Positions 1 through 64,000 of a stretch of 64,000 bases of DNA are shown piece after piece; position 1 is the stretch's first letter, and each line of letters starts with the position of its first letter. The notes under the pieces are model-generated. The model was not told the DNA's origin. It made no database searches and saw nothing but the letters and a program-made list of their open reading frames with translations. The DNA lies in NCBI GenBank assembly GCA_964558645.1, contig CAZLEV010000008.1:1-64000 (forward strand), in the 5' to 3' direction. This stretch comes from an uncultured archaeon. Its GTDB lineage: Archaea; Asgardarchaeota; Thorarchaeia; Thorarchaeales; Thorarchaeaceae. Made by a program: the position numbers and the translations under genes.

Positions 1-99
1 GCACAGGAGGAGGAAGCCAGGACCGTGGGAGGGATCCCATCCCGATGAACATGGACAGAGCCCCTGCTGCCTCAGCGGTCTTCGGGCCTGCTGGGGGCG

Positions 100-330
100 G
101 TGACGCTGGCAGAGGACGGGTGGAACACAGAAGTTTCGGACACCTTGAGTTCACTCAATGTGTCAGAAATGGTTTATCTGGAGAAACTTAGCGAATTCAC
201 TCATCTGGGCATTGGTGAACGAGATGCGACAATCTTGGCAACTATGTCAATTGAGGGTGCAACCAGCTTGATGACGCATGATCAAGCTCTCAAACGCATT
301 CCTGGGATTGATGTGATCGATCCAGTGTAG
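100..330 (+). pseudogene. C-terminal fragment of a PIN-domain (VapC-like) ribonuclease
   Basis: GIGERDATILATM...LMTHDQALKRIPGIDVIDP matches the PIN C-terminal D..I.A and hT.D motifs; the N-terminal hhDTN is missing, there is an in-frame TGA at 46-48, and composition changes at ~125. Confidence 0.55.
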
Positions 331-545
331 CTTGTGTCGACATGGCTTCGAATGAGTCAAGACCATGAAATAGGCTCAACATGAACCATCCGGGCGGCCA
401 TCTTCGTCCAGTACTTCCCTTTTTTCTCTGGTGCCGTATCTCGAAGGTTTCCTAGGATGGGGCAAGTAAACTCAATGTATCATCTAGAGCTCTATCTATG
501 CAGACTTCAGTGCCCTCAGAGAACAGCATTCTACTTGATTCAGAG

Positions 546-2438
546 CTATGACGAGGACTTCTTACGGCGATGCAGAACAATCAGTGTTCCAAATGCTACT
601 GCTACAGTTCCTCCTACAATGGTCACGATGAGGGACACCAGCTGGAGCCGAATGATAGGGTCAACGACAGTCACCATGACTGTGTCACAGACGCTGTTGC
701 CGTGTGCATCAGTCACGACGATGGTGTAGATGTGGGTGCCAGCATCAAGATCGTCCACAGGGATAGTGATGGTTTCAGTACTTGAGTTCCACATCCCTGA
801 TTCCAGCGGCAGACCATTGAGATAGATTGTATACGTGGCGGGGTTGAGGTCCTCAACAACCCAGCTGATGGTGTGACCTGTCATGGCATACTCGTACTCG
901 ATGTCTGCTGGACGACTGATCGTGGGTGGCGTTATGTCCACCACGGTGACAAGCACTCTATCACTCTCCTCATTTCCTAGGATATCCCTTGCGACAAGTG
1001 TGTAGGCGTAGACTCCCACGGGCAGCTCGTCGATAGACACGGTGATGGTTTCGGAGCTTGTGTTCCAGACTCCCGTTCTCACCACTGTATCGTTGCGATA
1101 GACAGCGTAGCTGTGAGGGTTCAGGTCCTCAGGGTTCCATGTGATGTTGTGCCCGGTGGTTCCGTACTCGTACGCGATATCTTCTGGACTGTCTACCGTG
1201 GGCGGGATGTTATCGATACGGTAGGGATGGTTGTCGATGCTCTCTGCCGAACCCGGAATGAGATAGACACCCTCGCCATCATAGTCGTCCCAGTAGTTGC
1301 CGTGTGTGCCATTGTCCCAGGCATTCGCAGTGCCGTTGTCCACGGCATTGTGCTGAGTGTTATCGTAGAGCCGATTGAGAGACAGCGAAACATCCTGACT
1401 GGATCTGCTTAGACAGATGCCACAGACATTGTCAGCAGCGGTATTGTTGATCAGCATGCAGTCAGAGCCACTCAATAGGAAACCTCTCTCACCGTTACTA
1501 ATGGCCGCGTTGCTGGTCAGGGTGCATTCATCAGCGTCCAACAAAAATCCCGTCCGACCATTGTTGATAGCACTATTCATCGTCATGGTGAGATGCTTAT
1601 GGGAAACGAAGTGGAAGCCATAGTCGGTGGCATTGCTGGCAACATTCCCTATCATGGTGGATGCCGAACCGTAATGGAAACGGAACCCAACCAGATTCTT
1701 GACAGCTCTGTTATCTGTGAAGGTGCCGTTGGAGTACGAGAAATAAAACCCACATTGTGAACTGTTCCTGACGATGTTGGCTGTATAGATGGAGTTGTAG
1801 GCAAATTTGGCAGAGATTCCCTTTCCACCAGTACCGCTGATGGTGTTGTTTTCAATGATAGAGACACGAACAATCCAGAAACTGATACCGCCCCACTCAC
1901 TGTCACTGATGGTATTGTTCTTCACCAAGCAGTCACTTGAGTGATCGATGAAGACTCCACATCCATTGCTCCATAGGATGCTGTCCGCCACAGTGCAGTT
2001 CGGTGATGAGGAGAACCTCACTCCGTACCCGTGCAGCTCGATGACGCAGTCCTTCACAGTTCCATGGGTCACGTTGTCAAAGACGATGCCATCGCTGCTG
2101 GTCGGCAGAGCTGCCGAGATGAGGCAGTCCCTTATCTCGAAGTAGACATCTGTGTTGCTGACAGTGATGCATGTTGAGCTGTCTATGATCCGCAGCCCCT
2201 CGATGACATAGGGGTCATCTTCTGTCCCGCTCCCCGGCCATCCCTGGTCCTCAAAGTTAGCGTTCCCATTGATGGTGATGGGCCCGTGGGGGGTATAGGC
2301 GGCGACAGAGGTCACCTGCTGCTCCCTTCGACTGCCGCGGTTCTCTCGGAATGATCCATGGGTGACCACGCAGACATTCGATAGAAGCAGCGCTACAAGG
2401 ATCAGCAGAGCATAGACTCGACATTCCCATTCACCCAT
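546..2438 (-). CDS. Cell-surface parallel beta-helix (NosD/CASH-type) protein with two Ig-like repeats and a C-terminal TM anchor
   Basis: Signal-like N-terminus; G.Gt..DPY.IE motif; many N....N...G beta-helix repeats; WDNG...GNYWDDY; TM followed by RRKK. GGAGG lies before the ATG at 2438 (ORF track start 2471). Confidence 0.85.
   Translation of the reverse strand: MGEWECRVYALLILVALLLSNVCVVTHGSFRENRGSRREQQVTSVAAYTPHGPITINGNANFEDQGWPGSGTEDDPYVIEGLRIIDSSTCITVSNTDVYFEIRDCLISAALPTSSDGIVFDNVTHGTVKDCVIELHGYGVRFSSSPNCTVADSILWSNGCGVFIDHSSDCLVKNNTISDSEWGGISFWIVRVSIIENNTISGTGGKGISAKFAYNSIYTANIVRNSSQCGFYFSYSNGTFTDNRAVKNLVGFRFHYGSASTMIGNVASNATDYGFHFVSHKHLTMTMNSAINNGRTGFLLDADECTLTSNAAISNGERGFLLSGSDCMLINNTAADNVCGICLSRSSQDVSLSLNRLYDNTQHNAVDNGTANAWDNGTHGNYWDDYDGEGVYLIPGSAESIDNHPYRIDNIPPTVDSPEDIAYEYGTTGHNITWNPEDLNPHSYAVYRNDTVVRTGVWNTSSETITVSIDELPVGVYAYTLVARDILGNEESDRVLVTVVDITPPTISRPADIEYEYAMTGHTISWVVEDLNPATYTIYLNGLPLESGMWNSSTETITIPVDDLDAGTHIYTIVVTDAHGNSVCDTVMVTVVDPIIRLQLVSLIVTIVGGTVAVAFGTLIVLHRRKKSSS
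663..1214 (-). repeat. Tandem intragenic repeat, 2 x 276 nt (92-aa Ig-like module)
   Basis: D..PPT...P.DI.YEY..TGH.I.W..EDLNP..Y..Y.N.....G.WN...ETIT...D.L..G...YT.V..D..GN...D.V.VTVVD occurs at 939-1214 and 663-938. Confidence 0.85.
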
Positions 2439-2829
2439 GTTTACTCCTCCGGGTCTACGTGCCAACACCATACTTGGAGACAGGCCCTTTCAAGTTTTTC
2501 TTGCAGTCCAATTCTCTTGAGTGTTTCTTGATGCTCTGGATACAGAAGTGCGTCTTTCAGCACATCAGTTGAATAACCGGCAGCACATCCTGGTGTTGTT
2601 CCGTGATACATCAATCTCTGTCTTCTGCTATCGTTCTTCGACGGCTGCCTAAAAGATTTGCATTTCCATCTTCGGTATATTCCGATGCATTTCTTTTCAG
2701 TACTAGAGGGATCCATGTAACTATGGAACTGGTGTGAAACAGACAAATGAAGGAACCAAAGTAGAGGATGCAAAGGTATAAACTCGAAGAAATGCTTGAA
2801 AGAGCCATCAGCAGTGGGAGATGTTGTCC

Positions 2830-3255
2830 ATGCCCAAGTTACCTGAGCCACGCAAGAAACGTTACATGCGGAAGATACATCATGGTCGACATCGGATCAC
2901 ACTTGTTAAGGAATGGCAGAAGGAAGGAACATCTGAATATGAAATAAAGAGTCTGTTAGCAATAGAGAAAGCGGCTCAGGAATCTATTGAAGTGGCTACG
3001 GACTTGATGGCGATGATTCTGAAGGACATATCCATCCCGCCGACCGATGATTATACTAACATCTCGAGGGTTCTAGAACAGGATATCATAGCAGAGAAAA
3101 CTGGACGAATTCTGAGAGAAGCCAATGGGCTTAGAAATCGTCTCATTCATGTGTATAACGATATAGAGCAAAAAGTGCTTCTGCAAAGCATCAGAAGAGT
3201 CATGCCCGGAATTTCCGAGTTCTTGGACGTGGTGGAAAAATGGTTGAACACATGA
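2830..3255 (+). CDS. hepT: HEPN (DUF86) ribonuclease toxin
   Basis: RX4HXY motif RNRLIHVY; ATGA overlap with the downstream nucleotidyltransferase. Confidence 0.88.
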   Translation: MPKLPEPRKKRYMRKIHHGRHRITLVKEWQKEGTSEYEIKSLLAIEKAAQESIEVATDLMAMILKDISIPPTDDYTNISRVLEQDIIAEKTGRILREANGLRNRLIHVYNDIEQKVLLQSIRRVMPGISEFLDVVEKWLNT

Positions 3256-3680
3256 TATCCAAAATCAGAGATGAACTTGATTGGATGCAAGAGCTTCCCA
3301 AGATTGATGCAGTTCTCCTGTTCGGTTCTCGAGTTGAAGGTACAGCCACAGATACGAGCGACTATGACGTATGCATTGTTGCTTCAACTCTGCGATCCGC
3401 GGATGAGCAAGCAGAACTACTTGGTAAAATCTGGAGCCAGCTAGATGCAAACAAGTATGATGTCTGGATTTTTGAAGAGCTGCCTTTGTATCTCCAGATG
3501 AGTGTCATCGATAACCATGAGATTCTCTTTTGTGCCGATATCCCAGAGCTCTATGAATACTTCTATAGATTCAGAAAAAGGTGGAGGACCCAGGCGCCTA
3601 GGCAGTCTTTAAGTTTTGAAGTCGCCATTGATCCGTTGGATCTCAAGGAAATTTGGAAAACAGAACCCTCGTCCACATGA
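3252..3680 (+). CDS. mntA: Minimal nucleotidyltransferase antitoxin (MNT)
   Basis: GSX10DXD motif GSRVEGTATDTSDYD; translationally coupled to the HEPN gene. Confidence 0.88.
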   Translation: MISKIRDELDWMQELPKIDAVLLFGSRVEGTATDTSDYDVCIVASTLRSADEQAELLGKIWSQLDANKYDVWIFEELPLYLQMSVIDNHEILFCADIPELYEYFYRFRKRWRTQAPRQSLSFEVAIDPLDLKEIWKTEPSST

Positions 3681-3688
3681 ATTGCAGT

Positions 3689-3928
3689 TCAATTCAGAAT
3701 CTCAACCAGAGTGATGATACGGTTCCCCGTTAGTGGCGGTCTTACTGCATCTTCATCTTCAAAATAGAGTTCCAGCGTTTCCTTGAGATTTGCCAGAGCC
3801 TTTTCTACTGTTTCACCTTTACTAGCAATATCTACATCTGGAGCAAGTGCAACATAGTGCTTTTCTTCACGACTAACGACCACAGTAAAGAGCATTGACA
3901 TCGAAATCACCTTCAAAGAATTCTCCAT
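3689..3928 (-). CDS. hicB: HicB-family (UPF0150) antitoxin-like protein, no HicA partner
   Basis: YVALAPDVDIASKGETVEKALANLKETLELY matches the HicB consensus. Confidence 0.85.
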   Translation of the reverse strand: MENSLKVISMSMLFTVVVSREEKHYVALAPDVDIASKGETVEKALANLKETLELYFEDEDAVRPPLTGNRIITLVEILN

Positions 3929-4105
3929 TAATTTTTATCAACAATCCTTTTGTACGCACATCTGAATGAACACATGACCTGTGTAACTAGCCGCCCTGCC
4001 ATCGGATGGGTCAAGACCATGAATTCCATCTTGCGACAACCGAGTGGGCCCTAGAGGATACTTGGCCGAATAAGACAAAAGCGTGTCTGACGCTAGAGTA
4101 GAATC

Positions 4106-4528
4106 ATGCGTAATCAGACACCCTTTGCATTGTGCATCATCGGTGGATTGCTGTTGATCATAACTGGATATACACAAGGCGTGGGAACAATCATCCTAGT
4201 CTACCAGTTTGTTCATTCGCTTGCAGCGTTGTCACCATTCTATCCTATCATTGACTCTGTATTGCTTGTCCTCTGGATCATTGCTTGGCTTGGTGGTTTC
4301 GCAGTGATTCTTGGCGGCTATCTCCTGACGACGACACATGTTGGGCTCGGGAAATTCATCATTGCAATCGCGTCGGGCTTTGGACTCATCAGTTTTGTCT
4401 TAGCATTGCTCTACGTCGGCATCACATCGGGACTTGCAGGCCTTCTTGTGCTCACTTGGTTCATACTGAACTCTGCTTGGGCGCTGGGGCTTTTGTTGAC
4501 GGTCATTGCCAGAGCGAAGGCAGTATAG
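4106..4528 (+). CDS. Hypothetical membrane protein (~4 TM)
   Basis: 140-aa hydrophobic ORF. Confidence 0.75.
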   Translation: MRNQTPFALCIIGGLLLIITGYTQGVGTIILVYQFVHSLAALSPFYPIIDSVLLVLWIIAWLGGFAVILGGYLLTTTHVGLGKFIIAIASGFGLISFVLALLYVGITSGLAGLLVLTWFILNSAWALGLLLTVIARAKAV

Positions 4529-4588
4529 AGCCCATCATCTCGATATTTGGCTGCTGATGGTGGTTTTCCCCCGCCACCTTGTCGTGTT

Positions 4589-5041
4589 CTAGAACGCTCT
4601 GTCCAGCCACGGTCCTTTGTATTCTCTTATGAAGACAACTCCAGCTAGGATTGCCACCATTCCAGCCAGAAACGCGGGGGCAAGAAGAATGATTGCGTCA
4701 CCCATTTCTGCTCCGAACATGAAAGCCACAACGATGGTCATGATACCTCCGCATATTCCACAACAGGGTGTGGACTGCACTCGCTGCCCTGTGTCGCGAG
4801 TCGTGATTGTTCTGGTGTAGCTCCCGTCATAATTCGGGGTTTCCACCACTGTCTGATCCAGCACTGCGCTGAGACCTCCTTTATACGCCATGCCTGCTCC
4901 CACGAACATGACAAAGGCGAAGGTTCCCGCAACCATGGAACCTACCCAGTCATCGAATATTGCTGCGCTGATACCCACCTGACCAATGAGGAGGCACCCC
5001 GATATGAGATGCAGAATTGCGCTGTCTCTTGATCCCGTCAT
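4589..5041 (-). CDS. Hypothetical membrane protein (~4 TM, CCGICG motif)
   Basis: Hydrophobic ORF; probable ATG at 5041. Confidence 0.7.
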   Translation of the reverse strand: MTGSRDSAILHLISGCLLIGQVGISAAIFDDWVGSMVAGTFAFVMFVGAGMAYKGGLSAVLDQTVVETPNYDGSYTRTITTRDTGQRVQSTPCCGICGGIMTIVVAFMFGAEMGDAIILLAPAFLAGMVAILAGVVFIREYKGPWLDRAF

Positions 5042-5110
5042 GTTTCTTTTTCCTCGCAGAAGCAAGCCGTAGACAATCCCGGTTATATCTCTTTTAGATT
5101 GCAGGAAGTG

Positions 5111-5368
5111 ATCAAGACGAGTCTAGGGGGTTCTCTTGTCCTGGGAGTGGTATCTAGGTGTCCACTCATTATGCGACCTTGCAGCTTGGCTTCAGTCTAC
5201 AGCTCTGTATCGAAGAAGTCTGGCTACAACGATTGGACTTCCTTCAGGTCGCGAATGAGGTAAACAGGGACATCAGGAATCGTTTCATGTTTCACTGTCC
5301 GAGGAGAGTTGGGAAGCTACTGCTTGCATCGTGATACGTCGTGTCCATAGATGCCCCCCCTTCTTGAT
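5111..5368 (+). ncRNA. Candidate structured non-coding RNA or long leader, family unknown
   Basis: Nested inverted repeats: 5111-17/5362-68, 5137-43/5265-72, 5165-70/5254-59, 5173-79/5246-52, 5212-23/5233-45. G-U wobbles favour the + strand; TTATAT at 5083-88. Confidence 0.4.
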
Positions 5369-5470
5369 ATGAGTGACGACTTCTTGTCATCAGAGTGGCC
5401 GAAATCCACGATAGACAATGATGTGGAAGACATATACGCAAATGAACCATCTGATTGTGAGGTGAAAACA

Positions 5471-6139
5471 GTGGGTATAACGATCAGACTACTAGCTCAT
5501 GCCAGCATACAAATCAAGACTGACACTCAGAACATATACGTCGATCCTACCACAAAAGGTACAGGTCTTAAGAAGAGCGATTTTGGCCCTGCTGACTTAA
5601 TACTCGTCACACATGGCCATCAGGATCACTTCGACAAGGACCTGATCAAGAAGATTCGGAAATTGGGGTCGCCGGTGATAGCTCCGGAGGAACTAAAAAA
5701 GGAACTGAAAGGTGTTGCAGTCTGGGGGATGGATGCAGGCCAGCATATGGTGATAAGTGACGGGCCTACCATATGGACGACCCCAGCATACAATGTGAAG
5801 CGTTTCCGCTCCCCTGGGAAGCCATATCATCCTCAGGGGCTTGGAGTTGGCTACATCATCAAGCTGGATGATAAGAAGATATACCATGCCGGCGATACCG
5901 ACTTGATTCCGGAGATGGAGAGGCTCCCTGAGCTTGATGTCGCACTACTCCCAAGTGGGGGAACCTATACAATGGACATGAGTGAGGCTGCTGAGGCGGC
6001 AATCCTCCTCAAGCCGAAGGTTGCGATTCCTATCCATCTCCGAGATGCAAATCCTCAGCATTTCAAAGATCAAGTTGAGAAGAGCTCTTCAACGAGAGTT
6101 GTCATCCTTGGCCACGGCGAGGAGTACGTACTTGAATGA
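5471..6139 (+). CDS. MBL-fold metallo-hydrolase (UPF0173-like)
   Basis: THGHQDH and YHAGDT motifs; GAGGTGA before the GTG at 5471. Confidence 0.9.
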   Translation: MGITIRLLAHASIQIKTDTQNIYVDPTTKGTGLKKSDFGPADLILVTHGHQDHFDKDLIKKIRKLGSPVIAPEELKKELKGVAVWGMDAGQHMVISDGPTIWTTPAYNVKRFRSPGKPYHPQGLGVGYIIKLDDKKIYHAGDTDLIPEMERLPELDVALLPSGGTYTMDMSEAAEAAILLKPKVAIPIHLRDANPQHFKDQVEKSSSTRVVILGHGEEYVLE

Positions 6140-6214
6140 GTCTCTTTCCGAGGGCAACATGTTTTCCATGCGAGGAAAAACATAATTACCATGCGGTAAG
6201 TGAGTACCATTTGA

Positions 6215-7888
6215 TTGGTGATACCTGTGGTTAGAGAACTCAGTATTGGGCTAGCTTTCATTGATTCTACCTCCAGAAAACGAGAGTTGTCGAAGGAAGA
6301 GATCTATGTCACCACCCTTGCTTTAGCTGAGCATCAGAAGACTGGTCATTCGCGTGTGGCCGGCCTGAGTCTAGTTGGATTACCATTCTGGCTCGTTCAA
6401 ACGAGCGCCTCGACATCAATAGTTCTCGCTCCCTCCAGGGCTACTTCTGCTGAGTTCGAGTTCACAGAAAACCCCCATGTGAGCGACATGCGGAAGACTC
6501 TCGCGAGTGGAGTTTCTGAACCCAAGGATGTGCCACCTGCAGTAGATCGATTGATCAAGAACTTGTCTGAGTTGGACAATAGAACCCAGAGGATTCAATC
6601 GGTCGAAGACCCGTCTGCTCTACTCTCGGCCGCGAACTACGTGAGCCCTTCTCCATCAGAGCAATCTGTCGCACTCATCGAAGGATCTATCGCGTCCCAG
6701 GATGCACTCGTTGCGAGCGAAACCTATCAGGACTTGAGAGAGTCAATATCCGTCCGCATCAAGGCCATGGAAGAACTCCGTTCGTTGGCAGACGAAAAAC
6801 TAGGCGGCCAGCTATCAGTCATCGAGAACATAATCTCTACTGATGAACGAAGGTATCGGCAGCAGCTGGAACGCATGCAGCAGACCGTCGATTATGACGT
6901 AGAGCAGTTAAGGGAGAAGACCGATCGTCGACTTTACTCCCTACGCGAGAAGCTCACAATGGACCTGCGTGCAAAGACTGCTGATTTTGCCCGATCAATG
7001 ACTCAGATCGAGTCACTACTTGGTGGTCTCCTCGATGAAACAAGATCTTCTCAAGCAGCAGTGAGCGAAAAGGGCGAAGACGTACAAGGGGCTGTTTCAG
7101 TTTTCATGGATCTTTCTGCGACTCTTAGAGACCGTACCACAGATATTCCTGAGGTTTTAGCAAATGTAGAATCCTACGCTCAGACGCTGCTAAAATCTGC
7201 TGAGCAACTTCGTGAGAGTTTTGATGAGGAAAGGCAGAAAACCGAGGCCATGTATGAGGAAGAAGTCAAGAAGAAGAGGGACCGAGTCGAGGCCTTCAGA
7301 GAAGAGATGGATGTAAAGATTGAGAACCTCAGGGTTGTACGGGACGAGGTGAAGGCATCGTTAGAGCGACTGGATGCAGAAATCAGCAATCGTATTGTTC
7401 AGCTTCAGGCTGAGTTCCTCGATGTCACAAGGATCTCCATAGAAAACGAAAGAATCGAGGGGATTGCACCCCTTACTCGGCTAACGGTCAACTGTGCAGT
7501 CATCACCTATCCCGATGGAAAGACACAGCTCCTAAGTCCGTATCTTGTGCCTGACGAGCGAATCGGTGCCACATTACATCATCATCCAGTTAGCCGCCCG
7601 CTTGCAGAGAGGACTTCCTCAAATGTTCAGGAGTGGCTCAAAGAAGACTCTACCTTCGCAAACGCCTTTGAACGTGCAATACGAGAGGGAAACATCTTCC
7701 TGCAGGAAAATGCCGGAAGCATCATAAGAGAGGGTCTGTTCAAGCTTCAGGCAAGTCAGAGGCTCGAAGATGGTACAAAGGGAACACTCGAAACCATCTG
7801 GAATCGCTATTCAGGTAAGTGCCCAAAATGCGGTGTGGACGTGGAGATTGCTGACGAGTTCTGCCCGAAGTGTGGTGCTACACTCTGA
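6215..7888 (+). CDS. Long coiled-coil protein with C-terminal zinc ribbon
   Basis: ~250-aa heptad-rich central region; C-terminal CPKCG-x9-CPKCG. Confidence 0.75.
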   Translation: MVIPVVRELSIGLAFIDSTSRKRELSKEEIYVTTLALAEHQKTGHSRVAGLSLVGLPFWLVQTSASTSIVLAPSRATSAEFEFTENPHVSDMRKTLASGVSEPKDVPPAVDRLIKNLSELDNRTQRIQSVEDPSALLSAANYVSPSPSEQSVALIEGSIASQDALVASETYQDLRESISVRIKAMEELRSLADEKLGGQLSVIENIISTDERRYRQQLERMQQTVDYDVEQLREKTDRRLYSLREKLTMDLRAKTADFARSMTQIESLLGGLLDETRSSQAAVSEKGEDVQGAVSVFMDLSATLRDRTTDIPEVLANVESYAQTLLKSAEQLRESFDEERQKTEAMYEEEVKKKRDRVEAFREEMDVKIENLRVVRDEVKASLERLDAEISNRIVQLQAEFLDVTRISIENERIEGIAPLTRLTVNCAVITYPDGKTQLLSPYLVPDERIGATLHHHPVSRPLAERTSSNVQEWLKEDSTFANAFERAIREGNIFLQENAGSIIREGLFKLQASQRLEDGTKGTLETIWNRYSGKCPKCGVDVEIADEFCPKCGATL

Positions 7889-7969
7889 TTCTCTCATAGC
7901 ACATCACGGTGGAAATACAGATACTGCGGTTCCCATCTACATGACTACGTGCTGATGGAGTTGGTCGCT

Positions 7970-8590
7970 CTATAGTATCTTGCCTTCGGGGAGTTCGTTG
8001 AGCAGAAGTCCCTCTTTCTCAGCTTCCGCAATAGCCTTTGCAGCCTTTCTTCCTCCGATTGATTCGAGTGAACCGGCCGCTGTCTGTCTTACAAAGAGCG
8101 ATTCATCCTGAAGTGCCTGTATCAGTATATCAACAGCTTTCTTGTCACCCCGTTCTCCCAGTTTCAGCGCTGCCTGCAGGCGGACCATGTACCTCGGATC
8201 GTTCAGACAGTCAATGAGGTAAGTCATGGCTTGGGGGTGATCGATGTTAGCGAGTCCGTCCACAGCTCCGAGTGCAACTTGTTGGTCTGCACTGTGGAGC
8301 TCTTCGAGATAGTCCTGAATCATCTGGTCAATGGGGGCAGTCTTCTTCCCTATTTTCTTCCTAGGCTTCTTCTCAACGACGTCTTTTGGAGATGAGATCC
8401 TTCTGGCTGATGCAATCATCTTCTTGGCAGTGGCGGTTCCAAGACCATCTACTTTCTGAGCTAGCTTAGCAGGTTCATGCTTGGCCAAACTGGCGACGGT
8501 CTCTATCCCTGCATCTCTCAGTTTCACTTCGGTCTTTGGTCCTATACCGGATACATCCGAAAGTTTGGGTCTGCCAGACTTCTTCGTCAC
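7970..8590 (-). CDS. Helix-hairpin-helix plus HEAT-repeat protein
   Basis: LSDVSGIGPKT...VDGLG HhH pair; Lys-rich linker; three PBS-lyase-type HEAT repeats (L.D....VR..AA..LG). Confidence 0.8.
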   Translation of the reverse strand: MTKKSGRPKLSDVSGIGPKTEVKLRDAGIETVASLAKHEPAKLAQKVDGLGTATAKKMIASARRISSPKDVVEKKPRKKIGKKTAPIDQMIQDYLEELHSADQQVALGAVDGLANIDHPQAMTYLIDCLNDPRYMVRLQAALKLGERGDKKAVDILIQALQDESLFVRQTAAGSLESIGGRKAAKAIAEAEKEGLLLNELPEGKIL

Positions 8591-8846
8591 GAGGATCCCA
8601 CCTTACGATGCTGTACTGTGAATAGTCCCGTTATTAAATCCATTACCATTAGGCCATTTTGCTTGCATTTTCAGTTTCAGTTGTGACGAGTAGTCAACTA
8701 TGGATAGGTGTTACCTTGTGATCTGATCATTGTAGCAATCGGCGATTCTTGCGGCAACTCGAAGAGACCGTGCAATAACAGCCTCCTCAAGAGAACACAA
8801 AACCCTTTTGATACATGTGAGGAGTCGGGTGTGTGGTGAACAAATA

Positions 8847-10517
8847 GTGAGAATAGCCATGGCGCAGGTGAACCCAACGGTGGGCGACTTCGAGGGGAAC
8901 AAGCGATTGGTGTGCCAGTATATTGAGCGTGCAAAGGATGCTGGAGCAGATATCGTTGTGTTTCCCGAGCTCGTTATCAGTGGCTATCCCCCTCAAGATC
9001 TGTTGAACACCAGGGCCTTTCTCGAGGACAATCAGAAGTCACTGGAACACATTTGTGACTCAGTGGAAGGAATTGTGGCCATTGTTGGTTCTGTGGAACA
9101 CGACTCTCACTGGAAATTGTACAACAGTGCAGCTGTCATTCAAGATGGGCAGATAATCGAGATGGTCCGAAAGACCCTGCTACCTACATACGATGTCTTC
9201 GATGAGGAGCGATACTTCGAGGCCAACTCCCCTGACATGGTAGAACCTGTTGAGATAGAAATCAACGGTAACGTCCACAGACTAGGTGTTCAGATATGCG
9301 AGGATCTCTGGGATGATGACTATAGCGTCAAAGTCACTGACATTCTCGTTGAACGCGGGGCACAGGTTATTATCAACATATCATCATCACCTTTTCATGT
9401 AGGTAAGCGAAGAGAACGGTTCAAGCTCATGCACGATCGAGCCAATAGACTGAGTGTTCCAGTCTTGTTGACCAATCTGGTTGGCGGGCAGGACGAACTG
9501 GTCTTTGATGGGCACAGCCAAGCTGTTGATGCCTCAGGTGTTCTTGTGTGCCTCGCTAAGCAGTTTGAAGAGGATCTAGCCTTGGTTGACCTTGATGCAA
9601 AGAGTGGGCTTGCCGAGCCAATTCCTGAGCCAGTATATGACAAGGATGCTGAGATTTTCAACGCTATTGTGCTTGGCATTCGGGACTACTTCAGAAAGAC
9701 AGGGTTCAAGATGGCTGTTCTCGGGCTGAGTGGAGGAATAGACTCAGCAGTGACGGCCTGTATCGCAGCAGAGGCCTTGGGCCCCGAGAACATCATTGGA
9801 GTCTCGATGCCCTCGAAGTACTCCAGTACGCATAGCAAGACAGACGCTCAGCAGCTTGCTGAGAATCTCGGCACGCATTATGTCCAGTTCTCGATTCAAG
9901 ACATCATCGATAGTTATCATGATGGATTGGCGTCACCTCTTGCCTCAATCCGTGATGAATTCAGCTTGACACCAGAGGATGACGATCCCGTGGCGGACGA
10001 GAATATTCAGCCACGAGTGCGGGGAAACTGCCTCATGGATTTCTCGAACCGGCTAAAGGATCTTAAGATTCTCGTTCTCAACACAGGCAACAAGACCGAG
10101 CTTGCATTGGGCTACTGCACGCTCTACGGCGATTTGACCGGGGGCGTGGGTGTTTTAGGAGATGTGAGCAAACTCCAAGTTTACAGCCTCGCAGAATACT
10201 ACAATTCTCTCAAGGGCGAGGAGACAATCCCTCAGAGCACTATCGATAAGCGGCCCTCTGCTGAACTCAAGGAGGACCAATATGACCCGTTCAACTTTGA
10301 CGTTGTGAGCCCCATGGTTGATGAGATTGTGGAGAATCGTCGTAGCAGACGAGAACTAATTGACATGGGATATCCCGAGGATGTAGTGGATGACGTGTAT
10401 TCCCGATTCATCAATGCTGAATACAAACGTTGGCAGGCACCGCCCTGCATCCGTATAACAAGAAAGGCATTCGGCACCGGCTGGAAGATGCCCATAGTCA
10501 ATCACTACATGGGTTGA
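8847..10517 (+). CDS. nadE: Glutamine-dependent NAD+ synthetase
   Basis: Nitrilase domain (FPEL, RK.LLP.Y.VFDE.RYF, ICEDLW) plus synthetase domain (LSGGIDS, ENIQ.R.RG, TGNKTE, PSAEL). Confidence 0.96.
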   Translation: MRIAMAQVNPTVGDFEGNKRLVCQYIERAKDAGADIVVFPELVISGYPPQDLLNTRAFLEDNQKSLEHICDSVEGIVAIVGSVEHDSHWKLYNSAAVIQDGQIIEMVRKTLLPTYDVFDEERYFEANSPDMVEPVEIEINGNVHRLGVQICEDLWDDDYSVKVTDILVERGAQVIINISSSPFHVGKRRERFKLMHDRANRLSVPVLLTNLVGGQDELVFDGHSQAVDASGVLVCLAKQFEEDLALVDLDAKSGLAEPIPEPVYDKDAEIFNAIVLGIRDYFRKTGFKMAVLGLSGGIDSAVTACIAAEALGPENIIGVSMPSKYSSTHSKTDAQQLAENLGTHYVQFSIQDIIDSYHDGLASPLASIRDEFSLTPEDDDPVADENIQPRVRGNCLMDFSNRLKDLKILVLNTGNKTELALGYCTLYGDLTGGVGVLGDVSKLQVYSLAEYYNSLKGEETIPQSTIDKRPSAELKEDQYDPFNFDVVSPMVDEIVENRRSRRELIDMGYPEDVVDDVYSRFINAEYKRWQAPPCIRITRKAFGTGWKMPIVNHYMG

Positions 10518-10531
10518 CTTCTTTCTGTGTG

Positions 10532-11224
10532 CTAGCCTCCGAGTAGTACAACCTCGATGATCAGATAGAAGATGCAGGCGTTCCCCAGATATAGTGCCAT
10601 TACTATGTACGACCAGAACAGCTTGAGAACATGGCTGTAGTGTCGTATCATGGCATAGATGATGTAGGAGGAGCTTCCCAGAAGGAGCTCGGGGATGACG
10701 ATGTATACGGCCACGGAGCTGATTGTTAGTACGTTCTGTGCTGACCAAGAGGGGAGGGCCCACATTGTTGCCTCAGCACCAATGAAGAGGACGAACGATG
10801 TGATCAGTACCGCCAGCTGGGTCTCCCAGACAGAATGCTCCTCCTCGACTCGCAAGCCCACATAGACTATGATGAAGAGCGGAATTGACCAGAGACCTGC
10901 CATATAGAGCGGAACTGTCCCTATCATAGGAGAGCCGTCGTTCGGGAAAGAGAGGACCCCTAGCTGTGCTGATAGAAACCAATCGGGCAAGAGCTGGAAG
11001 ATGCTCAGAGGCATAACAAACATCCATATCTTGACCCATTCTGTGTGACCCAGCAAGTAACCAACGAAGGGGATCATAGTATTGTACACAATGACTATGG
11101 CCAGCATACGCCACCCTACCGATGTTGCAGTGGGTGAAAACAGCAAGGCCGTAGCCACCAACGCGAACAGCAGATGCAGTGTTATCAGGTTGCGAATGGG
11201 TCTGGCTCGTAGTACTTTCTCCAT
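10532..11224 (-). CDS. Multi-pass membrane protein (DUF6989-like)
   Basis: LSIFQLLPDWFLS..LGVL.FP.DG...IG.VPLYMAGLW.IPLF; probable start 11224, the upstream ORF extension looks non-coding. Confidence 0.65.
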   Translation of the reverse strand: MEKVLRARPIRNLITLHLLFALVATALLFSPTATSVGWRMLAIVIVYNTMIPFVGYLLGHTEWVKIWMFVMPLSIFQLLPDWFLSAQLGVLSFPNDGSPMIGTVPLYMAGLWSIPLFIIVYVGLRVEEEHSVWETQLAVLITSFVLFIGAEATMWALPSWSAQNVLTISSVAVYIVIPELLLGSSSYIIYAMIRHYSHVLKLFWSYIVMALYLGNACIFYLIIEVVLLGG

Positions 11225-11728
11225 CTGACTCCCTCTGACTCTTTCGGTTCCCGTATGAACCTGTTCAGTCAGGCGCTGCAACGGCCTTTGCTCTATTGAA
11301 TCTTTAGGCTGAATGCATTCGCCGCGATTACTGACATACTCATGACATCTCAGAGCTACGCAGGAGCCGTTCTCGGAGTGGCATTGTTCTATTGTTCGGC
11401 TAGCTCCTCTTTCAGTGAATGATCCGCTTGGCCCAATAACTGGAAAGAAAACTATCGCATATGGGATGTCATCCAAACACGTCAAAGAGTGAAGGTGGTG
11501 GCCAGGACCAATAAGGCATCGTAGGAGGGGGGGAGTTATGAGGGCATGTTACAGAAATTAGGTGCCCTACCAGTTGCCTGACCACCATATCATTCTGTGG
11601 AGTACTATCTAATAAGCTCTACCATGGTTCGTTACCGGCTGAAGTCAGACTCGCACTGAAGACTCAAAGAAATCCCCTAACACAACTCTCTTCAATATAG
11701 TTATCAAGTAGCAGAGGAGCGAGGCATC

Positions 11729-12166
11729 ATGTCTGAAGACCATTTCTACGAGTTGGAGTCCAGCTGGATCCGTGACAAGATTGTAACTATCGAGATTGAG
11801 GGGAAACGCACTCTCGAAGTGGCAACCCCTCCTGATTTCTGGCCCGATTCTCCCCGCGAACTTCTCTCACCCGAGGACTTGTTTCTTGCCTCTGCGGTTT
11901 CCTGCTATGGCGTGTCGTTGTCAGGTGTGGCGAAGCGTTATCATGCAGAGTTCACCGATTTTCACATAAGTGGGGCGGGCCAACTCGAGCAGGGCGAGTT
12001 CGGCTGGGAGTTCCAACGCATTGACATAAGGGCCGAAATCGTCGTTCCCACTGAGACTGACAAGAAGCGAATGAGCAAAGCTGCAGAACGAGCACACGCG
12101 TATTGTGTGGTCTCGAATTCGATGAAGTGCCCAGTGAATCTCGAGTATGAGGTTCGCACCGAGTGA
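11729..12166 (+). CDS. OsmC/Ohr-family protein
   Basis: SPEDLFLASAVSCY and AHAYCVVSNS: both catalytic cysteines present. Confidence 0.9.
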   Translation: MSEDHFYELESSWIRDKIVTIEIEGKRTLEVATPPDFWPDSPRELLSPEDLFLASAVSCYGVSLSGVAKRYHAEFTDFHISGAGQLEQGEFGWEFQRIDIRAEIVVPTETDKKRMSKAAERAHAYCVVSNSMKCPVNLEYEVRTE

Positions 12167-12224
12167 CAGACCCATTCAGTAGCCACATTAATATGCCAAA
12201 CTCGTCGGACTCTTCGGGATTGTC

Positions 12225-12662
12225 ATGTCAGATGAACATAGATACAAAATGACAACACGAGTTATCAGACCGATGTTTGTCGGCGTGGATATTGAAGGAA
12301 TGGAGGAATTCGAGGTGACCTCGTCACCCGACTGGTGGCCTGAAGCACCAGAAGGTACGTTCTCCCCGCAGACTCTCTTGGTAGCTGCTTCCGGGTCTTG
12401 TTTCACTCTCTCCTTCTTCAAGGCGGCAGGAAATCTCCGTGTCCAAGCTGAAAATGTAGATGTTATAGTAGAAGGGACAATGGTTGAGGATGGCCCTGTT
12501 TGGAGATTCGGAGAGATTCGGCTGGATGTCAAGGTCTACATCTCGAGTGATCAAGACAAGAGCAAGATTGAACGCGCAGTTAAACTGGGGCATGAATTCT
12601 GTCCTATCGCCAACACGTTGAAGTGTCCTACCAAGCTTGATTACGAGATCATAGTGACTTGA
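12225..12662 (+). CDS. OsmC/Ohr-family protein (tandem paralog)
   Basis: SPQTLLVAASGSCF and GHEFCPIANTL; same length (145 aa) as its neighbour. Confidence 0.88.
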   Translation: MSDEHRYKMTTRVIRPMFVGVDIEGMEEFEVTSSPDWWPEAPEGTFSPQTLLVAASGSCFTLSFFKAAGNLRVQAENVDVIVEGTMVEDGPVWRFGEIRLDVKVYISSDQDKSKIERAVKLGHEFCPIANTLKCPTKLDYEIIVT

Positions 12663-12685
12663 TTACGGTAGCCATGGATGAGGGT

Positions 12686-13072
12686 TCAACTCGGTGGTGC
12701 AATCACCGGGAGATGGATCTCTGAAGTGTAATCATGACCGCATGTGCATTCTAGTTTCACCGACCATTTTCTCGGAACCGGAACATTGAACTCCTCCACC
12801 ACCCCCTCAAGATTCATCTTGATTCCTGCAATGAGTGACAGATAGACCTTTGCCAAGTTTCGTATTTCCGCAGGGAAGTCCAGATCAGAGGCAAAGTACT
12901 TGACCACCTCTTTACACTGAGGGCACTTGGTCAGAAGCAGATGCGTCCTGTTCGAACACCTTTCACAGTTGATTTCGACCTGTTCCATCTTTGGCGCCGC
13001 GGGGACTTCAAGATGCGTCACTATCTTGTTGCCACACACACCGCAGAAATAGGTCAGTTCATGGTCATTCAT
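12686..13072 (-). CDS. Multi-CxxC zinc-finger protein
   Basis: CGVC, CERC, CPQC, CTC; GAGGT upstream of the ATG at 13072. Confidence 0.75.
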   Translation of the reverse strand: MNDHELTYFCGVCGNKIVTHLEVPAAPKMEQVEINCERCSNRTHLLLTKCPQCKEVVKYFASDLDFPAEIRNLAKVYLSLIAGIKMNLEGVVEEFNVPVPRKWSVKLECTCGHDYTSEIHLPVIAPPS

Positions 13073-13178
13073 ACACACTACCTCAGTATTTCTGCCTAAG
13101 ATGCTTTCCAAGATATAGGTCTGGTGGAGAGCATGACCACGGTTTTATAGGTGAAGGATGCTTGCTTGACTGTCGGCC

Positions 13179-13832
13179 ATGGAGTTGTCCGCTATGAGGC
13201 CCATTGACTCGCTTAGATCTGGAGATAGCATCGGTGCAAGATTCTTTCAGATGTCTACTCTGCCTATGATAATATCTGCCTCACTTGTTTCGTATGCCCT
13301 GTCCATCATCTGGTTCCTACGGACGGGTGCTGAAACACTTCAGGGTCTTGGTCTGACAGGGTTGTATCTTTTGGTCACAGTTCTTGGAATACAGCTCTAT
13401 CGCCCTGGGTTCAGACTCTATGAGGAAGATGAACGCAGAATCATAGAATATAGCAGACCGGGCTACAGTTGGGGGGTCTTGTTAGAGGGACTAGTCGGGT
13501 GTGCTATAGTCTTCGCTCTTGCGTATTTTGTTGTCTTGAACTCATTTTCCTCGAGTCCAGATCTTGCCTCAATGGTCGCATACGTGGCAATCGGCTTTGA
13601 TTTTCTTCTGGTTCCTCTCATTCCAGTGACCGCAGGTTCTCCTCGAATCCCCTTTCTCAAGACATCCGTCAGAGTCCTAGTGTCTGACAATGATCAGGTT
13701 GCGGAGGTTCTGAGCATTGAAGTAAGCATGTTGGACCTGTCGTGGTTTCAGGTCAGAAACAGTGATGAGCTCCGCCAATCTCTACTCAGTAGGTTTCAGG
13801 AGATGATCACAGATTGTGCTCTTCCTCATTGA
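13179..13832 (+). CDS. Hypothetical membrane protein (4 TM)
   Basis: Hydrophobic 217-aa ORF. Confidence 0.65.
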   Translation: MELSAMRPIDSLRSGDSIGARFFQMSTLPMIISASLVSYALSIIWFLRTGAETLQGLGLTGLYLLVTVLGIQLYRPGFRLYEEDERRIIEYSRPGYSWGVLLEGLVGCAIVFALAYFVVLNSFSSSPDLASMVAYVAIGFDFLLVPLIPVTAGSPRIPFLKTSVRVLVSDNDQVAEVLSIEVSMLDLSWFQVRNSDELRQSLLSRFQEMITDCALPH

Positions 13833-13859
13833 TTGGTGCCGACCGAACCGTGGCCGCTT

Positions 13860-14105
13860 CTATCCGTGAACCTTGCGGATCTTTCGAGCGACCCATATGT
13901 CGGTGTCGCCGAGGGTTTCCAGGTCCACCTGAACCTCTTGCCCTATCTCCAGAGTCTCAGATTCGGTGTATGCGTCCACCTTGGCTCTAATGTGTTCACC
14001 GTTTGGCAGTACAAGGCCAATGTAACCATACTGGATGTTTTTTCCGCCAAATCGACCAAGTTGGTGCGATGCTATCCTACCGCTCAAAGCCTTACTCATG
14101 AACAA
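13860..14105 (-). CDS. Small beta-barrel (OB-fold-like) protein
   Basis: Beta-rich pattern ending LEIGQEVQVDLE...WVARKI. Confidence 0.55.
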   Translation of the reverse strand: MFMSKALSGRIASHQLGRFGGKNIQYGYIGLVLPNGEHIRAKVDAYTESETLEIGQEVQVDLETLGDTDIWVARKIRKVHG

Positions 14106-14162
14106 TCACACATTAACTATAGTACATGGCCTTATGGCTCTTGCGCTATGGGCTTCGGCATT

Positions 14163-14873
14163 CTACTGCTTTTTCAGTACTCCAACATAGACCGAGTCTT
14201 CTTTCAGTATGTCTGTGACTGTCCAACTCGCTTGTTCAGCAATCGATTCCATGAGGTCTGGTGTTGCCATAAGAAGACTCCACCACTCACCAGTTTCTCC
14301 CATGTATCGGAGTCTTATCTTAGCGAGCCCGGGTGGCTTTCCTCTCTCTCTGTTCCACTGGTGATACTTCAAGTGCTGTGGATTGTCGGTAATCAGTGGG
14401 TTTCTTGATTCCGCAAGAATGACCGCGTCGTTTCTTGTGATTCTGTGAATATCCTTAAGCATGCGGATGACTTTCTCGGGCTCACCCAAAATGCCGAAGT
14501 TATTTCCAAACATGATGACTGTATCGAAGGTCTTGTTGGGAAACTTGAGCTTCTCGGCGCTCATAAGGTGCACGTCCATCACTCCTCGGTTCCTGCTAGT
14601 TTGAACTGCACCAGGCGAAATATCTATTCCAGTTACATCCAGGCCCTTCTCTTGGAGGTAGAGGCAAACTCTGCCAGCACCGCAGCCGATGTCCAGAATC
14701 CTCCCCTTTGCCATTCCTATGGCCTCTCGTTGCCCCTTGGGCCAGTCTTCTATTTCCGCTACGTACTGCTTTCCCGAGCTCTCTGTCACAAGGCCATCAT
14801 CGCGCTCTATCTCGTGGATAGCGTCCTTTCCATTGGCCGCATCACGTAGCACCATCCCAAATAAGTCAGGCAT
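14163..14873 (-). CDS. Class I SAM-dependent methyltransferase
   Basis: [22 protein letters not shown] motifs; HEIERDDG N-terminus. Confidence 0.9.
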
Positions 14874-14977
14874 AGATTCACTGTTAGATTCAAGAAGTAA
14901 AAGATATTCGGCTGGCTTTCCGGAAAAGGTTATTACCATTCAGCCCCATCGTCGTATTGGTTCGGAGGAGAACTTGA

Positions 14978-15688
14978 ATGACTGGGTCTGATGAAGAATT
15001 CGATTTAGATATTACCGTTTATGGAGCCAAGCAGGAAGATGTCGGACCTGCATTCAAGAGCCATGTGGCTCCGTCTGAAGAGCCACATATCTACTCTACT
15101 TGGGTCAACGTAGGTGCTATGAAGCGGCTGGGTTTCCTGTTCGAGGGAGGCGTAGAGAGTGCTGGAGACATCTTCGAGATTCTCTGTGTCTTTGCGGTGA
15201 TGGCGGCTGTACTCGCTGCATTCGTCTTCTGGCAGATTGTGGTCTTCTTCGTAGTGCTTATCGTGTTGACCCTGCTTAGTGGCGGAGCCGCTCTCAAATA
15301 TCTTCGCAGAACAAGAATACAGACCATTGCCGATAAGATAGATGGAGAGGATCTGGAGGCCTTCGTCAACGAACAGCTGGGCCAAGGACGGTTTGTAAGC
15401 ATCAAAACTGAGCATGATATCTCGTTGTCCAATCGAGTACAGCGTTCTAACAGAGCATCCGATGCTTTCCAATACGGAGTTCTGTTTTCACTCATCGTTG
15501 CGACTGGCTTTCTCATCGTAGAGGTGCTTTACTTGGTCGTTTTCATGTCATGGATGACAGAGGTCTGGTTTCTGGCAATTTGGGGTATCGCTTTCCTTGT
15601 TGGTGTTGTAGTCATGGATGTCGGTGCCATATGGCGACATAATCTGGCAAGACGGATAGGTGAGGCGTATAGAGATCACAATGCGTGA
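14978..15688 (+). CDS. Hypothetical membrane protein (4 TM)
   Basis: 236-aa ORF with two TM hairpins. Confidence 0.7.
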   Translation: MTGSDEEFDLDITVYGAKQEDVGPAFKSHVAPSEEPHIYSTWVNVGAMKRLGFLFEGGVESAGDIFEILCVFAVMAAVLAAFVFWQIVVFFVVLIVLTLLSGGAALKYLRRTRIQTIADKIDGEDLEAFVNEQLGQGRFVSIKTEHDISLSNRVQRSNRASDAFQYGVLFSLIVATGFLIVEVLYLVVFMSWMTEVWFLAIWGIAFLVGVVVMDVGAIWRHNLARRIGEAYRDHNA

Positions 15689-15699
15689 TGCCAGGCTTT

Positions 15700-17016
15700 T
15701 CAGATTACGTCGAACACGATAGACCAGAATTCTCTCTCAGACACTCCCGTTCGGAGCTTGTCAATCTCGCGTTTGACTCGCTCAAAATCCTCAACAGACT
15801 GCTTCTTCTTCTGAGCTTCGTGATTGCTCTTGACTCTCTCAGTAATCTCTCTAATCTGGTTCGGAGTAGCCTTCACTCCTCCCATCTTCAGTAAGTATTC
15901 GACGTAGCTCCGCCCTACGAACTTGCCGAGATGGAATTCTCTCTTTCTTCCAACAGTGCTCGGACTTATTGGTTCATACGTCATCGAGTGAGTGAGTTGC
16001 CCGTGGGAGTGAATGCCACTGGAATGTGTGAAGGCATTTGCGCCCGAGATTGATTTGTGAAGTGGTAATGGAACTGCGAAGTACTTCTCTACCATCTTTG
16101 AGAGCTGGTACAGCTTTGCAGTTGTAATGCCAGTATCAATGCCGTATAATTCTTCTAGAACCATCACAATCTCCTCAAATGCTGCATTACCCGCTCGTTC
16201 ACCATAGGCGTTAACGCAGACTTGAGGATAGGTTGCACCCTCTTCAATGGCCGTCAGCGTGTTGGCTGTGGCAAGACCGAAGTCATCGTGGCAGTGCACT
16301 GCAATGGGAACCTTATACTTGCTACTGGTCCAGAGACGCTGCTTTATTCCCTTCATAATGTATCTCATGACTTCTGGCCTGACGAAACCCACAGTGTCAG
16401 CCACACAGATCTTATCGGCCCCTGCATCGATTGCAGTTCTATAGGCCTCCACCAGAAAGTCGAGTTCAGACCTTGTAGAGTCTTCAGCAATGTAGTCTAT
16501 GATGAGTCCATGGTCCTTACCATATTCGATGCAATCGCTCAGACGCTCCAGCATGTCTTGTCGAGTCATCTTCAGTTGATACTTCAGTCTGAAGTCTGAT
16601 GCTGCTATGAAGATGGGCACCTCTTCGACCTCTGCCTCGATGCATGCGTCAATATCTGAGATGACTGCACGTGCAGGGGCACCTATGGTTGCTCTACTGA
16701 GGCCCTCTCTTGCAATCGTCGCAACAGTTACTTTCTCGTCGTTACTGACAGCCGGGAACCCCACAACAACGGTTGCTGTGCCAACCTCGTCAAGCATCTT
16801 GGCAATGGATATCTTCTCATCTACTGTCAATACAACTCCTGGTGTCTGTTCTCCATCGCGGAGAGTTTCATCCCAAATCCAGACGCGGGAGGGCAAGCTG
16901 GAAGGTTTCGTACTCTCTTCTCGATTGTAATTGACAGCTAGGCCGGCCTTTTCCAGGGATTCCATAAGCTGGACTCTACCTCTTCCCTCTTGTATCTTCA
17001 GTTTGGTACGATTCAC
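15700..17016 (-). CDS. DRE-TIM metallolyase (homocitrate/isopropylmalate/citramalate synthase family) without the LeuA regulatory domain
   Basis: DETLRDGEQ, ADTVG, HCHDDFGLA, GERAGNA, HSSGIH motifs. Confidence 0.9.
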   Translation of the reverse strand: MNRTKLKIQEGRGRVQLMESLEKAGLAVNYNREESTKPSSLPSRVWIWDETLRDGEQTPGVVLTVDEKISIAKMLDEVGTATVVVGFPAVSNDEKVTVATIAREGLSRATIGAPARAVISDIDACIEAEVEEVPIFIAASDFRLKYQLKMTRQDMLERLSDCIEYGKDHGLIIDYIAEDSTRSELDFLVEAYRTAIDAGADKICVADTVGFVRPEVMRYIMKGIKQRLWTSSKYKVPIAVHCHDDFGLATANTLTAIEEGATYPQVCVNAYGERAGNAAFEEIVMVLEELYGIDTGITTAKLYQLSKMVEKYFAVPLPLHKSISGANAFTHSSGIHSHGQLTHSMTYEPISPSTVGRKREFHLGKFVGRSYVEYLLKMGGVKATPNQIREITERVKSNHEAQKKKQSVEDFERVKREIDKLRTGVSEREFWSIVFDVI

Positions 17017-17561
17017 TCAAATCTGTAGTGGCCATGGTCCGAGATGGACGCAAGGCTCTTATCCAGGGCCTCGATTTGCGCCTCATACTCCTCATTCGAC
17101 ACACTGCCCGCATCGAGTGCTTTCTTTGCTTTGCCCTTCTTGTACTCGATTTTGGACTTGGCTACATCAGACAGCCGCAGGGAATTCTCAATTATCGGCT
17201 CTGATCCTGTCAACTCGCCTATACCCTCAAGAAGAGGTCTCCAGCAAATCTCCTCTATATGGAATGCGTACTCTAACCCTCTCTCTTGAACTCTTTCCCA
17301 TAACGGGCATCTTTTCACAATGATTTCAGTTCCCTTGAGTTCTACATCCTGTCCAATTGAGGTCAGGATAGATGCTGCTATTTCCGCCGCAGCCTCAGGT
17401 CCGCTTCCTCCTGCTCTCTTCGCGGCCTCTCGTCCTATCTGCTTGAAACCTCTGCTGTATCCATCGTGCATCGAGAGTGCTCCAGTAGTATCTCTTAGTC
17501 CCCACCAGAGCCCATCAAGAAATGCCACAAAGCCCTCCTGAAGTGTATTGAGATTCTCCAT
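17013..17561 (-). CDS. V4R/ATC-hydrolase-like small-molecule-binding protein with a SHOCT-like helical insert
   Basis: IIVKRCPLW...EEICW...EGI V4R-type pattern; ALDAGSVSNEEYE SHOCT-like segment. Confidence 0.55.
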   Translation of the reverse strand: MENLNTLQEGFVAFLDGLWWGLRDTTGALSMHDGYSRGFKQIGREAAKRAGGSGPEAAAEIAASILTSIGQDVELKGTEIIVKRCPLWERVQERGLEYAFHIEEICWRPLLEGIGELTGSEPIIENSLRLSDVAKSKIEYKKGKAKKALDAGSVSNEEYEAQIEALDKSLASISDHGHYRFE

Positions 17562-17566
17562 GGTTT

Positions 17567-18310
17567 TCAGTCCTCCACCTTGAAGTTGTTACCCCATTCA
17601 TCAACGAAGGCTATCTCCTCGGGTGGTTGTCGAGGTGGTCCCAGTGTCCTTTCGTATTTAGCATATCCGAGAGTCAGGCACAGTATCGGCACCCAATGAG
17701 GGTGAGGAATCTTCAGACGTTCACAGACAGCTCGGATATCATCGAAATGATCAAGCTGAACAGAAGACACACAGCTTCCAAGACCTAGAGATGCCGCCGC
17801 GAGTGTCATATTTTGTAGCATCATTGAGCCTGCAATGATGGCGTGACGCGGTGCAGACCATCCATAGACTCCGCCCGTCCCTCTGAGCGTGGGTTGAGAA
17901 TTGCCTACATGAGTGCGGTCAACAGCCAGAACAAGCAGTACCGGTGCGCCATCCGTTTCCGGGTTTCCCTTGATATACTGAAATCGTTCTCCTGTGATGA
18001 GGATGTCAATGGTCCTCTCAAGGCTAGCCTTAGAACGGATGTATGATAGTCTTCTCTCGAGTTCTTGGCGCGGGGTTGCTCTTCCGAAGAGCTCGATGGT
18101 TCTGTCCACGGCCATCTGGCCTATGAACTCCTGGGTTTCTTTGTCCTTCACGACGATGATGCGCCATGGCTGCTGGTTTTCTGCACTTGGTGCATAGGTC
18201 CCAGCCTCGATCACCTTGTGAATCAGCTCGTCCGGCACTTCCCGTTCAGTGTCATAGTCTCGGATAGCACGTCGTTCCTTGATCATTGAGATTGTATCGT
18301 TATCTTGCAA
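17567..18310 (-). CDS. Nitroreductase-family flavoprotein
   Basis: IKERRAIRDY, APSAENQQPW, QNMTLAAASLGLGSC. Confidence 0.92.
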   Translation of the reverse strand: MQDNDTISMIKERRAIRDYDTEREVPDELIHKVIEAGTYAPSAENQQPWRIIVVKDKETQEFIGQMAVDRTIELFGRATPRQELERRLSYIRSKASLERTIDILITGERFQYIKGNPETDGAPVLLVLAVDRTHVGNSQPTLRGTGGVYGWSAPRHAIIAGSMMLQNMTLAAASLGLGSCVSSVQLDHFDDIRAVCERLKIPHPHWVPILCLTLGYAKYERTLGPPRQPPEEIAFVDEWGNNFKVED

Positions 18311-18469
18311 GATACTCAGTCTCCGCCTTGATGACGTTCGCCGAATTTATTCCGGCCTTAAGTAGCTAACTGCTCGTTCACTGCAGTGATGTCCAAAGCG
18401 ATTCTCGGAAAGCGTTGTCCAAGGGAGCAAAGATGTCCCCGGCACAGATCACTCTACACTCATCCCGAT

Positions 18470-19672
18470 TCATGTTAGCGGTGCGTCACGGCCTTCGTAC
18501 TTGACAACAAAGCCAGTGTCTTTCCCGGTATTCTCTTTGAGTACAGTCTTGCCAGCTACAAGTCGTTGAATCTGGTTTGTTCCTTCATAGATCTGGAGGA
18601 GTTTGGCATCTCTCAGGAGTTTCTCAACCGGGTACTCCTCAATGTATCCATATCCGCCGAAGACTTGCACGGCATCTGTTGCATTCAGCATAGCAGCATC
18701 TGATGCAAACGCCTTTGCCATTGCAGACTCTTTTGAGTTCGGTCGTCCTTGGTCAGCAAGCCACGCTGCATATCTTGTCATCCAACGAGCCCCCAGAGCT
18801 CGTGTTCCCATATCCGCTAGCATGAAGCTGATGCCTTGGAAGTTACCAATCTCTGTTCCGAACTGCTTTCTTGCACCTGCGAACTTTGCTGCCTCATCAA
18901 CTGCTCTTTGGGCAACACCAGTTGCGATGGCTGCTATCCCTGCTCTTGTCTTATCCAACGTCATCATGGCAATCTTGAAACCCTCTCCCTCTTTGCCAAC
19001 AAGACAGTCTGCGGGAATTCTCACGTCATCAAAGATAATCTCGCTCTGGACTGAGTTCTTCTGTCCCACCTTATTCTCAACATGTCCTATCTTGACTCCT
19101 TTGGTCTTGGGAACCATGAAACATGAGAGGCCTTTGTGTTTCAGATCGGGCTGAGTGGACGCAAAGACTGTAAACAGTGACGCAACGGGGCCATTAGTGA
19201 TCCAGCACTTTGTTCCATTGATGATGTATTCATCACCCTCTCTAACCGCGCGTGTCTGTGTCGCTGCAGGATCAGATCCTGCTTCTCGTTCTGTTAGGCT
19301 GAAGGCACCGAACTTGGCATCCTTTCCTGTTATCAGGGGTTGCACGTATTTTTGTAACTGTTCGATACTTGCTCCAATCACGAGGGGGGCGAAGGCAAGA
19401 TTATTGCACATGATTGATGTTGCCATGCCTGCACATCCATATCCAGTGGCTTCTGAAACCAGAGTTTCAGAGAGGAGTGACAATCCTGGCCCTCCGGCCT
19501 CCTTCGGAATGTGGAGGTTCATCAGACCTGCTTCATACGCCTTTTGAACTACTTCCTTTGGAAACTCATCTTTCTTCTCAAGCTCGTGGGCATAGGGAGT
19601 GATGTGTTCGTAGGTGAACTGCTTTGCTCTGTCCCAGAGCTCCTGTTCCTTCTCATCTAATTTGAAGTCCAT
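18470..19672 (-). CDS. Acyl-CoA dehydrogenase
   Basis: FSLTEREAGSD, GTKCWITNG, RKQFG, QVFGGYGY, IYEGTNQIQR. Confidence 0.96.
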   Translation of the reverse strand: MDFKLDEKEQELWDRAKQFTYEHITPYAHELEKKDEFPKEVVQKAYEAGLMNLHIPKEAGGPGLSLLSETLVSEATGYGCAGMATSIMCNNLAFAPLVIGASIEQLQKYVQPLITGKDAKFGAFSLTEREAGSDPAATQTRAVREGDEYIINGTKCWITNGPVASLFTVFASTQPDLKHKGLSCFMVPKTKGVKIGHVENKVGQKNSVQSEIIFDDVRIPADCLVGKEGEGFKIAMMTLDKTRAGIAAIATGVAQRAVDEAAKFAGARKQFGTEIGNFQGISFMLADMGTRALGARWMTRYAAWLADQGRPNSKESAMAKAFASDAAMLNATDAVQVFGGYGYIEEYPVEKLLRDAKLLQIYEGTNQIQRLVAGKTVLKENTGKDTGFVVKYEGRDAPLT

Positions 19673-19818
19673 TCTTGGCCAGCTCCTTTTGCCCGGAAGT
19701 CAGAACTCTCCCTTAAATCAGTTGTTGGAAAAGAGCCGTTACGTTGCCTCTCGCATATTCTTTATATGTGGCAATTCCTCAAGCCCTCCTACCCTATAGT
19801 GGGTGGAGTCTCAGGATC

Positions 19819-20991
19819 ATGCCACTGAAGAATACGAATATCGTGAGCGCGGCTCAGACCAAATTTGGGAAATTGGAAGGAATAACGCTCAGAGAGATGT
19901 TTGCGGAAGCAGTCGACAAAGCAACCGTTCAATCAGGAGTTCCGAAGGAGGACATCCAGGCGGCGTTTGTCGGCACCTTCATCCCTGAGATGCTGGTACA
20001 TCAGGGTCATACAGCACCATTACTGGTTGACTTTGCCGGGATGAGAGGACTTGCTGCAACGCGACATGAGGCAGCTTGTGCCTCAGGTGCAACAGCTCTT
20101 CGAGCCGGGATTATGGCCATAGAGTCAGGTATGTACGACACCGTTCTAGTGGCAGCTGCAGAGAAGATGACGTCTGTAAGCACCAACAGAGCGACTGAGG
20201 CTCTTGCAGCAGCTGCAGACGACGAGTTCGAGTCAAGCATAGGTCTCACGTTTCCGGGTGTCTTCGGAATAGCTGCTGTTGCCCATATGCAGCGTTACGG
20301 TACAACTGAGGAAGATATGGCTCGTGTGGCTGTTAAAGCGCACAAGAATGCATCAACAAATCCCTTGGCACAGTTCCAGAAGGAGATCACCCTAGAGAAA
20401 GCGATGACACCACGTTACATCGCGTGGCCACTCAAGTTGTACGATTGTTCGCCGATTTCAGATGGTGCAGCAGCCCTAGTTCTGACCTCAAATGAGAAGG
20501 CAAAGGAGTACACTGACCTCCCAGTCAAGATTGTCGGTAGCGGACAGGCATCTGCCTCCATGAATCTCTGTGATCGGATTGACCTCACAACCTTTGAGGC
20601 GTCAGTTCGTGCCAGCAAGGAGGCCTATACGATGGCCAAGCTGGGTCCGGATGACATGGACCTTGCTGTTGTCCATGATTGCTTCACCATCGCAGAGATA
20701 ATCGCATCCGAAGACATCGGCTTCTTCAAACCGGGTGAAGCGACCAACGCTGTTCGGGACGGTGTGACCGCCCGTGATGGAGACAAACCCATCAATCCCA
20801 TGGGTGGCCTGAAGGCAGTTGGTCATCCCGTCGGCGCAACCGGAGTGAAACAGGCTGTGGTTCTCTACAGGGAACTCATCGGCGATGCTGGCCCAAACCA
20901 AGTACCCAAACATGATACCGCAATCATGCACAATTTTGGTGGGACGGGCGCCACGTGTGTTGTAAATATCATGAGGAGGGCTGATGCATGA
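19819..20991 (+). CDS. Thiolase (SCP2-type/archaeal acetyl-CoA acetyltransferase family)
   Basis: EAACASG, VHDCFT, GHPVGATG, HNFGG. Confidence 0.93.
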   Translation: MPLKNTNIVSAAQTKFGKLEGITLREMFAEAVDKATVQSGVPKEDIQAAFVGTFIPEMLVHQGHTAPLLVDFAGMRGLAATRHEAACASGATALRAGIMAIESGMYDTVLVAAAEKMTSVSTNRATEALAAAADDEFESSIGLTFPGVFGIAAVAHMQRYGTTEEDMARVAVKAHKNASTNPLAQFQKEITLEKAMTPRYIAWPLKLYDCSPISDGAAALVLTSNEKAKEYTDLPVKIVGSGQASASMNLCDRIDLTTFEASVRASKEAYTMAKLGPDDMDLAVVHDCFTIAEIIASEDIGFFKPGEATNAVRDGVTARDGDKPINPMGGLKAVGHPVGATGVKQAVVLYRELIGDAGPNQVPKHDTAIMHNFGGTGATCVVNIMRRADA

Positions 20992-21377
20992 GCGAGAAAC
21001 CAACAATCGAACAATACAAGAAGAACATCCAAGAGGAGAGCTTCAAGGCCTATCGTTGCACCGGCTGCGGAGCTGTCATTGCGCCTCCGTCTGGTGCCTG
21101 CTACGGCTGTGGAGGTACTGAGATGGAGTGGGCGGAGGTTAGCGGAAAGGGAATCCTGATTTCGTTCACAGTTATTCACATAGCTCCGGATGAATTCCAG
21201 GATGAAGCCCCATATTTCATTGCAATTGTTGAGCTTGAAGAGGGTACTCGTGTGAGTACGCGGCTCAAGGGCTTCGATCCGATGAAACCAGAAGATGTTT
21301 CTTTGGGAATCCCCGTTGTACTTGACTACGAAGAGAGCGAGAGCGGCAGGAATTACCTGGCGTTCAGACCCGCATAG
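20988..21377 (+). CDS. DUF35 zinc-ribbon/OB-fold thiolase partner
   Basis: CTGCG..PP...CYGCG, SGKG.L.SFTV, PY..AIVELEEG; ATGA overlap with thiolase. Confidence 0.93.
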   Translation: MSEKPTIEQYKKNIQEESFKAYRCTGCGAVIAPPSGACYGCGGTEMEWAEVSGKGILISFTVIHIAPDEFQDEAPYFIAIVELEEGTRVSTRLKGFDPMKPEDVSLGIPVVLDYEESESGRNYLAFRPA

Positions 21378-21429
21378 TGGTTCACGCAGGCTGTTGCGCG
21401 CAGTTCCTGCGTTTCACTCTTTTTCTAAC

Positions 21430-22470
21430 ATGAGCAAGCTTGATAACTGGAGTGAACTCAAGATTGGTGAGGACACTACACTGATAGAGAAGAAGTTTGA
21501 AGAACTCCTACATCTGGATGTTGATTGGAAAGAGAGTACTTTCGGTCAGTGTTCAAAGAATCTCAAGGCCAGATACGATGCAAATCTCTTAGCTGAACAC
21601 CTTCCACCGACATGGGGAGTGCTCAACGGTGATGCCACTCTGCTCGCCTCTGTCGGTAAGGCCCTGCCCGAGGATACACGGGCTGCTCTGGAGAGCACTG
21701 AGTTTGTTGGGGTGTTCGGAAGAGTCATCGAGGAGAAAGGCTGGGGCGGTGCCAAGTGTCTTCAGTATCTCTATGTCTGGGACTATCAGGCAGTCCCTGC
21801 TCACGAAGCAGATTATGAGCCAATCTTCGTCTTCTTGGATGGAGGACGCAGATACGTAGTCTATGATCTGGTGCACTACTGCTCCAGAAGTCTTGATCTC
21901 AACAAACCTGGCAAGTCTGGCCCAGGATTGAGGATGATTCCAGGGTGGCACTCGTTCTTGCCCGCCCCCAGCTTGGAGGTATCTTCTCTGGACAGCGGTA
22001 TCAAGATCAAACCGTTGACAGACAAACACCTTGAAACCTGGTGGAATATCCCGGAACCGGAGCCTCAGCTCAAGATTCGGAAATATATGCTCGACCCGTT
22101 TCAACTCGAGGCACCGGGCCATTTCATGGACTCGCCAGATGAGGAATCCCTCACCATATGCTGTACCTTCTTGGAGATTGAGAGGGCGCTGGCTGAGTTT
22201 GAAGACCCAAGACAGGGTCTCGTAGAAGGGATAAAGCGCGCCATGACACGGTGCATCGGTATCTTTGCATTACATCGTCTCCCGGCACTGATTCAGCTTC
22301 TGAGTGAAATGTCCCAAGTGGGCTTGGTGGCGATGCCTGCACCGATATCTTCTGCTGGAATGAACTTGGCTGCTGTTGGCAATCTACTGCGAGATGGATT
22401 CATTACCCTCACCAACGCAGGAAAGACGTTCTTCGAATCATTCGGTCAAGCATCTGATGACGAAGACTAG
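21430..22470 (+). CDS. Hypothetical protein with a Vps62/NPP1-like H-x-x-D-[WY]-E motif
   Basis: LQYLYVWDYQ..AHEADYEPIFV ... H ... GWHSF. Confidence 0.5.
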   Translation: MSKLDNWSELKIGEDTTLIEKKFEELLHLDVDWKESTFGQCSKNLKARYDANLLAEHLPPTWGVLNGDATLLASVGKALPEDTRAALESTEFVGVFGRVIEEKGWGGAKCLQYLYVWDYQAVPAHEADYEPIFVFLDGGRRYVVYDLVHYCSRSLDLNKPGKSGPGLRMIPGWHSFLPAPSLEVSSLDSGIKIKPLTDKHLETWWNIPEPEPQLKIRKYMLDPFQLEAPGHFMDSPDEESLTICCTFLEIERALAEFEDPRQGLVEGIKRAMTRCIGIFALHRLPALIQLLSEMSQVGLVAMPAPISSAGMNLAAVGNLLRDGFITLTNAGKTFFESFGQASDDED

Positions 22471-23303
22471 CTTGAGGGACTGCCTTCTGGAAGGCCTTCC
22501 TGCACGACTGGCTCCTCAGACTCCTGTGGTTCTTCAGCGCGATGCATTTTCAACAATCGGTTACTAGTCATCCTTCCCCAGTCCACCTTCACCAGTAGGT
22601 AGATTGCGATTACAACCAGAAGCACTGCGAACACTTCTGTCGACCTCGATACCATGCTGGTTGAATCGGTTGCTGCGAAAATCTCTCCGACCCAGTCAAG
22701 GCTAAATCTGCCTGCCCAAGCGACTCCTATGAGAAACATCGATTTTCCAATCAACAGTGGAACCAAGACCTTCCACCAAGAGTATCTTACAGCTCCCAAA
22801 GGGACAATGACAACATCATCGGGAAGGGGCGTTGCAGCGAGGAACCAGATGACTATCGGAGTGGCTCGTGGGTACAGATGCACAAACCGCCCGAAATCGT
22901 TGATGTGCTCCTCATCGAGTACTTGTCCCCCCAGATGTCCGATAAGGTACCCTGTCATCTCACCGAGGCATGCACCTATCCCTGCCAGGAGGCCGATAAG
23001 AGTCGGATCGAATATGAACAGAGAGGATGCAGTATCTCGTAGTCCTCCAAGCACAAATGGCACACCTATGTATGGAAACGGCACCAGTATAGTTGCATTA
23101 CCCAAGAAAGAAACAAAGAACGAGCCCGCATAGCCCATTGCCAATGACACATCCAGCAATGCAAGGTAGAGCCTATTGAACGGACTTGTGAGTTCGGGGT
23201 TGAGCATGATCAGAGCCCAGTATCCGAACAGGCCTGAAATCACAATGATTAGAAGTAGGTCTGAACGTTTCATCTTGTGTGGCTCACCCGCCTGCCGGCT
23301 CAT
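22467..23303 (-). CDS. VTT/DedA (SNARE-associated) family membrane protein
   Basis: FLGNATILVPFPY, GA.LGE..GY.IG, ATPLPDDV...PLG. Confidence 0.85.
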   Translation of the reverse strand: MSRQAGEPHKMKRSDLLLIIVISGLFGYWALIMLNPELTSPFNRLYLALLDVSLAMGYAGSFFVSFLGNATILVPFPYIGVPFVLGGLRDTASSLFIFDPTLIGLLAGIGACLGEMTGYLIGHLGGQVLDEEHINDFGRFVHLYPRATPIVIWFLAATPLPDDVVIVPLGAVRYSWWKVLVPLLIGKSMFLIGVAWAGRFSLDWVGEIFAATDSTSMVSRSTEVFAVLLVVIAIYLLVKVDWGRMTSNRLLKMHRAEEPQESEEPVVQEGLPEGSPSS

Positions 23304-23389
23304 CCAGTAATATGAGCATTCCCCTCTGTTGCTCTTCGGATGGCAGGCTTAAGAGGCCGCGTCATCAGACAACTGATGGAGCTGAGAGA

Positions 23390-24658
23390 TTGAGAGAGAG
23401 TCTTCCGTACGGTCTGGGGTCTCTCCCCTTGCACCTTGATACAGCCAATGCACAGAGGTTATCCCCTAGAACCTTGGGTGTGCATCCTGAGCCTCGGAAG
23501 GCAATCCGTCGTGCCTTGGGGGATCCAATTGGGCAACAAGACATACGGCCGCTGATCTCTCCTGGCGCGTCCACAGCAATCATCCTGGACTGTCATCTGG
23601 GACTGACGGACATAACAGAAGTTGTTGATGCAGTATCTGAGGCCTTCGGATCTCGGGAAGGATCGGATAGGGATGTCAGCTATATAGTGAGCTCGTCTGC
23701 TGGCAGAATGGCGGCACGGCAGTTTACATCTGAGATTAACAAATGCACATCTCTCCAAAGCGATGAGGTATTGCTTCACAACCCTGACAGAGAGGGAGGC
23801 CACATCGAGGTGGGAGTATCGCCCTCCGTAGGAAATCGAATCCTAGTCGATGAAACTGTGGTTGGAAGCGATCTTGTTGTGTCTGTTGGCTCCGTCATAC
23901 AGGACTCATTCGCCGGTGCCACCGGTGGAAGAATGGCGATACTTCCCGGAGTAAGTCACCGTCAGACAATCAATCGCAACAAGAGTCAGCAAGGTATCGA
24001 TGGTGTTTGTCCGTTCAATCTGCAGACCAAGTCGTGCATGGACATGATTGAGGCATCCCAGATGGCTGGTCTTACTCTCTCAGTGAACCTTGTCTATGAC
24101 CGGATGGGAAACCTTGCCTCGGTTCGAGCAGGCGCCCCTGAGGAGTCCTGGCTACAGGCAGTCGAGGATGCTAAGCAGCTTGCACTCACCGCTTACACAG
24201 AAGCTGGAGATGTTGTTATCGTGAGTGCTGGTGGGTATCCTTTCGATTTGACTCTCTATGATGCGGTTGATTCATTGTTTGCAGCATCACGCGTCTGCAG
24301 AAGAGACGGTGTGATTGTTCTTGTCGCAGAGTGCTCGCAAGGTGTGGGGCCGAAAGGATTCGTGGAGGGTATTTCTCAATCAGGGTCGCAGGCTGATGCT
24401 CTTTTGAGAATCCAGACTGGTTACAGTGATGGGATGGAGAAGTCAAGATATTTCTGGCGGATTCTCGAGAATCACCGTTTAGTCATATGTTCACGTCTAC
24501 GACGATCTCACGTGGAGGAGAGGCTCTATGCAGATGCGGTGAAAGATCCCCAAGAGGCCTTAGAGCTCGCAAAGAACTACGCTGGAATACGTCCAAAAGT
24601 CACTGTGATTGAATGCGGCAATATGACATATCCATCATATGTTTCCAAAGAGCAATAG
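23390..24658 (+). CDS. LarA/DUF2088 (lactate racemase fold) protein with catalytic residues substituted
   Basis: LPYG, AL.DPIG, HNPD, FAGATGGR.AILPG, SAGGYP.D..LY, AECSQG.G; probable TTG start at 23390. Confidence 0.82.
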   Translation: MRESLPYGLGSLPLHLDTANAQRLSPRTLGVHPEPRKAIRRALGDPIGQQDIRPLISPGASTAIILDCHLGLTDITEVVDAVSEAFGSREGSDRDVSYIVSSSAGRMAARQFTSEINKCTSLQSDEVLLHNPDREGGHIEVGVSPSVGNRILVDETVVGSDLVVSVGSVIQDSFAGATGGRMAILPGVSHRQTINRNKSQQGIDGVCPFNLQTKSCMDMIEASQMAGLTLSVNLVYDRMGNLASVRAGAPEESWLQAVEDAKQLALTAYTEAGDVVIVSAGGYPFDLTLYDAVDSLFAASRVCRRDGVIVLVAECSQGVGPKGFVEGISQSGSQADALLRIQTGYSDGMEKSRYFWRILENHRLVICSRLRRSHVEERLYADAVKDPQEALELAKNYAGIRPKVTVIECGNMTYPSYVSKEQ

Positions 24659-24673
24659 TCCCAATACTTCGCT

Positions 24674-24982
24674 CTATTTCTCAAATAATGCGTCACTTGC
24701 GCTTAATGCGTTCTCAATCTCTTTCTTTGTGAACTCTTCGAGCTCTCCTTTCTTCGCGATACGGATAGTGACAAGAGCGAGATCCCCCTCTGGTTGCATC
24801 TCCCACGATGCCTCGTAGTCTGGTTCTTCCTTCACGAACTGCTTCAGCATCTGGAACCATGCATCTTTGACCTCCTCAATCTTCGGAGCCTCTTCGTAGA
24901 TGAATTCTAGGAGAGGGATTGTGATTTCGACATTGAGGACTCGGCCGCCCATAATGTAGTAGTTTCTGATGTCCCAAGGCAT
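24674..24982 (-). CDS. Hypothetical protein
   Basis: 102-aa ORF with protein-like composition. Confidence 0.6.
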   Translation of the reverse strand: MPWDIRNYYIMGGRVLNVEITIPLLEFIYEEAPKIEEVKDAWFQMLKQFVKEEPDYEASWEMQPEGDLALVTIRIAKKGELEEFTKKEIENALSASDALFEK

Positions 24983-25044
24983 TGTGAGTGCTCCTCGACT
25001 GGATTTCAAAGAGCGACAGATAAGTGTTCTTCGCGCTTTCTGGA

Positions 25045-28000
25045 TTAGTCATTGTCCTCGCTATCTGTTTCAGAGGACATGAGTGCCTCAACGTCCTTTA
25101 TGAACTTCTCTGCCTCGTCCTCGTGTTTCTCAGGTTCTTTCTCATCTGAGGCAACTTCGTCTTGTTCTGAGGGCTCTTCGGCTTTCATATCAGATGGTGT
25201 TTCAGAGACTCGAGCAGGCTCTTCCTCAACGCTTTCTAGAGCCTCTTCTCCCCCGATTATCTCAATCTCTCCTTCTTCTTCTCCTGAGATTCCCAGCCCT
25301 TGACGTTGGAGAACTGTGTGGACGCTTATGGGACGAATCAGCCCTTTCTCCTGCATCTCCAGCAGAACATCAAGGATTTCTGCTTGTGTCTTGCCAGTTT
25401 CTTCGGAGGCGGGTTCGAGCACATCGGCAATCCTAAACTCTCGTTTCTCATCAAGTCTTGCGGATAATATCCTCAGAAGCTCCGATTCCAAGCCTCGAGC
25501 TTTTCCACCCTCTGCTATCACATGAGGGAGCATCCAGTTGTAGTTGAATGTTTCATTGAGGTTTCCGATAACCCATTCTGGATCAAAGCAGTCAACAGAT
25601 CCCCTCCAGTCGGTGAGCTCTGACTCATACTGATTCTCAAACATTTCCACGAAGAATTGAAGTCGCTCTCTGAGGAACGAGCTTGTCTCTCCCTCTAGAA
25701 TGAGGATCCCAATAACGTATTGGCTGCTGTAGCTGTTCAACCAGAGGCCCTGATACTGAATCTCTTCGAGGGCGCCACTTACTCCATCGCCCTTTATCTC
25801 GCCGTATACACTTGTGATTGCAGCAATAAAGCCGCTGATGAGATCTGGCTGGATTCGCATGTCGGTGAAGGGATGATAGAAGACACAGGTGCCGCGATCA
25901 AGATAGACAGCCATGAAGTGGCGCAGGGTCTGAAGATCATTGAAGGCATTCAGTTGCCTCTGAAGCGCACGCCGCTCGTGTGCCTTACGAGGCTTGTGTA
26001 TCTTGTTATATGCACCAGCGACTACTCCCAATAACACTATGGCCAGAATCATGTACAACCCTGGAGGCTGCGTAATGAACTCAAGGAATTGTGTCATGAC
26101 GCCTGGTGTAACAGGTATGGTTCCCGATTGTTCCTCAACACTCCAGACTTGTCGTGTTCCTTCGAATGCTGCAACAACTGTGAGATTGACGGCCTCAGTT
26201 GGGACCATGAAGGCTTGGCTGGCATATCCTTGGAGGTTAGTTACAGCGTTCAGTTCCTGCACAAATGCTGTACCGTTGTCCAGAGTCACATAGACATAGA
26301 ACCTCACTGGCGCACCATCAAATGGTTCGTCCGTTCCGGCGACCAGAAGGGTGGCACCAACAGAGAATGATGATCCCTCGGCAACTGACTCCGGCAGGTT
26401 GAATACGAAGTACAGGTTCGTCTTCGCTCTGACCTCTAGTTCTGCACTTAATGTCTGAGAGTCACAACCAACAGCCTCGGCTGTGAAAGTGAGGTCATAG
26501 TCGTTGGGCGCAAGGAGTACCCTATATTCGACTTCGTAGATGCCTCCTCCAGCGTGAGTCATATTCAGCTCGATACTGCTGAAACTGACGCGGACTGAGG
26601 CCCAGTACACCGGCAAGTCATGGTCGAGATCATGAAACTGCACTGCAAAGACAATCGTTTCATTTTCCCACTCGAAGTACTCTGTGTTACCGGTCAGTGC
26701 TGTGTATACAGCCCTCACAGTAATCGTCGTACTGTAACTGACACTGGTGTAGTTCGCCTTCAGGAATGTGATGTTCAGCAAGTAATCCGTCAGCGGCAGC
26801 GAGTATGTACTGATTTCGAATGAGTATACGCCCTCGCTCACTATTGTCCATGTGACGGGATTTGCGAAAAGCGCCAGGATCTCATCGGCGGGACTGAGTT
26901 CGCCAGTGTGGCCGTCAGTGAAGTTCAGGATTAGGTCGAATGTGTCATTAAGGAACATGGTTGGCGGAGCTTCGACAGTAAACAAGATTTCTGTGGGGAC
27001 TGGGAGGATGTCAATGGTCAGGGATTCGGAGAAGGATTCGTAACCATATACATCAGCCTGCATTAGCGCGGTGAATGAACCAACACCTATCGTTGACCCA
27101 GCGATGGTGGTGCTGTACGTGCCACCTCCCGCAGACATCAACGGATAGATCTTCCCGTCGATTGTTAGATTCACAGTAAGGGTATTCACGGGTTTGGAAT
27201 CCACATCAAGGACATCTACAGATACGTAGTACTCCCCGTCATAGAACAGCTCAACGAAGACGGAGCCATTGAACCCGTAATAGATCTCTTCGATGGTATT
27301 TTCTAGCGGGGTTTCGACTATATTCAGCAGCACCGAGTCTGTGAGGTTGTCAAAACCATACGCCCAGCTCCTGATGGCTATCGTGAAGGATCCCAGCCCA
27401 TCACTGCCGTCAAGCTGTAGGGTGTAGGCGCCAAGTCCCTCGTGGGTCAGCGTGTAGTTCTGTGAACGATAGGTGGCATTCACTTCAGCATCGAGGATGG
27501 GGTTGCCCAGCGAATCCATGAGTGTCACTGTGAGCTCCGTTTCGTGTGTGTAGTAGAGATCGTGTTCGCTCCAGCTGGGAGTCAACACTGGCGTGTCAAC
27601 TTGTACTCCTAGAAGTACTTCATCCCGTCCTGTGTCGTAGCCGCTACTGTTCGCCAGTATCGTCAAGTTCCAGTTCCCCAGGCCGATGTCGCTGGCGGCA
27701 AGGGAGATATGCCATAGGTCATCCATGCCAAGAATCAGATCATAGATGCGACCGCTGTTCACATAGAGGCGGACAGTGGCATTCTCAACGGGTTCGCCAC
27801 CATATAGGTAGTAGACTGTGATATTCAGGGTTTCCGCGTAAGTCATGATATAGTCTGAGGGCTCATACTGGACATCGAACATATTCGGGGATGTGGTCAC
27901 AATCAGTTCAGCAGTGACATTCAAGGCGTCTTCGTAGCCATAGCAGTCAGCAAGAATCGTTGCAGTGAAATTGCCCACTCCCAGGTCGCTCCCGTTTATG

Positions 28001-30678
28001 GTCAGATACCAGTGTGAGCCGTTGTAGCTCAGGTGATATGTGGTACCATCGATGGTGACATTGACCATCGTTCCCGTTTCGGGTACGTCGCCTGCGCTGT
28101 AGGTGTAATCAACAGTCAGGTTGAAGGAGCCTGTGAACTCGATGGTCAGGTTTGCAGGTGTCCACGTCACGTCGAGTGTGGTCGGCTCCGGAATGATATC
28201 CAGGGTGAGGGTCTCATCATATGCAATGATGTAGCCGTACTTGCTCAGATTAACGGCTATCTCGAAGTGGCCCAGATCCAATGAGTTGTCGAAGGTGAAC
28301 CAGTACGTCCCATTGTCTCCCTGAAGCAGGTATTCTGTGCCATTGATGAAGATCTGTCTGGTCTCTGCTGAATCAATCAACGCACCAGTTGAGTCTGTAT
28401 AGTTGACAATCAGGATCGTGTCTTGTGTCCATGTGATGGTATCCGTCTTCCAGTTAAACTGCAGGACTGTCGGCTCTTCTCCAATCTCGAGAACAGTCAA
28501 TGCGCTTCGATTCTGGAACCCTGCTTTCCATGCTCTGATCTCAAGCGAGAAGTTACCGATACCAAGTTCTGCAGCAGTTCCCTCGAAAGTATAGTTGTAA
28601 CGTTGGCTTGCGGAGTCATAGATGAGGTCCCAGGTGGTAGTCCCGTCTGTGGCATTCGCCGTTGCCCATTCCACAGGTGTTCCATTGACGAAATAATAGC
28701 CGACTGAGAGTGTCGTATTCTCAATGTATGTTATCGAGTCCCCATTCGACCATAGGATGTCGAGAGCTGTTGTATTGTAGATCAGGGTGACAGGAATGTT
28801 GAGGGTCTGATTCTCGATAGCATAACCTCTAGCAGTGACGTTGAGGTTGTAGGTTCCTGCAGCCTTCCCTGCGGTGGACACGGAGGCCGTCCACGTTCCG
28901 TCTGGGAGGTCTGACATGAGGGTGGAGGGCCCTTCATCGAAGGAATATCTCACTTCGGCCTGACTGCTGTCCAGACCCTGGGGTGTGAAGGTGTCATTGA
29001 AATGAACCGTGAAATCGAATGTATCATTGGTGTAGTAGTCTATCTCCGGCTGTGGAGTAGTCAGCTCGGTTGGATAGTAGACCACCACCTCGGTGGTGAG
29101 ATAGCCTGCCTCAGTCCCGTTGACCCAGTAGACCTCGAGGGTGTAGAGTCCATTGTCTGACGTTTCGTTGTCGATGTCCCAGAGATAGTTTGTTGTGCCA
29201 TCCACCACAGTTTCGTTATCTGGTCGCCATATACTGCTTCCAGACTTGTAGATTGTCAGGTTCGTACTCCCGTCTTGGGCCGGGTTACTGCTGGCATCCT
29301 CAATCGTTGTATCGATATCCATGTCCACGAGGATGCTAACACTATCCACGATGGGCTGGCCCGAGGAATGATCACTCATCTCTATCGCGGTGACATAATT
29401 CGGGGCCGTGAAGCTCATAGTCCACGTCCCATTCGTCATGGATGTACACGTTGCCACTGTGGTATAGTCGGTGTATCCCCCTTGGTTCGTTGGGGATGAG
29501 CCATTGTAGAGGCCTTCTATTGCCCAGTCTGGCATCTTCGTCACGTTGAGATACCTGCTCGTTTCATAAGTGGTGACGGGATATGAGGTTTCAGAGGTGG
29601 CGTTCCAATAGATGTCTGCCCTTGAGGTGTCCGCACTCCATGTGGTGCTTGTGCTAAGACTCTGCGAGTACCAGAGGGTGAGATTGTAGTTCATGTAGAC
29701 TGACTGATTCGTACTGATGTTTAATCGGGCTGGATTGTCCTCCATTAATGTCCATACGTTTCCTGCCACATCCGTGGAATTCACCTGTAGTTCAATGTTG
29801 GCGGGAGAAGTAAATATGAGCGGATGGTTCGTTGTCTGGTTCCACGGGATGTAGGTGTAGTTGAGGAGTGCCTCACGATTATTTATCGGCACCCAAGTAG
29901 ATGGTTCCATGAATCTATAGGTATTAAAATCACCTGCTGTGTTTTCAGTACGCCACTCTATCTCAGGATATCTCTCTTCGTGTTCTATGAGCTGTTCCCC
30001 ATCTATGATGAGATAGTAGGTATCCCTCGCAGTGAGATTGACCCGAATATCCTCCGTATGCCAAGTGCCAGACACGTAATATGGAAGAACGGAATAGCTT
30101 GTCACATTCGATGTGTCGCTATCATATGCCCTTCTGATGACAAGGTATGCAGGGTTGTTGACATCAGGGTCATAATAGGCCGACCGATAGTAGATAGAGT
30201 AATTCTGAAGCGAACCATTGTAAGGCTGGTCATAGAAGCCTTGAGCCAACTGGGAATGAATGTTGTCAAAGTTGTCTTTTTCTATCTTGAAGTCCCATGT
30301 ATTTCCATTGACGCCCACTGTTTCTCTTTCAGGGGCGGCAGTGAGGTTCTCTAAGACGACATCTACCCGATAGATGTCCCAGTCGGGGATTGCAAACTGC
30401 TCTATATCTATCATGGCCTCATGCGTGTCGATATCGGCATATGAGTTCAGCACTGAAGTCTGTACGCCGGTGATAGTGGTGGAAAAGAAGACCGTGCCAT
30501 CGAGAGTACTTCCCTCGGCTGAGAGCTCTGAGAGATTAGGTGTAACTACCAATGGAGTTTCCTTACTCCCACGGAGATCAGTACCTCGTGGACCGTGCAC
30601 TGCGCGTGGCAAGATGGGGAGCAAGAACAGAATGACGAGCAATAGCACAATACCACGTTTCAATGTATTTCGCCTCAT
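25045..30678 (-). CDS. Giant cell-surface protein: signal peptide, Ig-like repeat array, single TM, cytoplasmic longin-like domain, winged helix and acidic tail
   Basis: Repeated T.L...W....V.Y....G.P...A.V...Y......LG.G.Y...I.A...GY modules rich in NxS/T; TM GLYMILAIVLLGVVAGAY; longin-like GTCVFYHPF...PDLISGFIAAITS. Confidence 0.85.
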   Translation of the reverse strand: MRRNTLKRGIVLLLVILFLLPILPRAVHGPRGTDLRGSKETPLVVTPNLSELSAEGSTLDGTVFFSTTITGVQTSVLNSYADIDTHEAMIDIEQFAIPDWDIYRVDVVLENLTAAPERETVGVNGNTWDFKIEKDNFDNIHSQLAQGFYDQPYNGSLQNYSIYYRSAYYDPDVNNPAYLVIRRAYDSDTSNVTSYSVLPYYVSGTWHTEDIRVNLTARDTYYLIIDGEQLIEHEERYPEIEWRTENTAGDFNTYRFMEPSTWVPINNREALLNYTYIPWNQTTNHPLIFTSPANIELQVNSTDVAGNVWTLMEDNPARLNISTNQSVYMNYNLTLWYSQSLSTSTTWSADTSRADIYWNATSETSYPVTTYETSRYLNVTKMPDWAIEGLYNGSSPTNQGGYTDYTTVATCTSMTNGTWTMSFTAPNYVTAIEMSDHSSGQPIVDSVSILVDMDIDTTIEDASSNPAQDGSTNLTIYKSGSSIWRPDNETVVDGTTNYLWDIDNETSDNGLYTLEVYWVNGTEAGYLTTEVVVYYPTELTTPQPEIDYYTNDTFDFTVHFNDTFTPQGLDSSQAEVRYSFDEGPSTLMSDLPDGTWTASVSTAGKAAGTYNLNVTARGYAIENQTLNIPVTLIYNTTALDILWSNGDSITYIENTTLSVGYYFVNGTPVEWATANATDGTTTWDLIYDSASQRYNYTFEGTAAELGIGNFSLEIRAWKAGFQNRSALTVLEIGEEPTVLQFNWKTDTITWTQDTILIVNYTDSTGALIDSAETRQIFINGTEYLLQGDNGTYWFTFDNSLDLGHFEIAVNLSKYGYIIAYDETLTLDIIPEPTTLDVTWTPANLTIEFTGSFNLTVDYTYSAGDVPETGTMVNVTIDGTTYHLSYNGSHWYLTINGSDLGVGNFTATILADCYGYEDALNVTAELIVTTSPNMFDVQYEPSDYIMTYAETLNITVYYLYGGEPVENATVRLYVNSGRIYDLILGMDDLWHISLAASDIGLGNWNLTILANSSGYDTGRDEVLLGVQVDTPVLTPSWSEHDLYYTHETELTVTLMDSLGNPILDAEVNATYRSQNYTLTHEGLGAYTLQLDGSDGLGSFTIAIRSWAYGFDNLTDSVLLNIVETPLENTIEEIYYGFNGSVFVELFYDGEYYVSVDVLDVDSKPVNTLTVNLTIDGKIYPLMSAGGGTYSTTIAGSTIGVGSFTALMQADVYGYESFSESLTIDILPVPTEILFTVEAPPTMFLNDTFDLILNFTDGHTGELSPADEILALFANPVTWTIVSEGVYSFEISTYSLPLTDYLLNITFLKANYTSVSYSTTITVRAVYTALTGNTEYFEWENETIVFAVQFHDLDHDLPVYWASVRVSFSSIELNMTHAGGGIYEVEYRVLLAPNDYDLTFTAEAVGCDSQTLSAELEVRAKTNLYFVFNLPESVAEGSSFSVGATLLVAGTDEPFDGAPVRFYVYVTLDNGTAFVQELNAVTNLQGYASQAFMVPTEAVNLTVVAAFEGTRQVWSVEEQSGTIPVTPGVMTQFLEFITQPPGLYMILAIVLLGVVAGAYNKIHKPRKAHERRALQRQLNAFNDLQTLRHFMAVYLDRGTCVFYHPFTDMRIQPDLISGFIAAITSVYGEIKGDGVSGALEEIQYQGLWLNSYSSQYVIGILILEGETSSFLRERLQFFVEMFENQYESELTDWRGSVDCFDPEWVIGNLNETFNYNWMLPHVIAEGGKARGLESELLRILSARLDEKREFRIADVLEPASEETGKTQAEILDVLLEMQEKGLIRPISVHTVLQRQGLGISGEEEGEIEIIGGEEALESVEEEPARVSETPSDMKAEEPSEQDEVASDEKEPEKHEDEAEKFIKDVEALMSSETDSEDND

Positions 30679-30795
30679 GGGGCATCATTTGTCGTTTGGA
30701 CTTGAACAGGTTATGGCGCGATAAATACGTATCTTTAGAGAGTCTTTCAATGTATTGGTGATTGACTCTTTCCATATTTCGGTAGTCGTCTGATG

Positions 30796-31314
30796 TTATG
30801 TGTAGTATGAAGGTCCACTATCGGTCTCTTGTTGGATGGTTCCTGGCATCTTCCCCGTGATGTCGTTGAGAATGTGGATCACCATATCAACCGTGCTATG
30901 GACCCTTCTCATCAACCTCCAGAGGCGGTCTTCGTTGAAGGCATCGTCATAGACTCTGTCGGAGACCACAAAACCCGGCCCGGGAGGCTTCTTTCCCTGC
31001 TGTTGGTCTGGCCGAGGCTGAATGAAACCAAGGTCCACATCCTGAGAGAAGCTGTAACGCATGGTCTTGATCTGAAACTCCTTCATCTTCTCTGCATTGA
31101 GGAGCTTGAGGTGCTGGGGAGATATCATGACCTGCGATTCAACTTGAATGAAGGGTTGATCGTTCGGGCGGACGACGCTGAAGAAGAAACGCTTGAACTT
31201 GACCTTGAAGAGGAATTCTGCCCTGGGATTTGATATGGTTTCAACCTTGCTCCCCTCGCGGGAGAACCACTCTCTGATCTTCTCTCTGATTTCGTCAGTT
31301 GTTTCATCCGCCAT
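30796..31314 (-). CDS. DUF2299-family protein
   Basis: IREWFSREG, ISPQH, SDRVYDD patterns. Confidence 0.65.
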   Translation of the reverse strand: MADETTDEIREKIREWFSREGSKVETISNPRAEFLFKVKFKRFFFSVVRPNDQPFIQVESQVMISPQHLKLLNAEKMKEFQIKTMRYSFSQDVDLGFIQPRPDQQQGKKPPGPGFVVSDRVYDDAFNEDRLWRLMRRVHSTVDMVIHILNDITGKMPGTIQQETDSGPSYYT

Positions 31315-31376
31315 ATGCGCCTTCTCCAACACAGGCTAAGAAGACCCTCCCATCACTTAATGCTTGTGCTATATGG

Positions 31377-32183
31377 TTAAGCTTTGAATCGTTTGATGGT
31401 GTCGTAGCCCGACGGGGCAATATCAGCATAGCAGGTTATCTGTTCCCTGACCGACTTGATCATCTCTGTATCTGATGTGTTCACAAATACCCGTTCCTCA
31501 GAGTTCAAGCGATTCAGCCTCACACCCCACGGGTCGATGACTTGGCTGTGACCGAAATAGGTCTTGCCGTCAAACCCAAATCCGATGCGATTGGTGGCCG
31601 CCACAAAGAGCTGATTCTCGATGGCTCTCCCCAGCAGCAGAGCGTTCCAGTGTGCACTTCTCGGATCCGGGAATGCAGCAGGGATAACGATCAGCTCTGC
31701 TCCTTCCAGTGCCAGTCTTCTAGTCACTTCGGGGAATCGGATGTCATAGCAGATCTCCAGCCCAACCATCATGCTTCCTAAGTCGAGCAGAGCCAGACTC
31801 TCTCCTCCCTTGAAGACATCTTTCTCCTCCTGAAACGGATGCATCTTGCGGTACTGTGCCACAATCTTGCCATTGGGGGCTGCAACTACTAGCGTGTTAT
31901 AGAACATCTCATTCTCCGTTCCTTCGATTCCTGTGCCTATGACGAATGCACTGTGTTCTTCTGCCAGGTCAGTGAGAAAATCAACTGTCCGGCCTGGGAT
32001 GCCCGGCCCCAGCTGGGAGTAGTCCGTGAGGCTGAACCCTATGGCAAATAGTTCAGGAAGAATGATGAATTCCAACGCGGCATTTGTCTTTCGTTCACGT
32101 AGCAGCCATCTTGCTCTCGCAAAGTTATGGTCCGGATCACCATCTTTGCAGGGCATCTGAACGAGAGTTGTTGCAAACTCCAT
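31377..32183 (-). CDS. Carbon-nitrogen hydrolase (nitrilase/omega-amidase family)
   Basis: Triad motifs LPELF, YRKMH, ICYDIRFPE; RAIENQ. Confidence 0.93.
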   Translation of the reverse strand: MEFATTLVQMPCKDGDPDHNFARARWLLRERKTNAALEFIILPELFAIGFSLTDYSQLGPGIPGRTVDFLTDLAEEHSAFVIGTGIEGTENEMFYNTLVVAAPNGKIVAQYRKMHPFQEEKDVFKGGESLALLDLGSMMVGLEICYDIRFPEVTRRLALEGAELIVIPAAFPDPRSAHWNALLLGRAIENQLFVAATNRIGFGFDGKTYFGHSQVIDPWGVRLNRLNSEERVFVNTSDTEMIKSVREQITCYADIAPSGYDTIKRFKA

Positions 32184-32352
32184 GATTACTCCTCGGTTGC
32201 GTCGAAGGGAATAATGGGTACTCACTGGCACTTAAGGCTTCATCCAGCACTCGGACACTTCTCAGTGACCTCCTTGATGTGTCAGATGATAATCCTTAAT
32301 ATATTCCAAGCGAGGTTCAAGAATCGTAAGGGCTCTTACGGAAGTGTGACTA

Positions 32353-32658
32353 GTGGTCAACGAAGTCGATACTGAGCCGGAAAAAAGGGCTGATATGCCG
32401 AAGACTCCCTATTCTAAACCAGTTGAGGGTTCCATGGGGAAGACCGGCAGTTGGCGAACCTTCAATCCTGAGATTGATTATGATGAGTGTAGTCGATGCA
32501 GGACCTGTTGGCTCCATTGCCCTGAAGCGGTCATAACACTTGATGAAGACGGAACACCGGACATCGACTTGGAGTACTGCAAGGGCTGCGGTATCTGCGC
32601 CCAGGTGTGTCCGAAGAAGTGCATAGCAATGGTTCGACGCAAGCTACTGGAGGACTAG
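32353..32658 (+). CDS. porD: 2-oxoacid:ferredoxin oxidoreductase delta subunit
   Basis: KTGSWRTFNP, CSRCRTCWLHCP, YCKGCGICAQVCP. Confidence 0.93.
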   Translation: MVNEVDTEPEKRADMPKTPYSKPVEGSMGKTGSWRTFNPEIDYDECSRCRTCWLHCPEAVITLDEDGTPDIDLEYCKGCGICAQVCPKKCIAMVRRKLLED

Positions 32659-32660
32659 AA

Positions 32661-33842
32661 GTGCAAACGAAGATAATGAGTGCGAACTATGCGGCTGCGC
32701 GGGCAGTAATGTCTGCTCGTGTGGAGGTTGTTGCTGCATACCCCATTACGCCTGCAACCACGATTCCCGAACAGATAGCGTATCTGAATGAGACGGGACA
32801 GTGGCCGGGCGAGTTCATCAGGGTGGAGTCTGAGCACTCTGCGATGTTTGCTTGCATTGGTGCTAGCTCCACAGGAGCCAGGGCATTCACGGCAACAGCA
32901 TCTAATGGTCTACTGCTCATGGACGAGGCTCTTCACTGGGCAGCGGCTGCCAGACTGCCCATAGTTCTTGCGAACATCAATCGTTCTGTCTCGCCGTCAT
33001 GGAATATCCATGCCACTCATGATGATGCCTTTTCGAAGCGAGATACTGGCTGGATTCAGTTCCATGCAGCGAGTGTTGATGAGTTCTATCACACCATTAT
33101 TCAGGCGTTCAAGCTCGCTGAAGACCCACGGGTACTGATGCCAGTAATGGTGAACGCTGACGCCTTTGTCTTGAGCCACACTCTGGCCCCCTACGATTAC
33201 TTGGAGCCGGAGGAAGTGGACCGATTCCTACCTCCATACAAGCCTTCGGAATGGGTGATGGACCCCGAGAAGCCTGTTTCTCACGGAAACATTGTCTTTC
33301 CTGAATACTTCCAGGAGTTTCGCTATGGAATGCACAAAGCCGATCTTGCAGCCCTCGAAGTCTACAAGGAGGTCGAACGTGACTATAAGAAGTTCTTCGG
33401 TAAGGAGCTTGGAGGAACAATCGACTGTTACAAGTGCGACGATGCTGATGTTGTATTCACAGCGCAGGGGACTATCGGATCTGAGGCTATTGATGCAGTC
33501 AAAGAGCTCCGCGAAGAGGGGTACAAGGTCGGAAATGCCCGAGTCAGAATGGTGCGTCCCTTCCCAATCGATGACGTGAGAGAGCTTGCCAAGAAGGTGA
33601 AGGCCTTTGCTAGTTTCGACAGAGCCGTATCTTACGGGATGGGTGGTCCAGTGGCCAACGATATCCGCGCGTCACTCTACAATACAGACCTGAGGCCAAT
33701 GGTCAAGAGCTACATTGGCGGTCTTGGAGGAAGAGATGTGACAGTGGACGACATCAAAGAGATTATTCTAGACACAGTCGATGCCTTAGAAAAGGGCGAG
33801 ATAGGCCCCGAAGAGACCTGGCACGACCTCATGGAGGAGTAA
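32661..33842 (+). CDS. porA: 2-oxoacid (pyruvate-type):ferredoxin oxidoreductase alpha subunit
   Basis: AYPITP, ESEHSA, GLGGRD; GGAGG before the GTG at 32661. Confidence 0.92.
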   Translation: MQTKIMSANYAAARAVMSARVEVVAAYPITPATTIPEQIAYLNETGQWPGEFIRVESEHSAMFACIGASSTGARAFTATASNGLLLMDEALHWAAAARLPIVLANINRSVSPSWNIHATHDDAFSKRDTGWIQFHAASVDEFYHTIIQAFKLAEDPRVLMPVMVNADAFVLSHTLAPYDYLEPEEVDRFLPPYKPSEWVMDPEKPVSHGNIVFPEYFQEFRYGMHKADLAALEVYKEVERDYKKFFGKELGGTIDCYKCDDADVVFTAQGTIGSEAIDAVKELREEGYKVGNARVRMVRPFPIDDVRELAKKVKAFASFDRAVSYGMGGPVANDIRASLYNTDLRPMVKSYIGGLGGRDVTVDDIKEIILDTVDALEKGEIGPEETWHDLMEE

Positions 33843-33844
33843 AA

Positions 33845-34750
33845 ATGGTTGCGACAAAAGACATACCACTGAAGGAATACATTCTGAAGGGCAATGCGGC
33901 ATGCGCCGGTTGCCAGGACATGGTCGCCCTGAGACACGCGCATAAAGCGCTTGAGGGTGATGTGATTCAGGTTGTTCCCGCCTGTTGTACAAGTGTAGTC
34001 CAGTCATTATTCCCAAAGTCATGTATGGACTTCCCAGTTCTCAACACCGCTTTCCCTGCAGCTGCGGCGACGGCATCTGGAGTTCGTGCTGCATTACGCG
34101 CAAAAGGCAACGATCACACCACGGTGATGGTCTGGGCTGGAGACGGTGGAACGTTCGATATCGGTATCCAGGCTCTCAGTGGAGCGCTGGAGAGGCGTAC
34201 TGATTTCCTCTACGTCTGCTATAACAATCAGGTATACAGTAATACCGGCACACAGCGTTCCGGTGCAACTCCTCTACATGCACAGACCACTACGACCTGG
34301 TTTGGAAAGACCGAGCCGGAGAAGATGTTGGACCTTGTGGTCGCTGCCCATGAACCTGCCTATCAGGCCACAGCAAACGCTGCATATCCCCGCGATCTCT
34401 ATGAGAAATTCACCAAAGCCCGAGAGATCCAAGGTCCGAAGTTCATTCACGTCTTCATTCCGTGCCCACAAGCTTGGAACTACCCAGTAGAACTGGGTGT
34501 CGAGATGGGCAAACTGGCGGTTGAGACTGGATATTGGATTCAGTGGGAACGTGTCGGTGACAAATTCGAATTGAGCCGCCACAGCAAGCGGTACCAAGAC
34601 CCCGAAAAGCGCAAACCAATTGAGGAGTTCCTGAAACTGCAGGGTCGATTCTCAAAGCTCTTCAAGCCAAAGCGCGACGAGAAGAAGATACAAGAACTTC
34701 AGGACTATGTCCAGCACCGCTGGGATATCATCATGCGAACCTTTACGTAG
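33845..34750 (+). CDS. porB: 2-oxoacid:ferredoxin oxidoreductase beta subunit
   Basis: ACAGC, AGDGGT.DIG.QALSG, YSNTGTQRSG.TP, PCP. Confidence 0.93.
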   Translation: MVATKDIPLKEYILKGNAACAGCQDMVALRHAHKALEGDVIQVVPACCTSVVQSLFPKSCMDFPVLNTAFPAAAATASGVRAALRAKGNDHTTVMVWAGDGGTFDIGIQALSGALERRTDFLYVCYNNQVYSNTGTQRSGATPLHAQTTTTWFGKTEPEKMLDLVVAAHEPAYQATANAAYPRDLYEKFTKAREIQGPKFIHVFIPCPQAWNYPVELGVEMGKLAVETGYWIQWERVGDKFELSRHSKRYQDPEKRKPIEEFLKLQGRFSKLFKPKRDEKKIQELQDYVQHRWDIIMRTFT

Positions 34751-34752
34751 AA

Positions 34753-36306
34753 TCAGTGCCCGGAGACGGGCGCCTTCTCTCTCTTATGGTCCTGCAGTAT
34801 CAAGTAGGCTAGACCCCCCATGTAGGCTGACTTCATTCTCTCTATTTTATTCTCTTCACTAACGACATCATAGATTCCCATCTTGGCGTAGGCATCAACA
34901 GCTTCTTCAGCAATGAATCTTGAAATCCATGGAAGCTCCATCACTTGCCCCCCCAGGTCTAAGAACTCAAGTATCTGAAACGCGGTCTCAGAGAAGATTG
35001 CCTCCGCGAATCTGTCCCTATCCTGTTCCAAGAATGTCTGTTGCTGCTTTATCATTTCAGAAGCAGCTGTGAAGACAAGCTTTAGATCATCAATAAGCGC
35101 CTGCTCGAAACCTGCGGTTCTCGATTTCACCTTGATTTTCATCTCAAGGTTCGCAAGTGAGTCGGTGTATCGTTTCTCAGGTGAGACATAAGGTTTCCAT
35201 CCGCTCTTTGCCTTTTTCTTGATAGTCTGAAGCTCCTCGTAGAGCAGACTCCCTCGATTCTTCTGTTCTGCCAGTCTTACTGCCAGAGACCTTCTGTTTC
35301 CCCTCAATATGTCAATGAAGTTTTTCAAGTCTTCATTGCTCCCTCTTCCCTTTCGTGCACGGAGGGTTTCGTCATAGTGGGTATCTATCTCGTCAAGTAC
35401 ATACATGAACATGTTCACGAGAGAAGGCGGCTCGGAGAGCTTCGCCAACTCCTCTGTCAATAATCTACCAAAGTGAAGATCTTCGATTAGCCTGTACGCT
35501 ATTTCTGCAATTGTAGCCAGATGTCTGCATGCAGTTTCACTTCCGATGAGGGGCCAAGCAAAGGGCTTTCGGGCCCCATACCCGCCAATTGCGTTCTTCA
35601 GGGCAGTCTTCACGTGGTATATGAGTATGTATCCTGTTACTTCTCTCGACAGGTCATCCAGTTTCATGGTGAGGGTTCTGTCAAAATCCACTCTCAATCC
35701 CGTTGCTGTCATCATCAGAAGTGCTATCAGATGTGGAATCCTACCAAGGGTGACTTCATTATCGGTGTCAAAACCTCTTAATGCGTCACTGATTGTGAAG
35801 AGCGGGCAATCCACGTTTCTCAATTGTATCTCGTGTTTGATTCTGGCTTGTAGCCTTAGCCGCGACTCCCTGCTCTCTAACAGGGCCCTGACAAATGGCT
35901 CGATGGGTTGAGCTGGCAGTTCCGATGGTCCCGCAGTCATCGCCACCACGTTCTTTGGCAGCATCATAATCCAAAGCGTGGAAACGGATGCAAGGACTGC
36001 AGCTTCAACTACTTCTTGCCCTCGCATGTTGTCTGATGGAATCCTCGGTTTGAATCCGAGCCAGCCGGGAAGGTTCACTAGGAACTCAACTTGTTCATCA
36101 TCATTCAATGCGCGTGAAAGCAGACTGCTCTTGATATAGTCGTAGAAGCCCACATACTCGGCTTGGTCCTTTGGCTTTCTAAGGAGTTCTTCTCTCTCTG
36201 TTAGGCTTCTCACATCGTCTTCCAGAATCTCCTCTATGACCCTTGTCTTCCAAGAGTATCGCATGTTGTCAACTACAGTGCTAACAACATCATCAATGGG
36301 ATTCAT
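34753..36306 (-). CDS. Hypothetical protein, predicted all-helical (517 aa)
   Basis: Long ORF; ATGA-coupled to the upstream gene. Confidence 0.75.
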   Translation of the reverse strand: MNPIDDVVSTVVDNMRYSWKTRVIEEILEDDVRSLTEREELLRKPKDQAEYVGFYDYIKSSLLSRALNDDEQVEFLVNLPGWLGFKPRIPSDNMRGQEVVEAAVLASVSTLWIMMLPKNVVAMTAGPSELPAQPIEPFVRALLESRESRLRLQARIKHEIQLRNVDCPLFTISDALRGFDTDNEVTLGRIPHLIALLMMTATGLRVDFDRTLTMKLDDLSREVTGYILIYHVKTALKNAIGGYGARKPFAWPLIGSETACRHLATIAEIAYRLIEDLHFGRLLTEELAKLSEPPSLVNMFMYVLDEIDTHYDETLRARKGRGSNEDLKNFIDILRGNRRSLAVRLAEQKNRGSLLYEELQTIKKKAKSGWKPYVSPEKRYTDSLANLEMKIKVKSRTAGFEQALIDDLKLVFTAASEMIKQQQTFLEQDRDRFAEAIFSETAFQILEFLDLGGQVMELPWISRFIAEEAVDAYAKMGIYDVVSEENKIERMKSAYMGGLAYLILQDHKREKAPVSGH

Positions 36307-37466
36307 TGATCCGCCTCCTGTGAGAAAAGAAGATCAATGATCTCTTCTAGCGACGGCCTGATTCCAATCTCTGATTCCATGAAGCTGTAGGCTTCGAGTA
36401 TCGCCTGTTCGATGTCAACTTCTTCTCCGGTTCCCGATAGCTTAGAGAATGAAAGCCGTCTGAGCTCCAGTCCTAGGTCAATCTCTTCTGGGCATTCGAT
36501 GCCTTTCAAGTCTGTGAGGTCAAGGATGCCCTCAAGACTTCTGTAGCTAAGGTCAACGATGGTGCCCTTAGGATGCTTTCTGTTTCTCAAGTAGATTCTG
36601 AAGACAGGACGCAACCCATTCTTGTCAATATCATCGCAGAGATTCATTATTCGGCCGGCGACGCTAGCTCCCGACACATATGCTCGCTTCAAATCCTCTA
36701 GTTGGACCTTGTCAGCGAGCGTGATAGCAAGGTCTGTTTCATAACTGTAGTCGATTTCTCTTACGGAAGTGGCCCCGATGACAACATCCGTTTCTCTCTC
36801 AACCTCTTGAAGGAGACTGGCCCGGAACTTGCCTAGGGTATCCAGATTCATCTTGACTTTCTGTGGTTCACCATCCGTGTCAACAATGAGGCCCATCTCC
36901 ACATCGAAACTATGTACGTCTTCTGGGCGGAAGCTTGTTAGCGTCATTCCCAGAGCCTCTTGCTGGTCGACCTCTATCAGAACACCGTCTACTGATGTCA
37001 TGTGGCGGGAGCAGTAGAACCGACCCGGCAGAAAAGCATGCAGCTCCGGAGTTTCCGTGTGGGCTTCCATGGATTTCAGGAGTTGGTCCTCTCCTCCGCT
37101 TGCTAATGGCTGCGGCGATGATTCTGTTTTGTCGCAGCCCGAGAGTATTGCGCTATCTTCAGAACATGGAGTAGACACGGACTGAAGTTCGACGGTGTTA
37201 CCATGGGCTTGAGGCTCAAGAATAATACTATCAGTGTGATTTGAGAACTCTATGTCCGAGTCATCGGGAACCTTGCTCATCAGGTCCTCTGTTCCCGCTT
37301 GGAAATAATCTCTGTCAAAAGGGATAGGCATGGAAAAACCGACACCTTGGAAGTAACCGAGGTCGGATATTCCGATGATGTACTCCTCTTCCGGGAGAAC
37401 GCTCTCCTGTATCTCTACCAGTCTCAGAGTCCTCTGCTTCGGTATATACACAGTGCCTTCACCCAC
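36303..37466 (-). CDS. Hypothetical acidic protein (387 aa)
   Basis: Long ORF with a low-complexity linker; no motif recognised. Confidence 0.7.
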   Translation of the reverse strand: MGEGTVYIPKQRTLRLVEIQESVLPEEEYIIGISDLGYFQGVGFSMPIPFDRDYFQAGTEDLMSKVPDDSDIEFSNHTDSIILEPQAHGNTVELQSVSTPCSEDSAILSGCDKTESSPQPLASGGEDQLLKSMEAHTETPELHAFLPGRFYCSRHMTSVDGVLIEVDQQEALGMTLTSFRPEDVHSFDVEMGLIVDTDGEPQKVKMNLDTLGKFRASLLQEVERETDVVIGATSVREIDYSYETDLAITLADKVQLEDLKRAYVSGASVAGRIMNLCDDIDKNGLRPVFRIYLRNRKHPKGTIVDLSYRSLEGILDLTDLKGIECPEEIDLGLELRRLSFSKLSGTGEEVDIEQAILEAYSFMESEIGIRPSLEEIIDLLFSQEADQ

Positions 37467-37548
37467 GACATCGTTTCGTTAGTGCTTGCGCAAGTGCCTG
37501 AAAGTGTCGAATCAATATATTCGATTCTATGATAGACTTCCGGGCTGC

Positions 37549-39399
37549 TCAGATACCTCTTCTTTTCAGCAAGGCAATCCCGAATATGATTACACAGCCT
37601 GCCGCTCCTGCTGCAACAATCAAAGGGTACCAATGCAGAGTCATTGCCTCAGAGTCTTCTGTGGTGTTTTCCATGGCGATGTCGGACGAGTTGGGGTCTT
37701 GCCCGAGCACAAACTCCTCGAGATTACTGAATCCATCTCCGTCCGGGTCGTCTGCTGCGTCGTCCGTTAGCGGATCGAGCCCATGTTCGATTTCCCACCC
37801 ATCTGGCATATCATCGCTGTCACTATCTGGGTTCTGCGGGTCAGTCCCATGAGTGTACTCCTCGAGGTTAGTCAGCCCGTCATCATCGGGATCCTCCATG
37901 GAGTCGTCCACCAGCGGGTCAAGCCCATTGTAGTACTCCCAACCATCCGGCATGCCGTCATCGTCAGTATCGCTGTTTATCCTGGAAGTCCCGATGAGTT
38001 TCTCAAGTCCGTCACTCAAACCATCATTGTCAAGGTCGAGGCTGAACATGATTGGATCAAACCAGTATTGCTGACTATCTAATACGTCATCACCGTTGAG
38101 GTCGGCGTCGTACCGGATGGACACACTGTAGGAGGTTGAGGTGTCACCTGGGTTGTTGACCATGACTTTATACAACCCCGCGGATTCTGCGGCCCCATTC
38201 AATGCTTCGATCATTTCTGATGTACCATCTATGAAGCATGCTTCATCAACGATAGTGTTGCTAGGGTCGCGGAGAGTGAACTCCAGTTCACCACCGGTCC
38301 AGTTAGAATAGACTGCGACATCTGTCGGTGTGCTGATGGGAACAAGGTAGGCGCGATTCTGGCCGGGTTGCAGTGTTCCGTCGTAGCTCATTTTGCTCAG
38401 CTGAAGCGGAGCGTAGGACATTGTGAAGGCCATGGAGGCACCTATGCATCTGACCGCCTCTGTTGCCACCGTGTAGTTGTATAAGGGATTGTTCCAGACA
38501 TCAGCCGGCTGGTGATATGCATCATCTCTGTCGAAACCACTCTCGAAAAGGAACGAGACCTGATTGTATCCACTTCGTATGAACGAATAATGGTCACTAC
38601 GTTCCCACCCGAAGAACCGAGTGGACGGAGTAGGGTCTACAATGTTGATACCGATATTGTTGCTCAGTGCTTTCATGAGGTATGCATAGTATTTGCTCTC
38701 GTGAAATGGTGCGTAGGTATTGTACACGGCTAGAAACTGTTTATCCGAGGCCCCCTCTGGATCGTCAACCAATAACATGTCTACATTGTAATAATGTAGC
38801 AGTGCAAGATCTCGGTCGTGGAAAATATTTGTGACCTCCCAACTTCCCCAGAGACCTATCTCCTCAGAGTTCCAGAAACAAAAATAGATATCAAGAGCCC
38901 ATCGATACTGTGACATCACACGTGCCAATTCTAATGCTGCAGCAACTCCTGTTCCATCATCATTTGCCCCCGGAGCACCAGGCACCGAGTCGTAGTGGCC
39001 TCCCACCATGAATACTGGTGCGTTGCCAGATGCCCAACCAGGTAGTACTCCAATGACCGACTTGTAATCTCCCAGAATCTCTATCTCGATGCGCCCTTCG
39101 GAGACTCGCTCTAGCTCCTGCACTATCCAGTTACGCGCATGAACATTCGCATCACTGAAAGTGATTCCGTCATCCAGTGATGTCCAGCGAGACCCATTCT
39201 CTGTGAGCTTGATGATATAATTACGATATGAAGCAAGGTCTATCTCTTGGTAGATGTCATACGATAGATCCGCTCCGTACACATCTGAAGAACCAATAGA
39301 CAATCCAAGAGGTGTTGAAGTATAGGAGACCCCATCTGTTCCCGTTGCAGAGGCGAAAAGAATTGTAAACAGCAGACAGGCCACGATGCTTTGCTTCAT
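37549..39399 (-). CDS. Secreted, membrane-anchored M28 metallopeptidase with PPC-like domain and Asp-rich Ca-binding repeats
   Basis: GHYDS, GANDDGTG, SEEIGL, NVDM, RSDHYSF, YHQPAD; signal peptide and C-terminal TM followed by KRR. Confidence 0.9.
   Translation of the reverse strand: MKQSIVACLLFTILFASATGTDGVSYTSTPLGLSIGSSDVYGADLSYDIYQEIDLASYRNYIIKLTENGSRWTSLDDGITFSDANVHARNWIVQELERVSEGRIEIEILGDYKSVIGVLPGWASGNAPVFMVGGHYDSVPGAPGANDDGTGVAAALELARVMSQYRWALDIYFCFWNSEEIGLWGSWEVTNIFHDRDLALLHYYNVDMLLVDDPEGASDKQFLAVYNTYAPFHESKYYAYLMKALSNNIGINIVDPTPSTRFFGWERSDHYSFIRSGYNQVSFLFESGFDRDDAYHQPADVWNNPLYNYTVATEAVRCIGASMAFTMSYAPLQLSKMSYDGTLQPGQNRAYLVPISTPTDVAVYSNWTGGELEFTLRDPSNTIVDEACFIDGTSEMIEALNGAAESAGLYKVMVNNPGDTSTSYSVSIRYDADLNGDDVLDSQQYWFDPIMFSLDLDNDGLSDGLEKLIGTSRINSDTDDDGMPDGWEYYNGLDPLVDDSMEDPDDDGLTNLEEYTHGTDPQNPDSDSDDMPDGWEIEHGLDPLTDDAADDPDGDGFSNLEEFVLGQDPNSSDIAMENTTEDSEAMTLHWYPLIVAAGAAGCVIIFGIALLKRRGI
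37680..38110 (-). repeat. Thrombospondin type-3-like D.D.DG repeats
   Basis: DxDxDGxxDGWExxxGLDPxxDD..DPDxDG..NLEE...G.DP repeated; boundaries approximate. Confidence 0.75.
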
Positions 39400-39529
39400 G
39401 TACGTCGCTTTCTCCTGAGACCTGATGAATCTTCGTTATAATGTAATTATTCGTAAGATTCTTCAACATATTAAGGCAAGTGGAGTTCCTGCGCGATTCG
39501 ATTCCGCTGCTAAGGGTCAGTGACAAAAA

Positions 39530-40795
39530 ATGGCAATCCCAGATTTAGCCTTCTCCATCGAGATAAAGGATCCCCTTCACGGATACATTGGCCTAACCGA
39601 ACTTGAGGAGTCCATCCTGGACTTACGGATGACCCAAAGGTTACGGAGCATTAGGGCCCCGGCTGGAATCCATCAGGTATATCCCGGGGCTGACCAATCT
39701 TTAATGGGGCGGATGATCGGCTTTCTTCATGTCACCGACGTTCTATTCGATAGCCTGAGGGCTGACAAGGAGGACTTGCTTAAGGCCCGACTTGCTTCGA
39801 TGCTTCTCACCATCTCGCGTGGCGCATGGTCGAATGTCATGGACGAGTATCTCGCTGTTAGAGGTCGAGATCGTAGAACCAGAGTAATAATGACACTGGA
39901 AGACTCTCCTGCAACTGAAATCATAGAAGCGAGCACCTTCTCAGTGAAAGAACTAGTTGACGTGTTCGAGAATGGCATCTCCGTGAAAGGAATAGATGTG
40001 GATCTTCTCACTCTGCCCATCAATCCTGAACTCATTGATAGCCTTGAGCGGGATGCGTATTTCGCAGGAGTCGAATATGCACAACTCGAATACCGTCGTC
40101 TCTTTGATGCCACTCGCATTGCGAAAAACAAGATTGCAGTGGAGCGCGGATCTGTCTATACACTGGAATCGTACCTTTCCGCAGGTGCCAACATGTATGA
40201 TGCAGTGTACTATCACAAGACCGTTCGCGCTGCTGAACTCATGCTGCTCCGAATACTTGATGAAGCTGCATCAATGCTGTTCGAGTTTCCTCGAGAGAAT
40301 CCCAAGGAGTTTCTCTCCATTGATGACCTGACTTTCCATGACTTGTTGTTGCATCTGCCGGAGGATTCTACTGAGGAGATGAAGACTGCAGGTAGAATCT
40401 TCGATGCCTTCAAAGACAGATACCTCATCAAACTGGCAAGCTCAAGAGCGATAGCGGATCAGGCATTTCTCAAAAAACTGAGTACACCCGATGGGCTGTT
40501 TGAGGTTGAACGAGAGATTGCAGAGACCGCCGGTATCGATCCAAAGAATGTGTATGTTGACTATCCAAACCGGCCGTCTGTAGAGTTCTACCCCGGGAAG
40601 TACTCTCTTGACGATTTAGTGTTCTTTGAACGTGGTTCTCGAGGTTACGAGTTCTGGGACGTCGCTGATTTGAGTCTCATTGCAAGAAGCTACAAACGGG
40701 ATCTGCGTCCTGTACGCGTCTATACCACTAGGGGATATAGGTCTCGGGTTCGGAAAGCTGGCGATGAACTGCTTGAGAGCATCGATAAGCCATGA
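39530..40795 (+). CDS. HD-domain (YdhJ/SAMHD1-like dNTPase family) protein lacking the metal ligands
   Basis: IKDPLHGYI, QRLR.I, VYPGA, L.RD.Y..GV, MY..VYYHKTVRAAE scaffold present; HD replaced by LT. Confidence 0.85.
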   Translation: MAIPDLAFSIEIKDPLHGYIGLTELEESILDLRMTQRLRSIRAPAGIHQVYPGADQSLMGRMIGFLHVTDVLFDSLRADKEDLLKARLASMLLTISRGAWSNVMDEYLAVRGRDRRTRVIMTLEDSPATEIIEASTFSVKELVDVFENGISVKGIDVDLLTLPINPELIDSLERDAYFAGVEYAQLEYRRLFDATRIAKNKIAVERGSVYTLESYLSAGANMYDAVYYHKTVRAAELMLLRILDEAASMLFEFPRENPKEFLSIDDLTFHDLLLHLPEDSTEEMKTAGRIFDAFKDRYLIKLASSRAIADQAFLKKLSTPDGLFEVEREIAETAGIDPKNVYVDYPNRPSVEFYPGKYSLDDLVFFERGSRGYEFWDVADLSLIARSYKRDLRPVRVYTTRGYRSRVRKAGDELLESIDKP

Positions 40796-40849
40796 TACGG
40801 CTGCATAAGATATAATATGCACCTGATTTTTTAATAATTACGTGATAAC

Positions 40850-41350
40850 ATGAGCGATGAAATTTCACCAATAGAGAGTTTCATGAAAGATCCAAACTCT
40901 CTTCTCATAACAATAGGTATGTTAGTATGGATTCTTGGCAGCTACGATAGCATAGTCCGGCCATTTCTCTTCACAGGCGGATTTGTTTTGACCTGTTATG
41001 CTACTGCCGTAACAGCATTGAAGCGACCCGGGACTATGGCTGCACCAGGACTGATTCTGGGTATCATCATCCACCTTATTGGTGGCATTCTCGAGGCAGT
41101 CTGGTTCCTCGGCCCTATCCTTTCACCGATGCTCTACGTTCTGGGCGGTACACTCATACTCTTCTTCGCTGTGCCAATGGCACTACAACTTGGAAATGTC
41201 CCGATTGAACAGATGATCGATCGAGTGAAATCTGTAGCTGAACGGCAGAAGGACGAAGAAGAGGCAGAGGGCGAAGAGACTGAATCTGAGGAGGAAGTCT
41301 CCGACGAGTCCCCCGAGACCGAAAGCGAGTCTACCGCTGGCACTTATTGA
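40850..41350 (+). CDS. Hypothetical 4-TM protein with an acidic tail
   Basis: Hydrophobic N-terminal two-thirds, E/S-rich C-terminus. Confidence 0.72.
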   Translation: MSDEISPIESFMKDPNSLLITIGMLVWILGSYDSIVRPFLFTGGFVLTCYATAVTALKRPGTMAAPGLILGIIIHLIGGILEAVWFLGPILSPMLYVLGGTLILFFAVPMALQLGNVPIEQMIDRVKSVAERQKDEEEAEGEETESEEEVSDESPETESESTAGTY

Positions 41351-41459
41351 ATAGTCTAAATCAAATGGAGACTGGATGGCGCCTCTTGAAGGTGCTTTCC
41401 AAATCCACTCCTATTTTCCGAAAAAGTCTGCAACATCAGCAGGCTATCTCAATGTATGT

Positions 41460-42026
41460 CTATTCTCCAGTCCACTCAACCCTTCGGTTCTCTAGTACAC
41501 CAGCGTGGTATAGAATTCGTTCTACAACCGAGTCGACGAGTTGTTCGATAGTGGATGGTTTGTGCCAGAACGCTGGAGAGGCGGGAATAACTATGGCACC
41601 TGCCTCTGTCACTCTTCCCATGTTCCGTATATGGATAAGGTTGAGCGGGGTTTCTCTTGGCACAATGATGAGCGTACGTTTCTCCTTGAGTGTACAATCA
41701 GCTGCTCGAGATATGAGATTGTCCGCGTAACCGTGTGCAATCCCTGCCAGAGTCTTCATCGTACATGGAACTACCACCATCGCATCGAGATGATAGCTTC
41801 CACTGGCAGGCCCTGCCGTCAGGTCGTCTTCATCATATACCTTTGTAACCCTGTTTTTTAGGTCTTCGGCCGTGAGTCCCGTTTCGTGCTTCAGGGTTTC
41901 GGTACCCCATCTGCTCACGATAAGATGAACCTCATGTCCTAGCTCGACCAGCCTATCGATTGTTCTGACGCCATAGATGGCACCGCTTGCGCCTGTCAGG
42001 CAGACAAGAATCCTTTTCTTAGCCAT
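41460..42026 (-). CDS. ubiX: Flavin prenyltransferase
   Basis: TGASGAIYG, SGS, PCTMKTLA, RAAD..LKE.R.LI.VPRETPL. Confidence 0.95.
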   Translation of the reverse strand: MAKKRILVCLTGASGAIYGVRTIDRLVELGHEVHLIVSRWGTETLKHETGLTAEDLKNRVTKVYDEDDLTAGPASGSYHLDAMVVVPCTMKTLAGIAHGYADNLISRAADCTLKEKRTLIIVPRETPLNLIHIRNMGRVTEAGAIVIPASPAFWHKPSTIEQLVDSVVERILYHAGVLENRRVEWTGE

Positions 42027-42147
42027 GTAATCTCACTCCGTTTCAGACGTTCATCTGGGTATGGTGAAGAGCCTGAGGCAGTAACCAACATCTTGCTCAA
42101 CTCGTCTATAAAGTTCATGATTGGTTACATTGCACGATCCAAGATAG

Positions 42148-43992
42148 TTAGATGAGCAGTACTGTGGCGGCCGACAGCAAGAATGTGAGTCCTGCAGCGC
42201 CCAATCCCACTCGCTTTGCTATACGGGCAGCCTCGACAATGTCTTGAGTAAGAATATCAAATGCTTTCTCCCCGAATACTCTCAACTCCTTCGCCTGGCC
42301 GAATGCCATCCCTACCTCTACAGGTCTCAGCTTTTCCCGTGCCTTCGTGGTGGCTGTAATGATTGAATCCAGGATTTCGTCAGGTTTGTGTCTCCCGATG
42401 GGTGGATAGCCGCTGCTTGACAGTGAGATTGCATTGACAACGTGGGTGTCCGTAGTCGTTAGTTCCACTTTCTCGAATCCCTGTTCCTTGATAATGCTGA
42501 TTGCTCTCTCTCTGTAACCCGGCTCCATATTGTTACCGTCGATGAACAACAGGACGGACTCTGTCTCTCCCACTCTCAACACTAGGGCCACTATTCCGCC
42601 AGGGCCCAGACCATCTTTGAGGTCTATGCCATCGGGCGTTACTCTGTATATCCCGGCGCTCACCTCATGATGTGGCCCGTTAAAAGTAGAGAATGCTGCG
42701 CTTGAAACTGCACCAACATATTCATCTGCCTCAGGGTCACCCCTCATGACCGAGACTGCCTCATCATCTATGCAGTTATGTGCGTCCACAATAGAGACCT
42801 GATTGATAGACTGGAGTCTGCTCCTCACCATTTCGGCCGCATCCATTCCCACACTTAGAGAGATATCATCGGTGAACTGTGGAGCGCTGGTGGTGATGCA
42901 CAGGGCGTTATCACCCACAAAGAGTGTCCAGACCTTGAACTTACCAAGATCTGTCCAGTGAGGCCCTGAAACCTTTCCGACTGTCTCAGCCTCTCTCACA
43001 AGTCTGTCAATCTCTGACAGGATGATTGGAATGTCTTCTTTCGTTGTGAGGTTCTGATGATGAGTGCAAGTTCCGTGCATCACAAAGGCAGGAACTCCAT
43101 GATGTTTGCGGATATGAGCAATGATCTCGCTTGGAAGGCCGCTACTGCCGATGTCCCTGAATGGGCCCGGATGTATGTATAAAACTACTCCAACAGCGAA
43201 CAACTTGCCCTCTGACTTCAGAACCATGACCTCCACAGGAACATCCTGTTTGGTGTGGATTTGGGTGAGCGTTCGTTCTAGCGGTTCAGGGTTGCCTATC
43301 AGATAGTCGTATCCGAAGGCTCTCAAGAGGGCCGGACCATCTATACCCAGGTCTCGTTCGAAGGGTCTACTGACAGATCTGAATATCCAATAGACCGAAG
43401 CAGACGCAACCCCGTACATAAGAAGCACTCCCGGAATCCAGAATGCCGGCAGAGATGGGAACGTGTCCGTATAACTCTGAAGAAACAAGGTGAGTGAGAA
43501 CCAGGTAAGTGGGAATACCAATGCCGCGGCTAGGTTGCGGAGTGCATGATGGTCACTCAGACCCGTGACAAGGAATGCGAACATCATGTATCCGAGCGTC
43601 ATGCCAAGAATCAACAATCGTACTGTGAAGTAGTCCATGCCAAGAATCGCATCTATAGACGCTCCGATGACACCGAAACCCAACCACAGTAGGGTGCCGA
43701 ACTGGGTTGCACCAAAGGTCCTGCGCGGATCGAGTGGTGACCCTTCCTTTCTCACAAGGAGATAGAGGATAGCTGAGCTTAGGAAGACGGTCACGCTGAA
43801 GATTGCTGTATTGTGAAAGAAAGAATCGATTAACGTACTACCTGGTACTACTTGGGCCCTGAAGAATGATATGAGAAGACTTGCCAGGACAATCATGCCC
43901 AGAATCCTCACGAGGATCCCCGGGAAGGTTGGAAGTTGCCATACTTTGGAGTAGAGTCCCACTGTTTCCTTGACCTTCGCCTTTTCGCCCAT
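42148..43992 (-). CDS. DUF2070-family membrane protein
   Basis: N-terminal TM bundle followed by HPGPFR.IGSS.LP, HG...H, DAHN, DGNN and TTDTH motifs. Confidence 0.85.
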   Translation of the reverse strand: MGEKAKVKETVGLYSKVWQLPTFPGILVRILGMIVLASLLISFFRAQVVPGSTLIDSFFHNTAIFSVTVFLSSAILYLLVRKEGSPLDPRRTFGATQFGTLLWLGFGVIGASIDAILGMDYFTVRLLILGMTLGYMMFAFLVTGLSDHHALRNLAAALVFPLTWFSLTLFLQSYTDTFPSLPAFWIPGVLLMYGVASASVYWIFRSVSRPFERDLGIDGPALLRAFGYDYLIGNPEPLERTLTQIHTKQDVPVEVMVLKSEGKLFAVGVVLYIHPGPFRDIGSSGLPSEIIAHIRKHHGVPAFVMHGTCTHHQNLTTKEDIPIILSEIDRLVREAETVGKVSGPHWTDLGKFKVWTLFVGDNALCITTSAPQFTDDISLSVGMDAAEMVRSRLQSINQVSIVDAHNCIDDEAVSVMRGDPEADEYVGAVSSAAFSTFNGPHHEVSAGIYRVTPDGIDLKDGLGPGGIVALVLRVGETESVLLFIDGNNMEPGYRERAISIIKEQGFEKVELTTTDTHVVNAISLSSSGYPPIGRHKPDEILDSIITATTKAREKLRPVEVGMAFGQAKELRVFGEKAFDILTQDIVEAARIAKRVGLGAAGLTFLLSAATVLLI

Positions 43993-44079
43993 TTCTTCTA
44001 TCTCCGATTTCAGACTGCTCGACTCAGCCTGTCTTATAGAGATTCCCGTAATCCTGAAACTGGGCACCGCATCAGCAGC

Positions 44080-44128
44080 TTTATATCGCATTCGATAATG
44101 AACGCGTCAAGAATTATCGTATTCGATA
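44080..44128 (+). promoter_or_regulatory. TATA box overlapped by two TATCG-N4-CGATA palindromes, probable PadR operators
   Basis: TATCGcattCGATA at 44084-97 and TATCGtattCGATA at 44115-28; TTTATA at 44080-85; directly upstream of padR. Confidence 0.7.
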
Positions 44129-44141
44129 TTATCATGAATGG

Positions 44142-44669
44142 ATGGTTGCGATGTCGCCAGACTGTGAATGCCCTGAGGGAAGATTACCCCATGCTGTACC
44201 GCGGGGATTGCTCAGATTCGTGATTCTGAAGCTGTTGGAGTCACAAGAGCTGTCTGGTACAGGCATTGCGGACATCCTTGAGGAACGTAGTAAGGGTGCG
44301 TGGCGACCAAGCCCCGGCTCTACCTATCACTTGCTGTCGGACCTTCTAGAGCGGGGGCATATTGAGGAAGCCAGGACCGAGGGTCGAACCATCTTCTACC
44401 GCCTATCCAATGCGGGTTCAGATGCACTAGACAACCTGTATGACCAGAAGAAGACACTGGACAAGCGAGCTGCTGTTGGGCCTATGCTCTGGCTCTCGGT
44501 TCTTGATCCAGAAGACAGAGTTCAAGCGCAGCTCCATCACTTGGATGGAGTAACAGAACGGCTGGCAGATACGTTCTCGCACCTCGATGAGGACGAGAGG
44601 GCGGCGCACAGAGATGAACTCAGGACAATCTACAAACGTCTATCCAAGATTATCAAAGACACACAATAA
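44142..44669 (+). CDS. PadR-family transcriptional regulator
   Basis: RGLLRFVILKLL...G..I...LEERS.G.WRPSPGS.Y..L..L...G.I...Y.L...G. Confidence 0.92.
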   Translation: MVAMSPDCECPEGRLPHAVPRGLLRFVILKLLESQELSGTGIADILEERSKGAWRPSPGSTYHLLSDLLERGHIEEARTEGRTIFYRLSNAGSDALDNLYDQKKTLDKRAAVGPMLWLSVLDPEDRVQAQLHHLDGVTERLADTFSHLDEDERAAHRDELRTIYKRLSKIIKDTQ

Positions 44670-44684
44670 CCACGAGGTATCGCC

Positions 44685-46529
44685 ATGACAGAAGACAATA
44701 ATGAACGAAACTCCGCTTTCCGCTACATGCTTGGGGGACTGGCTCGAAATCCTGGAGTCATCATTGGAGCCCTGATTCTCACTGTTATCTCAGCATTCAT
44801 CATGGCTCTGCCAAATGTGCTTCTGGGACAGGCCGTCAACATTGTCACTACCGCAGGTTTCACCGCAGATTTCGTCAACCTTGTCATAGAGATTGCTCTT
44901 CTAGCACTCGTCTACATGGGCATGTACTTCGTGGTCGGATATGCTTGGGCCGTTGTGACCCTGAGATGGGAACGCGATGCACGACAGGACTTCTTTGAGG
45001 CTCTACAAGAGTTCAGCATGACCTTCCATGATGTCATTGATAGCAAGAGATTGCTCTCGGTTGCCATGCAGGATATCAACTGGGTACGCCTCTCACTGAA
45101 TCCTGCTCTCCGCAATCTGGCATATAGTATTGCATCTTTCGGAATAACGGCCCTGTTCTTGATGTCCTATGATCTAACACCGGGACTGGCAGGTCTCCTT
45201 AGCTTGGGCGGAGTTCCTATTCCAGTGTTTACGTTGATTATGGCTATTGGCTCACCACTATATCTGTGGTTTGCCTACCAGTATGCAAACGCCGTTGAGC
45301 CAGTTCGCCGAGCCCGGTCCGAACAGATGGAGAATCTCACTTCAGTGTCGCAGGGTGTATTCCGGGGCATAGAAGTAGTTCGGGCTTTTGGGAAGGAGGC
45401 GAGCGAGAAGGACAAGTTTCAGAGAGTTAGCAATGAATACAAGGAAATGGTGACTCAGGAGGGCAGACTGGCTGCGTTCTATATTCCCGCCTTGGTTCTC
45501 ATCGCAATGACGACCTTATCTTTCTTCTATGGAGGTTACGCAGTGCTGGTCGGTGCGTTGGATGTTGGTACACTCACGTCTGTTCTTGCTCTTCTGCTAT
45601 CTCTTCAGGGTTTCAATTTCATGTTACCTAGGATGTTGCTGATGCTGCGAGGTGGTTACGTGAATGCCCAGAGGATTGTCAAGATTCTCAACTGGGAGGA
45701 TCCAATGGAAGAACCCCAAGAAGAGGCAACTGGTTTGGATTGGGGAAACGATATCATCTTCGATGCTGTGAGTTTCAAGTACACCTCTGATAATGGGAAC
45801 AGTGACCACTATGCATTGAAGGATCTCAACATTACGATTCCCGGCGGTTCAAGAGTGGCTCTTATTGGTGGTCCTGGCGGCGGAAAGAGCACAGTACTCA
45901 AGCTCCTGCTTCGGTTATATGACCCTGACGAGGGTCGTGTTCTCGTCGATGGGGTTGACTTACGAAATGTTAAGACTTCCACAGTTCGTGACCATGTGGG
46001 GCTTGTTGAGCAGGACATCTTCCTTTTCCGGATGACCGTCAAGGAGAATATTGCTTTCGGCAATTCTGAGGCTTCCCAGGAAGTAGTTGTTGAGGCTGCG
46101 AAACGAGCGCAAGCTCATGAGTTCATTGAGCAGCTCCCCAAAGGATACGATTCAATGATTGGTGAACGAGGGATGACATTGAGCGGAGGACAGCGGCAGC
46201 GGTTAGCGATTGCACGGGCCATTATTCAGGATCCCCAGATTCTTCTCCTCGACGACTCTGTGAGTGCAGTAGATGCACAGACCGAGTACAAGCTTAGGCA
46301 AGCTCTGGATGAGGTCATGAGCGGTCGAACCAGCATTACCGTCACACAGCGCCTCAGAACCCTCTTGGAATCTGATCTAGTGATTATGCTTGATAAGGGA
46401 GAACTGGTTGCAGCCGGTCGCCACGAGGAGCTTCTGAGGGCATCAGAAGAATACCGTCTGATATTCGAAAAGCTACCCGGAGCTGAAGCACTTCTCAAAG
46501 GCGTTACCGTTCGCGGAGGTGCCTCATAA
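44685..46529 (+). CDS. ABC exporter subunit (TMD+NBD) carrying the degenerate site
   Basis: GGPGGGKST, LSGGQRQR; Walker B LLDD (E->D) and switch VTQR (H->Q). Confidence 0.93.
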   Translation: MTEDNNERNSAFRYMLGGLARNPGVIIGALILTVISAFIMALPNVLLGQAVNIVTTAGFTADFVNLVIEIALLALVYMGMYFVVGYAWAVVTLRWERDARQDFFEALQEFSMTFHDVIDSKRLLSVAMQDINWVRLSLNPALRNLAYSIASFGITALFLMSYDLTPGLAGLLSLGGVPIPVFTLIMAIGSPLYLWFAYQYANAVEPVRRARSEQMENLTSVSQGVFRGIEVVRAFGKEASEKDKFQRVSNEYKEMVTQEGRLAAFYIPALVLIAMTTLSFFYGGYAVLVGALDVGTLTSVLALLLSLQGFNFMLPRMLLMLRGGYVNAQRIVKILNWEDPMEEPQEEATGLDWGNDIIFDAVSFKYTSDNGNSDHYALKDLNITIPGGSRVALIGGPGGGKSTVLKLLLRLYDPDEGRVLVDGVDLRNVKTSTVRDHVGLVEQDIFLFRMTVKENIAFGNSEASQEVVVEAAKRAQAHEFIEQLPKGYDSMIGERGMTLSGGQRQRLAIARAIIQDPQILLLDDSVSAVDAQTEYKLRQALDEVMSGRTSITVTQRLRTLLESDLVIMLDKGELVAAGRHEELLRASEEYRLIFEKLPGAEALLKGVTVRGGAS

Positions 46530-48613
46530 TGTCTCACACAAGGGGTGGCCCGGGCAGATGGACTCGAGAGAAACGCAAACGAAGCCGTTCAGTCGGTCTT
46601 CTGCTCCGGCGAATGCTTGGATACTTGGGGGCCTTCAAGAAGATAGTTGCTATAGCCGCGGTGCTATCACTGATGGGAACCTTCTTTGCTGTCATTGATC
46701 CCTTGGTCTTGAGATGGGCGATAGACGAGGTCTTCAGTGCCACAACGACCATGAATGTCCTAATCTATTTGGTGATGCTCTATCTCGTACTCAAAGTTGT
46801 ATCCTGGATACTCAATAGCAGCAATACGTGGATACTTGCCAGTGCGCAAGCAGGACTAGTTCAAGAGGTGCAGTCCGATCTCTACGCCCATCTTGTCGAG
46901 GCAGACCTTTCCTATCACAAGTCTGAGGAGAGCGGAAACGTGACTTCCAGAGTCACATCCGATACGGATGCTCTTGGTATTGGCATCCAGGCAATCGTCG
47001 ATTTCAGTAGCCAGATCCTGTTGATTGGCGGGACCTTTGTTCTCCTGTGGACCACTTCTCCAACCATAGCATTGACTTCACTAGTTGTGATTCCGGGTGT
47101 TGTCTTCATCGCAGTTCTCTTCGGAACTGTAGGTCAGCGTATCATGCTCGCGTCGCGAAGAGCCTATGGTGCAGTATCCGGAAGGATTGCTGAAGACTTG
47201 AGTGGAGTTCAAATTGCAAAAGCATTCAACCGTGAAGATGAGTTGGCAGAAGAGCTGCAGGAACTTAACGAAGAGGCATATCATCATGGCTTCCGCTTCA
47301 TGATATTGATGAGCGCGATGCAGCCTCTTATGCGGTCAATGGGTCAGATTGGCATAGCTGCTGTCCTCTTTGTGGGTGGATCTATGGTCACCGGTACCAC
47401 ACCGCTTCTCACCGTGGGTGAGCTCTTTCTGGGTGTAATGCTTGTCAATCGGTTCATGTGGCCGATTCTCGGTCTTGCGCTGATGGCAACAGAGGTCCAG
47501 GCATCATTGGCCGCCATGGATCGAATATCTGATGTCCTAGAGTCAAAACGAGCTATTACGGACGAGCCGGATGCCATTCCCCTGAAACCTGAAAGCGATG
47601 GTATCCGATTCGAGGATGTGACCTTCTCCTATGTTGAAGGAGAAGAAGTGTTGAAAAACGTCACATTTGAAATCGAAGCGGGCAAGACTGTCGCTGTGGT
47701 GGGGCATACCGGGGCCGGTAAGACCACAGTTGCAGCACTGATCAATAGGTTCTATGACCCGGAAGCGGGTCGGATACTCATCGGTGACCAAGACCTTCGG
47801 AAAGTGACTCTTGAATCTCTGCATCAGAATGTCTCTCTCATTCCACAGATACCGTATCTCTTCGATGGCACAATAATGGAGAACATCCGTTACGGAAACC
47901 CCGATGCAACAGATGAGCAGATCAAGGAGATATGCAGACTTATCGGAGCAAGTGAGTTCATTGAAGTACTTGCTGATGGTTACAACACACTCGTGATGGA
48001 GAACGGCAAGAACCTAAGTGCTGGTCAAAGGCAGATGATCACCATCGCTCGAACTATGCTTGCAGACCCGAAGATTCTCATTCTGGATGAAGCCACCAGT
48101 CGCCTTGATGCCTACAGTGAGGCTCTGGTGCAGGAAGCTCAAGAGATACTCTTCTCAGACAGGACAACAATGGTCATAGCCCATCGCCTCACCACAATCG
48201 CCCACGCATCCAGGATTCTAGTCTTTGAGGACGGTGAGATTGTGGAGCGGGGAACACACAAGGAGCTGCTCGACCAAGACGGAGTATTTCGTAGACTCTA
48301 TCAAAGCTACTATGCCCATCAGGGTATTGACGAGCTGACAGAGGAGCTTGCCAGGGTCGCTGAGAAAGAGGTCTCCCGATACGGTAGCAAAGAAGGCTCT
48401 CTCATAGCGCATGGAGGTATGAACCCTCAAAAAGGAGGTATGGCTAGCATGTTGAGTGGAACTGGACCCGACGGTGAACGGATTGTCGAGATGAGCGAAA
48501 TGCTGCCCCCAGATTTGATTGAAGAGATTCATGACAGCGATGGTAAGATATCTCCTGACCTCAAAGAGAGAATCAGGAAGGCTCTGGAAGACACTCCAAA
48601 GGAGGCCGAATAA
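46529..48613 (+). CDS. ABC exporter subunit (TMD+NBD) carrying the consensus site
   Basis: GHTGAGKT, LSAGQRQ, ILDEATS, IAHRL; TM287/288-type heterodimer with its neighbour. Confidence 0.93.
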   Translation: MSHTRGGPGRWTREKRKRSRSVGLLLRRMLGYLGAFKKIVAIAAVLSLMGTFFAVIDPLVLRWAIDEVFSATTTMNVLIYLVMLYLVLKVVSWILNSSNTWILASAQAGLVQEVQSDLYAHLVEADLSYHKSEESGNVTSRVTSDTDALGIGIQAIVDFSSQILLIGGTFVLLWTTSPTIALTSLVVIPGVVFIAVLFGTVGQRIMLASRRAYGAVSGRIAEDLSGVQIAKAFNREDELAEELQELNEEAYHHGFRFMILMSAMQPLMRSMGQIGIAAVLFVGGSMVTGTTPLLTVGELFLGVMLVNRFMWPILGLALMATEVQASLAAMDRISDVLESKRAITDEPDAIPLKPESDGIRFEDVTFSYVEGEEVLKNVTFEIEAGKTVAVVGHTGAGKTTVAALINRFYDPEAGRILIGDQDLRKVTLESLHQNVSLIPQIPYLFDGTIMENIRYGNPDATDEQIKEICRLIGASEFIEVLADGYNTLVMENGKNLSAGQRQMITIARTMLADPKILILDEATSRLDAYSEALVQEAQEILFSDRTTMVIAHRLTTIAHASRILVFEDGEIVERGTHKELLDQDGVFRRLYQSYYAHQGIDELTEELARVAEKEVSRYGSKEGSLIAHGGMNPQKGGMASMLSGTGPDGERIVEMSEMLPPDLIEEIHDSDGKISPDLKERIRKALEDTPKEAE

Positions 48614-49390
48614 CTAGTTCGCAACCTCGAGTCTTCCGGCTATACTAATAGAGCCACCCATGAGGATGTATACCTCTGTTGCTATGAGCCTTGAGAGAAT
48701 TGATGTAGGGTCGCTAGAGAGGACACACCACGAGAAATACTGGACGATGAACAGAAGCGACGCAATGAAGGAGAAACCAAACGGAAGAACCAACAATCCA
48801 CTTCTGAATGTCCACAACAGAACAGCAAGGATTCCTACTATCATCAGGATACCAACGCCTACGGGAATACACACTGCAATGTCTATGAGAGTTCTACCCG
48901 GGGAGACGATTGCACCGAATATCTGAGTCAGGAGAACTCCTGAAACTGAAACAAGTGTTATCAGGAGCAGTATGTCTCTCGGTTTCGCTGCAGCTATCGT
49001 GTTCCGGCAGACAATGAGATACCTAGTGGTGCCTATTCCCCATAGAAGAACACCCGGGATGAGGAGGAGGGATATTGTGAAATAGAACTCCTGGCCCCTT
49101 GGCATGCTTGATATGATTGTCGTTCCAATCTCAGCAAGGGTCAGGACGATAAGCCCCAAGGCGAGAAGAAGATTCATCGAGTTGAATCTATCTTCGAGTC
49201 CATAATCGTTTCGTGCAAATCTGATGAGGCCCAGAACTCCCGGTACCAGAGCTGCAATCGGAGCAGAGATGTTCAGAAACATAATTGGGCTACCGACAGA
49301 TTCCGACGAATCCAAGGCAAGGACGATGATGAGCATCGATGCCGCGAGCAGGACGAACACAGACACAACATAGACCATCTCCTTTTTCAA
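48614..49390 (-). CDS. 7-8-TM membrane protein, sensor-domain-like
   Basis: Almost entirely hydrophobic helices; LALGL...LAEI pattern. Confidence 0.6.
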   Translation of the reverse strand: MKKEMVYVVSVFVLLAASMLIIVLALDSSESVGSPIMFLNISAPIAALVPGVLGLIRFARNDYGLEDRFNSMNLLLALGLIVLTLAEIGTTIISSMPRGQEFYFTISLLLIPGVLLWGIGTTRYLIVCRNTIAAAKPRDILLLITLVSVSGVLLTQIFGAIVSPGRTLIDIAVCIPVGVGILMIVGILAVLLWTFRSGLLVLPFGFSFIASLLFIVQYFSWCVLSSDPTSILSRLIATEVYILMGGSISIAGRLEVAN

Positions 49391-49469
49391 TATCGTCCCA
49401 TCCTTATCTCTCTGAGCAGAACTGGTTGAATTTGTTTCTTGTGTTCAGCCTCTATCATCTCATAGGTTT

Positions 49470-50672
49470 CTAAGACGGTTGAGCTGTGAGTCTTTCCCAC
49501 TCCACCTCATAATTCAAGGTGGGAAATTGTCTCTCTACATCATCTCTGGTGTGTTCTAGTATCTGATTGATTGGATTCACTCCAGTGTAATCACTTATCC
49601 TCTTTGTGATGAACTGGAGCAATGCTCTGAAGCCCTCACTCAGATATCCGGGAGATAGTTTGTCTCGCATAGTTGCTGATGTCAGAGAGCTCCTTATCTC
49701 CACATCTACTCCCTCTTCGAGGTCTACCAAGTGCAACCAAGAATACTGCCCTGTCAGTTTTCCCCTTGAATCATAGAAGACTTTTTTGGCAATGCCGAAG
49801 CCAAGAATCCTTGCGCAATGTTTCAAGACGGATTGGAGAACCGATGAGTACAGGACCAGCCTGGCCTGTGCGGGAGATACTCTTTCTATTGCCTGTTGTT
49901 CAGCCAATTGAGCAATCTCATCGAGGAAGACTCTCATATCTGCTGTCTTGACACGTTCGGCGGCAATAGAGAGTGGGGTTTCTCCGTCGAGCTGAGAGAC
50001 GGCTTTCTCTGTTTCCCACGAGACTGATGTCGGCCCTCTCTCAGACTTCATCAGGGATGTCGCCTGGTAGATGTCGTCAGGCCTTACCGGCGTCGACAGA
50101 GAGATGGTCTTCTCCCAGAGTGCCTCAGCCACCAGATCCAGTGCAACGTCCAGTGGTATCTCAAGAAACTCTGCCGCCTCTTTCACGCTTATCCTGTCGG
50201 GAAGGAGTTTGAGGAAGGCTGTGACTTCGGGGTCGCTGGTAATCATGTCCCAGTTCAGTTTTGGTCGGATGATTGAGTCGGGGTCTATCTGGTCCCGAAT
50301 CAACTCCTCAATTACGTGCTTCTCAAATCGAGTATACACAGCCAAGTCCATGTCAACCCACCTGAGCAGGCCAAACATATCCTCGAATCTCCTGACAAGT
50401 TTCCGGAGTTTCTCCCTAAGGTCTTCGGAATCACGTCGGACCGAGAGTGCCCCCAGTGCCCATTCACCGAACTCAACAACTATCTTGTAGTCGGTTCCTT
50501 CGAAGGCTCTGGCCTTAGATGTGATAGAGTTTGTGGCCTCATCGAAGAACGAGGTCATGGCTACAATGAACGACGATATGAGGTGTGGATCAAAGATGCC
50601 TTGGGCGAAATCTTTGTGGTACATACAGACGCCCGTTTCGCGTTTCATGATGTACAGGCTCCTTGCATCCAT
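49470..50672 (-). CDS. Longin domain plus tandem winged-helix protein (NPRL2-like architecture)
   Basis: N-terminal LYIMKRETGVCMY.K.F....DPHLISSFIVAM.SF longin pattern; wHTH-like ISVKEAAEFLEI and LDGETPLSIAAE. Confidence 0.7.
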   Translation of the reverse strand: MDARSLYIMKRETGVCMYHKDFAQGIFDPHLISSFIVAMTSFFDEATNSITSKARAFEGTDYKIVVEFGEWALGALSVRRDSEDLREKLRKLVRRFEDMFGLLRWVDMDLAVYTRFEKHVIEELIRDQIDPDSIIRPKLNWDMITSDPEVTAFLKLLPDRISVKEAAEFLEIPLDVALDLVAEALWEKTISLSTPVRPDDIYQATSLMKSERGPTSVSWETEKAVSQLDGETPLSIAAERVKTADMRVFLDEIAQLAEQQAIERVSPAQARLVLYSSVLQSVLKHCARILGFGIAKKVFYDSRGKLTGQYSWLHLVDLEEGVDVEIRSSLTSATMRDKLSPGYLSEGFRALLQFITKRISDYTGVNPINQILEHTRDDVERQFPTLNYEVEWERLTAQPS

Positions 50673-50834
50673 GTAACTCTCTCCGCTGGATTTGTTTCGT
50701 TATGCGGTCCCGTTCGAAACAACCATGTCCAGCTGTTTCAACTTTGCTGCTTTTGAGTATTCTACTGACGTATGTCAAGAAGAGGATATGTCAAGTTCCC
50801 AAGTGCTATAAGCAGAACTCCAGTTCTGCCCGGT

Positions 50835-51440
50835 ATGTCCGAAGAGCAGAACATCAATTGCCCAATATGCGGAACGGGCAGGCTCACCGTCAGCTCGATG
50901 TTGTATAGTGTTCCTTTCTTCAACGAGCTTGCTATGTTCACGATGAGATGCAACACTTGCAATTTCACACACAATGATGTCTTCTCTGCAGAGGACAGAC
51001 CACCAAGTAGATGGACTCTTCATGTGGGCAATGAGCGGCTTCTTCGGGTTCGCGTTGTACGTTCTAGTTCAGGAACCATCAGGATGCCGGAGTTTGGAAT
51101 CGTCATAGAACCTGGCCCCGGTGCTGATTCTTTCATCTCCAATGTTGAAGGAGTACTCTCCCGGACACGCCCTGTGGTCGAGACCGCTGTTCGATTCGCG
51201 GATAAACCTGAGGAGAAGGCCAGAGGGAGAGAGGTGATCGCTATGATTGACGAGGCGCTCGCGGGCAATCTCGAGTTCACTCTTGTCATCGAGGATCCAG
51301 TGGGCATTAGCGGCATTCTTCCGGAGGATATGTCGCTGGTTAGTTTTGACGAATTGACAGAAGAAGAGGCATCGAAACTCAGAGGGGCTCCTGGTTGGCT
51401 GGATACGGTTCGGGATGAGTATTCGGAGCGTAACGGTTAA
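50835..51440 (+). CDS. zpr1: Archaeal ZPR1 zinc-finger protein
   Basis: CPICG...VPFF...CNTC; RVVRS...I..PE.G..IEPGP...FISNVEGVL; FTLVIEDP.G.S. Confidence 0.92.
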   Translation: MSEEQNINCPICGTGRLTVSSMLYSVPFFNELAMFTMRCNTCNFTHNDVFSAEDRPPSRWTLHVGNERLLRVRVVRSSSGTIRMPEFGIVIEPGPGADSFISNVEGVLSRTRPVVETAVRFADKPEEKARGREVIAMIDEALAGNLEFTLVIEDPVGISGILPEDMSLVSFDELTEEEASKLRGAPGWLDTVRDEYSERNG

Positions 51441-51472
51441 AAAACAACCCAGAACTGATTCTGAACAGGCGT

Positions 51473-51549
51473 GGGCCGATAGATTAGCTCGGTAGATCGC
51501 TTGGTTTGCATCCAAGAGGTCGCGTGTTCAAATCACGCTCGGTCCACCA
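51473..51549 (+). tRNA. tRNA-Ala (anticodon UGC), intron-less, CCA encoded
   Basis: Acceptor GGGCCGA/TCGGTCC with the G3:U70 Ala determinant; D stem GATT/GATC; anticodon arm CTTGG-TTTGCAT-CCAAG; T arm GCGTG-TTCAAAT-CACGC; ends ACCA. Confidence 0.96.
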
Positions 51550-51757
51550 CTTCTTGTTCATCCCACACTGGGTATTGTGTTTATGTCTATACTGCAGAAA
51601 AGCTGTTCACAGCTTAGAAATCAAAGAAATACTGTGGGAACTAGCTGATGATCAGATTCCTGCATAATTGATTGCTCTCTTCCATGCCCGAAGAGGCGGT
51701 TTAATCCAAAACGATATATAGCGCTACTTTTGGCCTGCAACAAAGAGGCAAAAGCAA

Positions 51758-53887
51758 ATGTCTGAACTGATATTTCTATTAATAGGCATAGTTTCCGGCC
51801 TTCTTGCAATTTTCACTGCCCTATATATGTTCCAAAAAGTCAAGACGTTCGACGAAGGGAACCAAGAAATGAAAGAGGTCAGTGGATTGATTGAGAAAGG
51901 TGCATATGCTTTTCTCAAGATTCAGTATCGTATTCTCTCGGCCTTTACGGCAGTACTAGCAATTCTGCTAGCTCTGGCCTTTGGCCAGCTTGGAATCCCG
52001 ATTGCTGTTTCATATGTGCTTGGCTCAATTGCAAGCATGATTGCAGGTTATGTCGGCATTATTATCGCAACAATTGCTAACAGACGAACAGCTGCAGCTG
52101 CTGCTTCAGGTGGACTGAATCCAGCCTTCAATGTAGCATTCAAGGCAGGCTCTGTTATGGGACTGATGATTGCGGGCATTGCCCTGGCAGGTCTAGGATT
52201 CCTCTATATACTATGGAACTCGCTGCTCGCACTCACACCCGTTCTCATCTGGGAGGTTGTGACCGGTTTCTCATTTGGAGCGAGTACAGTGGCACTCTTC
52301 GCCAAAGCTGGTGGCGGAATCTACACCAAGACTGCAGATCTAGCTGCCGATATAGTGGGAAAGATTGAGCACAATATTCCCGAAGATGATGCTAGAAATC
52401 CCGCCTCGATAGCTGACGCAGTGGGTGATAATGTAGGTGATGTTGCAGGGACTGGTGCAGACATCTATGACAGCAACGTCGCTGCGATACTGGCGGCAGC
52501 CATCATTGGCGCTGCAATTGACGCTACTCTCGCTCCTGCCGTTTCCTTTGGGCTTCTACCTCTGATGATTGCAGGTCTAGGCACTTTTGCATCGGTCATC
52601 GGAGTGTTTCTGGTTCAGCCGAGAGAGGATGAAGACCCTGGCCCCGTCCTGAATAGAGGGACCTACATAACTACCATTCTGTTTGTCATCTTTACGGTAG
52701 TAGTCACTTGGCTCATGGGTATCGATCTGACGATTGCGGCATCCGCCACACTTGGTCTCATCGCAGGTGTCATAATTGGTGTGACCTCCGATGTCTTCAC
52801 AAGTGACAGAGGGATAGGCGGGTTCAAGCCTGTTCCTACCATGGTTGAGTCTTCGACAAAGAGTGCAGCAAATCTCATTCTCTCAGGATACTCCTACGGT
52901 CTGCTGAGTGCTGTCCCGTCAGTAATCGTGATTGCTGGAGCCCTTGTGGGATCCTTCGTTCTTGGCACTTCTGCAACAACCCTCGGACTTGGCACTTGGG
53001 ACGGTGGAATATACGCCGTGGCAATTGCTGCAGTGGGTCTGCTGGCGACAAACGGAATGATCATGAGTTCCGATGCCTATGGTCCCATTGTAGATAACGC
53101 AAGAGGGGTCATTGAGCATGCACATGTGGGCGAACAGGCGCTCATTGACTGCGACAAGCTGGACGCAAGCGGGAATACGGCAAAGGCAATAACCAAAGGC
53201 TTCGCGATTGCCGCATCAGCGATATCAGTACTGGCTCTCTTCTCGGCATTCATTGGCTCAGCAAGGGAGTTACTTGGGTATGAGCTCATTGTAAATTTGG
53301 CAAACCCATTCATTCTAGCCGGTGGTTTCATCGGAGCATTGGTACCTGTTACATTCTCGGCAATCTTGATTCTTGGTGTTGGAAAGAACTCTGAGCGGAT
53401 GATAGCTGAGATACGAAGACAGTTTGCAGACGACCCTGGTATCCTAGAGGGCACATCCCTGCCCGATTATGACAAATGCATCCAGATAGCAACTTCTGGA
53501 GCAATACGAGAGCTTCTTCCAGGTACAGTCATTGCCATAGTAGTGACCATCATCACAGGTTCAATGCTGGGAATAGAAGCAGTGGCAGGGTACTTGGGCG
53601 GTGCAGTCATGGTTGGCATGATAATGGCTTTGCTGATGTCTAACGCGGGTGGGGCCTGGGACAATGCCAAGAAGATAATAGAGTCTCCCGAATCTCCTGT
53701 CCCAGCTGATGATCCGCGCTATGCGGAAGTCCACGCAAACGCTGTGTTGGGTGATATGGTCGGGGATCCGTTCAAAGACACTGCGGGGCCGTCTATCAAT
53801 ACTCTGCTGGTAGTTATCTCATTGACGGCAACACTGTTCTTGCCAGTCATGGTACAGATACATCTTGCGCTACTGGCTCTGTTCTAA
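51758..53887 (+). CDS. hppA: Membrane-bound ion-translocating pyrophosphatase, K+-independent type
   Basis: GGGIYTKTAD..AD.VGK.E..IPEDD.RNP..IAD.VGDNVGD; GNTAKAITKG; GGAWDNAKK; GD.VGDPFKDTAGPS. Confidence 0.95.
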   Translation: MSELIFLLIGIVSGLLAIFTALYMFQKVKTFDEGNQEMKEVSGLIEKGAYAFLKIQYRILSAFTAVLAILLALAFGQLGIPIAVSYVLGSIASMIAGYVGIIIATIANRRTAAAAASGGLNPAFNVAFKAGSVMGLMIAGIALAGLGFLYILWNSLLALTPVLIWEVVTGFSFGASTVALFAKAGGGIYTKTADLAADIVGKIEHNIPEDDARNPASIADAVGDNVGDVAGTGADIYDSNVAAILAAAIIGAAIDATLAPAVSFGLLPLMIAGLGTFASVIGVFLVQPREDEDPGPVLNRGTYITTILFVIFTVVVTWLMGIDLTIAASATLGLIAGVIIGVTSDVFTSDRGIGGFKPVPTMVESSTKSAANLILSGYSYGLLSAVPSVIVIAGALVGSFVLGTSATTLGLGTWDGGIYAVAIAAVGLLATNGMIMSSDAYGPIVDNARGVIEHAHVGEQALIDCDKLDASGNTAKAITKGFAIAASAISVLALFSAFIGSARELLGYELIVNLANPFILAGGFIGALVPVTFSAILILGVGKNSERMIAEIRRQFADDPGILEGTSLPDYDKCIQIATSGAIRELLPGTVIAIVVTIITGSMLGIEAVAGYLGGAVMVGMIMALLMSNAGGAWDNAKKIIESPESPVPADDPRYAEVHANAVLGDMVGDPFKDTAGPSINTLLVVISLTATLFLPVMVQIHLALLALF

Positions 53888-53896
53888 ATGAACTCG

Positions 53897-53950
53897 GTAT
53901 GGGGGCGGCTCCTCAAGGAATCGCCCTCGTATCTCTTCTTTATTCTTCCT
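53897..53950 (+). terminator. Hairpin plus pyrimidine tract after hppA
   Basis: TATGGGGGCGG.TCC-tcaa-GGA.TCGCCCTCGTA stem followed by CTCTTCTTTATTCTTCCT. Confidence 0.55.
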
Positions 53951-54019
53951 CGTGTCCACGCAAACAGAACACAGTGAATCGCCAAAGGTCTTAACAGACT
54001 ACGAATCTCAGATAGAGGT

Positions 54020-54361
54020 ATGTTCATCGGGGACTATGAATTCGGCAGAATTATCATCAACGGTAAGGCATACACAAACGATGTGATCATAGTGGGCGAT
54101 ACAGTTCATGCGAACTGGTGGCGGAAGAGCGGTCACGAACTGCATATGGATGACCTATCTGAGATCACTGAGGCTGAACCCGATGTGCTTGTGGTCGGAA
54201 CAGGATACCATGGACGAATGAGAGTCCTCGAATCTACCAAGAAGGGGCTTGAGCATATTGGCTGTGAACTCGTAGTCCAGAAGACGAACGAAGCCGTCGA
54301 AACCTACAACGAGCATGAATCCAAGCGAAAGGTGGCGGCTGCTCTTCATCTGAGCTGCTAG
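54020..54361 (+). CDS. Mth938-like domain protein
   Basis: FG.I.I.GK.Y..DVII, WWRK.GH, VVGTG..G.M, T.EAV..YN, ALHLSC. Confidence 0.9.
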   Translation: MFIGDYEFGRIIINGKAYTNDVIIVGDTVHANWWRKSGHELHMDDLSEITEAEPDVLVVGTGYHGRMRVLESTKKGLEHIGCELVVQKTNEAVETYNEHESKRKVAAALHLSC

Positions 54362-54702
54362 GGAAACCAAGAGTGCATCAAAAGCTACAGCAGAGCTGAA
54401 TTGTACTGTATGAACGTTTGGGCAATAAGGGGATATCAATTCTGTTTTTGTGTATCCGGTCGCTGAACTCTCGTCCAGTGTCATCGCAGGACTCAAGGAG
54501 TTCGACCTAGTGCCATTTCTGAGAGCACAACACTCTTTGTTCCAAGACTGTCCAACTTACGATGGATTGTTTGGCATTTCCTCTGAAGAACTGCTTCATG
54601 TTACTCGGATGCGCGTCCGCCCATGCATCTTGCGTTTTCGTACTTGTTCTGACGTTCCCCCAAACGGATAAATATCAAGACAGCTATACATTGAGATGCC
54701 TT

Positions 54703-54957
54703 AGAGGAGAGGAGAAAGTACTCTGTGGCGCACTGGGAGGGGGCGCGCCACGCCAGTAAAAAATCGGACTCAGTCTATTTTTCTGATGATCTCATAACTT
54801 CTTCTGTTCGGAGACAAGCACTCTTGTCTGCACGCTGTATGACATCACTTATGAAATCACGATAGGTGAGTTTCAGAAAGAACAGAGAAGTTGGGTCGGC
54901 CCAGAAGAGAAGAGAAAGTAGGTATATTCGCGTGGTTAGGAGGGGGGAGATTGCGAA
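54703..54957. repeat. Two imperfect direct repeats 200 nt apart, each a purine tract followed by a hairpin with a GGAGGGGG loop
   Basis: AGAGGAGAGGAGAAAGTA (54703-20) vs AGAAGAGAAGAGAAAGTA (54903-20), 16/18 identical; stems GTGGCGC/GCGCCAC and TTCGC/GCGAA. Confidence 0.5.
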
Positions 54958-55135
54958 GGAGACTAGATCTCCTTCATGGTTTTCTTCTGAACCAACCCGT
55001 ATCTGAGATTACGGAGCGTTCCATTTTAAGCATTGAGATAGATGCATATTTAATAAACACGACGCCTATCAAAACTAAGTAGGTACTGCATACTGGAGCG
55101 TGTTTCTACTATTTCTCAACCATATGTCCAAGCTA

Positions 55136-55879
55136 CTAAGTTATGTTTCTGGGACTCTCCCTTCTTCGTGATGTTTCTCTTCGAATATCTCCACGCACAC
55201 CTATCGTGAAGGACTGCAGCGGAATCCGTTTGCCTGACCGGAATATGGCGTCTTGAGTCATCTTCAGGATACCTCTGCAGCATGGAACCTCAAGATGTAG
55301 TACCGTGACGTCTTTGATATCGTTGGCGCTAAGGAGTAGGTATAGCTGTTGTACATTCGTGTCATAGTTCTCGAACTTCGGGCAAAACATCACAACAACT
55401 CTTCCCTTGATGAAGTCATTGTGTATACTGGAATAAGCCAAGCTTGCACAGTCGGCCACGATAAGTAGTCTTGAGCCATCTAGGGCGGGATGCTGTGGGC
55501 TCACAAGTCTGAGTTTTACCGGCCATTGATTGAGATAAGAGGGTGTGTCCCCACTTGGGGGAATTCCGTAGTCAGTTTGGTCTATCTGTTCAGTGCCATA
55601 GACTAAGACTTGCTCTAACTCGTCATCAGCTGGTTTCTTCTGAGTGATATGCTCCATTGCGGCCTCCTCATCAAAAGGAACCGTTTCTCTTTCAACAAGT
55701 GTGAGGGCACCTGTGGGGCAGTGACCAATGCATGCTCCAAGCCCATCACAGAAGCTCTCAGCTACGACACGCGCCTTGCCATCCACCAGTTTCAAGGCAC
55801 CTTCCTCGCAGTTGGGGATGCAGTTTCCACAGCCGTTACACAGGTCTTCATCTATTTTGATCATTGGTCGTCTTACCAT
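55136..55879 (-). CDS. 4Fe-4S dicluster protein with a C-terminal Cys-containing domain
   Basis: CNGCGNCIPNC.EGA, CDGLGACIGHCP, QWPVKL.LV, ADC, CPK, EVPCC.G. Confidence 0.88.
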   Translation of the reverse strand: MVRRPMIKIDEDLCNGCGNCIPNCEEGALKLVDGKARVVAESFCDGLGACIGHCPTGALTLVERETVPFDEEAAMEHITQKKPADDELEQVLVYGTEQIDQTDYGIPPSGDTPSYLNQWPVKLRLVSPQHPALDGSRLLIVADCASLAYSSIHNDFIKGRVVVMFCPKFENYDTNVQQLYLLLSANDIKDVTVLHLEVPCCRGILKMTQDAIFRSGKRIPLQSFTIGVRGDIRRETSRRRESPRNIT

Positions 55880-56082
55880 TGCACGCCACAGTTGTACATC
55901 GTTAAGAGATATAATAAAGGTAGTAGTTACCAAATGGGAAGTATAACATTCGTTAAGACTATTCATCTGGCTCCGTTACATGAAGCCGACACAGTAGCAG
56001 TTGGGCCAGGTGACCGGCCTTGGTCAGAGACTCGCAACAAAACATACTGACTAAGTCTGACGAGCTGGGAGCTCAAAGGCTC

Positions 56083-56442
56083 CTAGTAGCCCCATTCCTG
56101 TCCCAAGCGCTGACGGTACCAGCGGGATCCGCGTTTCGTCAAGGAGTACCTGCCTTGTATCTCGCTCAATAGCCCCATGTTGACCATGTTTTGCAGTACT
56201 CCATAGAGTCTGTCCTCTGAGGAGCCAGTCATCTCTGAGAGCTGGGAGAATGAGAGCATTCCCTCTCGCTTCAGGAGTTGAGCCACCTCGAACTTTCCCA
56301 CCGCACGGGTGTCCTTACGGATGATGATGTGTCCGCAGTTCGTGCAGAGGAGATCGCCTTTCTGGTCGTCACGCGCCACTTCTTTGCTTCCACAAATTGG
56401 ACAGGTTGCATTTGAAAACCTGAGTGAGCGTCTATGTGACAT
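56083..56442 (-). CDS. TFIIB-type zinc ribbon fused to a winged helix
   Basis: CPICGSKEVARDDQKGDLLCTNCG followed by LSFSQLSEMTG...L..M...GLL...GRYSLTKRG. Confidence 0.8.
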   Translation of the reverse strand: MSHRRSLRFSNATCPICGSKEVARDDQKGDLLCTNCGHIIIRKDTRAVGKFEVAQLLKREGMLSFSQLSEMTGSSEDRLYGVLQNMVNMGLLSEIQGRYSLTKRGSRWYRQRLGQEWGY

Positions 56443-56509
56443 TCTGTTCCGACCATGCCGCCTCGAACCTGAACCTAGATAAAACTAGCGAATACACCAT
56501 GAACTTTTT

Positions 56510-57019
56510 TCATGCTTGATCTGATTGAGAGAGGTTTCTGAAGAATGACTCGTAGTCGATCTCGAATCCCACCCTCTTGCCGGGCCTGACCTTCTTGTTG
56601 TCATCAGAGAACTCGGTATATCCCATCGAATCAAGTTCTCTTAGATCTGCACGGACACCTCTTCGGCTCTTCTTTCTGAACTTCTGTACCCTATCAATGG
56701 AGACCCAGCCCCCTTCCTGATATGCCAGCGTGATCACCACCAGCAGAGTAGATGCAAGCCTATCGGGAAGCGGCGTTTCTTCCAGTGAGTCTTGGGTTCT
56801 TGTACTGGTGTCTAGATAGAATACATGGTCAATCGGATTATGTCTTATCTTCAGACCGAGAGGCTCTAGTTGGTTCTGCAGTGAACCCATCTTCTGGAAT
56901 AACACATGTCTACCAGCATCCTCAGGCAGTGCCAATGCGTCGAGAAGATCAGGCACACCTGCACCAATAGGATTGCCGGTTCTGGTGAGCATTCGGATCA
57001 GGATTGCGTATTCGTTCAT
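56510..57019 (-). CDS. Kite-type tandem winged-helix SMC subunit (Nse3/MAGE-like)
   Basis: L...LEPLGLKI......FYL (WH-A) and TLLVVITLAYQEGGWVS...L.EL..MGY (WH-B); downstream of smc and kleisin. Confidence 0.7.
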   Translation of the reverse strand: MNEYAILIRMLTRTGNPIGAGVPDLLDALALPEDAGRHVLFQKMGSLQNQLEPLGLKIRHNPIDHVFYLDTSTRTQDSLEETPLPDRLASTLLVVITLAYQEGGWVSIDRVQKFRKKSRRGVRADLRELDSMGYTEFSDDNKKVRPGKRVGFEIDYESFFRNLSQSDQA

Positions 57020-57447
57020 AGTGCTCTACCAAGCCTCCTTTACTGAGTGACCGCGAGTCATGATCCCGATATTCCTTTGCGCCTTGGTCACTTCTTGTGA
57101 CTTCACTTCGTGACTCCCTATTGTGGCTTTGCATTATATACTGATTCCGCACAGCATTGTTTGTGAAGTATCATGGCTCTAGCAACTAATAACCGAACTC
57201 ACTCCGTGAAGACGAACACCATCAGAGGTCAGTCTGCTGAGGCTCTTGCTTATGCCTATCGGACGGTCCTGAGGTGATATTGGATGACTGTTCATTCTCA
57301 ATTACTCTCAGTTAGGAATAGCCGGAGTCGCAGGGCAATATCGACGCAGGCAATCTCAGAGGTATACTTCTCGAGATGAATGCTGTGTGTCCTGATGTGG
57401 TTGATACGTTGAACGATTCCTCACCTGCTAGTCGGGAGATCTCCTGA

Positions 57448-58083
57448 CTATTCTCGCAGAACTATTCTATTATCTGGATTATAGACCAGTCTGCCCCTCG
57501 CTACCAGGATCACGACGAGCAGAAACCTTCGGAGGAACTTCTCGAAGTCCTCATGTTGGACAATGTCGTCGATGGAGATCTCTCTCCCTTTTGGAATACT
57601 CTTGAGAAAATCCTCGAGGTCTCTCATGAATACAGAGTCCTCCGACTGAAACGTGAAGCCATTTGGTAACTCCGTGATCTGAGGGATGGCATCTTCTGGT
57701 GGCTCCTCGGAGAGGGCTTCAATCATATGTAGTACTCTCTCGAAGGCTCGCGAGAGGGGGATGTAACTCAGCGTATTGGTAGTGATCGGGTGATTGTACT
57801 CTATCATCCCTGCCAGGGTTCTGGGTTTCACTCTCTTCAATGCGTTGACGTAGACTTCGGGGGCGGCCAGAATTCGAGCGAGTTCTTGGACCCTTGTGAC
57901 TTTTAGGCCCAATATCTCATTGAGCATCTCATCGACATCGATTCGGCTTCCGATTTCTGCTGCAGATGCCCTCAGTTGCTGAAAAGACTTTGTCAGCTTG
58001 AAATCAAATGGATCCTCTCCCCTCGCACGGATTGCTTCTGCCATTTCGAAGACTTCCTTCGCTAGGTCACCTTCTTCGGTCAT
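57448..58083 (-). CDS. scpA: Kleisin (ScpA/Nse4-like)
   Basis: N-terminal DPFD.K; C-terminal winged helix ISIDDIV...RRFLLVVILVARGRL; directly downstream of smc. Confidence 0.75.
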   Translation of the reverse strand: MTEEGDLAKEVFEMAEAIRARGEDPFDFKLTKSFQQLRASAAEIGSRIDVDEMLNEILGLKVTRVQELARILAAPEVYVNALKRVKPRTLAGMIEYNHPITTNTLSYIPLSRAFERVLHMIEALSEEPPEDAIPQITELPNGFTFQSEDSVFMRDLEDFLKSIPKGREISIDDIVQHEDFEKFLRRFLLVVILVARGRLVYNPDNRIVLRE

Positions 58084-58096
58084 CACGTTCACCCTA

Positions 58097-61000
58097 CTAT
58101 TGTCCCTCGAATCTGGGGCTCTCAATTATCACGGAGGGTTCAGTACCCTTCGGACTGACTACGCCGATACGTCTGTCAGCATGCTTTAGCAAGTGTGTGC
58201 TCTTGGCGGGTGTGAAGATTATGAACTGACTTCTTCTTGATGAGTCATGAAGTAGCATGCTGACCATCTCAGTGTTAGTGGCGTCGAGAAACGTGTCTAT
58301 CTCATCCAGAGCGTAGACTGGTGCAGGGTTGAAACGCTGAAGAGCTAGGATGAGCCCTATCGCAATCAAGGAGCGTTCGCCTCCCGAGCCTGCGCTTATC
58401 TCCTTGTATTCCTCGCTCTTTATTCTCGATTTGAAGTCTACCCCGTATTCTCCGTCATTCATCGAGAGCTCAAACCTGACTTCTGCTGCGAACTTCACGG
58501 TGCTCAGAATATCATTTACTTCGTCCTCCACCTCTCTCAACGTTTCGTTCATACCGTTGTGATACTGTGTTCTGATATCCCGTACAGCCTCTTCCGCTTC
58601 CTCCAGTTCCTCTCGTATCTCCTCTACCTTCATGGTGAGTTCTACTAGTCGTTGTTTGAGCTTGGACTCATTCTGTGCAAGCACTTCTGATACGTCCTGA
58701 TAGTCGTCTAGTATCGCTCTGACTCGAACAAGTTCTTGACGGACATCTTCTAGAGGCCTTACACCCTCTGGACATTCCTCGCCCTCGAGTGCCTTCCGAG
58801 TTTCATCCAGCTCAATTTCCATGTTGCTCATTTGTCTCTTCAGTTGTAGGACCTGCAGTTGGCTATTCTTTATACTCAGATTGAGTTCGACGAGCTGTTC
58901 AGCGAGTTCTCTGATAACGTCTCGCGAAGTCTGAAGCTCACTGCGAACACTTGTAAGCTCTTCTTCCACCTTTTCCCTGCCTGTCTTCAACGTTTCAATT
59001 GTGTCCAGTATTGTTCTTGCCGATGACTTCGACTTCTTCATTTCCGCACGCAGTTCTTCAAGCCGGTTGCTGAGCATGACAGTATCTTCTTCAATATTCT
59101 TCAGTTCTTGTCTCTTCAGGGCCTCATCTCTCTCGGTAGCGTTGAGGTTCGCCTCTGCCTGTGAGAGATCCTGTTGTAGCCTCTTCTGTTTCATTCTGAT
59201 TGCTCGTTGCTTTCCGACAAGTCTACTTCTCTCGGGTGGCTGAGTGTTATCCAGTGCTCGGAGCTCTCTCTCAGCGATTCCAAACTGTCGTTGGAGATCT
59301 TTAAGCTCATCATCTGTGGCTACTACTCTCTCCTGCAACTCTGGGATCCCTTCCATTAGCTCCTTGCGCTTTTCCCAGGTTCTGCCCCATCTGGTGAAAT
59401 GGCTCAGGAGTTCGACCACCTCTTCTCTCTCCTCCGTGACCTTTTCCAGTTCAGCGATTATCTCTGTGACTCTCTTGGAGGCTACCTTTCGTTGCTTTTC
59501 GAGTTCTTCGAGCCGGGACTGCAGCGGCGCCGTAGAAACCAGACCCGATGGTTCTCTGGCAGGATAGCTCATTGTCCTCGTGTTCTCTGGTACCACGAGA
59601 TGCCCCTCCAAAGAAACAGTAGTGATCCCCTTCTTGCGTGCTAGCCGTGATGCCATACGCGACTCTTCAGCGACAACTATCCTGCCAAAGGCTCTTGACA
59701 ATAGCCTTTCATACAGTTTCTCTAAGGCTACGAGGTTCCAGAGTTCTCCCCGAACATCCTCATCTTCCAGGGAAACCTCATCATGGCCATCTTCATCTAA
59801 TTGGAGGAATATGATGGGGGAGGAGGCGCCCATCTGGTTCCTCAGTCTCTCCAAGAGGGCATATTCAGCTTCATCGGTCACGATAAATGAAAAAGCCAGT
59901 TCATCTCGTAAGACTGCTTCAACTGCTGGTCCGAGGGTGTTATCTGCTTCTACCATCTCTATAACTGGACCGAAGACATTGGTGAGCCCGTGTACCTGAA
60001 GGGTTGCCTTGAGATCTCTCACATTCTTGGGTATCCGTTCTGAGGTCTCTGACAACTGAATCCTCAGGTCTTCGACCTGTTTCTGGAGCTGTGCAGCTCT
60101 AGTGTTCTCTCTGAACCTCTCCTCATTGAGAGTAGCTAGACGGTTTTCAAGGGACGACTTCGTCTTGGCCAAGTCCTTCTGATCGGTGCTCTCCAACGAG
60201 TCCCAGATGTTTCCCCATCGACTCTGGATACTCTCCAATTCGGCCTCGTCGACTTGGAGCCGTTCTCTGAGGCTTCTTAGCATCACATCCTTGCTCTCTA
60301 CCTGTCCTTGAAGGGCTTTGTAGGTGCCATAAGCCTCAGCTCTCTTCGTGTTCCACTCTGAGAAGATAGCCATGGAGTCTTCTAGTTCGTCTTGTTCTTG
60401 TTCAAGCCCTTCGAGTTCAATTTTGAGCCGCTTCAGGCTCTCCATATACTCCTCTTTCGCATTTGACCCTCTCCTCAGGTCGGCTATTATTTTGCTCTTC
60501 TTCCTCTCTTCGTTCTTCATTTCTTGTTCTAGTTTTCGGACTTCGAGACCGGCTTTCTTGCTATCATCCTCAAGTCTGAGTAGTCTGTTCTCCTCTTCCT
60601 TGACTCTCGCATCGATGTTACCTATCTCGCGCTGGAGTTTCTCCATTCTCTCTTCAATGGCTTCTGATTTCTCCTCTTCTTCAGATCGTTTTGCCTCGAG
60701 TTCGGCAGACTCAGCGATGACTTCTCCTAGACCCTCTTCTCTCTCCTCAGTTTCAGAGCGAGTATCCTCGAGCTTCTTCTCCAGAGTCGCTATCGTTGCC
60801 CATTTCAGCTCAAGCTCGAGCTCTTTTTCTGTGGCTTGAAGCTCTCTCTTCCGGAACAGACGCTTCAAGTCCTTCTGAAGGAGTTCAATCTCTTGCTGGA
60901 CTACCTGTGCCTCGGAGACCGCTGATTCTAATCGTCTCTTGTCGTGGGCGACCTGTGTTTCCTGAGAGCTAATCCGGTCTCTGAGAACCCCGAGTCCTGT

Positions 61001-61471
61001 CCCCTCTTCAACAAGTTTTCTTACCTCAATAGGATTCATATCACGAAGTGCATTGATTCTCTCCTGAGGCATGAACACGAGGGGGTTGTCAACATCAATC
61101 CCCAATCTCTCGACGGCGTTGTTGTGCTCTGCCGCTTTGACTCGCTTGCCGTCAATATAGGCGCGAGGTACTCCATCTCTGTCAATCTTTCTGAGTAGTT
61201 TCTGTGTCTGGCCGTCTGAGACCACAGTCAACTCAATCTCTGCGGAGCTGGCTCCGTAACGAATGAAATCACTCCACTTAGAGTATCTCTTCTCTCGCTG
61301 ATTGGAGCCAAGTGCGAATTTCACCGCATGAAAGATGGATGTCTTCCCTGACCCGTTGGGCCCTGTGATAACAGTGAGACCTGGATCGAACTCCACAGTC
61401 CCCTTGTAGAAGGAGAGGAAGTTCTCTAGCCTGACGCTAGCCAGACGAATCTCAGCCTCACTCAATATCAC
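58097..61471 (-). CDS. smc: SMC ATPase of the SMC5/6-like type
   Basis: LENF, GPNGSGKT, Q-loop NPLVFMPQERI, long coiled coils, hinge FGP...AVE..L...L..SFIV, SGGERS, ALDEIDTFLD, QFIIFTP. Confidence 0.92.
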   Translation of the reverse strand: MILSEAEIRLASVRLENFLSFYKGTVEFDPGLTVITGPNGSGKTSIFHAVKFALGSNQREKRYSKWSDFIRYGASSAEIELTVVSDGQTQKLLRKIDRDGVPRAYIDGKRVKAAEHNNAVERLGIDVDNPLVFMPQERINALRDMNPIEVRKLVEEGTGLGVLRDRISSQETQVAHDKRRLESAVSEAQVVQQEIELLQKDLKRLFRKRELQATEKELELELKWATIATLEKKLEDTRSETEEREEGLGEVIAESAELEAKRSEEEEKSEAIEERMEKLQREIGNIDARVKEEENRLLRLEDDSKKAGLEVRKLEQEMKNEERKKSKIIADLRRGSNAKEEYMESLKRLKIELEGLEQEQDELEDSMAIFSEWNTKRAEAYGTYKALQGQVESKDVMLRSLRERLQVDEAELESIQSRWGNIWDSLESTDQKDLAKTKSSLENRLATLNEERFRENTRAAQLQKQVEDLRIQLSETSERIPKNVRDLKATLQVHGLTNVFGPVIEMVEADNTLGPAVEAVLRDELAFSFIVTDEAEYALLERLRNQMGASSPIIFLQLDEDGHDEVSLEDEDVRGELWNLVALEKLYERLLSRAFGRIVVAEESRMASRLARKKGITTVSLEGHLVVPENTRTMSYPAREPSGLVSTAPLQSRLEELEKQRKVASKRVTEIIAELEKVTEEREEVVELLSHFTRWGRTWEKRKELMEGIPELQERVVATDDELKDLQRQFGIAERELRALDNTQPPERSRLVGKQRAIRMKQKRLQQDLSQAEANLNATERDEALKRQELKNIEEDTVMLSNRLEELRAEMKKSKSSARTILDTIETLKTGREKVEEELTSVRSELQTSRDVIRELAEQLVELNLSIKNSQLQVLQLKRQMSNMEIELDETRKALEGEECPEGVRPLEDVRQELVRVRAILDDYQDVSEVLAQNESKLKQRLVELTMKVEEIREELEEAEEAVRDIRTQYHNGMNETLREVEDEVNDILSTVKFAAEVRFELSMNDGEYGVDFKSRIKSEEYKEISAGSGGERSLIAIGLILALQRFNPAPVYALDEIDTFLDATNTEMVSMLLHDSSRRSQFIIFTPAKSTHLLKHADRRIGVVSPKGTEPSVIIESPRFEGQ

Positions 61472-61480
61472 ATACTACTC

Positions 61481-62551
61481 CTATCTTCCCATTATCCTTG
61501 CTAGTCGGTCGTGAGTCTTCTTTGCCCTCAGCAATCGTGTAAGCCTTTCTTCTGAATCTCCCTGAAGAAGGAACGGATATCTGTTCAGTATATCCAAGTC
61601 GTCGTTAGATAGAGGCAGGTTTGAATTCAGGGTTTCGATGACACCCTGGGTCTTGTGATACTCTTCTCCCACAGCCAACAGATAGAGCTGATCCAGGAAG
61701 TCATCTGGATACAGAGCCTGGGTCCGGTCAATCTCTTGTCGGGGTCGAGTCTCTACTTTTCGCGAGAGTCGCTTCAAATCTGAAACATTGCCGACCGGCT
61801 GGATGCCCGTAGTTTCTAGAAGGTTCTCTAACTTCTCCAATGTCATATGATTCGTTTCTGCGGGCGGATTGAGTAGCAGGCCTACCGCCAGGTGTTTCAA
61901 ATCTGCAAAGCTCCAGCCCTTGGTCGCATCTGTTACGATTGCCAAATCGATATCCTCTCTGTCTTTGAAGAATTGCTCGAAGAACCTAGTCCGATCTTCG
62001 GCATTGGGCTCCTCCAACATAATCGTCCTGTCAAACTGCAGTGCAAGTTCGGGAGGTAGTTCTTTGGGGCGGGTCACGGCAGCAACCACAAGGGTCTCAT
62101 CTCCATCCCATGTGGTCTCTTCCAGCTCACTTCTCAGTATTGATATGACATCATCGTTTCGTCTGAGTACTGACTCAAAGTGTCGGATATAAAGAATGAC
62201 TGGTGCATTTCTTCTTGCATACTCGAATACTGCCCTAATCGACTGGACTGCTTCACCTACGTCGGCTGATAGTAAGGCAAGTGAAACAGTAGCGAGTTTC
62301 AGGGGGATTTCTTTTGCTAGATGAAATGCATATGCACCGAAGTCTGTCCCTGGGGGGCCTACCAGAAGGATTCTTCCTCCAAAGAGTAACCCCATCGCAT
62401 CAAGTTGTTCCGTCATCATCGAGTAGTTGTCTATGACTGTCCTCATCAGTTCCGCCTGTCTAACGACACTGAACTGGCTGTGGCGCTGGGTCGGCAATTC
62501 CTCTGGATTCTTTATCTCGATGAGTTCGGAATAGGAAGTTTCTGAGCCCAA
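61481..62551 (-). CDS. Catalytically inactive classic-clade AAA+ protein
   Basis: ILLVGPPGTDF, AVFEYARRNAPVILYIRHFE, AAVTRP, FDR.I....P....R, T.GWS.ADL scaffold; Walker A Lys, Walker B DE and Arg fingers absent. Confidence 0.85.
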   Translation of the reverse strand: MGSETSYSELIEIKNPEELPTQRHSQFSVVRQAELMRTVIDNYSMMTEQLDAMGLLFGGRILLVGPPGTDFGAYAFHLAKEIPLKLATVSLALLSADVGEAVQSIRAVFEYARRNAPVILYIRHFESVLRRNDDVISILRSELEETTWDGDETLVVAAVTRPKELPPELALQFDRTIMLEEPNAEDRTRFFEQFFKDREDIDLAIVTDATKGWSFADLKHLAVGLLLNPPAETNHMTLEKLENLLETTGIQPVGNVSDLKRLSRKVETRPRQEIDRTQALYPDDFLDQLYLLAVGEEYHKTQGVIETLNSNLPLSNDDLDILNRYPFLLQGDSEERLTRLLRAKKTHDRLARIMGR

Positions 62552-62729
62552 TTCTGATGCCCCATTTAGTATCTTCTATGCTCACCTAATATCCCCATAT
62601 TACATCTTCGGAGCTAACATAATTCCGCGCCTTCCGAGAAATGATTCGGAAGGTTTCTTTCATGGTCTGACCATAGTATCAATAAGCAGAACTAAGAGAT
62701 GAAACTCATTACGGTGAGAGTGACACTAT

Positions 62730-64000
62730 ATGGCCAGTCGAAATGAGCTTCTCAGAGAGAAGGTCTGGAACGTAATCGGAACGGTGGAGAGCAGAGGGCT
62801 TTTCGTACACTCAGAAGACCTGCCGATACGGTACAATCCATCTGGAGGAGCCTCTACCAAGAAGTCTAGCCTTCCTCTGATCGTTGGCGCATGCGTGTTG
62901 AATTCGCTGGTGCCTAGGTCTGCTATGTTACTTGTCGGCGGCCATGGTGGCGGGAAGACTACTCTCATCAAGCTGCTGGGTCGGATGATGACAGGAAGCA
63001 GCATAGACCAGATCGAAGAGGGTATTCTTCACGGGCATCCTCAGCTCACTGAGGAGAAGATGGTAGCTACTCTCAAACCGGGCCCTCTCATGAAGGAGGG
63101 CAAAGAGGTTGTTGTGTGGCGAAGGTTTGTGACAGGTTTCTGGAAGATTCTGGATGAGATCAACCGACTGACACCACACGCTCAGAACATCCTGCTCTCT
63201 ATGCTTGCGGAGGGAGAACTGAAGTACTATGATGAGGTCAAGAGATGTGAGGAGTATTGCCTTTACGCAACCATGAATCCATCTGATTCCGGAACTTTCG
63301 ACTTGGCACCTCCCTTCTTGGACAGGTTTGGCATCGCCGTTCCCATAACAATGCCTTCAGTTGACGACTTGGAGTTGATTCTTGCTTCTCGCGACGAGAA
63401 GCTCTTCGGATACGATGAGCTCTGGCAAGTTCCTGCAATCCTCGAAGTTGAAGACCTCTTGACAATCTGGAATCTTGCCGACAAGATGCCTGTGGTCTCT
63501 GAGGCATCAGAATTCATGAGGGCTCTAGTGAGAGAGTTCGGCGCATGCATTCGTGTGGACAAGAGCCAAGTCCAAGATCCCAACATCGATTCCGGATTAT
63601 GCGATGGCTGTCACTTCAATACTGCCAAGAGTGTCTGCAACAAAGTACTGATACCTCTCTCAGTTCGAGCTGCCAAAGATCTGAATCGCTACTCAAAGGC
63701 GGCAGCCTGGCTTTTTGGAGCAAGTGAGGTGAACGTCGAGATTGTGAAATCCATAGCTCCCCTCGTCTTCTGGCACAGGACCAGCTTCAGTCGTGAGGAG
63801 ATTGCAAAGCCACCCTTCTACGGCAATCAGTTCCAATTCACACAACATCTTGTGGAACTCGCGTCCGCTCGTTTTGCCAAGAGAGCGGCTGCTTTCGCAT
63901 TGATTGAGAAGTTCAAGCACGGGAAGGCTTCAAAGAAAGACCTCGACGAACTGCGAGAGATGTCAAAGAGCGACTTGCTCGTGAAACTCGACTACGTCCG
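62730..64000 (+). CDS. MoxR-like AAA+ ATPase (partial, runs off the window; not in the ORF track)
   Basis: Translated by hand from the ATG at 62730: LLVGGHGGGKTT, ILDEINRL, YATMNP.D.GTFDL.PPFLDRF, LSVRA; open to the end of the window. Confidence 0.88.
   Translation, partial: MASRNELLREKVWNVIGTVESRGLFVHSEDLPIRYNPSGGASTKKSSLPLIVGACVLNSLVPRSAMLLVGGHGGGKTTLIKLLGRMMTGSSIDQIEEGILHGHPQLTEEKMVATLKPGPLMKEGKEVVVWRRFVTGFWKILDEINRLTPHAQNILLSMLAEGELKYYDEVKRCEEYCLYATMNPSDSGTFDLAPPFLDRFGIAVPITMPSVDDLELILASRDEKLFGYDELWQVPAILEVEDLLTIWNLADKMPVVSEASEFMRALVREFGACIRVDKSQVQDPNIDSGLCDGCHFNTAKSVCNKVLIPLSVRAAKDLNRYSKAAAWLFGASEVNVEIVKSIAPLVFWHRTSFSREEIAKPPFYGNQFQFTQHLVELASARFAKRAAAFALIEKFKHGKASKKDLDELREMSKSDLLVKLDYV

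Follow-up and report, generated by a model that had tools for sequence, protein, structure and literature searches.

The genes described here encode an Asgard "second" SMC complex, made of one SMC, a kleisin-like protein and a kite, in which the SMC is presumably a homodimer. Complexes with this core have already been published from archaea, where they are termed SMC5/6-related (bioRxiv 10.1101/2024.01.07.573240; PMC8665677), and so the new chromosome-maintenance system proposed by an earlier, sequence-only reading of this DNA is not new as a whole. What appears to be new is the company that the core keeps: a gene for a dead AAA+ protein, called pAAA hereafter, and a neighboring MoxR-VWA pair. 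We consider it likely that the second SMC complex inherits its dead pAAA as an accessory or regulator, with MoxR-VWA as a possible remodeller. Together, pAAA and MoxR-VWA suggest that SMC rings have undescribed helpers in the archaea most closely related to eukaryotes.

The locus and its SMC-kleisin-kite core

The window is the whole stretch of 64,000 nucleotides that was analyzed (assembly GCA_964558645.1, contig CAZLEV010000008.1, forward strand 1-64,000), with the genes of interest at 56,083-64,000:

56083..56442, - strand: TFIIB-type Zn-ribbon + wHTH protein, 119 aa, last gene of the cluster (PF08271 1.5e-8)
56510..57019, - strand: kite, 169 aa, tandem winged helix (predicted fold)
57020..57447: kleisin-kite spacer, 428 nt (coordinates)
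57448..58083, - strand: probable kleisin, 211 aa, ATG at 58083, between SMC and kite
58097..61471, - strand: second, non-canonical SMC, 1124 aa (SMC_N 3e-41, SMC_hinge 1e-7)
61481..62551, - strand: pAAA, predicted dead classical-clade AAA+, 356 aa, first gene of the operon (PF00004 1.8e-13)
61484..61738, - strand: C-terminal helical domain of pAAA, about 85 aa, its best-conserved and family-defining part
62552..62729: divergent intergenic region between pAAA and MoxR, 178 nt (coordinates)
62730..64000 (window edge; ends at 64433 on the contig), + strand: MoxR-like AAA+ ATPase, 568 aa (AAA_5 3.9e-13, AAA_lid_2)

Along the - strand, the five co-oriented genes are separated by 9 nt (pAAA to SMC), 13 nt (SMC to kleisin), 428 nt (kleisin to kite) and 67 nt (kite to the Zn-ribbon/wHTH gene), and the MoxR-like gene is divergent from them, its start at 62730 (+) lying 178 nt away from that of pAAA. 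These ORF coordinates match the gene order, strands and gaps of the sequence-only reading. The 428-nt spacer holds no notable ORF, whereas kleisin and kite abut or overlap in most relatives. One Thorarchaeota genus carries a 2.4-kb opposite-strand insert at this same site, encoding a 448-aa protein that appears from its sequence to be a multi-pass membrane protein, and a 146-aa membrane protein.

The second SMC has the ABC head halves, long coiled coils and hinge of its family (SMC_N over residues 10-1106), and its Walker A, Walker B and signature motifs are intact (GPNGSGKT, SGGERS and LDEID conserved). The same genome also carries a canonical Smc-ScpA-ScpB operon on contig C6, whose partner proteins match PF02616 and PF04079; those of the second SMC match neither. 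A canonical prokaryotic Smc was considered for the second SMC and rejected: it scores 270 bits against TIGR02169 (SMC_prok_A, cut-off 729), versus 907 for the canonical SMC, and in a tree without eukaryotic sequences it belongs to a clade separate from the canonical Asgard SMCs (SH-aLRT 99), whose internal branching follows the Asgard families. It does not, then, group with Smc-ScpAB, and the non-canonical set read earlier from the window stands. So do two of the features cited for it: the G..G...GG motif, present in the genome's canonical SMC, is missing from the hinge, and the proline at the H-loop is invariant across the whole SMC paralogue family. The SMC5-like Q-loop, offered as an SMC5/6 hallmark, is not a hallmark of the family, because MPQERI is confined to Thorarchaeota and the other lineages are canonical-like, with (S/P)QG (SQGKI, PQGRV) in families f2, f7, f8, f9, f19, and f24, compared to LQGEI in the canonical SMC. 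By raw similarity the second SMC is nearer to Smc and SMC1-4 than to SMC5/6, with SMC paralogue profile scores of 258 bits for SMC2, 178 for SMC6 and 175 for SMC5; no SMC5/6 occurs among the best 60 matches of the canonical SMC.

In every locus, a kleisin-like gene stands between SMC and kite. Its product has no Pfam or PDB sequence match, and Nse4_C was found on it neither in 18 orthologues nor in 5 genomes. By hhalign, 198 columns align collinearly with the ScpA of its own genome (E 5e-4, with a probability of just 32%), and the named ESM Atlas clusters closest to it contain Nse4_C (0.92, where 18% of members have it, and 0.83) and ScpA (0.79). The 211-aa protein is probably a kleisin. As for the 169-aa protein encoded next to it, its AF2 model (pLDDT 81) confirms at the level of predicted fold the kite recognized earlier, with a tandem winged helix, since its top Foldseek matches are almost all kites: ScpB, which is the best, JetB, MukE, MAGE-G1/Nse1 and Nse1-Nse3 (E 2.5e-6 to 2e-4). 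It has no ScpB Pfam match and no hhalign match to the ScpB of its own genome, and the literature on archaeal SMC5/6-related complexes places a non-ScpB kite of Thorarchaeaceae with Nse1/3. The last gene, which combines the TFIIB Zn-ribbon with a TrmB-like wHTH (Pfam), comes after kite in the Thorarchaeota loci long enough to include it, where its identity is 51-97%; no homologue lies next to kite in other Asgard families.

The MoxR-VWA pair

The MoxR-like protein carries AAA_5, AAA_3 and AAA_lid_2, and its Walker A (GGHGGGKT) and Walker B (ILDE) motifs are intact, in keeping with the active MoxR-like AAA+ already predicted to face the operon from the + strand. It is a member of no curated NCBIfam equivalog. 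In a sister genome the gene is followed by one for a 571-aa protein with a sub-threshold VWA_2 match (1.5e-4), giving the succession that defines a MoxR-VWA pair, an AAA_5/AAA_3-type ATPase with its lid and then a VWA protein.

At least five different arrangements place the pair beside SMC loci, in lineages with less than 30% SMC identity. Families f7 and f8 have a same-strand array of six overlapping genes, MoxR-VWA-pAAA-SMC-kleisin-kite; MoxR is divergent from pAAA in f1 and f2; the pair lies downstream of kite in one f20 contig; and in the Lokiarchaeia-like families f24 and f9 it converges on the canonical SMC. In 20/20 Thorarchaeales loci, MoxR adjoins pAAA and SMC. The link to MoxR first drawn from the window therefore reaches beyond local gene order, as far as the same-strand array, but is not exclusive, for the pair also occurs away from the operon. 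It is unlinked from the second-SMC operon in most Lokiarchaeia-like genomes, and half of the Lokiarchaeia-like loci examined have no SMC gene linked to it. In family f17 and in most genomes of f20 no SMC gene adjoins it, and its upstream neighbor is a conserved ORF of 440-483 aa.

From these unlinked and SMC-free cases, MoxR-VWA may serve other clients. It is quite possible, if in our view doubtful, that it is an independent chaperone unit whose adjacency to SMC genes is conserved gene order, only pAAA belonging to the SMC system; its identity across relatives, 54-97% for MoxR, far exceeds that of the SMC genes, as such a unit would have it. Inertia of gene order is nonetheless hard to uphold for at least five arrangements in diverged lineages, when these include the tight six-gene array as well as, in two families, a place next to the canonical SMC. 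MoxR-VWA is considered below as a possible remodeller of SMC complexes.

The degenerate AAA+ protein

pAAA matches the AAA family of Pfam, and its AF2 model (pLDDT 84) retrieves FtsH, p97, PAN, Vps4, and spastin by Foldseek (E ~1e-13). The AAA fold and lid are recovered by both routes; the catalytic motifs are not there. Walker A reads GPPGTDF, without its lysine and threonine, the acidic pair of Walker B is not conserved, and sensor-1 asparagine and arginine fingers are missing (21 Thorarchaeales orthologues). The same motifs are replaced in families f7, f8, f9, and f24. The sole lineage with an intact Walker A (GxxGxGKT) is f19, whose Walker B is DN; there, an AAA protein ending in the pAAA C-terminal domain is encoded upstream of a shorter SMC paralogue, a kleisin and a kite. 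This combination suggests that pAAA descends from an AAA partner able to bind ATP, and that this ability was lost later. In f7 the body of the protein is eroding (172-276 aa), and across two families the N-terminal body is reduced to 172-315 aa; the AAA fold itself may therefore be dispensable.

What does not erode is the C-terminal domain (..PDDFLDQLYLxAVG..LN..LPL..YPFLL..RLLRAKK..DRL.RIMGR), the most conserved block in the alignment of Thorarchaeales orthologues. The domain stays at 24-64% identity and has invariant positions. Among 1.84 billion representatives, a profile search found it in just 108 proteins, nearly always at the C-terminus. It has no match to kleisin and no ESM Atlas look-alike above 0.8, and by hhalign the Thorarchaeales pAAA aligns with a 315-aa protein of another Asgard family with a probability of 99 (E 6e-18). 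Judged by its sequence, pAAA is a pseudo-enzyme, having a classical AAA+ fold devoid of a working ATP site plus a family-specific C-terminal helical domain. The inactive AAA+ of the sequence-only reading is upheld, and so is its remark that no such protein was known as a dedicated SMC partner: our literature search found no paper describing pAAA or MoxR-VWA as partners of an SMC operon.

Present in single copy, pAAA is co-inherited with the SMC paralogue among Asgard families. In all 39 loci inspected, from eight families, it immediately precedes a second-type SMC gene, its stop codon often overlapping the SMC start codon in relatives. In the 20 Thorarchaeales loci identities fall to 28% (pAAA) and 29% (SMC), and those long enough also retain kleisin, kite and the Zn-ribbon gene. 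In four other Asgard families the pAAA-SMC pair is kept in 17/17 loci, and in the 15 long enough to show it, kleisin and kite come next. Among 301 Asgard genomes, the C-terminal domain occurs in 143, one copy per genome, in families f1, f2, f7, f8, f9, f19, f24, and f29 (plus one weak f25 match, E 4e-4). The kite occurs in the same eight families, and some 20 others have neither. This synteny and co-distribution bear out the dedicated AAA partner that had been proposed. The association of both pAAA and MoxR is read from gene neighborhood and phyletic pattern, in which related genomes are non-independent samples. pAAA, kite, and MoxR are jointly lost in some Thorarchaeota, which adds little because one deletion of adjacent genes explains the loss.

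Could such a module be a defence system rather than a means of chromosome maintenance? Anti-plasmid or anti-virus surveillance of the Wadjet or Lamassu kind, in which pAAA and MoxR-VWA would serve as sensor or effector, appears improbable. JetABC does have the same SMC, kleisin, and kite architecture, the kite model matches JetB and MukE, the AAA core of pAAA shows weak matches to the anti-phage ATPase IetA/IteA, and one Lokiarchaeia-like genome contains a further AAA-headed SMC-like operon. PADLOC, however, returned only weak generic matches to ABC/AAA heads (LmuB, JetC, and mad3 for the SMC), with no JetA, JetB, or JetD, and kleisin, kite, MoxR, and VWA drew no match at all; nor does the cluster encode a nuclease or any other effector. 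In two large families 60/76 and 62/68 genomes have the module, in a single copy, the SMC tree follows the families, and module and flanks have the same GC content, all of which argues for a vertically inherited core set and not for a patchy defence island. More improbable still is that pAAA plays no part in the SMC complex and sits there by historical accident, whether as a relic in decay or as an unrelated gene of the same transcript, for despite its lost catalytic motifs and shortened N-terminal body its reading frame is intact in every genome, without internal stops, its adjacency to SMC persists at 16-28% protein identity in eight families, its C-terminal domain is conserved, and its family-level distribution is that of the kite.

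Possible roles and known systems

Neighborhood and phyletic pattern are consistent with pAAA acting as a non-catalytic accessory subunit or regulator of the second SMC ring. It would probably dock to the ring through its C-terminal domain, because this is the sole part kept in every lineage, and may be an adaptor, a gate or a loading factor. MoxR-VWA, for its part, may use ATP to remodel SMC complexes, whether in their assembly, recycling or release, with the VWA MIDAS as its putative substrate-binding part.

For pAAA, Nse5/6 and the clamp-loader delta "wrench" may serve as analogies, and as analogies only. Nse5/6 and Nse2 are non-SMC, non-kleisin, non-kite accessory subunits of SMC5/6 that regulate its ATPase activity and loading, Nse5/6 being alpha-solenoids and Nse2 a SUMO ligase. 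pAAA combines a degenerate AAA+ fold and a novel C-terminal domain; it is related to none of them in sequence or fold, and the analogy is a functional one.

With the classical-clade AAA+ proteins (FtsH, Cdc48/p97, PAN/Rpt, Vps4/CdvC, and spastin), pAAA shares the fold and lid domain. It differs from them in lacking the Walker A Lys/Thr, the Walker B Asp-Glu, sensor-1, the Arg fingers and an N-terminal substrate domain, and in having an extra C-terminal domain found nowhere else. The MoxR-VWA pair resembles RavA-ViaA, CbbQ-CbbO, NorQ-NorD, and GvpN in its ATPase, lid and VWA succession, while its MoxR has a long C-terminal extension and an association with SMC loci. We know of no MoxR pair with these traits, and none was found in the literature.

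Canonical Smc-ScpAB has the architecture of this locus, namely an SMC with hinge and ABC head, a kleisin and a tandem-WH kite; the second set differs by its lack of ScpA/ScpB Pfam matches and of the hinge Gly motif, and by its separate clade. The closest likeness is with the archaeal SMC5/6-related operons, which also combine a second SMC beside the canonical one, the SMC-kleisin-kite order, a non-ScpA kleisin and a non-ScpB kite. The papers on these operons describe three subunits only, and neither their text nor their supplement contains an AAA or MoxR gene (bioRxiv 10.1101/2024.01.07.573240; PMC8665677). To this three-gene plan, the present locus adds a fourth gene, pAAA, found in 39/39 loci, and a recurrent MoxR-VWA neighbor.

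Two SMC systems in one genome

SMC complexes organise chromosomes across all domains of life, and the second SMC complex of Asgard archaea has been discussed as the source of eukaryotic SMC5/6. In the present Thorarchaeaceae genome, such a complex is encoded by a five-gene cluster on the minus strand, headed by an AAA+-like gene (pAAA) and facing a MoxR-like gene whose start lies 178 nt from that of pAAA on the opposite strand. This gene layout, already described in the sequence-only reading, is reproduced by ORF listing and translation, and GC content is uniform over the region.

Genes of the cluster and its divergent neighbour, with domain matches
61481-62551, minus strand: pAAA, AAA-like protein, 356 aa; PF00004 1.8e-13 (Pfam)
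58097-61471, minus strand: SMC, 1124 aa, 9 nt after pAAA; SMC_N 3e-41, SMC_hinge 1e-7 (Pfam)
57448-58083, minus strand: probable kleisin, 211 aa, 13 nt after SMC; no Pfam or NCBIfam match
56510-57019, minus strand: kite (from its predicted fold), 169 aa, beyond a 428-nt spacer; no Pfam or NCBIfam match
56083-56442, minus strand: Zn-ribbon/wHTH protein, 119 aa, 67 nt after the kite; TFIIB Zn-ribbon and TrmB-like wHTH
from 62730 past the window end, plus strand: MoxR-like protein, 568 aa on the contig; AAA_5, AAA_3, AAA_lid_2

The SMC of the cluster scores 270 bits on the NCBIfam model SMC_prok_A, against a cut-off of 729. Besides it, a whole-genome search finds a canonical SMC (907 bits) on another contig, followed by ScpA (PF02616, 7e-8) and ScpB (PF04079, 1e-30). 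Neither the 211-aa nor the 169-aa protein of the window has a Pfam match to ScpA or ScpB. The 169-aa protein is nevertheless a kite as judged from its structural model (pLDDT 81), since nearly all Foldseek matches are kites (ScpB, JetB, MukE, MAGE-G1/Nse1 and Nse1-Nse3), a set that does not tell an ScpB-like from an Nse1/3-like subtype. No sequence-level relation was found between this kite and the genome's own ScpB. The presence of two kites agrees with the published table, which credits a Thorarchaeaceae genome with one Nse1/3-related and one ScpB-like kite (van Hooff et al., Supplementary Table 3, bioRxiv 10.1101/2024.01.07.573240).

The 211-aa protein is probably the kleisin, because it invariably lies between SMC and kite, because hhalign aligns it collinearly, if weakly, to the ScpA of the same genome (E 5e-4, probability 32%), and because the closest named clusters in the ESM Atlas bear Nse4_C or ScpA. 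No Pfam kleisin family matches any of its orthologues, and over five genomes Nse4_C leaves the window-type kleisin unmatched and picks out a different operon instead. The only relatives returned by its profile are Asgard proteins devoid of Pfam domains, with no bridge to TACK archaea, and neither the kleisin nor the kite profile has a useful match among PDB sequences.

The kleisin-kite junction is a hot spot. The 428-nt spacer (57020-57447) is ORF-free in the window's genus; in another Thorarchaeota genus the junction holds a 2.4-kb insert on the opposite strand (L023:1575-3998), encoding a 448-aa protein that appears from its sequence to be a multi-pass membrane protein and a second membrane protein of 146 aa; and in one further genome (L035) the kite-Zn-ribbon pair is inverted. 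Because of this spacer, insert and inversion, the kite and Zn-ribbon genes may form a transcription unit of their own. Only Thorarchaeales have the Zn-ribbon/wHTH gene (56083-56442) in its place behind the kite; there it is among the best-conserved of the cluster (51-97% identity), and its product could be a DNA-binding subunit or regulator specific to the lineage. Downstream of the cluster, a gene on the same strand (55136-55966) encodes a protein of 276 aa that carries two 4Fe-4S ferredoxin motifs and is Cys-rich in its C-terminal part; since the sister genome alone keeps it beside the cluster, it is placed outside the module.

A pseudo-AAA+ protein with a conserved C-terminal domain

An alignment of 21 pAAA orthologues bears out the claim that this AAA+ is dead: its Walker A reads GPPGTDF, lacking both Lys and Thr, the acidic pair of Walker B shows no conservation, and neither the sensor-1 Asn nor the Arg fingers are present. 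Despite these lost motifs, the predicted fold is that of a classical-clade AAA, the AF2 model (pLDDT 84) matching FtsH, p97, PAN, Vps4 and spastin at E about 1e-13. Conservation is highest in a helical domain of some 85 residues at the C-terminus. Run against 1.84 billion representative proteins, its profile matched 108, mostly of 270-620 aa plus shorter fragments, with the domain at or near the C-terminus in nearly all of them; public annotations of such proteins are “AAA family ATPase,” “ATP-binding protein,” “FtsH 4” or “hypothetical.” No relatives of the domain were detectable by hhalign against the kleisin or in the ESM Atlas (no match ≥0.8). The possibility that it mimics a kleisin N-terminus was considered and dropped, as aligning it to the kleisin alignment found nothing. 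It is unlikely that pAAA is a decaying relic: reading frames are intact, and the domain is conserved at 16-28% overall identity.

Walker A is degenerate in every lineage except one, f19 of the families in our 301-genome Asgard survey, where the protein retains GR(S/P)GTGKT and has DN instead of DE at Walker B. At the two f19 loci (L109:5694-10701 and L112:5419-10435) this AAA, of 459-463 aa, is extended at its N-terminus and has a weakly matching version of the C-terminal domain; next come a short SMC of 832-835 aa, a kleisin and a kite. The f19 AAA may represent the ATP-binding ancestral state of pAAA. In families f7 and f8, pAAA is shortened to 172-315 aa and keeps the lid and C-terminal domain alone. 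The family would document a stepwise passage from motor ATPase to pseudo-enzyme, with an ATP-binding form in one lineage, dead forms in most, and an eroded stump elsewhere.

Among Thorarchaeales relatives, MoxR, pAAA and SMC occur together in 20/20 loci (19 from the window's family and one from another), with kleisin, kite and Zn-ribbon gene also kept wherever the locus extends far enough, even with pAAA and SMC identities down to 28-29%. A pAAA-like gene lies directly upstream of the SMC paralogue in all 17 further loci from four other families, 15 of which, all those reaching that far, continue with kleisin and kite; the two f19 loci have the same order. The pAAA-SMC adjacency is kept throughout the Asgard loci inspected (20 + 17 + 2). 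At the genome level, 143 of the 301 Asgard genomes each have a single ORF matching the C-terminal-domain profile (136 with a narrower profile), and the domain's distribution follows that of the kite.

Genomes with the pAAA domain and with the kite, by family (same 301 Asgard genomes)
f1 (Thorarchaeales): pAAA domain 60/76; kite 62/76
f2 (Thorarchaeales): pAAA domain 1/1; kite 1/1
f7: pAAA domain 3/5; kite 3/5
f8: pAAA domain 1/1; kite 1/1
f9 (Lokiarchaeia-like): pAAA domain 62/68; kite 63/68
f19: pAAA domain 6/6; kite 6/6
f24 (Lokiarchaeia-like): pAAA domain 7/7; kite 7/7
f29: pAAA domain 1/2; kite 1/2

Both are missing from some 20 other families of the survey. A few stray matches leave the pattern unchanged: in f25 a weak match to the pAAA domain (E 4e-4), in f20 a truncated contig bearing a kite, and an f28 “kite” that is ScpB. 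Genomes with one but not the other are mostly incomplete, or their genes sit at the ends of contigs. In about 50 genomes checked by coordinates, with both matches on one contig, the two are 3.9-14.8 kb apart, with a mode of about 4.1 kb, which corresponds to the combined length of SMC and kleisin. A complex prediction limited to pAAA, the SMC heads (residues 1-212 and 907-1124) and the kleisin scored 0.00, which is evidence neither way.

In one f24 genome (L136:8824-15626), a further operon is headed by another AAA gene: an apparently intact 327-aa AAA (PF00004 9e-30) precedes a 1057-aa SMC-like ABC ATPase with no hinge match and proteins of 322, 313 and 176 aa, the second of which matches Nse4_C below threshold (19-23 bits). 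In f28 (L111:4012-10426), a canonical-type SMC, a 232-aa ORF and ScpB (PF04079 2.8e-13) are immediately preceded by an AAA of 560 aa whose Walker A is intact (GPSGNGKT) and in which the pAAA C-terminal domain is not recognisable.

The MoxR-VWA pair

The MoxR-like protein is the product of the neighbourhood's most conserved gene (54-97% identity), and the 571-aa protein encoded after it matches VWA_2 of Pfam below threshold. This pair is divergent from pAAA in Thorarchaeales; in f7 and f8 it opens a single-strand series of overlapping genes (MoxR-VWA-pAAA-SMC-kleisin-kite), and on one f20 contig it comes after the kite. The pair is convergent to the canonical SMC (1195-1206 aa) in two genomes of f24 and one of f9. 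At these loci (L129:6177-14181, L133:2043-9981, L131:8848-16543), one ORF of about 190 aa separates the two, and the pair is not adjacent to the pAAA-linked SMC.

MoxR orthologues occur in the module-bearing families and also in f17 and f20; the other families, roughly 20, have none. Because MoxR-VWA has no SMC gene nearby in f17, in the majority of f20 genomes and at half of the inspected Lokiarchaeia-like loci, the link with SMC loci is recurrent but facultative. That some Thorarchaeota have lost pAAA, kite and MoxR together carries no information, since the genes are adjacent there. In f17 and f20 genomes without an SMC neighbour, a conserved ORF of 439-483 aa with no Pfam assignment sits directly upstream of MoxR-VWA on the same strand (L115:11470-12921, L117:11577-12899, L118:5911-7248, L119:3352-4671); its product may be an alternative partner or client of the pair.

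SMC relationships and comparison with known systems

An IQ-TREE quick tree was built from 20 pAAA-linked SMCs, seven canonical Asgard SMCs and two long ones of about 1480 aa. Rather than grouping with canonical Smc-ScpAB, the pAAA-linked SMCs are set apart by a branch with SH-aLRT 99, and within their clade the Asgard families group sensibly. The two long sequences, from Lokiarchaeia-like genomes (L128:6141-10604, L135:4436-8884; 1482-1487 aa), represent a third SMC and group with the canonical ones.

As for SMC5/6 kinship, the sequence evidence is indirect and mixed. The window SMC scores higher with Pyrococcus Smc (100 bits) and SMC2 (84) than with SMC5 (64) or SMC6 (32), and the profile of the paralogue family scores 258 bits with SMC2, 247 with SMC3, 178 with SMC6 and 175 with SMC5; SMC5/6 is absent from the 60 best matches of the genome's canonical SMC. 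Two of the proposed hallmarks are real, namely the hinge without its glycine motif and the Pro at the H-loop position, which is family-wide. The SMC5-like Q-loop does not hold as a third: MPQERI is found in Thorarchaeota only, other lineages having (S/P)QG as in canonical SMC. The observation of the sequence-only reading is confirmed, and its interpretation is supported in part.

A Wadjet- or Lamassu-type defence system is an unlikely alternative for this cluster: PADLOC yields generic head-domain matches only, no nuclease gene is present, and the set is single-copy and near-universal in two large families, with apparently vertical inheritance. A bolder reading, to which we give a low probability, is that pAAA is a stoichiometric fourth subunit and MoxR-VWA a dedicated remodeller serving both Asgard SMCs. 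The former would gate or load the second SMC ring through its unique C-terminal domain; the latter would use ATP to remodel the rings of both complexes, in assembly, release or recycling. Found in every Asgard lineage with the second SMC complex, pAAA is a testable candidate for a loading, regulation or removal factor, as is the energy-consuming MoxR-VWA, repeatedly located beside SMC genes.

The core SMC-kleisin-kite complex is already known, a second, SMC5/6-related operon of this kind having been published for TACK and Asgard archaea (bioRxiv 10.1101/2024.01.07.573240; PMC8665677). Full-text searches turned up no paper that connects archaeal SMC operons with an AAA+ or MoxR gene, and the van Hooff et al. 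preprint and its supplement (bioRxiv 10.1101/2024.01.07.573240) make no mention of either. The pseudo-AAA partner is an undescribed variant on a known core complex and, less firmly, so is the MoxR-VWA association. If the joint reading were true, these proteins would constitute a prokaryotic, non-homologous counterpart of the eukaryotic loader and releaser machinery, in the closest archaeal relatives of eukaryotes.
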